Positions 1-64,000 of a stretch of DNA of 64,000 bases are shown piece after piece; position 1 is the stretch's first letter; the number at the start of each line of letters is the position of its first letter. The notes beneath the pieces were generated by a model. It searched no databases and was not told the DNA's origin. It saw only the letters and a program-made list of their open reading frames with translations. Made by a program: the position numbers and the translations under genes. The stretch comes from Octopus bimaculoides (taxonomy: Eukaryota): positions 7,337,349-7,401,348 of the forward strand of contig NC_069003.1 of NCBI RefSeq assembly GCF_001194135.2, written 5' to 3'.

Positions 1-60
<60 letters not shown>

Positions 61-267
61 TATATACATACAAGTAAATATATATATATATATATGCATA
101 TATACATACATGTAAATATACATATATGTATATAGATAAATAGATATAACAACAACCACGAGAACAACAACATAAAACTCAGTCACAGAGAGTAGTAAGT
201 TCATGAACCAAACCAAGGCAAGCTACAGTCAGGAGGATTAAAATAACAGGGTTTGAAGGAGTAATAC

Positions 268-327
268 CTTGAAGGCTCGAGAGTAGCTTCTTCGAGGGTT
301 TTGTAACCTTGCCAAGAGATACGGTAT
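268..327 (-). CDS. Candidate 60-bp internal exon (unidentified gene)
   Basis: Minus-strand acceptor ccatttataaccttctccgcag and donor AAG|GTATTA. All three frames are open (IPYLLARLQNPRRSYSRAFK / TVSLGKVTKPSKKLLSSLQ / YRISWQGYKTLEEATLEPS). Locally CpG-rich. Splice signals only. Confidence 0.3.
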
Positions 328-432
328 CTGCGGAGAAGGTTATAAATGGAAGGTTTATCATAAAACAGCAGTGGTTAACCTCTCAAAACAAAACGACATG
401 TAACGGACATTCGTTCCTAGTCGTTACCAAAC

Positions 433-470
<38 letters not shown>

Positions 471-894
471 GTTAGTTTCTCGTCGGAGGGTGGAAAAATG
501 TAAAATCCCGACAAGAGTAATGTTATTTTTTTTTTTTTAAACCAATGTTGGACATTTCTCTCCATGGGAGAAGGAAAGAAAAAGAAGGAAAATAATGAAA
601 CGAAAAGAAGAAAAATAAGACTAGCAAAATAAATGGTCGAAATATTGATTCTGATGTTTTTGTTTTATCTGCAGCAGGGAATGAGACTGGCCAATAAATT
701 CCTGGCAATAATATAGTTAAGTTGGTGTTCTGAAACTTTCAGTCAAAAATGAAAGAAAAAAAAAGGAAAAAGCTGTATTTGTTAAATCGACATTTCACAT
801 TAAATTAGGTTCATCTGTTGACTCTAAACTAATAATAACAAAACAGGACAGATTTCTTCTACTTCTTCCAGTTCTCTTATATTTTCATACTGAC

Positions 895-1098
895 AGGCAC
901 AGTCATGGTTGTGTGGTTAAGAAGCTGTCTTTGCAACCATATTGTTCCATGTTCAGTCCCACTGAACAGCACTTTGGGCAAATGTCTTTTACTATAGTCC
1001 CCGGATAGACCAAAGCCTTATGACCAAAGCCAATGGGACAGAACCTGAAACAATGTGGTTAGGAAGTAAACTGTTTTTACCACACAGCTATGCATACA
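895..1098. mobile_element. Two SINE-A head fragments, tail-to-tail (+ then -)
   Basis: ggttgtgtggttaagaagc...gttcagtccca...ttgggcaaatgtc on +, followed by the reverse complement of the same head. Confidence 0.8.
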
Positions 1099-1197
1099 CC
1101 CCTAGGTTTTTTTTGAATAGTTTCATCAAATTTCATTCCTTCAAGCAATATCTCAGTTCAAATCCAACCATAACCCACTCAACTACACATCTTTTAA

Positions 1198-1415
1198 CCC
1201 TTCAGCATTTAAACCAGCCAAATCTGGCCCAAATACTCTGTTTTAAGTTCAAACTCGCCAGATCTGGCATCTCACACCTACCCTACAATGTCATTTTTAA
1301 AATAAAACAATCACATCATCAGAACTTTTAAGCTACAAGATAATGCAATGATTAATTCAAAACAATGTGAATAAATAAGCATCACATTTGACAAAATAAC
1401 CTGAATGCTAAAGGG
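1198..1415 (+). mobile_element. piggyBac-like MITE P1, full length
   Basis: TTAA(1194-1197)-ccctt[c]agcatt ... aatgctaaaggg-TTAA(1416-1419). TTAA TSD and CCCTT termini are piggyBac-type hallmarks. Many copies in the window. Confidence 0.8.
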
Positions 1416-1635
1416 TTAATGTAAATCCTTTGAAAACAAAAAAGCAAAGAAACGAAAAACAGCAAAAAGAAAAGAAAAAAAAGAGATGGCACCTTATATT
1501 TCTGGAATTTCAATGAGATTTGATTTATTAAACAGTTCTGGTAAATTCAATGATCCTCTCCACCTTGATTCCCTTTTACAATGTGAATGAACTGGTTTCA
1601 GTGCAAGCCATTTTAACCATTTTTCTTTAATCTTT

Positions 1636-2218
1636 GTACCCTTCAGCATTTAAGCCTGCTATACCTGGCCAAAATATTCTACCTGTTTTATATTTAGACT
1701 GGCCATACCCAGCCTCTATCGCCTACCCTACAATGTCATTCTAAAAACATACAATCGCATCATTGAAATCTCAATGCTATGAGTTACTCTTTTACTCTTT
1801 TACTTGTTTCAGTCATTTGACTGCGGCCATGCTGGAGCACCACCTTTAGTCGAGCAAATTGACCCCAGGACTTATTCTTTTGGAAGCCTAGTACTTATTC
1901 TATCGGTCTCTTTTGCCGAACCGCTAAGTTATGGGGACGTAAACATACCACCATCAGTTGTCAAGCAATGGTGGGGGGACAAACACAGACACACAAACAT
2001 ATATACAACGGGATTCTTTCAGTTTCCGTCTACCAAATCCACTCACAAGGCTTTGGTCGGCCCGAGGCTATAGTAGAAGACACTTGCCCAAGGTGCCACG
2101 CAGTGGGACTGAACCCGGAACCATGTGGTTGGTAAGCAAGCTACTCACCACTAATTCAAAACAATGTGATAAAATTTGCATTACATGTGACAGAGTAATC
2201 TGAATGTCAAGGGGTTAA
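1636..2218 (+). mobile_element. MITE P1 interrupted by a SINE-A
   Basis: P1 5' part 1636-1783 and 3' part 2152-2218 (ends aaggggttaa), with SINE-A between. Confidence 0.75.
1784..2151 (-). mobile_element. SINE-A, near full length (tRNA-like head + CA/TA hinge + 3' module)
   Basis: Reverse complement reads gtggtgagtagcttgcttaccaaccacatggttccgggttcagtcccactgcgtggcaccttgggcaagtgtc...(microsatellite)...gctccagcatggccgcagtcaaatgactgaaacaagtaaaagagtaaaagagt. Confidence 0.9.
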
Positions 2219-2518
2219 TCAGGAGAGAAGGTTGTGCTTTTGACCTTTTAAAGGGCCTCCAAGACTTGTGAGGAGGGAAGAAGGTATTCTCAAACCAGAG
2301 ACCTGGTCTGAATTCTTGCAACAGAGTGAGCTCAAAAGGCATCCAAGACACCTGGTGGTGATGTTAAAGTATATCAGAAGACAGTTGCCCTATGGTGCTG
2401 AAAAGTGGAGCCGAACCCAAGATCACATAATTGGGAGGCAATCTTAACCACATAGCCATTCAGAAGATGTTGTAATTAAAACTTTATTTATGGCCAGTTT
2501 TATTCATTTGTTACTCAC

Positions 2519-2563
2519 CCCATTCTGAAGTGATCCATTCTCTGCCAAAACATTGCCATCCCA
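2519..2563 (-). CDS. Candidate 45-bp internal exon
   Basis: Acceptor cacattccttcaccag, strong donor GGG|GTGAGT. Phase-0 frame WDGNVLAENGSLQNG; the other two frames are also open. Confidence 0.35.
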
Positions 2564-2861
2564 CTGGTGAAGGAATGTGCCGTATATTCAGAAACACAAG
2601 CCTAATCTTAGGTTTTCAATGGAATTCGGTAGATGAAATTTATAGAGAAGTCTAGCATGCATGCGCACATGTGTCTGTGTGTGTGTGTGTGAGACTAAAG
2701 ACAAAGCCATTATATCTGAGAAAGACAATCATCTGCAGAGTTTGCTAAGACAGCAAAGCTAAACACAAAACCTTAACCATTTTCACACCAAAGCCACCTG
2801 AGACCAATCCTGATTCCTCTGATACAAAACTTCTTGTTTTGAAGTGGTTTTCATATTACTC

Positions 2862-2988
2862 TTTACTCTTCTCTTTTACTCTTTTACTTATTTCAGTCAT
2901 TTGACTGCGGCCATGCTGGAGCACCACCTTTTAGTTGAGCAAGTCGACCCTGGGACTTATTCTTTTGCCGAACCGCTAAGTTATGGGG
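2862..2988 (-). mobile_element. SINE-A 3' module, cut by an N-gap
   Basis: Near identical to 1784-1930. Confidence 0.85.
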
Positions 2989-3834
2989 NNNNNNNNNNNN
3001 NNNNNNNNNNNNNNNNNNNNNNNNNNNNNNNNNNNNNNNNNNNNNNNNNNNNNNNNNNNNNNNNNNNNNNNNNNNNNNNNNNNNNNNNNNNNNNNNNNNN
3101 NNNNNNNNNNNNNNNNNNNNNNNNNNNNNNNNNNNNNNNNNNNNNNNNNNNNNNNNNNNNNNNNNNNNNNNNNNNNNNNNNNNNNNNNNNNNNNNNNNNN
3201 NNNNNNNNNNNNNNNNNNNNNNNNNNNNNNNNNNNNNNNNNNNNNNNNNNNNNNNNNNNNNNNNNNNNNNNNNNNNNNNNNNNNNNNNNNNNNNNNNNNN
3301 NNNNNNNNNNNNNNNNNNNNNNNNNNNNNNNNNNNNNNNNNNNNNNNNNNNNNNNNNNNNNNNNNNNNNNNNNNNNNNNNNNNNNNNNNNNNNNNNNNNN
3401 NNNNNNNNNNNNNNNNNNNNNNNNNNNNNNNNNNNNNNNNNNNNNNNNNNNNNNNNNNNNNNNNNNNNNNNNNNNNNNNNNNNNNNNNNNNNNNNNNNNN
3501 NNNNNNNNNNNNNNNNNNNNNNNNNNNNNNNNNNNNNNNNNNNNNNNNNNNNNNNNNNNNNNNNNNNNNNNNNNNNNNNNNNNNNNNNNNNNNNNNNNNN
3601 NNNNNNNNNNNNNNNNNNNNNNNNNNNNNNNNNNNNNNNNNNNNNNNNNNNNNNNNNNNNNNNNNNNNNNNNNNNNNNNNNNNNNNNNNNNNNNNNNNNN
3701 NNNNNNNNNNNNNNNNNNNNNNNNNNNNNNNNNNNNNNNNNNNNNNNNNNNNNNNNNNNNNNNNNNNNNNNNNNTTTGATTTAGGTTCAAAACTTCAGCT
3801 TAATAATGACAGTTATTTTCTCGCATTCACCCTT

Positions 3835-4039
3835 TACTTGTTTCGGTCATTGTCCTGTCGGGCAAAATGCTTAGTGGCATTTCATCCATCTTTATGTTCA
3901 GAGTTCAAATTCTGTCATAGTCGACTTTGCCTTTCATCCTTTCGGGGTTGATGAAATAAGTACAAATTATGCACTGGCATCGATATAATCAACCAGCCCC
4001 TCTCCCAAAATTTCAGGCCCTGGGCCTTTAGTAGAAAGG

Positions 4040-4077
<38 letters not shown>

Positions 4078-4090
4078 TACTATTATTATT
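3835..4090 (+). mobile_element. SINE-B with (ATT)n 3' run
   Basis: aaatgcttagtggcattt...gagttcaaattc (B-box-like)...gactttgcctttcatcctttcggggttgatgaaataagtac...gtagaaaggattattatt. Confidence 0.85.
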
Positions 4091-4169
4091 ATAGATGTCG
4101 CACAGTATACAATATCATGATGTTGTTGATTGAAGATATTGTGTCTACCAGGGGGTTTGTACTGTTTGT

Positions 4170-4305
4170 CAAGTCACAATGTCTGCTGGTATGGGCATGG
4201 GATGTGTTCGGGAGATACAACTGTATACAGAAGAGCAGGAAACTGAAGGTTGATGGAATCCTAGGAAGGCATGGGATGAAGTGTTGAATGTTGATCTCAA
4301 AGATG
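4170..4305 (+). mobile_element. RTE LINE ORF2 C-terminal remnant
   Basis: Frameshifted translation gives CWYGH..., LKVDG..., PRKAWDEVLNVDLKD, matching the RTE C-terminal W.GH...GRP.K.W motif pattern. Confidence 0.7.
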
Positions 4306-4319
4306 CAAACACACACACA

Positions 4320-4455
4320 CATTATGGGTTTCTTTTAGTTTCCATTTACCAAATCCACTCACACAGCTTTGGTCAGCCTGAAGCTATATAAGAAAGCATT
4401 TGCTCAAGGTGCCAGACAGTGGTTCTGAACCCAGAACCACACAGCTATGCTTGCA
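4320..4455 (-). mobile_element. SINE-A head module
   Basis: gtttccatttaccaaatccactcac...gctttggtc...caaggtgcc...ctgaacc. Confidence 0.8.
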
Positions 4456-4487
4456 TCTACCTATTTATAAAGAGAAAAACATCATAC

Positions 4488-4531
4488 AGGTGATAACGGA
4501 ACTCCACAAGAAATACTCCCTTCTCAATGAT
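4488..4531 (-). CDS. Candidate 44-bp exon
   Basis: Strong acceptor tatttcatttatttcatatccag, moderate donor CCT|GTATGA; frame IIEKGVFLVEFRYHL. Confidence 0.25.
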
Positions 4532-4593
4532 CTGGATATGAAATAAATGAAATACCAGAAATTGCTTCCTGTTATTCTCTCTCTCATTCTCAT

Positions 4594-4664
<71 letters not shown>

Positions 4665-5314
4665 NNNNNNNNNNNNNNNNNNNNNNNNNNNNNNNNNNNN
4701 NNNNNNNNNNNNNNNNNNNNNNNNNNNNNNNNNNNNNNNNNNNNNNNNNNNNNNNNNNNNNNNNNNNNNNNNNNNNNNNNNNNNNNNNNNNNNNNNNNNN
4801 NNNNNNNNNNNNNNNNNNNNNNNNNNNNNNNNNNNNNNNNNNNNNNNNNNNNNNNNNNNNNNNNNNNNNNNNNNNNNNNNNNNNNNNNNNNNNNNNNNNN
4901 NNNNNNNNNNNNNNNNNNNNNNNNNNNNNNNNNNNNNNNNNNNNNNNNNNNNNNNNNNNNNNNNNNNNNNNNNNNNNNNNNNNNNNNNNNNNNNNNNNNN
5001 NNNNNNNNNNNNNNNNNNNNNNNNNNNNNNNNNNNNNNNNNNNNNNNNNNNNNNNNNNNNNNNNNNNNNNNNNNNNNNNNNNNNNNNNNNNNNNNNNNNN
5101 NNNNNNNNNNNNNNNNNNNNNNNNNNNNNNNNNNNNNNNNNNNNNNNNNNNNNNNNNNNNNNNNNNNNNNNNNNNNNNNNNNNNNNNNNNNNNNNNNNNN
5201 NNNNNNNNNNNNNNNNNNNNNNNNNNNNNNNNNNNNNNNNNNNNNNNNNNNNNNNNNNNNNNNNNNNNNNNNNNNNNNNNNNNNNNNNNNNNNNNNNNNN
5301 NNNNNNNNNNNNNN

Positions 5315-5359
<45 letters not shown>

Positions 5360-5855
5360 TATAGAAAGACAACAGGGTGATACTGTTAGCAGAAGATGAA
5401 AGAGGAGAGTTGATGATGATGATGATGATGTGAAGGATTCAGTACAAAGATATACTAAAGGAAATGGTTATATAGCTAGTTACAGGTTTTACTGTAACTT
5501 TGAGGGTATGCTTGCTTACATACACATACATAAAATGAAAACACACGAAAGAAAAACAAACGTGACAGTACATCCACCATCATCATCAACAAACGACGAC
5601 ATTTCACTGCATCCATCACTCCTGTAAATTTTCCAAAGAATCTATTAGCATACAATTATGCTAAGACTGAAGAGAATATATAAATTCAAATACTGCAGAG
5701 AATTATAAATAAACAGTACGGTAGGAGGACATGTAGCATTGGCTTTGGTTATGTTCTCTATCCGTCAATAAATCAATGTGGTAGCGATAAGCTATAAGTG
5801 ATCGTTATAAACAGTACATATGGTATGAGGCTTTTATTTCGACATCAAGGAAATA

Positions 5856-5928
5856 ATGCACAATGGTGGTAAGACACTCGAGAGAGAGGTGAACAGCAGA
5901 AGGTCTGCTGAGAAGAAATGCTGCTCAG
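5856..5928 (+). CDS. Candidate exon (ATG to perfect donor)
   Basis: ATG...TCA G|GTAAGT encodes MHNGGKTLEREVNSRRSAEKKCCS; the other two frames are closed. Confidence 0.3.
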
Positions 5929-6114
5929 GTAAGTGTTTCAGCCCTTAACTTCTTACACTCTAGGGGGCTGGGCCACATCCAGCTCATGACTCCTGGGTTC
6001 CCTTCTGCATTTAAACCTTCAGGAGATTTCACCAGGTTATAACTCTTCTCTGTTGACTCTGCTTTCATACTTGTGTACATATCTATCTGTCTGTCTGTCC
6101 ATCCATCCAATGAA

Positions 6115-6155
<41 letters not shown>

Positions 6156-6195
6156 GTGTCCTGCTAATCCCTGTATATTTATGATATATATAAAG

Positions 6196-6228
<33 letters not shown>

Positions 6229-7117
6229 CACACACACACAAACATACACACATATCAGAGGGAGACAAAAATTTGTCCCAGCAGTGGCCAGCAAAAAGGC
6301 CAGATGCATTTTGACCTTTTCAGGACTTTTCAGTGATGCACACTCACAGCTAATCACATGCTTGGATGAGAATTCATCATCACTAACATAGGGGAAAATT
6401 AAATAAAGCATTCACTGATGTTGCAAATAGTTGCTCAGCTGAATAAAAATCCAGTATATGCAATTGAGACAGTATTTAATTAAAATAGCCGCCATTTACA
6501 TTGGTAATTCTCTTGAGATAACATCACTTATTGAGGTTCTGTTAGTTTTTTTTGCACAAGCTCTAAAAATATTACTTGTGCCTATGTATAAAGAAATTTC
6601 AATTCAACTTCAGTTTTCCAATCATACCTATCCCTTTTAACACCTAGTCATAAACCCGGACACAAAACTCTAAAGCCTAACTTTAACCCCTAACCCCTTA
6701 TGTATAAATATATAAATTGTATTAGATTGGAGTGAACAGATGGCGTAATGGGTTGGCATCATCAGACATATTTATACGATTAATATTTGAACTAATTAGC
6801 TAATGTCCCTATTTTGTCACAAGCATGCCTGTCGTTACTTATCTAATTAATTAACAACTCAGATATTAATGATTATCTCTGCTAAGAAGAGTATCAAAGC
6901 GGAGACTACCCACTTAGAATTGTTGGTGTTGATCATCAAATATGTAGCTCAGTCTAGAACTGCAAGGCCAATTGGCACAAACCCTGAGGCTTACCACCAG
7001 GTCACAGTGTCATGATCACAGTCACTTTAAAGTCTACTTGTCCATGATTACTTATATGGGTCAGGTGAGAGTATGTTGGAATTTTATAAGGGGGAGACCT
7101 GGCAGAATTGTTAGCAC

Positions 7118-7410
7118 ACTCTTTCACTTGTTTCAGTCATTTTGACTGCGGCCATGCTGGAGCACCGCCTTTAGTTGAGCAAATCGACCCCAGGACTTAT
7201 TCTTTGTAAGCCTGGTACTTATTCTATCGGTCCCTTTTGCTGAACCGCTAAGTTACGGGGGACGTAAACACACCAGCATCGGTTGTCAAGCGATGTTGGG
7301 GGGGGACAAACACAGACACACAAACATATACATACATACATACATATATATATATATGATGGGCTTCTTTCAGTTTCCGTCTACCAAATCCATTCAAAAG
7401 GCTTTGGTCG
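7118..7410 (-). mobile_element. SINE-A, 5'-truncated
   Basis: High similarity to 1784-2060. Confidence 0.9.
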
Positions 7411-7423
7411 ACTATTATTATTA

Positions 7424-7457
<34 letters not shown>

Positions 7458-8025
7458 GGTCGTGAGCTGGCAGGATCATTAGCACGCTGGACAAAATGCT
7501 TAATGGTATTTCGTCCATCGCTACGATCTGAGTTCAAATTCTGCTTAGGTCAATAATTATATATATATTCCGTTTACATATTTGTTTTGCAAGATTTTTG
7601 ATGCAAAATGGCTGATATTTAGCAAGGTGAGACACACATAAGAAGGAAGGAAACAAAGGACCACTGATGAGGTCACAGAAGTGTGATGAAAGAACTCTGG
7701 CCGAAATAAGATTAATGTAATATAAAGCTGAAGCAAATTAACACCAAATATACAGTGCGTGTGTTTTTATTGGCTAAACTGGCAATATGACCATCCCCAA
7801 GTACAACAACATATATATATATTGATCTAAAACAACAGGATTACTAAAGGAAGACCGGAATTTAAGAGAAAACCAAAAGATCTCATGATATTCATTAAAG
7901 GATTTTATTTCAGATATTCTCATTTGAAAAATCATCTCAGGTAAATCATTGAGAGGATGTTGGTGTTGCGTTGGCGGAGGTTTTCTCTCTCTGAGTGCTC
8001 TTATTATTATTATTATTATTATTGT

Positions 8026-8330
8026 GAAGGTGCATAGCTTAGTGGTTACAGTGTTGTACTCATGATCATGAGATCATGGTTTCAATTCCTAGACCTAATG
8101 GTGTGTTGTGTTCTTGAGCAAAATACTTAATCATGTGTCGCTCTGCGATCATATCGACACCTGACATGTGGCACCCTGTGCACCCGTTCAGGCAACATTG
8201 ATCTGATGGACGGAGTGAAATAATGTGCAGCACATACATTTGATCACTATAAATAAATCATTTGTGCAGGTTGTTCGGCAAAAGCTGAACATTCGTACAT
8301 CATCTCTGATGGGAGAGTCCATCATTATTA
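8026..8330 (+). mobile_element. SINE-R (tRNA-Arg-like head), body type E
   Basis: gcatagcttagtggttacagtgttgtactcatgatc...gtttcaattcc...ttgtgttcttgagcaaaa. An inverse copy lies at about 26600-26860. Confidence 0.8.
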
Positions 8331-8334
8331 AGGT

Positions 8335-8545
8335 GACAAGCTGGCAGAACCCTCAGCATACAGGACAAAATGCTTAGCAGTATTCTGTCCACTTTCATGT
8401 TCAGAATTCAAATTCTGCCGAGGTCGACTTTGCCTTCCATCCTTTCAGGGTCGATAAAATAAGTACCAGTTGGGTACTGGGGTCGATGTAATCAACTAGT
8501 CCCCTTCCCCACAAAGATTTCAGGCCTTGTATCATAGTTATAATA
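8335..8545 (+). mobile_element. SINE-B
   Basis: gctggcagaac...gaattcaaattctgccgaggtcgactttgccttccatcc. Confidence 0.85.
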
Positions 8546-8549
8546 ATTG

Positions 8550-11540
8550 GTGGAAATTGAGATACACTAGTATAAATATTTAGTTCCTACGTACGTTTCA
8601 TCATTGTAGTTAATTGGAGCTCAGCATTGAATGTTCCAAGTTTATTTGGATAAAGTGTTCCCCTTATGATCCATTGCACTTTGGCATCGAAATGCATTTG
8701 GAAAACCAAATGCTGAGTTCCAATTAACGGCAATGGTAGAACGTACGTAGACACTAAATATTTATACCGGTGTTGTACCGTTCCATATGCTCTGTATATG
8801 CTCATAACTTGTAACACTGCTAAGTACAACATTAGACTAACCACTATGCTGGAAGCCGACTGGATAATGATAATCTATGTGAAGCTCTAACTCATATAAT
8901 AGGAGTCGTATATCTAATTGTATGCACAAAATAATATAATAGTTATCTAATATAGTCTGTTTAGTGTTGAGGAATGTTCAATTGGCCATCGAAACAGTTT
9001 AACAGAATCGTTGATGCAGTTGGTATTTTGTAAACGTGTATTAGATTACCAAACAGCATTGCACGACAAGTGTTTACACGTAAAGATAAACTTGGTCATA
9101 CACGACTTCAGCTGGAACCATGTAACTAAATTTTTGTTTGACTATTTCTTTGGAAAGTTAGTAAGTTTATTACAGGCAAAAACGCGAGAATTGCGGCGTA
9201 ATTGGAGAGAGAGAGAGAGAAGGAGAGAGGGAGAGAAGAAAGAGAAAAGGCGAGAAAAGAGAGAAAAAGAGAGAAGAATGAAAAAGAGGGAATGAAATAA
9301 AGATAGTAAAAGAAAGACGGAGAACGAGAAAGAGTGAGCGAGAGACAGAGAAAAAGAGAGAGTGAGTGTGTGAGAGAGAGAATATATAAAAAAACATTAA
9401 GGTTTACTTGAAATATTGAAACGAAAACAAAAATACTGTTTACTAATTGGATCTTTTGGAAATTTCTGCTGACTCTCACACATCATTGCATCTTATAATT
9501 AATATGAGTTTTTAATGCTGTTACTAATTAAATACTTCTAAATTCCTTAATGTATTTTTTTCTGGTAATATACACGTTTTTAAAATGAAAATATTGCTGA
9601 TCATTATTATTATTACATCTAAATGTTTTATTTTTTTCTAATGTCGTTTCTAATTAAATAATTATAAGTTCAGCTAAATGATTTCCCAACCTCTTCGTAA
9701 TGTGCTTTTAACATGCAAGTTTTTCTCCTTCAAAAAAAAAAAAAAAAACCCAGTAATTTTTCGTTTCGTTATTTCAAATATGCCACGATATTTTTATACA
9801 TTTCCTACATTTTTTTTCCTTTAAGACAAATTTACGCCGCGATTCTCCACATTTACCAATTATTTTTATCCATAGTCGAAAGAAAACGGAGTAAAAATAT
9901 ATAAAGGATATAAATTCGAAAGAAATAGATTTTATATATAACATTCTGTAACTGGTTGCTTGTACAAGACAAACGAACACGATTTTAATGCATTAAAAAA
10001 AAGTTATTCTTCTGTTCATTAGATACAACACTGAGTTAAGTTTCTTACTATTATTAAAACACTTTTAACAAAAATTCTGTGGAGTAGAGCAGAAAAAAGA
10101 CACTACAGAGAATATGGGACGTAATGAACACATCTAAAATAACTACTATCGACATATATGTATTTATAGAGAGAAGAAAATATATAAAATGAAGGCAATA
10201 ATAATCTGAATATAATGGCATATATATTATCATATATTATTATATATATATTTTTATGTATATCAATAAAATCGAAAAATTGTTCAGCCATCAAAGAAGT
10301 TACATACCTTGTGGTAGACAAAATCTATATTATGTCACACAAACACATAGAAAAAAATAAGATTAAAGATCAACACTTGTTTACAAATAGATTGGGGGAA
10401 AAGTGTATGGAGTTGTCATGGAATCGGTTGTTCTTAATTCGAAGAAATGGAACTCCCTGTAATCGCTCTGTGAAACACTTCGCTGATTTCTTAACACGTG
10501 TTTTTAGCGTTGTGTATGTGTTTGCGTGTGTTTGTGTGCTTGTATGCGTGTGTGCTCTTGTGTGCAAGAGTGTTTATGAGTAGGTGTCAATGTGTGCGCA
10601 TCAGAGTGTGTTTACGTACGCGTGTCAATGTGTGTAAACGTGTATAAGAATGTGTGTACGCGTGTCGGCCAAATATAGTTGAAAAAACTGTAGCTTGAAG
10701 TACACCAACGTCACCACCACCACCACCACCACCACCTGCACCTCCAACATCACCATTAAATAACACCACACACACATACATACACACACATTCGTTAACG
10801 CAGCTATTATGACAGCAGCCAACTTTTACTACAAGTACCCTACCCACCAACCCCATTGATTCTAGTTCAGCGGCAGAGAGAGAGAGAGAGATAGAGAGAG
10901 ACACACACAAAGACACAGAGAGAAAGAGAGACAGAGAGAGAGAGGTGGGAGATGGAAAGAGAAAGAGGGGGGAGTGATGATGTAAGAATGGGAATTTTTT
11001 AGGACAAGATGTTGAGAGAGGATCTGTTGTTTATACTTATCACAATGAGTGTGCACGTATACGTGTGTGTGTAGGTGTTTGTATCAGAACGTATGTAAAA
11101 GAATGTGTGTGTGGGTGACTGCGTGTTGCGCGCGAGTGGGAGACATTACTATATATATGTTTTCAAAGTGGTTTTTCGTGACATTATATAAGAGTATGTT
11201 TTGAGAGACGGTGCAAAGGAATTCATGGTTGTGTGCGTGTACGTATGTGTACACACACACGCACACGCATATTAGTTGTTGCCAACCTACCCGCTCCCGT
11301 CTCTCACTCTTCTTCATGCCTGCCCCCCACCCATCATTCACTCTTGCAAACCCCGTCCCCAACCACACCTAGTTCCTCTGAGCCCCACTCGTTTCTACAC
11401 ACGTCATATCTTGAGGGGCCACCTGGATACTTCATCACCACTACATATCTCTAAAACCGGCAATCCCACTAAGCGTGCTTGGTGAGGAGGGTTATTATTG
11501 GACATCCTGTAGGATAACAGAAAACAAAACCCAACAAAGA
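8550..11540. promoter_or_regulatory. SINE-free, CpG-retaining island; putative promoter/first-exon region
   Basis: About 3 kb with no recognisable SINE. Many CpGs (aacgcgagaattgcggcg, tttacgccgcga, gttgcgcgcgag) and GA/CA tracts. Inr-like TTAGTT at 11272 and donor TTG|GTGAGG at 11481. Confidence 0.45.
8564..8773. repeat. Fold-back inverted repeat (65-bp arms, 80-bp spacer), MITE-like
   Basis: 8564-8628 versus reverse complement of 8709-8773: about 55/65 matches by manual alignment. Confidence 0.85.
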
Positions 11541-11805
11541 TGAGGCACCTTGGGCCAACCAAAGCCTTGTGAATAGATTTGGTAGACGGAAACTGAAAGA
11601 AGCCTATCGTGTATCATCATATCATAATCAGTTAGTGTCCGTTTTCCATGCTGACATGGCTTAGACAGTTTGATTGGGACTGGTAAGTTGGAGTAGCTGC
11701 ACCAGGCTCCAGTTTGATTTGGCTTCGTTTTTACAGCCAGATGCCCTTCCTAATGCCAACCACTCCAAGAGTGTAGTGGGTGCTTTTACGTGCCACTAGC
11801 ATGAT
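11540..11805. mobile_element. SINE-A fragment (+) adjoining a family-C tail (-)
   Basis: ccaaagccttgtgaatagatttggtagacggaaactgaaagaagcc, then catcat...tttccatgctgacatgg...gatgcccttcctaatgccaaccactcc. Confidence 0.8.
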
Positions 11806-12121
11806 TACTCAGGCATTGCTTTACCAATATAACCTGGTGTAGAACTCAATATACGCATGCTTCTAAATGAAGTGTTAGTTGGGTACAGAGCAGTAATAAG
11901 AGATGACAAAATTTATGTATGTATTTGTCCCCCATAACTTAGCAGTTCAGCAAAAGGAATTGATAGAATAAGTACCGGGTTCCAACAAAAATAAAAAAAA
12001 AAAAGTACTGGGGTTAATTCATTTGAGTAAAAGTTCTTCAAGGTGGTGCCTCAGCATGGACACAGTCTAAGGGTAGAAGAACCCAGGAGAGTCAATGGAC
12101 ATCCAGTATTGTGTGTGTGTT

Positions 12122-12468
12122 GGCACTCTGTAGCTTACGACGACGAGGGTTCCAGTTGATCTGATCAACGGAACAACCTGCTCGTGAAATTCACGTGCAA
12201 GTGGCTGAGCACTCCACAGACACGTGTACCCTTAACGTAGTTCTCGGGGATATTCAGCATGACACAGTGTGACAAGGCTGACCCTTTGAAATACAGGCAC
12301 AACAGAAACAGGAAGTAAGAGTGAGAGAAAGTTGTGGTGAAAGAGTACAGCAGGGTTCGGCCACCATCACCTGCCGGAGCCTCGTGGAGCAACGCCTGGT
12401 CTGGGAATCGAAACCTCGATCCTATGACTGCGAGTCCGCTTCCCTAACCACTGGGCCATTGTGCCTCC
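12122..12468 (-). mobile_element. SINE-R, body type H (short internal deletion)
   Basis: Head reverse complement ggaggcacaatggcccagtggttagggaagcggactcgcagtcataggatcgaggtttcgattcccagacc; highly similar to 14169-14563. Confidence 0.9.
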
Positions 12469-12904
12469 ACCCAGAATTGTGTAAAAAACGGAAAAAGGGG
12501 ATGACTATCATGTGCATGGAAGGATCAATGGAAGGTAAGAAAGTTACAAGGGTGGGATGATGACTCAGGGAAAAATCACCTGAATGGAGGACTTGCAAGC
12601 CATGTTTCTGCAGTGAGCTGTTAAATTAAAAAGCAAAGGGATAATGTGAAAATGGTTGAAAGAATTGGGCAACATTGAGAAATGTCACTGAATGAGAAGA
12701 AAAAAAAAATGATGAAGGGGAGAAAATGATAGAAATTGGCTGTGTGGTTGAGAAGCATGCTTTGCAACCTGATGGTATTAGGTTCAATCCAGCTGCAAGG
12801 TATTTTAGGTAAAACTGGGATTGATGTAATCAACTACCCCCTCCCATAAAATTTCAAACCTTATGCCTATAGTACAAGGAATTATTATTATTATTATCAT
12901 TTTG

Positions 12905-13056
12905 CCCATTGCTGTGTTCTGAGTTCAAATTCCACCAAGGTCAGCTTTGCTTTTCATCCTTTTTGGGGTCAATTAAATAAGAACCAGTTATACACTGGAG
13001 TCGATGTAATCAACTTAATCTCTTCCCCCAAATTTCAAGCCTGCAGTAGAAAGGAC

Positions 13057-13114
<58 letters not shown>

Positions 13115-13325
13115 CAGTAATTTAGGATGGTGGATTAGCAGAATCTGTAGAGCATTGGGGGAAAAAAATGCCTTACATTCTGAGTTCAAATCCTGCTGAG
13201 ATCATTGTTTTTTTTTTTCATCCCTCTGGGACTGATAAAGTATACCAGTTTTATACTGGGGCCAATGGTATTGGCTAACCGCCTTTCTTCATAATTGTTG
13301 GCCTTTTGCTTAAATTAGAAACAAT
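12905..13325 (+). mobile_element. Two tandem SINE-B copies separated by (ATT)n
   Basis: Repeated gttctgagttcaaat...tttcatcc...taaataagaaccagtt. Confidence 0.8.
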
Positions 13326-13434
13326 TATTAACACTGTCAATTAAAAAGAAAAAGAAGATTCAAACTGCCAATATTTTAATTATTAGTTTCCTAGTTTGTT
13401 CAAAAATCAATAGATCATAATTAGACCTAGAAAG

Positions 13435-13663
13435 AATCTTTTTGTTACCAGATTTCTGTTAAAATAGATTGCCTTTGTTTCAATAAATTTTGAAAATAAC
13501 AAAGAATTTTATAAAATAACTTTGTCATTATTAATCTGACATCTGGAACATAAATTAACATGAAATTTTGATGGAAGGTTTTTAATTTCGGTCAATTCAA
13601 AACAGGAAGTTTGCATCGTGGAAACAGAGGCAGTCTCTTGTGGGTTGGCATCTAAAAGGGTTA
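13435..13663. mobile_element. piggyBac-like MITE P2 (degenerate)
   Basis: Ends ctaaaagggTTAA. Internal ggaacataaattaacatgaaattttgatggaagg is shared with about 46615-46731, 55020-55140 and 62160-62548. Confidence 0.55.
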
Positions 13664-14168
13664 AGAAAATCTTTGCAATGCAAATACAGATAATAAAAAC
13701 AACAAAAAATTGCAACAATGTTAACAATATTGCATTTTGTATTTATTGCAATCGATATTGTGGTGCAAGTATGGCTGTGTGGTTAAGAAACACACTTCTC
13801 AATGATATGGTTTTCAGTTCAATCCCTCTGAGACGAAACTGCTGTAGCAGCGATTTGAGACCAAACCACTAGAAAGTCAGTCAAACATCACAATCAAACC
13901 ATGGTAGTTTCACATGATTGGTCTATTAAGCAACCAATCAGCATCAAGCCATTGCATGATTCAATCTTCTAGAATCTTCTTGTGCCCTATAAAAAAACAG
14001 TTTTTGGTGGTAATTGGAATGGTGAGGCAGCCTTGCATTGTGTCTCCATTCTTGCCACATCCAGCTGGTTAAAACAGATGTCTGATACTAGACAGGAATT
14101 TTTGTAGCCACAAACATAGCACAATTATTTTCCAGTCATGACGGATCAGCCACAGATTGCTGCATCAG

Positions 14169-14563
14169 TGTTGTTGTTCTGTCTGTTGGCACTCCGTCGC
14201 TTATGACGTCGAAGGTTCCAGTTGATCCGATCAACGAAACAGCCTGCTCGTGAAATTAATGTGCAAGTGGCTGAGCACTCCATAGACACGTGTACCCTTA
14301 CCGTAGTTCTCGGGGATATTGAGCGTGACACAGTGTGACAAGGCTGACCCTTTGAATTACAGGCACAACAGAAACAGGAAGTAAGAGTGAGAGAAAGTTG
14401 TGGTGAAAGAGTACAGCAGAGTTTGCCACCATCCCGTGCCGGAGCCTCGTGGAGCTTTAGGTGTTTTCGCTCAATAAATACTCACAACGCCCGGTCTGGG
14501 AATCGAAACCGCGATCCTATGACCGCGAGTCCACTGCCCTAACCACTGGGCCATTGCACCTCC
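14169..14563 (-). mobile_element. SINE-R, body type H, full length
   Basis: tRNA-like head with A/B boxes, CpG-rich (young), 3' end in (AAC)n-like sequence. Confidence 0.9.
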
Positions 14564-15174
14564 ACAGCTGTATTAGTAAGCTTGCCATAAACTCCAAGCA
14601 GTATGTCTCTCCCAGTGTGTAATTATTAGAGTTAGTATTTTTAAAAGACCACCACAGTTAAAACTCTAAGTGCAATAATAAAATAACGTTAATTGTTTGT
14701 GGTTGTTGTTAGTTGTTACTTGATGCAGCCTGAGAAATATATATTTTCCTTTGGCAACTCAACCAGTTATCACCTCAAACCAGCCGACGACAACAACAAC
14801 AACAACAATACAACCCACAACAGTGCCGTGATTGCAAATCAGACAATCAAGAGACTTAAGAGTGCATAAAAGACATTGCCTTCAACAACATTTGTTGACT
14901 TATTGCTTGTCCTTGATAAGACAATTACGAATTGTTTCAAGCTACCAAACATTGTATTACTGACAGCACGTGAAAGTTAAGATAATATTAAAGAATGTGG
15001 AGAAAAGAGCAATAGAAAGGTTTTCTGAACTACTATCACCCATTGGAAAATTATTTCCCCAGGGTTGGGGTAAAAAACAATTTGTTGTGTTCTTTTGTCA
15101 TCTCCTTTGTTTTGTTTTTTTTTGTTTTTATTTATCTATGATTTTGTCCAAGACAAGGCTTGAGGCCAGCTTAC

Positions 15175-15350
15175 CCTTTAACATTCAGTTTATTCTGTCA
15201 AATGTAATCCTTATTTATTCAAATTATTTCGAATTCATCATACGTTATCATGTAGCTTTGAGAATTCAATGAGGTGATTGTTTATTTTTAGAATGACATT
15301 GCAGGGTAGGTGTGAGAGACCTGATCTGGACAGTTTGAATATCAAAGTGT
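15175..15350. mobile_element. MITE P1 fragment
   Basis: ttacccttaacattcag...gtcaaatgtaat...agaatgacattgcagggtaggtgtgagag. Confidence 0.7.
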
Positions 15351-15762
15351 TAAGGGACTGCTAAGAATGAAAANNNNNNNNNNNNNNNNNNNNNNNNNNN
15401 NNNNNNNNNNNNNNNNNNNNNNNNNNNNNNNNNNNNNNNNNNNNNNNNNNNNNNNNNNNNNNNNNNNNNNNNNNNNNNNNNNNNNNNNNNNNNNNNNNNN
15501 NNNNNNNNNNNNNNNNNNNNNNNNNNNNNNNNNNNNNNNNNNNNNNNNNNNNNNNNNNNNNNNNNNNNNNNNNNNNNNNNNNNNNNNNNNNNNNNNNNNN
15601 NNNNNNNNNNNNNNNNNNNNNNNNNNNNNNNNNNNNNNNNNNNNNNNNNNNNNNNNNNNNNNNNNNNNNNNNNNNNNNNNNNNNNNNNNNNNNNNNNNNN
15701 NNNNNNNNNNNNNNNNNNNNNNNNNNNNNNNNNNNNNNNNNNNNNNNNNNNNNNNNNNNNNN

Positions 15763-16050
15763 CTACAGCTGGATGCCCTTCCTAACGCCAACCGCTCAGA
15801 GAGTGTAGTGGGTGCTTTTACGTGTCACCCGCACGAAGGCCAGTCAGGCGGTACTGGCAACGGCCACGCTCAAAATGGTGTATTTTATGTGCCACCCGCA
15901 CAAGAGCCAGTCCAGGGGCACTGGCAACGATCTTGCTCGAAAATCCTTACACATGTCACGGGCACAAGTGCCAGGAAGGCGACGCTGGGCACAGGTGCTA
16001 TCCCGATTTCGCTATTCGCTTGCCCCAATAAGTCTTCGCAAGCTGAGTTT
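15763..16050 (-). mobile_element. Family C RTE-tailed retroposon with long 5' repeat region
   Basis: ctggatgcccttcctaacgccaacc...gtgggtgcttttacgtgtcac plus repeated gtgccacc.gcac units. Confidence 0.85.
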
Positions 16051-16746
16051 CGTGTCCAATGAAGGAGACGAAGTAATTCTAGAAAAAGGTTAATCATTTT
16101 GAGATCAGCTTTTCACCACTACTGCCCCACGTCTTACACACAGAGGTAACACCTTCCTTGTGTGAAACCAATTAGTAAGATCAACTGGATATATAATACT
16201 GTACACTTTAATTAATATATATATATACTACTGTACTATTTCATTTCCATCAGGTAAATTCATTAGTCCCTTAGCATGAGCTGGAATAGACTTTCAACTA
16301 ATGTCCAACTTAATACAGTCTTAGCAGTCAACTCACAAAGCAGAAAATGTTACTGAATAAGAAGCATGCAAACTGGATTAGCAGACAGATTTCCAAAGTG
16401 AAGTTGTCAAATCAAAGACAAATTCGCTGGGAACTGATTCAAAAAGAATTCAAAGAATCTCTCTCTCTGTGTCTGTCCAAAGACATGATAATTCCCTTCT
16501 GCATACTTCACACACACACATACCTATATATATACATATATATATACATACATATATATATACATACATATATNNNNNNNNNNNNNNNNNNNNNNNNNNN
16601 NNNNNNNNNNNNNNNNNNNNNNNNNNNNNNNNNNNNNNNNNNNNNNNNNNNNNNNNNNNNNNNNNNNNNNNNNCATACATATATATTTATATATATATAT
16701 ATACATACATATATATTTATATACATACACAAATATATATACATAT

Positions 16747-16779
<33 letters not shown>

Positions 16780-17210
16780 CACACACACACATACTCACAT
16801 ATACACATACCATACATATACACACATAGACCCTACACACACACACACACCACACACAAATACACATATAAATGTGTGTGTGTTGGTATAGTCCATTACA
16901 TGTCTCCTCAGAATCTAATTCTTTTTGTATTCTCTTTTTTTTTTTAAATCATTTTATTCTTAGTAATTCAAGAAGAGACCAAAGCAAATGACTGCAGAAC
17001 TTTAAAATATGTGAAATTCCCTTCTTATATAATAGACAGGATATATTACGTAATGAGTTGGCATTTACAATCTCAGCCCATCGGCCATAAAATCTGTGAT
17101 GTATATATTACCATTATAAATGTAGCAATAGTTCAAAATCCACTCACAAATATTTTGTTAAGTGGACACTGACATACTTTGTGTTGTAAACCAATAAATA
17201 GTTTTTATAT

Positions 17211-17412
17211 AGGCGCAGGTGCGGCTGTGTGGTAAGAAGCTTCCTTCCCGACCGCATGGTTCAAGGTTCAGTCCCATTGTGTGGCACCTTGGGCAAATGT
17301 CTTCTTCTATAGCCTGGGGTTGACCAAAACCTAATGAGTGGATTTGGTAGACAGAAACTGAAAGAAGCCTGTCATATGTATGTATAATATATATATGTGT
17401 GAGTGAGTATAT

Positions 17413-17466
<54 letters not shown>

Positions 17467-17870
17467 CCTCCACTGCTGCTTGACAACCGGTGTTGGTATG
17501 TTTATGTTTTTGTAACTTGGTGGTTCAGCAAAAGAGACCAATAGAATAAGTACCACACTTTAACACTTTAGCATTTAAACTGGCCATATTCAGCCCAAAT
17601 AAGCTACATGCTTTAAACTAAAACTGGACAAATCTGGCCTCTCACACAAACCCTACAATGTCTCTAAATACAACCAATATCTTTGAAATACTGAAATTAC
17701 CAGATAATGTTTGATTAATTAAAGACAATGTCAATAAATAAGCATTACATTTGACAAAGTAATCTGAATGCTAAAGGTCTGAAAAAACAAGTACTGGGTT
17801 GATTAATTTGGCTAAAATTTCTTCAAGGCAATGCCCCAGCATGGCTATAGTCTAATGACTAATGATGGCA
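17211..17870 (+). mobile_element. SINE-A (older subfamily) interrupted by MITE P1 at 17564-17778
   Basis: Head aggcgcaggtgcggctgtgtggtaagaagc, (TG)n hinge, tail split at a TTAA and resuming with aagtactgggttg...ccccagcatggc. Confidence 0.8.
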
Positions 17871-18039
17871 TAAGTCATGGAAAAAAAGGACATTAAAACG
17901 ATGTAGGAGGCAATTTGAGAATGATTTGACTGTTCTTTCTAGCAGGGTGAGCAGTCACTTAGAAGTAGCTGCCCTTATCTTTGGCTCTCTCTATCTGCAT
18001 GTTCAGTAATAATGTCTACTGTCTAAAGGAAATGATCTA

Positions 18040-18250
18040 AGGCTATTGAGAGGAAGTGTGGATGAGCATACATCTCCTGGGAAGATCATATGCCAAAGAC
18101 TATTTAGAGATGAGTTAATACATGGAGACAGCAAAGCAAAATATGCAGAGAGGAAAAAGGAATGTTTTGATATGCAAATGTTTCAAAATGGTTGACATGA
18201 AACATGGCTACAACCTCTAATGTTCTCTCCTCTGGATGGTGTTTTAGAAT
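18040..18250 (+). mobile_element. Old RTE LINE remnant
   Basis: Frameshifted WEDHMPKTI/FRDELIHGD...RKK resembles the RTE R.PK.....L..G.R motif. Confidence 0.45.
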
Positions 18251-18640
18251 TTTAGATAAAGTACTTTAGATGAAAAGAGCTTATAGAATTTTCATTAGAT
18301 TTCTAAAGCATAGAAATCAATAAATGCAACAATAATTGTACCATTTCAAATCTTTGACATGACAGTTTTTGTAAAAAACCACACACATACTAACACACAC
18401 ACAAACATGCAGACTCACAGAAGTGCCTATACCACTGCCTGTTATAGTGCACACTATGATCAGTCCTCAGCTAGGCTGCATGCATGGTACATGAGAAGCA
18501 GGAGAGCTGTATGTCGTGTCTGATGTTGAATTGGCAAGCCAGAGATCTGTACCAGGCTTGTCAGCTTTTCAAACCATCCGACCCATGCCAGCATGGAAAA
18601 TGGACTTTAAATGATGATGATCCTTATGTAACACCATCTA

Positions 18641-19234
18641 GTGGGTTGTCCGGAAAGTTTGTGCCGATTTATAGTAGTTTACCTTTCGACTTATTTTAGA
18701 ACATGGTTGAGTCCATAAAATAGGATTTGACTACAGTTCCATTTAGAACACAGTTTAAGATATCTTTTCATGGAAGAAGGTTTATGTTTCTATAACCTGT
18801 GTTAATTCTATAACCCTTTAAAATGGAAGATAAGAAAGTTATTTTCGGCACTTGATGCTTTTCTTTTTCCGTAAAGGGAAAAATGTCTCACAAGCAACCA
18901 AAGAAATATGTGCAGTTTGCCGTGATGTTTCTTTATCTGAAAGAATTGTATGGAAGTGGTTTGCAAGTTTCTGAGCTGGAGATTGTAGCCTTATTGATAA
19001 AGAGCGATCAGGCAGACCATCCACTACAGATGATGACGAAATCAAGTCATTAATTGAGAATAACCCACATTGCACAACCCGAGAATTGGCAGAAAGCCTC
19101 AACCTATCAAAATCCGTCGTTCATGAGTACCTGGTAAAGCTTGGGTACACAAATCACTACGATGTTTGGGTACCACATGAGTTGAGTGAGAAAAACCGTT
19201 TGGAAAATTGGCACAAACTTTCCGGACAACCCAA
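18641..19234 (+). mobile_element. Internally deleted mariner (Tc1/mariner) transposon
   Basis: About 30-bp TIRs (gtgggttgtccggaaagtttgtgccgattt / aaattggcacaaactttccggacaacccaa) with TA on both sides. ORF from ATG 18823: MEDKKV/FRHLMLFFFRKGKN...W.WF..F*AGD.SL.D.ERSGRP...RELAESL...DVWVPHEL. One frameshift and one stop; catalytic domain absent. Confidence 0.95.
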
Positions 19235-19499
19235 TACATACATATAATCACTGTATGTTACAGTGTGCAGCATGATCAGTCCTCAGCTAGGCTGAAGGTA
19301 TGGTACATTTGGAGCAAAAGAGCTATATGCCATGCTTGGCTTTATTAATCCCAACCACTTATGTACCATTGACCAGAGCTGATTTGTGACTGTAACACCA
19401 GCACCAATACCATCTGTATACATAGAACCACTGTCTGTTACAGTGTGTAATATTGCCTGTCCTCGGCTGGGCTGAGAGTGACACACATTTGGGGCAACA

Positions 19500-19900
19500 G
19501 ATGACATTAGGCTGTTTGCCTCCACAGTAGACTCAGTTTTGTTATACGATGCTGAAACTTGGGCCCTCACCAAACAATTTGGAAAACAAAAGGTGACTGC
19601 TGCACAAGAATGCTAAGAATGGCTCTGAATGTTACATGGAGAGCAATCAATGGGATTGGATAGAATAAATAATGAAGTTGTAGTGGAGAAAAAGTTAGCT
19701 GTCATGTATGACTGGATGCTATCTGGACATTGGAAAAGAATTAGATGTATCTTGATGATTCATGCCAGGTATTAAAATGCCAACATCATGACTGTAACTC
19801 GATGCTCTGCAAACACTGTAAAGGCTGTAAGATAAGACATGGACATTAGGGAAACCAACTGCTATGGTTTTCCGGTGTGTCCCCAATGAGGGTGATGTCA
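19500..19900 (+). mobile_element. RTE LINE 3' remnant
   Basis: RLFASTVDSVLLYDAETWALTK / CCTRMLRMALNVTWR. Confidence 0.8.
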
Positions 19901-19999
19901 TGCTTCTTTAAACAGGGCTTAAAACTCAATTCAGATGGCTAGAGGAGGATGCTGTTGGGGGACCATATGTGAGGCCATCTCCATCAAACACACACACAA

Positions 20000-20235
20000 G
20001 CATGTGGCCTAGTGGTTAGGCTGTTTAATTTCCAGACTGCACGGTGTATTGTGTTCTTGAGCAAAACACTTCATTTCATATTGCTCCAGTCCCCTATCGA
20101 TCAAGGAGGGGGGAGTGTTGGCCTGCTCGCCTAGCCAGCAAGGTGGCATCATTTGATGGCTAAAACAGTGCAAAGCGCATTGTGACCAGCAATGTGTAAC
20201 AGCATCTAATAGCCTGGTCGGTCACATGATCATAA
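20000..20235 (+). mobile_element. SINE-R head with body type G
   Basis: gcatgtggcctagtggttagg...ttgtgttcttgagcaaaacacttcatttcatattgctccag. Confidence 0.7.
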
Positions 20236-20399
20236 TACACACACACACACACACACACACATGCAGTGAAACCTTGGTTTGTAAACAACTTTTCGAACAC
20301 ACAATAAAATAAAAAGTAAAATAAAATATTTATTGTCCATTCACATCCTCAGACATCATTATTGGAATCATTATGTGTGTGTGTGTGTGTGTGTCTGTG

Positions 20400-20580
20400 T
20401 GTGTGAGTGTGTGTGTATATGACAGGCTTCCACACAGTTTCCACATAGCAAATTCACTCACAAGATCTTGGTCAGCCAGAAGCTATAGTAGAAAACACTT
20501 GCCCAAGGTGCTGGACAGTGGAACTGAACCTGAAAGCCACGGGCTTCCAAAACCAAGCTTCTTAACCATACTGTCATGTC
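20400..20580 (-). mobile_element. SINE-A head module
   Basis: acaggcttccac...cacttgcccaaggtgc...ctgaacc. Confidence 0.8.
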
Positions 20581-21101
20581 TGCACCATGCCCCTTCATGT
20601 TGTATCAGAGAAATGCGACAAATATTGCTGAGAAATATTCAAATGTAAACATATTTATTCATTTATGCAAATTCTGGAATTTAAAATATTTTTCTGTTTT
20701 CTATTTTCTATGGTTTTCAATTTAATTGTGATGCAAACCTGTTTCAAGCAAACATATTTTGATAATTCTACACAGCATGGAGCATAACTTCTTGGCTCAT
20801 AGATTGTGCAATGATGGGTTGGGGAAACTTAGAGAGGGAGAGAGAGAGAGAGAGAAAGAAAGAGAGCGAGAGGGAGAGAGAGAGAAAGAAAGAGAGGGAG
20901 AAAGAAAGAGAGGGAGAGAGAGAGATGGTAGAAAACTGCTTGAAACAGTCATAGAGAGTGTTCAAGGATTTTCATGGTATGAAAGAATAGGAAGAAAGAG
21001 AAAGAGATGAGACGGACGGACAGAGAGAAACAGACGGACATCGTAGCTAGAATTAGACACCAAAGGAAGAATTAAAAGAAAGATATGATAGAGAGACAGA
21101 C

Positions 21102-21150
<49 letters not shown>

Positions 21151-21269
21151 CATACAGAAAGATAGAAATACATCATAACGAAAATCAGATACTAAAGGAA
21201 AAATTAAGAGTAAGAATGATATGATATGGAGATAGGAATATAATAAAGAAAGATAGACATACACGAGAG

Positions 21270-21500
21270 CAGTGGTTTTCAAACTGTGGTCCGCGGACCA
21301 CAGGGGGTCCATGATTTGATTTTATATATGTTTTTTAATCGAAATCTTTAAATTGACAATAAACCTATTTGTTAAATACTGTTAAATAAACAAATGTAAA
21401 AATATATGTCATTTTAAGCAAATATTTATGTATAAATTTCATAAGCGTTCATAAGGTAAAGCCTGAAATATAAAGGGGTCAAAAAGTTTGAAAACCCCTG
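21270..21500. mobile_element. hAT-type (Charlie-like) MITE
   Basis: TIRs cagtggttttcaaact / agtttgaaaacccctg; 8-bp TSD cacgagag / cactagag (7/8). Confidence 0.9.
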
Positions 21501-22269
21501 CACTAGAGAGATGGAAATACAATAGAGAAAGAGAGACAGACATGATAAACAGATAAAAAGATAGACAGAGATATTAGACTGACAAAGACAGATAGATAGG
21601 TGTCACAGCTAGAAGCAGATATCAAAGGAAAGAGTGAGAGAGAGAGAGAGAGAGAGAAAGAGATGCTAGAGAGACAGAAATATGATAGAAAGAGAGAGAA
21701 AGAGATAGACAGGCAGATAGACAAAGAGAGGCTTACAGCAGATACTGATGTGCAATGGATATATAGATAACTGTATAAAACTCAGAAAGCTAAACCCAAC
21801 TTACTAATCTCTTTTCTAAATAACCTGCCCACACAGATTTACAAAAAGAAAAAAAAAGAAAACCACCAGATAAATCAGATGGCAAAAGGAAACATGCCTT
21901 GACCTCCATATTACACCATATTCAGAAAAAAGCACAATGTAGCTGAGTGTGGATTAATTCCAGAATTCCAGAATGGATGTCTTCAGACCTTGTTTGCACT
22001 TCAGGAAATTCCTTCTGGCATCCTGGGACCAAGATGAATAACTAAGTTGATTATGAATAACAGCCAAAGGGAGACAATACCCTGCTGTTGATAGAGTAAT
22101 GGAGACTTATTCTCCTCCATTTTCTAGAGAGGCCACTTGCAACAGAGGCCATATGCCAATGGATATTGGGGTCTGATGATAAGCTGTATTGTGTTTTATG
22201 AACATGAAAACCAGGGTAATCTCATAGACCGGCCTTATCTATCTCTCTCTCTATGTATGTACATACACG

Positions 22270-22552
22270 TAAAATACACCATTTGAGCGTGGCCGTTGCC
22301 AGTACTGCCTGACTGGCCTTCGTGCCGGTGGCACATAAAAGCACCCACTACACTCTCGGAGTGGTTGGTGTTAGGAAGGGCATCCAGCTGAAGAAACTCT
22401 ACCAAATCNNNNNNNNNNAGGGCATCCAGCTGAAGAAACTCTACCAAATCAGATTGGAGCCTGGTGTAGCCATCTGGTTTCACCAGTCCTCAGTCAAATC
22501 GTCCAACCCATGCTAGCATGGAAAGCGGATGTTAAACGATGATGATGATGAT
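22270..22552 (+). mobile_element. Family C retroposon (internal duplication across a 10-N gap)
   Basis: Ends ccaacccatgctagcatggaaagcggatgttaaacgatgatgatg. Confidence 0.9.
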
Positions 22553-22867
22553 ATATATGTAGGTATATATGTATACTGTTATCATCACCATTTTAATGCC
22601 CTTTTTTTCCCATGCATGTACAAGTCAGACAGAATTTATTGAGGCAGGTGTTTCATGGGCAGATGCTCTCCCTGTCACCAACTCTTACCTGTCTCCAGGC
22701 AATGTAATATCTTCCCATGGCCAGGCATGTTTCTGCAGATTATTGGAAATGTATGGTACTGCTTGTATGACAGTCACACTTGTTTACAACTATCATGCTT
22801 TGTCAGGTCAAGGAGACACACACATACAAACACCCACACACTTCACTTATAATAATAATAATAATAA

Positions 22868-23297
22868 GAAATTAAGGCAAATAGACCAGATATAGTTGTC
22901 AAAGATCATGAAGAAAAAAAATGCTTTCTAATTGATGTATCAATTCCAGCAGATGACAACGTTTCTCGAAAAGAAATGGAAAAACTTTCAAAATACAAAG
23001 ACCTGGAAATAGAGATAACTCGAATGTGGAATCTAAAAACAGAAACAATTCCTATCATAGTAGGTGCCTTAGGTATAATAAAAAAATATTCAGACAAATA
23101 CATAACAAAAACACCAGGACTTACAAATATATATAACATACAGAAAATTGCACTACTGGGTACTGCACACATTCTACGCAAAACACTTTCAATACAGTAA
23201 ACATAAGAGCACCACAGCAAACCACAGCACATACCCAAGGCACAGAGAGCTGCGCTCGGTAGTGGAGTGAAAGCACGTTATAAAAATAAAACTACTG
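22868..23297 (+). mobile_element. 5'-truncated Dong/R4-clade non-LTR retrotransposon (REL endonuclease + 3'UTR)
   Basis: Open frame 22868-23200: EIKANRPDIVVKDHEEKKCFLIDVSIPADDNVSRKEMEKLSKYKDL...PIIVGALG...LLGTAHILRKTL*, a PD-(D/E)xK REL pattern. (AAT)n on both sides. Confidence 0.9.
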
Positions 23298-23319
23298 AAC
23301 AATAATAATAATAATAATC

Positions 23320-23755
23320 ATAATCCTTTCTATTATAAGCACAAGGCCTGAAATTTGGGGACAGGGGGATAGTCAATATCATTGACTCCAGTACTCAACT
23401 GGTACTTAATTTATTGACCCCGAAAAGATTCAAGGTAAAGTCAACCTTGGCACAATTTGAACTCAATGTAGCGATGGGCGAAATCCCACTAAGCATTTTG
23501 TCTAGTGTGCTGACAATTCTGCCAGCTCACCACCTTTAACAACAATGGTTTCAAATTTTGGCAGCACAAGGCTAGAAATTTAAGGGGAGAGGGGAAAGGC
23601 AATTACGTTAACCCCAATGTACCTATTTTATCAACCCCGAAAGGGATAAAAAGCAAAGTCAACCTCGGTGACATTTGAACTCAGATTTTAAAGACGGACG
23701 AAATGCCACAAAGCGTTTTGCCCGGCATGCTAACGATTCTCTCACCTCACCGCCT

Positions 23756-23820
<65 letters not shown>

Positions 23821-23917
23821 GTTTCACATTTTAACACAAGGCCAGCAATTCTGAGGGAGGGGTAAGTTGATTACATCAACCCCAAAAGGATGAAAGACCA
23901 AATCAACTTCCTTGGCA

Positions 23918-23920
<3 letters not shown>
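23320..23920 (-). mobile_element. Cluster of SINE-B copies in (AAT)n
   Basis: Two full and one partial reverse-complement SINE-B separated by TAA repeats. Confidence 0.85.
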
Positions 23921-23949
<29 letters not shown>

Positions 23950-23952
<3 letters not shown>

Positions 23953-24466
23953 CTTTCTAATTGATGTATCAATACCAGCAGATGACAACGTTTTTCGAAA
24001 AGAAATGGAGAAACTTTCAAAATACAAAGACCTGGAAATAGAGGTAACTCGAATGTGGAATCTAAAAACAGAAACAATTCCTAAAAATATTCAGACAAAT
24101 ACATAACAAAAACACCAGGACTTACAAATATATATAACATACAGAAAATTGCACTACTGGGTACCACACACATCCTACGCAAAACACTTTCAATACNNNN
24201 NNNNNNGAGGTAACTCGAATGTGGAATCTAAAAACAGAAACAATTCCTAAAAATATTCAGACAAATACATAACAAAAACACCAGGACTTACAAATATATA
24301 TAACATACAGAAAATTGCACTACTGGGTACCACACACATCCTACGCAAAACACTTTCAATACAGTAACCATAAGAGCATCACAGCAAACCACAGCACATA
24401 CCCAAGGCACACAGAGCTGCGCTCGGTAGTGAAGTGAAAGCACGCTATAAAAATAAGACTACTGAA
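23950..24466 (+). mobile_element. Second Dong/R4 3' fragment (internal deletion; partly duplicated across a 10-N gap)
   Basis: Highly similar to 22921-23297; lacks the atcatagtaggtgccttagg segment. Confidence 0.9.
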
Positions 24467-24487
24467 TAATAATAATAATAATAATTG

Positions 24488-24631
24488 GTAATTGGTGCAT
24501 TAGGGGTTGTCAGTGATGAAATACACAAATGCATAAAGGAGACTGGAAATGGAATATCTTGTAGAGCTTCCAGAGAAGGTTTGCCTCTCTTAGGAACAGG
24601 AAAGAACATCACAAGGATTTTGAGCACTTAA
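24488..24631 (+). mobile_element. Divergent Dong/R4-like C-terminal remnant
   Basis: VIGALGVVSDEIHKCIKETG...LLGTGKNITRILST*, directly after (AAT)n. Confidence 0.6.
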
Positions 24632-37002: not shown

Positions 37003-37190
37003 AATCTGATCTGGCAGTTTCTACAGCTGGATGCCCTTCCTAATGCCAACCACTCCGAGAGTGTAGTGGGTGCTTTTACGTGCTACCGGCATGAGGGCCA
37101 GTCACACGGTACTGGCTACGACCACACTCAAAATGGTGTTTTTTATGTGCCACCTGCCCAGGTGCCAGTCCAGCGGCACTGGCAACGACC
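37003..37190 (-). mobile_element. Family C fragment
   Basis: atctgatctggcagtttctacagctggatgcccttcc. Confidence 0.85.
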
Positions 37191-37738
37191 TCATATATAT
37201 ATATATATTTACCATGTGAACTATGATGAAAAAAATATGAGAAAGATATGGTAGATAGTTTTTTTTTTTGTGCAGGGGTTCCTTGAGACATGTAATTTAT
37301 TTTAAGGGTTACACAAGGGTAAAAAGGTTGGGGTAACGCTGCCCTAAACCACAACATGTGTGTCCTATGAGACACCATCACCATTCAATGCCCACTTTTC
37401 TATTCCTGCATGGGTCAGATGGAATTGTTTTGAGGAATGCATGAGTCTATATAACAATGTCAATAAAAAGAATCACAAAATTTCAATGAATTTAGGCCTA
37501 CAAAGAAAAATTCTAAATATTAACAATAATGAGAATAATAAATGTTGTTGTTGTTTTAGTCTTGTGTTGTTTATAAGCATTGAAATAGCTGCTTTTGTTT
37601 GCCTGCTTCCAGAAGCCATTAGCAGTTGAAATATATTTGAATGATTACAGCTTTGTTTATCGATGTTAAAATGAAGTTTCCAGCAATAAAGCATTCAACT
37701 TGTAGTGATTATTACCCCGTCATTCTTCCATACTAACT

Positions 37739-37781
<43 letters not shown>

Positions 37782-38205
37782 CTGATAGATATACATATAC
37801 ACGTACATACAGTCACATGACTCACTGTCATAGTCACTTGCTATTATCATAAGTCTTAATTCTGCTGCACCATTTAATTGTCACATGACCTCTTCACCCA
37901 GATTAGCGCAAGCCTTAATTTCAGTGCCAGTAGGAATGCTCTTTGTCATGTTACTTCATTGCTTCCAACATGGTGGAAATCGTTTTCAGATGTATGTCAT
38001 GTGATTGTTTTTACAACTGTTTTTATTGGTTATTCTCAGCCAATTTGCAACCGTTTCTTTGTCTTTCTTCAGGCATAATATATCATTGACAAGAATGGAA
38101 TTTTTACCCATTTGATGAGAAAATTCAGTCCATTCATGAGTCTGCCACTCCTACGCCATTGTGGAAGCCAAGAGAATTCTTGGATCCAATCAATTTATAA
38201 TAATA

Positions 38206-38245
<40 letters not shown>

Positions 38246-38774
38246 TAATAATAATAATAATAAGAAGAAGAAGAAGAATCAGTGTTTTAACATCCTCTTT
38301 TCCATGCTTGCATGGGTTGGATAGAATTTATTGAGGTTGATTTTCTATGGCTGGATGCCCTTCCTGTCAACAACCCTCACCTGATTCTAAACAGAGGAAT
38401 ATTCCTCCATAACCAGACGCTTTTGCAAAATGCTGGAAATAAATGACATTCATTCACAACAATCAAATGATGTCAAGACGAGGTGACACAATCACTCACA
38501 CACACACACACAACAGGCTTCTTTTAGTTTCCATCTACCAAATCGACTCACAAGGCTATGGTTGGCCTAGGATTACAGCAGAAAACATCTCAAGGTGCCA
38601 CATGGTGGGACTGAACCAGAAACCATGCGGCTAGGAAACACACTTCTTAACCACAGCCATCCTTATTTCTAATTTTGCTGAAGTGTTAATGCAATTAGAA
38701 GAACGACGAATGCAAAACCTAATAGAATTAGTGCCACCATTTATATTTTCTTTTGTTTTATATTTTTGTTTAAG

Positions 38775-39400
38775 GCTGGCAGAATCGTTAGCATGCCATA
38801 CAAAATGCTTGGTAGCAATTCTTCTGTCTATGTTCTGAGTTCAAATTCCACCAAGGTTGACTTTGTCTTTCATCTTTTTGGGGTCGATGAAATAAGTACC
38901 AGTCGAGCACTAGGGATGATATAACCAACTAGCTCCCTCCCCCAAAATATCATGAGTAGAAAGGATTATTATTATTATTATTATTGCTAAGGTGGCATCT
39001 GGCAGAATCATTAGCATTCCTGACAAAATGCTTAGTGGTATTGCCTTCATCTTCATGTTCTAAGTTCAAATCCTGCTGAGGTTAACTATGACTTTCATTT
39101 TTTTTTGGGGGGGGTCAATCAAATAAGTACCAGTGAAGCACTGGGGCTGATGGAATTGACTAACCCCCTCTTCCAAAATGCTGGGGGTTAAGGCAGCGAG
39201 CTGGCAGAATCGTTAGAGCAGTGGACAGCATTTCTTCTGGCTCTTAACATTCCAAGTTCAAATCCTACCAACGTCAACTTTGCCTTTTCTCTTTTCATAG
39301 GGTTGATAAATAAAAGTACCAGTGAAGTACTGGGGTTGATGCAATCAACTTGCCTCCCTATCCTAAAATTATTGGCCTTTTGTCAAAATTTAAAGCAATT
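38775..39400 (+). mobile_element. Three tandem SINE-B copies
   Basis: Three ctggcagaatc.ttagc...gttcaaat units. Confidence 0.85.
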
Positions 39401-39420
39401 ATAATGCTGGGGTTAGCTAC

Positions 39421-39422
<2 letters not shown>

Positions 39423-39458
<36 letters not shown>

Positions 39459-39640
39459 GTCGTTTAACGTCCGCTTTCCATGCTAGCATGGGTTGGACGA
39501 TTTGACTGAGGATTGGCAAGCCAGCAGGCTGCACCAGGCTCCAATCTGATCTGGCAGAGTTTCTACAGCTGGATGCCCTTCCTAACGCCAAACACTCCGA
39601 GAGTGTAGTAGGTGCTTTTACGTGCCACTGGCACAAGGGT
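39423..39640 (-). mobile_element. Family C, young copy with (CAT)n
   Basis: catcatcgtcgtttaacgtccgctttccatgctagc. Confidence 0.9.
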
Positions 39641-40444
39641 CATAAACCTGGAATTTTGATGGACATACCCGATTATTTTCATCCATTACTGTATCTCAGG
39701 ATATATTAAAGGAAAACTTTATTCTGTTCAGAATTGTCAAAACAAGCTAACTAAAAAAGTCTGAAAACAAACATGGACATTTAGGACAAACTCATGAAAA
39801 TGTTTTGGTCAGGAGAAGTGTTAAAGACAGCACAGCATCCAATCAGTATCAATGAGCCTGTAGTATGGTCGTAGACCTCCAAGCATTATAAAGAATATGT
39901 CAACAGTGGACAGTTATATCCTATCATTAGCCTCTTTTATTTTTTCTTACCTTGACAAGAGATGTCTCTAACTCCTTCACTCCATGATCTGATCATTAAC
40001 TTATCTCAAACACTTGCTTTGATGACAGAATCAATTAACGAAAACAGTTTGAACATCATCAGCTAAAAGTTTATATCAAAACCTTCAGCCGTTGGTAAGT
40101 TAAAGTTAATATATCAAAACTTTCAAATGTTGGTAGTTTAAAGCAAACTTATTTATGCATTCTGTTATTAGCATTGTTAGTGTAACTGCTTTACTCAAAG
40201 ACTGGGACTTTGGATTCGCATGGGTCTCATAGTTGGAAGGTTAAGTGAAGTGTTATTATTGCTTCCGAGTCTTTCTAATTAAAGTTGAGATATACAGGAT
40301 TAAAAATACCATCATCATTATTTCTTTTTTAAGTAATCTCTACAGAATTTCTTTAGAAATTAGAGCCAACACTGAAAGTTATATTTTGCATATGAATATG
40401 TCTATGTAAATAATGTGATTGAAGAGAGAAAAATAGGAAATGGG

Positions 40445-40700
40445 TGTATATGGGTGAAAGAAGCCCGTCATGTATATGTATGTGTGTGTATATGTTTGTG
40501 TGTCTGTGTTTGTCTCCCCCAACATCGCTTGACAACCGATGCTGGTGTGTTTACGTCCCCGTAACTTAGCGGTTCAGCAAAAGAGACCGATAGAATAAGT
40601 ACTAGGCTTCCATTGAATAAGTCCTGGGGTTTATTTGCTCGACTAAAAGCGGTGCTCCAGCATGGCCACAGTCAAATGACTGAAACAAGTAAAAGAGAAA
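40445..40700 (+). mobile_element. SINE-A hinge and 3' module
   Basis: Reverse complement of 7118-7380. Confidence 0.9.
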
Positions 40701-41223
40701 GAGATATAGGTATATCTATCTATCTATCTACATGTGTGTGCATATGTGTGTGTATACACACACACACACACACACAACAGGCTTGTTTCAGTTTCTTTGC
40801 ACCAAAGAAACTAACTTTGGTCAGGCAGGGGCTATAGTAGAAGACACTTGTAGATGCTACGCAGTAGGACTGAACACAAAACCATATTTTGGGAAAGCAA
40901 GCTTCTTAAACACATAGCCAAGCCTATAACTTTTAACCACAAACACACACCCACACCCACACAAACATTGAAAAGTGGTTGGTCTCTTTTTTTTTTTTGC
41001 ATTGTCTGCCAAAATATAGAGACAATATAACGAAGGAGAGCTGCCAACTGTTTCAACAAAACACAAAGACACAGTGTACAGTATTTAAGCAACTATCAGT
41101 ACTAATAAATGCTTGACTGAAGGCTAACACTTTTAACAGAATTGTACAGATTGTCTAACATATGGACACGTTCACTGAAGTATAGAAATGAAGAGAGATA
41201 GAGACAGCAGGAGATAGATAGAT

Positions 41224-41295
<72 letters not shown>

Positions 41296-41872
41296 AGTAC
41301 TAGAAGGCTGTTAACTTAGTAAAGGAGATGTAGATTATTTGTAAATTATCAGATTTAATGCTGGGAAATAAACAGCTAGGAAGAAAATAAGTAAAATATT
41401 AAAGGGTAAAGACCCCTTCAGTCAAGAATGACCATGGGATTGCACCTAAGTACAAGTCAGTTTGTTGAAGACCAAGTCACCCATGCATACCAGTCTCCTC
41501 CTCTCCATGCCAGTGGTGTTGTCCAAGGGAAAAGCAAAGGGGCCGATACAACTTGGCACCTGTGACATTGCAACTTAATTATACAGTTGAGTGAACTAGA
41601 GCAATATGAAATAACGTGTCTTGCACAAGAACACAACACAGCCTGGTCTGGAAATCGAACTCACAAACTCACAATTGTAAGCCTGACACACTAACCACTG
41701 AACCGTGCACCTTCACAAGTAAAATTCTCTGACTAGAACAGACCCAGTTTTAACTGTAACACCCTTATCTAGCAAGTCTTTGTATAATTAAAAACCAATA
41801 AAAAGAAGAAGTAATTACAGCAATTAATAAGTATACATGGTAACTGGTTCAAAAATTAATTCATATATTTAC

Positions 41873-41938
41873 CTGCTGGAAGCCCTTTTTACTCTTTGAA
41901 CTAGGAGTTCTTGATAAAAATTCTCCAAGAGAAAACAT
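41873..41938 (-). CDS. Candidate 66-bp exon
   Basis: Acceptor atctctcttatgtttcaaag, donor CAG|GTAAAT; MFSLGEFLSRTPSSKSKKGFQQ or CFLLENFYQELLVQRVKRASS. Confidence 0.35.
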
Positions 41939-42128
41939 CTTTGAAACATAAGAGAGATCTTACTGTGTACCAAAGCAAAAGCGTTGAGACGTAATGGCTG
42001 TTACGATGTGATGTGATTAAAACAGAAAAAGATTTTCTGTTTTGATTGTGAATTACTATTCGGTCAGCAGATTCACCTCAGTTCTATCACCTCATCTCCC
42101 TAAACACCGGTAGCTATCTTAGCCTCAC

Positions 42129-42149
42129 CTCAGCTGATAAATCAGCAAA
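42129..42149 (-). CDS. Candidate 21-bp microexon
   Basis: Long poly-T tract upstream, tatcaag| and GAG|GTGAGG; FADLSAE or LLIYQL. Confidence 0.25.
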
Positions 42150-42908
42150 CTTGATAACATGAATTGTCACAAAAACAGAAACAAAAAAAAAACAAAAAAA
42201 AAAAAAATGAATTTTATACAAAACACAGGTGCAGGGCATGGCTGTGTGTGTAGTTAAGAAGCTTGTTTTGCAACCATGAGGTTTTGAGTTCAATCCCACT
42301 GTATGGTATTTTTGGGTAAATATTTTTTTTTTAACGCAGCCTTATGAGTGAATTTAGTAGACAGACAACAAGCATGGCTGTGAGGGAGGTAAGAAGTTTG
42401 CTTCCCAACCACATGGCTCTGGGTTCAGTCCCATTGTGTGGCACCTAGGGGCACATATCTTCTCCTATAGTTTCGGGCCGACCAAAGCCTTGTGAGTGGA
42501 TTTGGTAATAATAGTGATATAAAAGGCAGTGAAGGTCTGTGACCTAATGATTAAGGTGTTGCACTCATGATTAGCAAGGTCATGGTTTCAATTCTCAGAC
42601 CTAAGCATTTCGTCTGGAATGCTAACATTTCTGCCAGCCTGCTGCCTTTTGTTGTATCCTGTATGTGTCTCTAAGTTAAAGTAAATGTGACTTTGGAGGG
42701 TGTCTATGCCTGTTTATGCACGTGTCCAGGAACCACATGTGAATTCCTATTCTCACTGAAACTCCGAACATGAACACTTCAACAACAAACGACGGCTATG
42801 GCGTCCACGCTATCCAAAACACTTGTTCTTCCAGTGGGGGCATTTGTCAAAATTACAAACTAGATTTTGGGGGCCACAGACAGAAGCATTACTTTGCCTG
42901 CTGGAATA

Positions 42909-42986
42909 TTAGGTCTGACTGTCAGTCATGGTTAGTATTTGTAAGGAACATTGTGAACTCATTGAGTCGAGCTCGCTCAACCCATC
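42909..42986 (-). CDS. Candidate terminal exon
   Basis: Strong acceptor gttcacttgtattttcag|; DGLSELDSMSSQCSLQILTMTDSQT*; locally CpG-rich. Confidence 0.25.
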   Translation of the reverse strand, partial: DGLSELDSMSSQCSLQILTMTDSQT

Positions 42987-43430
42987 CTGAAAATACAAGT
43001 GAACAGCACACCTGTTTGTGACTACGTAAGCATCTAAAAGAGCTAACAAAAGCATAGTATGTATTATAGCGCTGTACTTGTTCATGGACGATGGCTAGCT
43101 CTTTAATATATTTCATAGTCTTTCGTAAATTTTCAGATTTCTATCAAAACAGAGAACTAGTAACCTGTTCTTCATATGATAATATGGAATAACATTTTCC
43201 TACAATTACTATTTGATGTTTACCTGATATGGAATCTACAACATACTCCAGACATGTAAATTACTGAACAATATACATACATTCATGATATAGAATATAT
43301 TAACAGCTGCTGAGTTGTTACAACATGCTAATGTTTCTCGGTACTCTAGGCTGTAGCAGAATGAATTAAACTCAAAACTTATTGACATCTGACATATTAA
43401 GTAGGTGAAATGGAGCATTAGCACTGTCTC

Positions 43431-43467
<37 letters not shown>

Positions 43468-44223
43468 GTGAGTGGTGGTGATTGATAGGGATAGAGATGA
43501 TTGAAGGAGTATATAGATGAGTAAAGATGGATATAGTTGATTTAAGGAGGGTGCAAATGAGTAAAGATTGGTGGGTATAGTTGGTGAGATGTATCTGATT
43601 GAGTGGGGAATATAGATGAGTAAAGGTAGATATAGTTGATTGAAATAAAGTGTGGAAGCTGTAAAGTTAATTTAACCCCAACTCCTAAACTTGTTTTCAG
43701 GAAAAAAAAAAAAAAAGGCCATAGCAAGCATAGCAGAGGTCAGATAAATTNNNNNNNNNNNNNNNAAAAAAAAAAAAAAAACTTTAAAAAAAAAAGAAAA
43801 TAACTTATTACCAATTTTATCTAGTGAAATTAGCGATCAACATATAAACTTGCTTTTTATAAGTACATGGAAATACAAAGACAAATATAAAAAAAAATAA
43901 ATAAATACAAAACCTAAGTTTATGGAGAGAAGATAGTGAAAAGGATTTAGTTGATAGATTTGGGTGATTAAACAGAGACAATAACAGCATATGGTAGTTG
44001 AGACAGAAGTGAGATCAGACGCACAGACATACATATGACGTCATTATTATTATAATGATAAATGCACGAACATTTCCTTCCCATTAAAAAATTGCCAGAA
44101 AGTTTTCACTATCATGCATGACACCCTAACATTTGTTTTAGTTATATATATATATTATTAGATTTCTATGTTATTTTTCTCAACAATCTATTTGAACTCA
44201 AATTTATATCTGTTGATAGAAAG

Positions 44224-44234
<11 letters not shown>

Positions 44235-44271
<37 letters not shown>

Positions 44272-44502
44272 AAGGTAGGGTAGTGTAGCTGGCAGAAGTG
44301 TCAGCACGCTGGGCGAAGTGCTTAGCAGTATTTCGTCTGCTGCTACGTTCTGAGTTCAAATTCTGCCTAGGCCGACATTGCCTTTCATCCTTTCGGGGGT
44401 CGATTAAATAAGTACCAGTTACACACTGAGGTTGATGTAATCAACTTAATCCCTTCCCCTAAATTTGAGGCCTTGTGCTTCCTGTTGAAAGGATAATGAT
44501 TA

Positions 44503-44543
<41 letters not shown>

Positions 44544-44749
44544 TTTAAGGTGGCATGCTGGCAGAATCGTTAGCATGCCGAACAAAATGCTTAGTGGTAT
44601 TTTGTCTGTCGCTACGTTCTGAGTTCAAATTCTGCTAAGGTTGACTTTACCTTTCAGGGTCTATAAAATAAGTACCAGTTAAACACTGGGATCAATGTAA
44701 ATGACTCATCCCCTCCCCCAAAACTGCTGCCCTTGTGGAAAAATTTGAA

Positions 44750-44796
<47 letters not shown>

Positions 44797-44990
44797 TGCT
44801 ATTATTGTTTTTAAGGTGGTGAGCTGGCAGAGTTGTTATTGGAAAAAGTGCTAGGTGGCATGTTTTCTGATTTTATGTAGTCGGGGCCAACTTTGCCTTT
44901 CATCCTTCTGGGGTTGATAAAATAAGTACAAGCTAAAAACTAGGGCTCACCTAACCAACTTATCCCCTTCCCCAAAACTGCTGGTCTTAA
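44235..44990 (+). mobile_element. Three tandem SINE-B copies, each preceded by (ATT)n
   Basis: (att)n-aaggt..gctggcaga repeated three times. Confidence 0.9.
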
Positions 44991-47900
44991 GTTGTTGTTA
45001 TTGCTTTTTTGCAGCGACAATTTCATTTTTTTACACACACACACACACACGATAGGTTTCTTTCCGTTTCTATTTATGAAATCCACTGACAAAGCTTTGG
45101 TCAGTCCAAGGCTATAATAGAAGACACTTTCCCAAGGTACCATATAGTGGGACTGAACCTGGAACAACATGGTTGGAAAGCAAGCTTCTTACCACATAGT
45201 CATGCCATCTTTTTTTCTGATTTAGTCACAGTTTCAATATTTTAACACTTGCAACCAGCCCTGTATATTTTGCTATAAATATCAATTGCTAATACATCTA
45301 ATAACTACAATAGAGCATGTAACTCTTCTCAATTCCTGTGCTATATTGTGTCTGTCATAATCAAATTCCGTCTGCTGAAGGAAACGGCAGCTGTAATCTT
45401 AATACATATCGTTTTAGAGTGCATTGGATAAGGAGCATTTCTTGTGAATAGTTTTATTCATGATTTGACAGCATTAAAGCCATATCAACTTTATGCAACA
45501 GATAACAGAAGTTCTTAAATTATTTAATTTCATGCTCAAAAATAAAGAAAGCATGGAAGAAGGTCTTCCTATTTAATGGACCAGAGTATTCTATAGAATA
45601 ACAGTTGGGGAGTATAATCGGTGACGTAGTAAAAAAAAAAAGGGAGTTGAAGAAGTAAAAAGATGTATTGTCTGATGAGGGTAAGATCAAGTGTGTCTGT
45701 GTGTGTCAATCTCTTGTCTTGCTATCATCACCATCATTATCATCGTCGTCATTATTGTTTTAATGTCCACTTTGCCATGCTTGCATGGGTTGGAAGGAAT
45801 TTGTTGAGGCAAGATTTGCTACATTCTGATGTCCTTCCTGTTACGAACTTTCACCTGTTCCCAAGTGGGGTAATGTCTCTGTTTCTCCACGAATAGACAT
45901 ACATGTTTCCACAAAAGATTGGAAACGAAAGACAATGCTTGCATGATGCTGTCACATCATGCGTTGCCAAGGCAAAGAGACAGCAACACACACACATGCA
46001 CACACAAACACTCACACATACATAAATGCATACACATATATACAACCATACAAACATTAACACACATATAAAATCACACAAACATGTAAACACACACACA
46101 CACACACATACATATACATATATACACACATACACATACAATGGGCTTCTTTCTGCAAGATCCTCTCATAATGCTTTGGTTGACCCAGGGTTACAATAGA
46201 AAAAAACTTGCCCCAAGCTTCCATGCAGTGAGACTGAACCTAAAACCAAGCGATTAAGAAGTAGACTTCTAACCACACAGCCATGCCCATGCTTATTACA
46301 TGTGTGAGCTAATAGTAAACAAAAGTCACCACCATACAAGCGGTGGTGTTTGTTTACAATCTTCTGCAAAAATATGTCTAACCATTGAGCTGTTTGTTGC
46401 TTGGAAATGCAACCATGCATGGAAACAGATGAGGGTTGGTGACAGGAGGAGCATCTGGCCATAAAACAATTGGCATGAACAAGTTTTGTTTGACCAATGG
46501 AAAAGTAGATATTAAAACACTGCTGATGATGATGATGGTAGTGGCCACAAGTAAGCCTTTCAAAATTATGCATTCCCACGCCCTATTTACGTAGTTATCA
46601 TTAAGCTAGTGTTAGGAACATAAATTGTGACTAAGGTTTGGTGGAAGATTTTAATTCAAAACTTATGAAAACAAGACATTTGTACTCAGAGCTAGAGCTG
46701 GTTTCAGCTGGGTTGGTAACGAAAGGGTTAAATATCTCTATTCCGATACTGATAAGGCTTGACTCAGTCTGTTGTACAGCTTTTAACCACTGCTGCCCTA
46801 ATTTTGACAGATGAGTGAACGAGAACACAGTGAAGTAAAGTTCATTGCTCAAGGACACAACATGAAACTGGGAATTAAACTCACAACCTTACAATTGTCA
46901 ACCAAACACCCTAACCAGTAAGCTAGCTGCCTTCACAATTCNNNNNNNNNNNNNNNNNNNNNNNNNNNNNNNNNNNNNNNNNNNNNNNNNNNNNNNNNNN
47001 NNNNNNNNNNNNNNNNNNNNNNNNNNNNNNNNNNNNNNNNNNNNNNNNNNNNNNNNNNNNNNNNNNNNNNNNNNNNNNNNNNNNNNNNNNNNNNNNNNNN
47101 NNNNNNNNNNNNNNNNNNNNNNNNNNNNNNNNNNNNNNNNNNNNNNNNNNNNNNNNNNNNNNNNNNNNNNNNNNNNNNNNNNNNNNNNNNNNNNNNNNNN
47201 NNNNNNNNNNNNNNNNNNNNNNNNNNNNNNNNNNNNNNNNNNNNNNNNNNNNNNNNNNNNNNNNNNNNNNNNNNNNNNNNNNNNNNNNNNNNNNNNNNNN
47301 NNNNNNNNNNNNNNNNNNNNNNNNNNNNNNNNNNNNNNNNNNNNNNNNNNNNNNNNNNNNNNNNNNNNNNNNNNNNNNNNNNNNNNNNNNNNNNNNNNNN
47401 NNNNNNNNNNNNNNNNNNNNNNNNNNNNNNNNNNNNNNNNNNNNNNNNNNNNNNNNNNNNNNNNNNNNNNNNNNNNNNNNNNNNNNNNNNNNNNNNNNNN
47501 NNNNNNNNNNNNNNNNNNNNNNNNNNNNNNNNNNNNNNNNNNNNNNNNNNNNNNNNNNNNNNNNNNNNNNNNNNNNNNNNNNNNNNNNNNNNNNNNNNNN
47601 NNNNNNNNNNNNNNNNNNNNNNNNNNNNNNNNNNNNNNNNNNNNNNNNNNNNNNNNNNNNNNNNNNNNNNNNNNNNNNNNNNNNNNNNNNNNNNNNNNNN
47701 NNNNNNNNNNNNNNNNNNNNNNNNNNNNNNNNNNNNNNNNNNNNNNNNNNNNNNNNNNNNNNNNNNNNNNNNNNNNNNNNNNNNNNNNNNNNNNNNNNNN
47801 NNNNNNNNNNNNNNNNNNNNNNNNNNNNNNNNNATGATGATGATGATGACGATGATGATGACGATGATGATGATGATGATTACTGAAATTGTCAAAACAC

Positions 47901-48004
47901 ATGAAATTAAAGAATGCCTTTTTAGTTCCTTTATTCTTTTCCCTAACCCTAACCCTTCCTTCCTCTATCTTTTTCATTAATAATAATTATTATTAGGGGG
48001 GAGG

Positions 48005-48600
48005 GGGGAGATGTCAGAATCGTTAGCACACCGGATGAAATGCTTAACGGTCTTTCATCTGCCGTTACATTCTGAGTTCAATTTCCGCCGAGGTCGACTT
48101 TGCCTTTCATCCTTTCGGGGTCGATTAAATAAGTACCAGTTACGCACTGGGGTCGATGTAATTAACTTAATTCCTTTGTTTGTCCTTTTTTGTCCCCTCT
48201 ATGTTTAGCCCCCACTGCAGGCAATAAATAAATAAATAAGTAATAATAATTATAATGCTGATATCATTGTCATTATTATTATTGTTATTATTATCATTAT
48301 TATTATTGTTGTTGTTGTTGTTGTTATTATTATTGTTATTATTATTATTATTATTATTATCATTAAGGTGACAAGCTGGCAGAATGGTTAGCATGCCAGT
48401 CAAAATGGTTGGTGGCATTTCATGTGTCTTTACATTCTGAGTTCAAATTCTGCTGGGCACAACTTTCATCCTTTCGGGGTCAATAAAATAAGTACCAGTT
48501 GAGTGCTGGGGTCGATGCAATCGACTATCCTCCTCACCACCCACCCACCAAAATTTCAGGCCTTGTACCCAAAGTAGAAAGGGTTACGATTATCATCATC
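48005..48600 (+). mobile_element. Two SINE-B copies around an (ATT/GTT)n tract
   Basis: cagaatcgttagcac...ccgccgaggtcgactttgcctttcatcctttcggggtcgat. Confidence 0.9.
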
Positions 48601-50134
48601 ATCATCATTCAAAACAGTTAAAGACATCGAAAGAGATGGTGGAGGTCAGATGTGCAGATGCTGGGTCTCGCAAGATAAGATTACAATATAAGACCATGAA
48701 GATTTATAGTATGTTATACATGCTACAAACATAGCCAACCCACATGGAAAATTAACTATTAAAATAATAAAGATGATGATAATGATGATAAGATACATAT
48801 TCCAAAGGTCAAGTTTTTCCTTTTTTGTTCCTTGGCTTTTAATATGATCAACATGGTCTAGAGAAAGTCAATTAAGGGAAATCTCCTCATCTCTTCTGGA
48901 ATTCTTACTCCTGAATGTACCTCAGCATTAGGAGCCACCAAGGCACTTTTTTTCTTGTAATTACTCAGCATGCTAGAAATGGCAGCTAAATCTACCTTGA
49001 ATTAAAGGGAAAGGGAGAAAGTTCCCATCCAAGGCACAGGTTGTTTATGGAAGACCAGCAGTCACCCATGCATACCAGCCTCCCCTCTCCATGCCGCTAA
49101 TGTTATCCAAGGGAAAGGCAAGGGCCGATACATCTTGGTACTGGTGATGTTGGAACTTATTTCTACAGATGAGTGAACTGGAGCAACATGAAATAAAGTG
49201 TCTTGCTCAAGCACACAACACACAGCCTGGCCCAGGAATCAAAGAAGCAGATCTGTGGTACTGAGCAGAATATTTGTTGTAGCCCATCTTTTACACAAAG
49301 ACAAAACATATGCACGTCAACACTTCCAATCAGTTAAGATCAGAAGCCATGAGAGCCACTGCCTGGTATTGCATCAGGACATCTGCCTTGAATTATACAT
49401 CGCCATACTGTGAGGAATAATCTTGATAAATCTCAGAGCTTAGTTGTCACTCCCAAGTGAGTCCAACTTGGTCACATGCACTATGTTATTATTATTACTA
49501 AAAATTTCAGGCCTTGTGCCTATAACAGAAAAGATTATTAAGGCGGTGAGCTGGCAGAATCGTTAGCACGCCGGGCGAAATGCTTAGCGGTATTCCGTCT
49601 GTCTTCACGTTCTGAGTTCAATTTCCGCCGAGGTCGACTTTGCCTTTCATCTTTATGAAAGAAGCCCATCATTACATATATATAATCTACATGTGTGTGG
49701 CTATGTGTCTATGTTTGTTCTACACCACCACTTGACAACTAGTGTTGGTGTGTTTACGCCCCTGTAACTTTGTGGTTCAGCAAATGTGACTGATAGAATA
49801 AGTACTAGACTTTAAAAAAAAATATATATAAATACTGTGGTAGATTCCTTCAATTAAAAATTCAAGACAGTGCCCCAGCCTGGCCACAGTGAAATGACTG
49901 AAACAAGTAGAAAGACAAATAAATAAATAAATAATCATCTTTGATCTGAAAGAGAGTTCGTCACAGATTACTCAAGAAACACTTCATTGTAAACGATAAT
50001 TACGATCTTGTCTGACACTAATTATAACGATGCCAGCTGCTGCCATACTTCTTCCTAGACAATACAGCACACAGGTGCCCAGGAGTAAATATTTTGTGCC
50101 TAATGTTTAAACCAACATTTTGTAGAGTCTGCCC

Positions 50135-50945
50135 TTATCATCATCATCCTTTAGCATCTGTTTTCCATGCTGGCATGGGTTAGAGGGTTTGATTGGAACT
50201 GGTCAGCCAGTGAGCTGCACCAGGCTACAATCTGTTTTGGCTTCGTTTCAACTGCTAGATGCCCTTCCTAATGCCAACCACTCTGTATTGTACTGAGTAC
50301 CTCTCGCGTGTCACTGGCACGGGTGCCTCCTATAGTGTGCTGGGTACTTCTCAAGTGTCACCAGCATGGGTGCCTCTTACGTGTCACCAACACAGATGCC
50401 TCTTACATGTCATTGGCATGGGTGTGTCTCACGTGTCACCTGCACAGGTGTCTGCTATGTGTCACTGGCACAAGTGCCTCTCACGTGTCACTGACACAGC
50501 TGCCTCTTACATGTCACCAGCATGAGTACCTCCCATGTGTCACCTGCACAGGTGCCTCTTAAATGTCACCGGTACAGGTGCCTCCCATGTGTCACTGGCA
50601 TGGGTGCCTCCCACATGTCACCAGCACGGTTGCCTCCCCCGTGTCACTGGCATGGGTGCTTTCCATGTGTCACTGGCACAGGTGCCTTCCATGTCACTGG
50701 TACGGGTGCCTCCCACGTGTCACGGGCACGAGTGCCTCTCATGGGTCACCAGCACAGGTGCCTCATATGTGTCACAAGCACAGGTGTCCTTTACGTATCA
50801 CAGGCACAGATGCCATTTTTTATATGTTACAGACACAGGCGCCTTTTACATGTCACAGGCACGACTGCCTTTTACAGGTTTCCAGCATGTATATTTCCTA
50901 CTTGTCACTGGCATGGGTGCCCCTCACAGGTCACCAGCCTGTGGC
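50135..50945 (-). mobile_element. Family C tail carrying about 25 copies of a 24-28-bp palindromic unit
   Basis: Tail 50135-50290, then gtgtcac(t/c)(g/a)gcac(a/g)ggtgcctc..a(c/t) repeated to about 50940. Confidence 0.9.
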
Positions 50946-51894
50946 TTTTGATAATAATCACGGAGGTAAATTGTACTATAAACTGCTGATGTTGAAAGTG
51001 AACATGGCTATAACTCATTGGTTTTATATTTCACATTTATTTGTATACAATGTTACATATCTTGAGATTTTCAAGCTAAGCCATTTTCATTATTAAAATA
51101 GAATTAAATTTTGAAATGAAATCACAAAAAAAAAAAGCTGTAGACGAAATCTATTATTTGTTTGAATATAATATACTTGAATAATTTTTGCTTAATTAAA
51201 TACATAAATTATTACAGTTCATCTTAAAGTCACCTATATTAATTATAATTCTAAAGTAAATTTTATATTTCAACGAGAAATAAACTTGAGAGCTTCTTGA
51301 AATATTATTATGTATTTACAAATCATTAGAAATGAATAACAATAAAAAAAAAAAATGTAGAAAAACTTTGGAATGAATTAGAATTATTTGCTGCAATTCA
51401 AAATNNNNNNNNNNNNNNNNNNNNNNNNNNNNNNNNNNNNNNNNNNNNNNNNNNNNNNNNNNNNNNNNNNNNNNNNNNNNNNNNNNNNNNNNNNNNNNNN
51501 NNNNNNNNNNNNNNNNNNNNNNNNNNNNNNNNNNNNNNNNNNNNNNNNNNNNNNNNNNNNNNNNNNNNNNNNNNNNNNNNNNNNNNNNNNNNNNNNNNNN
51601 NNNNNNNNNNNNNNNNNNNNNNNNNNNNNNNNNNNNNNNNNNNNNNNNNNNNNNNNNNNAAATACATTAATAAGTATATATGAATAGATAAATAAATAAA
51701 TAAAATAGAGATTAAAATTTGGAAATTGAGCTTAAGGATTTTTAATTAGGTAATGATCTAAATAAACAGTTTCAACAAGCGTTCATTTTCGTAGCAGATA
51801 ATTACTTGAAAAATGATTAAGAGTTGGTGACAGGATGGGCATTTGGTTGTAAAAGTCCTTCCTCAAATAGCATGATAAAACATATGAGCAGTTA

Positions 51895-51928
<34 letters not shown>

Positions 51929-52606
51929 CTTTTGGTAGATGGAAGCAGAAAGAAGCCTGTCAAGACACCTGTTTCTGTCTCACTCTAACCTTTCATCATC
52001 TGACACAAGATGATCTTCTCCAATGCTACATCCTCTCTCAAAGGACTTTTGTCTTGCAAGTGCTGGTGCCACATAAAAAGTGTCCAGTCTACACCGTAAA
52101 GAGGTTGATGTTTCGAAGAGCATCCAGCAGTAAAAGCCACGTCAAAACAAACACATGCCAGCACTGAAAGCAGACGTTAAACAATGATGGTGATGGTGAT
52201 AATGATGTGGGTGTGCATGTGTATATGTATACATGTATGTATGTATACACGTGTGTGTGTTTGTTGCCCACCACTGCTTGACAAATGGTGACTCCAGAGC
52301 TTATAGTAGAAGATGCTTGCCCAAGGTGTCATACAGTGGGACTGAACCTGGAAGTGTGTTGTTGGGAAGCAAACTTATCATGCAGCCATGCCTGTGCCTA
52401 TGTTTAATATAGTGGCCATATTTGGGTTATCTGCCTTACCGGTGGTGTCGATGAGTGTAATAAGGGCGGCCCAGGATTACATTATTCAAAGGGGATAACC
52501 ATCAGTGTGAAGGATTTCTTATCATCTTTTCATAAGTGCTTTCTCCTATAGCCCTGGGCTGATTAATACCTCGTGAATGAATTTGATAAATTAAGTGGAA
52601 GACCTT

Positions 52607-52609
<3 letters not shown>

Positions 52610-52654
<45 letters not shown>

Positions 52655-52980
52655 TTTGTCCTTCACTGCTGCTTTCCAACCAGTGTTGGTTTGTTCACAT
52701 CTCTGTCTCTTGGTAATTTTGGCAACAAGTGCTTTCTACTATAGCCCTGCACTGATCAATACCTTGTGAATGAATTTCTAGAATTGGATGGAAAATGAGT
52801 GGAAGACATTGGTGTGTGTGTGTGTTCTTCATATCCCCATAACTTAGAGGTTCAGCAAAACAGACTGATGGAATAAGTAAAAGACTTTAAAAAAAAGAAA
52901 TGTACTGGTATCAATTAAATTGACTATATTCATCAAGGTGGTGCCCCAGTATGGCCACAGTCCAATCACTGAAACAAGTG
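52610..52980 (+). mobile_element. SINE-A pieces (two hinge regions, one 3' module)
   Basis: (TG)n...cccc.ataacttag.ggttcagcaaaa...ccccagtatggccacagtccaatcactgaaacaag. Confidence 0.7.
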
Positions 52981-53074
52981 AAAGGTATCTGTGTGTGTGT
53001 GTGTGTGTGTGCGTGTGCGTGCGTGCGTGCATTGTTCATCATCATCATCATCATCATTAAATGTCTATTGTAAG

Positions 53075-53285
53075 GTGGTAAGTTGGCAGAATCGTTAGCA
53101 TGCCCGGCAAAATGCTTAGTGGCATTTCATCTGTTTTTACATTCTGAGTTCAAATTCTGCCGGGGTCCACTTTGCCATTCATCCATTTGAGGTCAATAAA
53201 ATAAGTACCAGTTGAACACTGGGGTTGATATAATCGACTTAGACCCTTCCCCAAGCCTGCTGTCTTTGTGCTAAAACTTGAAACC
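53075..53285 (+). mobile_element. SINE-B
   Basis: agttggcagaatcgttagcatgcccggcaaaatgcttagtgg. Confidence 0.9.
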
Positions 53286-54009
53286 ATTTCATGTCCATTG
53301 TCCATGCTGGCATGGGTTGTTAGTATAAATCTATAATGTTCACCAACACTGTACAATGACAGACTGCTGTAATATTTCATACGACAGCCCTTTCTCTGTT
53401 TAGCTTCAGACAGTTATTAGCTATCAACCAAACCACCACAAAAAAGCTATAACAGTTTTTAGATGCATGATTTTTTCTGAGAAAAATGTATATTTCATGA
53501 TAGAGGGAAACACGAAATTGTTCATAGAATTAATCGCAATTATTAAAAAAAAATAAAAATAAATAAATAAAACAGAATAAAAAAAAAATGAAATCAAACA
53601 TTATTTTCTTTGATAGTCAATAGTACATTAACATAATAGCCATTGAATGGTACTCAAGTGTTAACAGGCTCACAACAACACTACGCACCTATGTAAACTA
53701 CGCAAGAGACACGGTACACCTACATAATATTAGTTGACGACATACCTATATCTGATATCAGATGGCAACACACCTACATTATAGACATTAGATTTTGTGA
53801 ATATTATAATATTTCTGTTAATGTCATTGCAAAGATTTCTTGTTTCTTTCTTTTTTTTTTCATCTTCCGCTGATCGTGATGAAGTAATGTACACAGGCTC
53901 AAATGTTAACAATTACATCAACGTTGTTTGATTCTAGTCTAGAAATTATTTTAGTAACCACTTGTTACTATAATAAACAGAGGCTGATATTATAATTGTG
54001 TCTTTCATA

Positions 54010-54545
54010 ATTTTGCTTCTTTCGGTCATTAGACTGTGGCCATGCTGGGGCACCACCTTGAAGAATTCTTTTCAGTTGACTGAATTGACCCCAGAACTTT
54101 CTTTTACTTTTTTTTAAGACTGATACTTATTCTATCGGTCTCTTTTGCTGGACTGCTAAGTTACAGAGCTGTAGACAAACCAACGCTGGTTGTCAAGTGG
54201 TGAAGGAGAGGGGACAAAGAAACACACACACACAATGGGCTTCTTTCAATTTCCATCTACCAAATCTACTCACAAGGTTTTGGTCAAGCAGTGGCGGGAG
54301 ACACACTCAAACACACATATACACAACGGGCTTCTTTCAATTTCCATCTACCAAATCTACTCAAGGCTTTGGTCAAGCAGTGGCGGGAGACACACTCAAA
54401 CACACACATACACAAAGGGCTTCTTTCAATTTCCATCCACCAAATCCATTCAAGACTATAGATGACACCTGCCCAAGGTGCCACATGAAGGGATTGAACC
54501 CAAAACCATGTAGTTGGGAAGCAAACTTCTTACCACAGAGCCATG
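54010..54545 (-). mobile_element. SINE-A with an internal about 90-bp triplication
   Basis: cacaa.gggcttctttcaatttccatc at 54231, 54322 and 54411. Confidence 0.9.
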
Positions 54546-55467
54546 CTTGTATGCTTATTAGTTTCACTTCATTAAAGCCATTATCAATGAAAATTTAACA
54601 TTTCTGACACTTTTTTTCTTTTTTATAAAAGACAAATTAAAAACACCATCTTATTAACATTTTTACTGGAAGAAAAGAAAGGAAAACAAAATACCATCAA
54701 AAGTATAAATGATCAAATTATTGAGAAAAAAAAAAATCACTCGTAACTATCTCACCAAGGAAATACAGAAAAAGAAAAAAAAAAGGGAGGAATTAATCAG
54801 CAGAAGATGGAAGGCGGGAGTAATGGGCTGTACACCCCAGACCAAATGGCGTGTTCAGCCACGCCTTGCGGACATGATTGCAAACACATTGCTGTGGAAA
54901 ATAGCCAGCAGCACTCGGTGCAGCAGCTTCACCACCTCACGGGGTTGTTTCTCAGAGAAAGTACAATACTGTTTGAAACCTAACACCGGCGATAATTAAG
55001 GGATTAATGTAATCTATATTAAAACCTTCAACCAAAATTCTATGTTAATTTATGTTCCAAACTCCAGGTTAATAATTACAAAATAAAGCAAACCAAAGGT
55101 GATGCAGTTAGACAGAAATTTGTTAACAAAATGGTAAATATCAATGCATAACACCTTAAGCAAGTGTCTTTACTATAAGCTCAGAGCAGACAAATGCTGG
55201 TGAGAAGGATATTTAGGTGACAGAAAGCCTGTAAAGTCTCACAGTTTCTGTCTGTGATCTTTCTTTTAACTTGTTTCAGTCATTAGATTGGGGCCATGCT
55301 GGGGCACCACCCCGGGGAAGTTTTAGTTGAACGAATTGTCCCTGGTACTTATTCTATCGGTGTCTTTTGCTGAACTGCTAAGTTACAGGGATGTAAATAC
55401 ATCAGCATCAGTTGTCAAGTGGTGGTAGAGGACAAACAGAGACACACAGACACACAAATATACAATG

Positions 55468-55538
<71 letters not shown>

Positions 55539-56582
55539 NNNNNNNNNNNNNNNNNNNNNNNNNNNNNNNNNNNNNNNNNNNNNNNNNNNNNNNNNNNNNN
55601 NNNNNNNNNNNNNNNNNNNNNNNNNNNNNNNNNNNNNNNNNNNNNNNNNNNNNNNNNNNNNNNNNNNNNNNNNNNNNNNNNNNNNNNNNNNNNNNNNNNN
55701 NNNNNNNNNNNNNNNNNNNNNNNNNNNNNNNNNNNNNNNNNNNNNNNNNNNNNNNNNNNNNNNNNNNNNNNNNNNNNNNNNNNNNNNNNNNNNNNNNNNN
55801 NNNNNNNNNNNNNNNNNNNNNNNNNNNNNNNNNNNNNNNNNNNNNNNNNNNNNNNNNNNNNNNNNNNNNNNNNNNNNNNNNNNNNNNNNNNNNNNNNNNN
55901 NNNNNNNNNNNNNNNNNNATATATATATAAACATTGTTATTAGTTTTGCTAATTTAGTAGTTTTGTATTCGCAGCCACATGGTTTCAAGTCCAACTTTAC
56001 TGCATAGCACTTTGGACAACCCTTGGGGGCACAAATGCCTTATGAGTGAATTTGGCAAATGGAAACAGTAAAGCAGCCCATTGTGTGTGATGTGTTGTGA
56101 CATTTGCACACCAATTGTAAACATTGTTACCATTGATGCAAAAACGGTGTCCTTTGTTGGCAATCTTCTGTGAAAATATATCTATCCACAGAACTGTTCA
56201 TATTTGAAGTATTAGGGAAAAATATTACCAGTCTTGGAAACATGCAAGGGTTGGCAACAGGACGAGTATTTCATTCATCATCATCTATACCATTTAACAT
56301 CTGTTTTACCATGCTAGCATGGGTTGGACAGTTTGACAGGAGATGATCAGTCACAGAGTTGCCCAGTCTCCAAATATCTGTTTTAGTATGGTTTCTATGG
56401 CTGTATGCCCTTCCCAATGCCAACCACTTTACAGAGTGTACTGGGTGCTTTTTAAGTGGTACTGGCATGGGTGCTCTTATGTGGCACCAGCACAAATGCT
56501 TTTTACGTTGCATTGGCACAGTAAATAGATTTTTGCCCCAATGAGTTTCATTTGATGCATGCAAACCTAGAAAAATAAATGA

Positions 56583-56670
56583 TATAACGATGATGATGAT
56601 AACGATGATGATGATAACGATGATGATGATAACGATGATGATGATAACGATGATGATGATAACGATGATG
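56583..56670. repeat. 15-bp tandem repeat x about 6
   Basis: ataacgatgatgatg. Confidence 0.95.
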
Positions 56671-57664
56671 AAAAATATATAATTTTGTATTTAATTTTAA
56701 ACATCTTGGTTCCAAGTATAAAATCTTGCAGACGTTTCTTTTATTTATATATTTATTATTTTGTTTTTTGTCCATCAATAAAATACTGTTAATTTAATTG
56801 ATTATGCCTAACCCTACAAAAATTTGGCCTTCTGCCAACTCATATCAGTGGAAAAGTTGAAGAAAAACTAAAATATATTCAGTGGAATAACTTTTGAAGA
56901 GTAAAAATATTCCCAAGAGAAAAGATCAATAAAATATTTAAAAGAAAGCATGACGATAATAGTGATAATAATAATGATAATAATAATGAAATGGAATTTA
57001 AAATAATTGAATTGTAACATAAATATATAGCTATGGAATCCTTTGATAATTGGAAAATAATTAGACATAGAAATTGTAAAACTGAACAGAAAAAAAAAGA
57101 AAGAAAAAAGACCAAACTATCATTCAGAAAAAGGTAAAAAAAAACCAAAAAAACAAAACAATTTGTAAGAATTGAAAGAATGCAGAAAATCTTATAATAC
57201 ATCTAATTGGATTAATTTTACCTTCCTTTGATAAAGTTAACTAAACTAGAAAGTAATTAAGCTAGAATAAATTCTAAAATATGTTTATAATGTGAGGAGG
57301 GGGAGATTCGAATCAGCTTCTGATTGCTTCAACCTTTGATCAAGGGCCGCTTTGCCTCAGTCATTTTGGATGTCAAGCTCCATTCCTACTTCACAGTTGG
57401 GTAGATAACGGCTCTAAAAGTGCAGCAACATGTAAAAATAATTGCTCAGGCAATATGCGAAAATCGAAATTTGTAGAATTCTTTCTGTCGATGCCATCAT
57501 GAGAAAATTGAGATGATTATTTGAAAATACAATATCTATTAATATTTTAATTTTGGATGTAGATTTAATTATAGCCATGTATATGTGTGTGTGTTAATGT
57601 GTTTACATAGGTACACATGCATGTACACATTTGTGTGTGTGAATGTATGAGTTTATATATATAT

Positions 57665-57822
57665 ATCATCATCATCGTGTAACGTCCGCTTTCCATGCTG
57701 GCAGGGGTTGGATGATTTGACTGAGGATTGGCAAGCTAGAAGGTTGCACCAGGCTCCAATCTGATCTGGCAGAGTTTCTACAGCTAGATGCCCTTCCTAA
57801 CGCCAACCACTCCGAGAGTGTA

Positions 57823-57823
<1 letters not shown>
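57665..57823 (-). mobile_element. Family C, young copy
   Basis: catcatcgtgtaacgtccgctttccatgctgg...ccaaccactccgagagtgtag. Confidence 0.9.
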
Positions 57824-57868
<45 letters not shown>

Positions 57869-58143
57869 CACACACACACTATATATGTATGTATATATGC
57901 ATATGTGTGCATATATGCATGGATATATACATATACACACACATATATACATACATCCACACAAGTACACACAGATACACGTATATACACACATACATAC
58001 AAACATATACATATATATACACACATGTACATATAAAGGTGCGTCTGTGTGTATATCCACACACGTACACACAGATACACATATATACACACACACATAC
58101 ATACAAACATACATATATACACACATGTACATATAAAGATGTG

Positions 58144-58195
<52 letters not shown>

Positions 58196-58229
58196 AGTGT
58201 GTGTGTGTGTATTTGCACATGTTCTACAT

Positions 58230-59690
58230 GAAGATCAGATATGTGAGGTGTTTAAGATGGTAAGACAAAGTACCAGAGGAAGCCAAGATGTCATTAAAGA
58301 GAAGTGTATCCTAAATGATGGAGGCACACTCGTCCTTTCAGCTGATGGAAAGAAAGAGGCTGAGAAGTGCTATTACGACAGGTTACTGAATGAGGAGAAC
58401 ACATGGGAGAAAGAGGCTCCACTTGAAGCTGACCCAACAGAGGGACTGGTTATTCAAGTTGACAGCAGCTTGGCAGACAGAAAGATTTAAGATATAAAGG
58501 TAAGGAAAGCGCCAGGCCTATCAGGGATAGTTTCTGAGATGCTTAACCCTTTAGCATTTAGATTAGTTTGTGAAATGTAATGTTTGTTTATTTGCATTGT
58601 TTATTTGCATTATTTTTGCTGCTACACTCATGTCACTGGTTCAAAATTTTGCTATTGTTTTCATTACAAGACATTGTAAGAGATTCTGATGAAGGTTAAA
58701 CACATTTAAACATCAAAGAATGTTATTGCCCTGACATTTTTCAGCTTTTCCAAAAGTTACAGCACATATCTTGTACATACGTGTATGTGCGCATGTGTGT
58801 ATTGTTGTGGCATAAATGTACATATGTATGTATATATCATATATGCAAATATATCATCAATGAACAGTCTCATAGCTTTTAAATTTCAATGGTATGATTG
58901 TTTATTTTTAAAATGACATAGCAGGGTATGTGTATGAAGCCAGATCTTCCTGGTTTGGAGATAAAACAGGTAGGATATTTTGGCCGGATATGACTAAAAG
59001 TTAAAATATCTGGCAATGTAGGAGACATGGTAGTTGCCTGGATAATTAATCCAGTAATAAACGAAGTCGTCATATCTAATGATTGCTGTAGCAATATTAT
59101 TAACGTAAACTGTTACAAGGACAAAGAAGATGTATTAGAGAGAGGTAATTAGAGAGGCATCAGATTGTTGGAACAGGTGATGAAGGTCATGGAAAAGTCA
59201 TAGCACGATTGATCAGCAACGGAATTAATTTAAACGAGATGCAGTTCAGCTTTATGCCTGGAAGATGAACCACAAATGCCATCATTGTAGTGAGGTGACT
59301 GCAGAAGTACTTAGCTAAACACAAGCCACTGTAACAATAGTCAGCTTGAAGAAGGCTTTGACAAAGTGCCACACTTTGTAATCAGACTGTAGTTAACTAG
59401 GAGTAAATGAATGACTTGTGAGGACTTTACTACAGGCTATGCTTAAAGACGCAATTAATAAAGTGAGTCAGTAATGAACACATTGATGAATTTAGAACAA
59501 AGTTTAGGGGTGCACCAAGGCTCAGTCTTCAGCTCCCTCCTGTTCATTTAAGGCTAGGTACTTGTAGGAACTCATATGTTGATAACTCCATCCTTATAGT
59601 TGAAACTGTAACAGAATCAGAAAGGAAATTCGAGAGATGGAGGCAAAACCTGGAACTAAAAGGCCTCAAGGTGAAAGTAGCAAAGATTTG
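58230..59690 (+). mobile_element. RTE LINE ORF2 remnant (reverse transcriptase), split by MITE P1
   Basis: KAPGLSGIVSEML|KISG, CYK.K.D.LERGN*RGIRLL, MQFSFMPGR*TT.AI, LKKAFDKVP, RVHQGSV, KGLKVKVAK; many stops and frameshifts. Confidence 0.9.
58547..59000 (+). mobile_element. MITE P1 inserted at a TTAA in the RTE
   Basis: TTAA at 58543-58546 and 59001-59004; removing the insert restores gag atg ctt aaa ata tct ggc (EMLKISG). Confidence 0.9.
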
Positions 59691-60074
59691 TACTGGTGAC
59701 ATGTAAAACACACCCAGTACACTCTGTAGAGTGGTTGGCTGGCATTAGGGAGGGCATCCAGCCATAGAAACAAAGCCAAAACAGACTGAAGTCTGGTGCA
59801 GCTTTCCAACTTACCGGTTCCAGTCAAACCATCTAACCCATGCCAGGATGGAAAACAGATGCTAAAAGATTATGGTAATAAATTAAGAAAATAGAAAGTA
59901 TCCTGATTCCATTAAGGGGAAATGGCCTTGCTTGATATGTAGACAAGTAGGAAGTAGGAAATCCCTATGATATACCCAGTACAAATTATGGACACACAAA
60001 AGGTGCAGTGAAATCACAGGCAAGCTAACAGACAAAGCACACTGAATAACAACATAAATTTTCAACTAAATGTA

Positions 60075-60276
60075 TCTTTTACTTGTTTCAGTCATTAGAC
60101 TGCGGCCATGCTGGGGCACTGCCATGAAAAATGCTTAACCAAATGAATCAACCCCAGTACCTATTCTATTAGCTCTTTTATCAAACCAATAGTTATGGGG
60201 ATGTAAACACACAAACACCAGTTAACAAGTGGTGGTGGTGGTGGGGGGGACAAGCACAAACACACACATGTGTGTT

Positions 60277-60320
<44 letters not shown>

Positions 60321-60470
60321 TCAAGATTCTTTCAGTTTCCTTCTACCAAACCCACTCACAAGGCTTTGGTTGGCCCAAGTCTACGGTGCAAGACACTTAT
60401 CCAAAATGGCATGCAGTGTAACTGAACCCAGAACCATACAGTTGGGAAGCAAGCTTCTCACCACACAGCC
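60075..60470 (-). mobile_element. SINE-A, near full length
   Basis: ttacttgtttcagtcattagactgcggccatgctgggg...(TA)n hinge...gggaagcaagcttctcaccacacagcc. Confidence 0.85.
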
Positions 60471-60889
60471 ACAAAGTAATCGAATCAGCCTTTGTAAATT
60501 ATGTTCCAATGCTACTTAAAGATATGCTGCACAAGCCTGTTTATAACTAATCCTTATCTTGGATTACAATTCCATTTGCTTATCATTCCCAGAGGGCTCC
60601 TTGCTTCTTTGAAAGGATAAGGTGTCTAATTAATTCTTGGTTTCTGTTCTGAAAGGAGAACAGAACTGCAATCAGTGATTTCAAAATGGCTTTTAGAGAA
60701 TCTATCAAGGTTAAAGTAGAAGAATATATATGATTAATATGATTTATCATTGGAATGGATGCCTTTGAGGCCACCATTGAGGCTAGTTTTAAACAAAGCG
60801 GTAAGCTTGTGCCATACTTTTCTAACTTACTAAATTCAACCAAATTACACAGCAGAAAAAGAAATATATGCAGGAACTGACACTGTTTA

Positions 60890-61085
60890 ACCTAGCCAGA
60901 TCAAGCCAAAATATTATACCTGTTTTATGTTCAAATTGGCCAGAGCCGACTTCTCACACCTACCCTATAATGTCATTGGAAAAGATAAATAATTGCATCA
61001 TTGAAATTTTGAAGCTACATGATAATGCAGGAGTAATTCAAAACAATTTAAATAAACACACATTACATTTGACAGAATAATCTGG
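60890..61085 (+). mobile_element. MITE P1 (degenerate)
   Basis: tctcacacctaccctataatgtcatt...acattacatttgacagaataatctg. Confidence 0.75.
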
Positions 61086-61512
61086 ATTATTTACCGTGGT
61101 AACTGTTGAGAAACTTGTAGATAAGATCAATATAAAATACAAAAATATATTAAAAGTACACTCAACAGTATTGAATGAAATATACTTGTGTACAGTTATA
61201 TTTAACATATCTGTGTACATTTGGACATAGAAAGACAATATGCTGCATAAGCTGTCTCTAGAGAAAGAAATTCTCGTTATAGACAATGTAGGTGTAATCA
61301 CATTATTAGGCTATGAATGACATCACCAGACAGTAGGACACATGCGTTTCTGCGTCATTATGCTTCATCAGCAACATATACTGAGCTACAGTTCATGGCC
61401 ACTAAGAGCTAGTTGCCTTTAGATTAGAATATCAAGTGGTACATTTACTGATGTGTTAAAAGCTTTGTGAAGCTGGAACAAATTAATTAGAGGCATAATA
61501 AGCAGCATTGAA

Positions 61513-61548
<36 letters not shown>

Positions 61549-62159
61549 ATATCTAACATGTTTGTATACATTTGGACATGGAAAGACTATACACTTCACA
61601 AATTGTCTTGAGAGAAGATATTTTCCTTCTAGATACCATGCTATTTATAAGAAGGATTTCTTCTCTTGTGACCCTTGTGCAATGCATTGTCTTTCCATGT
61701 CCAAATACACATAAAAATAGAGATTAAAAATGAGAAAATATGTTAGGAATAAAAATTCACGATATTCTCTTACAATATTTTACAATGTCCCAAATCCCTT
61801 AATGTGCTGCAGATACAACCTTTACATAGTTTTTTTTTTTGTGTGGTACTACTTCACAAACTAAGCTCTTAGAACTCCACATATTTCAGTACCACTCTAG
61901 TATTAAAAGTGTGATGAATTTTGTTTTGGGTACAAAAATCTGCACTCGGTGGATGACGTCAAACATCTGTGGATGCCGTATTTGTCAAGAGTTAAATCCA
62001 CAATACTGTCATGCAGACCAATTGCAGCTCACCAAATCTAAATATCTTTTGACCTCATAACAATTGATTTTAAGGGCCCATTATTGTCATATCCATATCA
62101 ATGATAAAATAATAGTTAAAAACATAAGAAATTTATCCATGGACTAGTTGATCACCATT

Positions 62160-62548
62160 TAACTCATTTGATACTAAGCTATCTGAGACTAAACTTGAAC
62201 TGATATAAATTTCTTGTTTTTAAGTGATGAATATTAAAATTTTCCATTGAAATTTCATGATTTATGTTCCAAACACCAGCTTAATACTATTAAAGTAATT
62301 TTACTAAATTCTTCTTAATTTGCAAAATTAATTAAACTCAAGTTGCAGGTGCCATTTAGAAAGCACCCTGTACACTCTGTAAAGTGGTTGGCATTAGAAA
62401 GGGCATCCAATCATAGAAACCATAGACAGTAGAACAGCTCCTGTTAAACTATCCAACCCACGCCAACATGGAAGACGGTTGTTAAAAAATGATGATCATG
62501 ATTATAGGCAATGTATTTCAACAGAAATATGGTAACAAAAGGGTTAAT
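62160..62548. mobile_element. MITE P2 interrupted by a family C fragment (62350-62497)
   Basis: TTAActcattt start and ggtaacaaaagggTTAA end. Confidence 0.55.
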
Positions 62549-63928
62549 GGTTGTGAAAGAAAGGTGAATGTTATGAGAATAATGTATGGTTTCATTAAAA
62601 TACCTTAAAAGATTTCTGACGTTGCTTAATGGAAATAACATCATGGAATACATAATTCCTTTTTGCTTACAACCTACAAATTTGAATATCTACCTCTCTG
62701 AATTCATAAATAGAAGATATTAATGTTCTGCTCTGTTCAAAAGATTCTTTTCTATTGCTCGGAAAATATTTTTAATGAAGATATTTATCATGCTCAGAAT
62801 GGCTGAAGCATGAAATAGACAACCAGCATCAACTGTTAGCTCTCAGAATACTGCATCCTTCGAAAATTCCATGCTTCCCGACAGTTGAGAATAGTGGAGG
62901 AAGGTTCTTGACAGTCTGTGCTCCAAAGAGCACAAAGGGTTCAATTAAGAAAGAAAAATTGGAAGGCAAAGTTGACTTCAGTGGGGTCTGAACTGAGAGA
63001 GTCAGAATGAATATTACCAAGGTAGTCTATAAGTCTATCCAAAGTTCTAATGACTCTGCTAATTTGGTGCCTTTTCAAGAAATTAATTTACACATTAGTT
63101 CCTCTCTTTCTCTCGCTCTCTCTTTTACAATGCTTACTCACAAACAGCAACCATTTACCTAATATTCAACAACCAAAGCAACATTTAATCAATTCGATTA
63201 CTTTCATTTCTCATTAGCGAAATATTCTTAGACTGAGAAGTCACTGAAACAATAAGCAATTAGTGCTGCTCTTAAAATTAATTATGTTAATTAGTAACTG
63301 TCGAAATGAATTTGATAAAAGAGTGTGTGAATAACAAATTACTTTCAAAGAAAAGCAACCCCGCCCCGGAAAAACGTAAAATCTGGCACTGAAACTACCA
63401 TAAATTGTTAATCCTTTCATTATCTTTAATTCCATTTAGTCGTGTAAGTACTTCATACAATGTATTACTATCAAAGAAACATCTCCTAATGAAGTTTTGA
63501 CACTTTAATTTCCTTTAAAACTTCATCAACAATGAAACACTAATATTTCTAAGGGATAAAAAGACCTACAACACTGCTAACGCCATCTCAGCCCTTAATC
63601 ATCTCAAATCTTCCCACTTTTTTAACAATGGTATAATTGCTATCAGCCCTTGCGGAAACCACATATCTATTCTTCAAATAAACCAAAATCAGGGCCATTA
63701 CAGGGCCTGTAATGGTGAATAAATAATAATAAAAATTTCAATTTCCTGTTTTGTTATATATATTTATATATATATATATNNNNNNNNNNNNNNNNNNNNN
63801 NNNNNNNNNNNNNNNNNNNNNNNNNNNNNNNNNNAGAATCTAGTACATAGGTCAATTTCATTATTATTATTATTATTATTATGATAAAGTATTTTCAATG
63901 GATCAGTTTTGAGCTTTATTTAAAGTTG

Positions 63929-63970
<42 letters not shown>

Positions 63971-64000
63971 GCTTCTTTCAGTTTCTGTCGACCAAATCCA

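What the first reader, a model, noticed from the sequence alone, without database searches (positions are those of the whole stretch)
50135..50945. Retroposon family carrying an expandable array of palindromic 26-bp units
Family C has a constant RTE-like 3' part, but its 5' part is a variable array whose unit has a GGCAC-NN-GTGCC palindromic core. Approximate counts: 1-3 units in most copies, about 6 at 30690, about 10 at 32680 and about 25 here. No Pol III head is visible, so how it is transcribed is unclear. The transcript would be a chain of stem-loops with many alternative pairings. It could be a retroposing minisatellite, or an array of binding sites for a dimeric factor or zinc-finger protein. 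This is the least easily explained structure in the window.
Basis: partly seen in the sequence, partly recalled or inferred. Interest (0 to 1): 0.7.

Follow-up and report, generated by a model that had tools for sequence, protein, structure and literature searches.

The report
Minisatellite grown inside an octopus SINE
A short octopus-type retroposon has had its own 26-bp 5' motif multiplied into a decaying array of about 25 tandem copies; this is an ordinary transposon-derived minisatellite, with no sign that its palindrome is maintained or functional.

Summary
On the minus strand, 50297-50938 is 24.5 head-to-tail 26-bp units. They are joined to a ~165-bp constant part (50135-50296) that ends in (GAT)n. 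About 15 related copies lie in the window, carrying 0, 1, 3, 10.9 or 24.5 such units. The copy near 30700 has 66-bp units instead: the 26-bp core plus a 40-bp insert.

The constant part looks like a modular SINE body. It has a deeply conserved block (GGTTGGCRTTAGGAAGGGCATC), also found in 20 unrelated metagenome contigs and probably the Nin-DC/Deu domain. It also has a tail stem-loop kept by compensatory changes.

Every unit in the window lies directly 5' of a constant part, in one orientation. Both long arrays end distally at about the unit phase where single-unit copies begin, so the arrays look internal to the element.

The palindrome shows no sign of constraint:
- It is perfect in only 4 of 23 units.
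- It is no better conserved than the rest of the unit.
- It shows no covariation.
- The array RNA folds no better than shuffles.

Variation is mainly CpG decay. No Pol III head was found. Best reading: a neutral minisatellite derived from a transposable element. Interest is low to moderate.

The parts
50297..50938 (-). Array of 24.5 tandem 26-bp units. The inferred ancestral unit is GGCACCCGTGCCGGTGACACGTGAGA. The 5'-most units are the most degenerate.
   Evidence: TRF; wrap-around alignment; per-position conservation; neighbour effect.
50135..50296 (-). Constant part of this copy: a conserved central block, a variable middle, a tail stem-loop and a (GAT)n end.
   Evidence: blastn against the window; alignment A1.
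50254..50279 (-). [quoted passage not shown]
   Evidence: 17 matches in the window vs 0.09 expected. The same block occurs in 20 metagenome contigs from other organisms. The domain name rests on memory and on literature context.
50165..50178 (-). Tail stem-loop CCATGC-CA-GCATGG, just upstream of the (GAT)n end.
   Evidence: 86.5% of cells paired vs 18-38% when the partner is slid. 4 of 6 pairs show compensatory changes. 0 of 500 shuffles reach the covariation score.
50137..50148 (-). (GAT)4 microsatellite tail, the 3' end of the element.
   Evidence: Sequence; all full copies end in GAT/ATG repeats.
32692..32973 (+). Second long array: 10.9 units of 26 bp with array-specific variants (GTGATGCAT) and a weak 3-unit periodicity.
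   Evidence: TRF; wrap-around alignment; lag profile.
32974..33143 (+). Constant part and (ATG)n tail of the copy with 10.9 units.
30708..30999 (+). 4.4 units of about 66 bp (26-bp core plus 40-bp insert) in a subfamily-A copy. The unit variants come in a fixed order.
   Evidence: TRF period 66. The order of variants is shared with the copies at 15763-15998, 37000-37192 and 22267-22552.
31000..31156 (+). Constant part and (GAT)n tail of the subfamily-A copy.
56271..56520 (-). Copy with 3 units of 26 bp.
59688..59881 (+). Closest relative of the 50135 copy (83.6% identity) with a single unit.
11613..11803 (-). Single-unit copy.
39426..39634 (-). Single-unit copy of subfamily A with a long (GAT)n tail.
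62342..62505 (+). Single-unit copy with an internal deletion.
52060..52200 (+). Diverged single-unit copy with an internal deletion.
22267..22552 (+). 5'-truncated subfamily-A copy with a 10-N assembly gap inside.
15763..15998 (-). Subfamily-A copy with at least 3 long units. Its 3' part is lost in an N gap.
37000..37192 (-). Subfamily-A fragment, truncated at both the 5' and 3' ends.
57665..57822 (-). 5'-truncated copy with no unit, flanked on both sides by (TA)n.
25463..25620 (-). 5'-truncated copy with no unit, next to an N gap.

Best explanation
The locus is one old copy of a short, non-coding, SINE-like retroposon family from an octopus-type genome.

Anatomy of the family, 5' to 3':
- a family-specific 5' region that starts about (C)CGTGCCGGTG(G/A)CACGTAAAAGCACC;
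- a deeply conserved central block (GGTTGGCRTTAGGAAGGGCATC...), most likely the Nin-DC/Deu SINE domain;
- a tail with a conserved stem-loop, ending in (GAT)n. This is the kind of tail that a LINE reverse transcriptase copies, possibly one of the RTE clade.

How the array arose: the 26-bp motif at the 5' end is prone to tandem duplication. In most copies it is present once. In one subfamily a 66-bp version is present about 4 times in a fixed order and is retroposed as part of the element. In two lineages the 26-bp motif grew by stepwise local duplication (replication slippage or unequal exchange) to 10.9 and 24.5 copies.

The growth is old. It happened either in the source gene or soon after insertion. 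Since then the units have decayed neutrally, mainly by CpG-to-TpG/CpA transitions.

The palindrome is a feature of the ancestral motif. It may help slippage, but it is not maintained.

Shown: the anatomy, the tie between array and element, the independence of the two arrays, the neutral decay, and the lack of special RNA structure. Inferred: the duplication mechanism, its timing, and the LINE partner.
For: - Array and counts.
- All 45 unit matches lie directly 5' of a constant part in the same orientation, against 0 in shuffles.
- The distal ends of both long arrays fall at unit phase ~10. The nine complete-looking copies start within phases 4-14; chance is about 0.01 by my own estimate.
- Ordered 66-bp unit variants are shared by four copies.
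- The closest relative of this copy, at 59688-59881, has one unit.
- Array-specific variants: non-CpG identity is 0.80/0.79 within arrays and 0.75 between them.
- Neighbouring units are more alike at non-CpG sites (0.822 vs 0.798, p=0.007), declining to 0.77 at lag 16.
- 49 substitutions are C>T or G>A transitions at the six CpG positions. Only 13 of 69 ancestral CpGs are retained. By eye, about 1 of 7 inferred CpGs in the constant part is retained.
- The core is no better conserved than the rest (Fisher p=0.47), shows no covariation, and the array RNA has z=-0.38.
- The conserved block occurs in 20 metagenome contigs.
- The tail stem-loop covaries.
- The family is present in O. vulgaris transcript contigs.
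- tRNA-Deu SINEs are a main octopus SINE class.
- SINE-derived minisatellites formed by slippage are a known phenomenon.
Against: - No target-site duplication could be found for this copy or most others. So the array's position inside the inserted unit rests on association, orientation and phase, not on TSDs.
- Only about 16 copies from one 64-kb window were available. Subfamily consensus sequences and ages are therefore rough.
- The identification as Nin-DC/Deu could not be checked against a reference consensus.
- No promoter of any kind was identified, so how the family is transcribed is unexplained.
- Whether the expansion came before or after insertion cannot be separated with these data.
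Confidence: 0.7

Rival explanations
1. The copies are a truncation series. A master element carries a long 26-bp array, and copies with 1, 3, 11 and 25 units are 5'-truncated reverse transcripts of it.
For: Subfamily-A copies are plainly 5'-truncated at scattered points (22267, 37192, 15998, 57822, 25620). That is usual for LINE-driven retroposition.
Against: - Nine copies start within a narrow range of unit phases instead of at random positions.
- The two long arrays have different array-specific variants and no shared unit order.
- The nearest relative of the 24.5-unit copy has one unit.
Confidence: 0.1
2. The array is added during retroposition. When the reverse transcriptase reaches the RNA 5' end, it jumps back by microhomology and recopies the terminal 26 nt. 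Each event would then give a new unit number.
For: - The repeated unit is the 5'-terminal segment of the element.
- All arrays keep the 5' end phase.
- Template jumping by non-LTR reverse transcriptases is established (my own knowledge; not tested here).
Against: - Units within an array differ by about 20% even at non-CpG sites, and show a distance-dependent similarity gradient. That fits stepwise DNA-level duplication over time better than a single burst.
- Most copies have exactly one unit.
Confidence: 0.08
3. The array is an independent satellite or minisatellite that happened to be the insertion target of the retroposon.
For: No TSDs could be found to bracket the array.
Against: - All 45 unit matches at 11 loci lie next to a constant part, always 5' of it and in the same orientation. 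No stand-alone array occurs in 64 kb.
- Single-unit copies carry the same motif at their 5' end.
- The distal array edge falls within the phase range of the element's 5' end.
Confidence: 0.02
4. The units are functional. They would be either an array of binding sites for a dimeric or zinc-finger factor, or promoter 'monomers' like the tandem 5' monomers of mouse L1. The latter would let a head-less retroposon be transcribed and tolerate 5' truncation.
For: - The units sit at the extreme 5' end.
- No Pol III head or A/B boxes were found.
- The 5' ends cluster within one range of unit phases.
- Mollusc retroposons that share a partial Nin-DC domain but carry a LINE-derived head in place of a tRNA head have been described.
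Against: - No constraint is visible in the units. Decay is CpG-driven, the palindrome is intact in 4 of 23 units, and there is no covariation.
- Most copies carry only one unit.
- The best-conserved block is GTGACA, not the palindrome.
- This old copy says little about what active masters do.
Confidence: 0.1

Closest known systems
Nin-DC / Deu superfamily SINEs (annotated as 'SINE/tRNA-Deu' in octopus genomes)
   Same: - Short, non-coding, dispersed and modular.
- A central block that is near-identical in unrelated organisms.
- A LINE-type tail with a stem-loop and a microsatellite end.
- Several families in the same genome share the block and tail but differ in their 5' parts.
- The literature names tRNA-Deu as a main octopus SINE class.
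   Different: - No tRNA- or 5S-derived head and no A/B boxes in any copy here.
- The 5' part is instead a 26/66-bp tandem motif.
- The domain identity was recalled from memory, not tested against a reference consensus.
Minisatellites derived from SINE-internal sequence (Alu-derived and B1-derived minisatellites)
   Same: - A short segment of the element, present once in most copies, is amplified head-to-tail at particular loci.
- Slippage or unequal exchange is the accepted mechanism (review).
- Similarity between neighbouring units and degenerate array edges are seen here.
   Different: - Here the amplified segment is the very 5' end of the element.
- 2 of about 16 copies in one window are expanded to 10 or more units, which suggests an unusually expansion-prone motif.
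- Population polymorphism is unknown.
SVA (SINE-VNTR-Alu) elements of hominids
   Same: A non-autonomous retroposon with an internal tandem region of variable length that is carried along during retroposition. Here this is shown for the 66-bp series.
   Different: - SVA is a composite of several elements with a central VNTR and a poly(A) tail, and is mobilised by L1.
- Here the repeat is 5'-terminal and the tail is (GAT)n.
- The long arrays look locus- or lineage-specific rather than inherited.
Tandem 5' monomers of mouse L1
   Same: Tandem units at the 5' end whose number varies between copies. The 5' ends fall at a preferred place within the unit.
   Different: L1 monomers are about 200 bp with shown promoter activity. 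Here the units are 26-66 bp, no promoter activity is known, and no constraint is visible.

Membership tests
SINE (canonical definition) | Short, non-autonomous, dispersed in many copies, with no coding capacity. | tested here: met
   About 16 copies of 140-800 bp in 64 kb. The ORFs across the array have no homologues.
SINE (canonical definition) | A 5' head derived from tRNA, 5S or 7SL with an internal Pol III promoter (A and B boxes). | tested here: not met
   ARAGORN found 0 genes. Rfam gave no tRNA/5S/7SL/U match even at E<=10 on the copies. No B box at <=2 mismatches and no consistent A box. A head could still exist in fuller copies elsewhere in the genome.
SINE (canonical definition) | A LINE-type 3' tail ending in a simple repeat. 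| tested here: met
   (GAT)n/(ATG)n ends. A conserved tail stem-loop with compensatory changes. The same tail occurs on other elements. The LINE partner was not identified.
SINE (canonical definition) | Target-site duplications flanking the copies. | tested here: inconclusive
   No TSD of 8 bp or more for most copies; one copy is flanked by (TA)n. The copies are about 17-24% diverged.
Nin-DC / Deu SINE superfamily | A central domain homologous to the Nin-DC/Deu consensus. | not testable with these tools
   No reference consensus was on hand. Indirect support: the 22-nt block recurs exactly in 20 contigs of other organisms, and homology extends about 35 nt and again into the tail. My memory of the zebrafish SINE3 sequence is only a lead.
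Nin-DC / Deu SINE superfamily | The domain is combined with variable heads and tails across families. | tested here: met
   A second family in the window (38270-38450, 27950-28150, 29650-29880) shares the block and tail with a different 5' part. The metagenome relatives carry (TG)n or (GAT)n tails.
Transposon-derived minisatellite | A head-to-tail array of a 10-100 bp unit that is present once in the parent element. | tested here: met
   24.5 and 10.9 units against a single unit in five copies.
Transposon-derived minisatellite | Growth by local duplication, seen as similarity between neighbours and array-specific variants. | tested here: met
   Neighbour effect p=0.007. Identity within arrays exceeds identity between them. 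There is a weak 3-unit periodicity at 32692-32973.
Transposon-derived minisatellite | Length polymorphism between individuals (a VNTR in the strict sense). | not testable with these tools
   There is only one haplotype in the window.
SVA-like retroposon with a transmitted VNTR | The tandem region is carried through retroposition. | tested here: inconclusive
   Met for the 66-bp series, whose ordered variants are shared by four copies. Not shown for the long 26-bp arrays.
Structured RNA / hairpin array | Folding beyond what composition gives, and compensatory changes in the stems. | tested here: not met
   z=-0.38 for the array. A single consensus unit has z=+0.6. The covariation score equals the shuffled mean. 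The tail hairpin serves as a positive contrast.
L1-type 5' promoter monomers | The units have promoter activity, and transcription starts at a fixed place within the unit. | not testable with these tools
   There is only the indirect clustering of 5' ends by phase.

The most novel reading that the evidence does not exclude
The 26/66-bp units are promoter monomers of a head-less Nin-DC/Deu-type retroposon, a SINE-sized analogue of the mouse L1 5' monomer array. Each unit would direct initiation at a fixed place in the neighbouring unit. That would explain why copies with 1 to 25 units all begin within a narrow range of unit phases and why no Pol III head is present. Arrays would be gained by duplication and lost by 5' truncation.
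Probability: 0.1. Interest if true: 0.6.

Novelty: new member of a known kind. Interest (0 to 1): 0.25.

Why it matters
SINEs are reported as the main repeat class of octopus genomes. Knowing that one family carries an expansion-prone 5' motif helps repeat annotation, because such arrays would otherwise be scored as unrelated tandem repeats. It also gives a likely source of many GC-rich minisatellites in an AT-rich genome.

One open point has wider interest: how a family with a conserved SINE body but no recognisable Pol III head is transcribed.

For this locus itself, nothing points to a function.

Tried and rejected
- Protein search with the 138-aa antisense ORF across the array: no homologues.
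- Pattern scans of genome contigs and viral contigs for octopus-type copies: nothing.
- Rfam scan of ten metagenome relatives for tRNA-like heads: nothing.
- Pfam scan of the longer ORFs in the window, looking for a LINE partner: nothing.
- The idea that the 40-bp insert of the 66-bp unit duplicates the start of the constant part: alignment is no better than shuffles.
- The idea that the 19-bp minisatellite at 32447-32669 derives from the 26-bp unit: not significant.
- The idea that the unit is a remnant of tRNA or 5S: no model match and no A/B boxes.
- TSD search: nothing usable.
- Higher-order repeats of 78 or 104 bp in this array, as suggested by TRF: the lag profile is flat.
- Searches of papers for printed sequences of the family or of the Nin-DC consensus: none found. 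The octopus genome paper is not held.
- The 'perfect' 175-nt inverted repeats reported by the repeat finder are runs of N.

Full report
WHAT IS THERE

The window is AT-rich (37% G+C), gapped eukaryotic sequence full of microsatellites and short interspersed repeats. Read on the minus strand, the region has three parts:
- a tandem array at 50938..50297;
- a constant segment of about 165 bp at 50296..50135;
- a (GAT)4 end.

TRF reports period 26 x 18 copies plus 2.4 more. A wrap-around alignment to the consensus unit resolves 24.5 units with few indels. The array has 55% G+C, against 22-40% in its flanks.

THE FAMILY

The constant segment matches about 15 other places in the window. Aligned, the copies fall into two groups:
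- subfamily A: ...GAAACTCTGCCAGATCAGATTGGAGCC...
- subfamily B: ...GAAAC(G/C)AAGCCAAAACAGA...

The number of 26-bp units upstream of the constant part varies widely:

| Units | Copies |
|---|---|
| 0 (5'-truncated) | 57665-57822, 25463-25620 |
| 1 | 11613-11803, 39426-39634, 59688-59881, 62342-62505, 52060-52200 |
| 3 | 56271-56520 |
| 10.9 | 32692-33143 |
| 24.5 | this locus |

It has 4.4 units of about 66 bp, each the same core plus a 40-bp insert. These long units come in a fixed order of distinguishable variants. The same order appears in the copies at 15763-15998, 37000-37192 and 22267-22552, which are truncated at different points. So in subfamily A the tandem region is part of the retroposed consensus.

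IS THE ARRAY PART OF THE ELEMENT?

A unit pattern that tolerates CpG decay, at <=5 mismatches, hits 45 times in the window and 0 times in shuffles. Every hit lies directly 5' of a constant part and in the same orientation. There is no stand-alone array.

Both long arrays end distally at unit phase ~10. Nine complete-looking copies begin within phases 4-14 of 26, about (C)CGTGCCGGTG. By my own estimate the chance of that clustering is about 0.01. Local alignments may favour starting at conserved blocks, so this figure is soft.

TSDs could not be found for this copy or most others, so the formal TSD test is inconclusive. Taken together, the evidence argues strongly against an independent satellite used as an insertion target.

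IS THE PALINDROME SPECIAL?

The inferred ancestral unit is GGCACCCGTGCCGGTGACACGTGAGA, with three CpGs. Of roughly 115 substitutions, 49 are C>T or G>A at those six positions, and only 13 of 69 CpGs survive. By eye from the family alignment, about 1 of 7 inferred CpGs in the constant part survives, which is a similar level of decay.

- The core GGCAC-NN-GTGCC is intact in 4 of 23 units.
- At non-CpG positions the core matches the consensus in 0.89 of cells and the rest of the unit in 0.855 (Fisher p=0.47). The best-kept block is GTGACA, at 0.95, and it lies outside the core.
- Counted over 29 units, the arms pair in 83% of cells, but the covariation score (0.184) equals the shuffled mean.
- The array RNA folds at -231 kcal/mol against -229 +/- 6 for dinucleotide shuffles, z=-0.38. 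A single consensus unit is no better than shuffles either.

The palindrome belongs to the ancestral motif and is decaying neutrally.

HOW THE ARRAY GREW

Mean pairwise unit identity is 0.72 overall and 0.80 at non-CpG sites. There is no 78- or 104-bp higher-order period.

Neighbouring units are slightly but significantly more alike at non-CpG sites (0.822 vs 0.798, p=0.007), falling to 0.77 at lag 16. The 5'-most units are the most degenerate.

The array at 32692 has its own variants (GTGATGCAT) and a weak 3-unit period. Identity between the two arrays (0.75 at non-CpG sites) is lower than within either. The nearest relative of this copy, at 59688, has one unit.

These features fit stepwise local duplication, by slippage or unequal exchange, occurring independently in two lineages. 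The growth dates from long ago, at or near the time of insertion. Whether it happened in a source gene or at the locus cannot be decided here.

WHAT THE CONSTANT PART IS

The 22-nt block GGTTGGCRTTAGGAAGGGCATC occurs exactly in 20 metagenome contigs, which clearly come from other eukaryotes. In an alignment, about 35 nt are shared by all of them. Several also share the last ~45 nt, with either (GAT)n or (TG)n ends.

That tail holds a 6-bp stem: CCATGC/GCATGG in the window's copies, CCAGGT/ACCTGG or CCGTAC/GTGCGG elsewhere. It is supported by compensatory changes: 86.5% of cells are paired against 18-38% when the partner is slid, and 0 of 500 shuffles reach the covariation score.

A second family in the window shares the block and tail but has another 5' part. 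Further elements share only the tail.

This is the modular build of SINE superfamilies. From memory, the block matches the Nin-DC/Deu domain (zebrafish SINE3 ...GGAAGGGCATCCGCTGCGTAAAAC...). The literature supports the context:
- Nin-DC is part of Deu and occurs in molluscs.
- tRNA-Deu is a main octopus SINE class.
- Microsatellite tails are typical of RTE, including octopus RTE-2_OV.

I could not test the block against a reference consensus, and no LINE lies in the window.

Two O. vulgaris transcript contigs in a paper's supplement carry the family. The window is therefore octopus or a close relative.

THE PROMOTER

No tRNA, 5S, 7SL or U-RNA similarity was found, and no A/B boxes. Fuller copies with a head may exist elsewhere. 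Head-less mollusc retroposons with a LINE-derived 5' end, sharing a partial Nin-DC domain, have been described.

VERDICT

This is a transposon-derived minisatellite inside a Nin-DC/Deu-type, SINE-like retroposon: a new member of a known kind (review). The most novel reading still open is that the units are promoter monomers. I put that at about 10%.

Noticed in passing
window 32447-32669: A young 19-bp minisatellite (TGTGGGAGTGATGTGGGGT x 11.7, 92% matches) abuts the 5' edge of the 26-bp array at 32692. It shows no significant similarity to the 26-bp unit, so the neighbourhood may simply be prone to tandem duplication.
   Followed up: partly
window 38270-38450 (-), 27950-28150 (-), 29650-29880 (+): A second retroposon family shares the conserved GGAAG(G/A)GCATCC block and the tail stem-loop but has a different 5' part with no 26-bp units. 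This is module shuffling within one superfamily.
   Followed up: partly
window 18569-18621, 25940-25979, 53298-53318: Only the last ~50 nt of the tail (stem-loop plus GAT repeat) is found on otherwise unrelated sequence. The tail is therefore a module shared with other elements, or with the unknown LINE partner.
   Followed up: partly
L001-L020 (metagenome contigs): Twenty contigs from public metagenomes carry the exact 22-nt conserved block. They look like eukaryotic host or contaminant DNA from several organisms, and some are the same locus assembled more than once. No tRNA-like head was detected in ten of them.
   Followed up: partly
window 50259-51096 (+): The antisense strand of the array has no stop codons in any frame, which gives overlapping ORFs of 138-177 aa. 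A protein search found no homologues, so these are a by-product of unit composition.
   Followed up: yes
window 25275-25449 and 31521-31695: The 'perfect' 175-nt inverted repeats listed by the repeat finder are runs of N next to (TC)n/(AG)n and (TA)n microsatellites. They are not real.
   Followed up: yes
window 22400-22450: The copy at 22267-22552 contains a 10-N gap flanked on both sides by the same ~30 bp (AGGGCATCCAGCTGAAGAAACTCTACCAAATC). This is probably an assembly or scaffolding overlap artefact.
   Followed up: no
window 31955-32076: Two more small tandem arrays lie close together: CATAAGTGCAAAAAAAGGT x 4.3 (96% matches) and AGAATTCT x 3. They lie upstream of an unrelated SINE copy at about 32235-32420.
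   Followed up: no
window 50071-50085: About 60 bp beyond the 3' end of the element, the flank contains CACAGGTGCCCAGG, which resembles the unit core on the opposite strand. It is probably chance.
   Followed up: no
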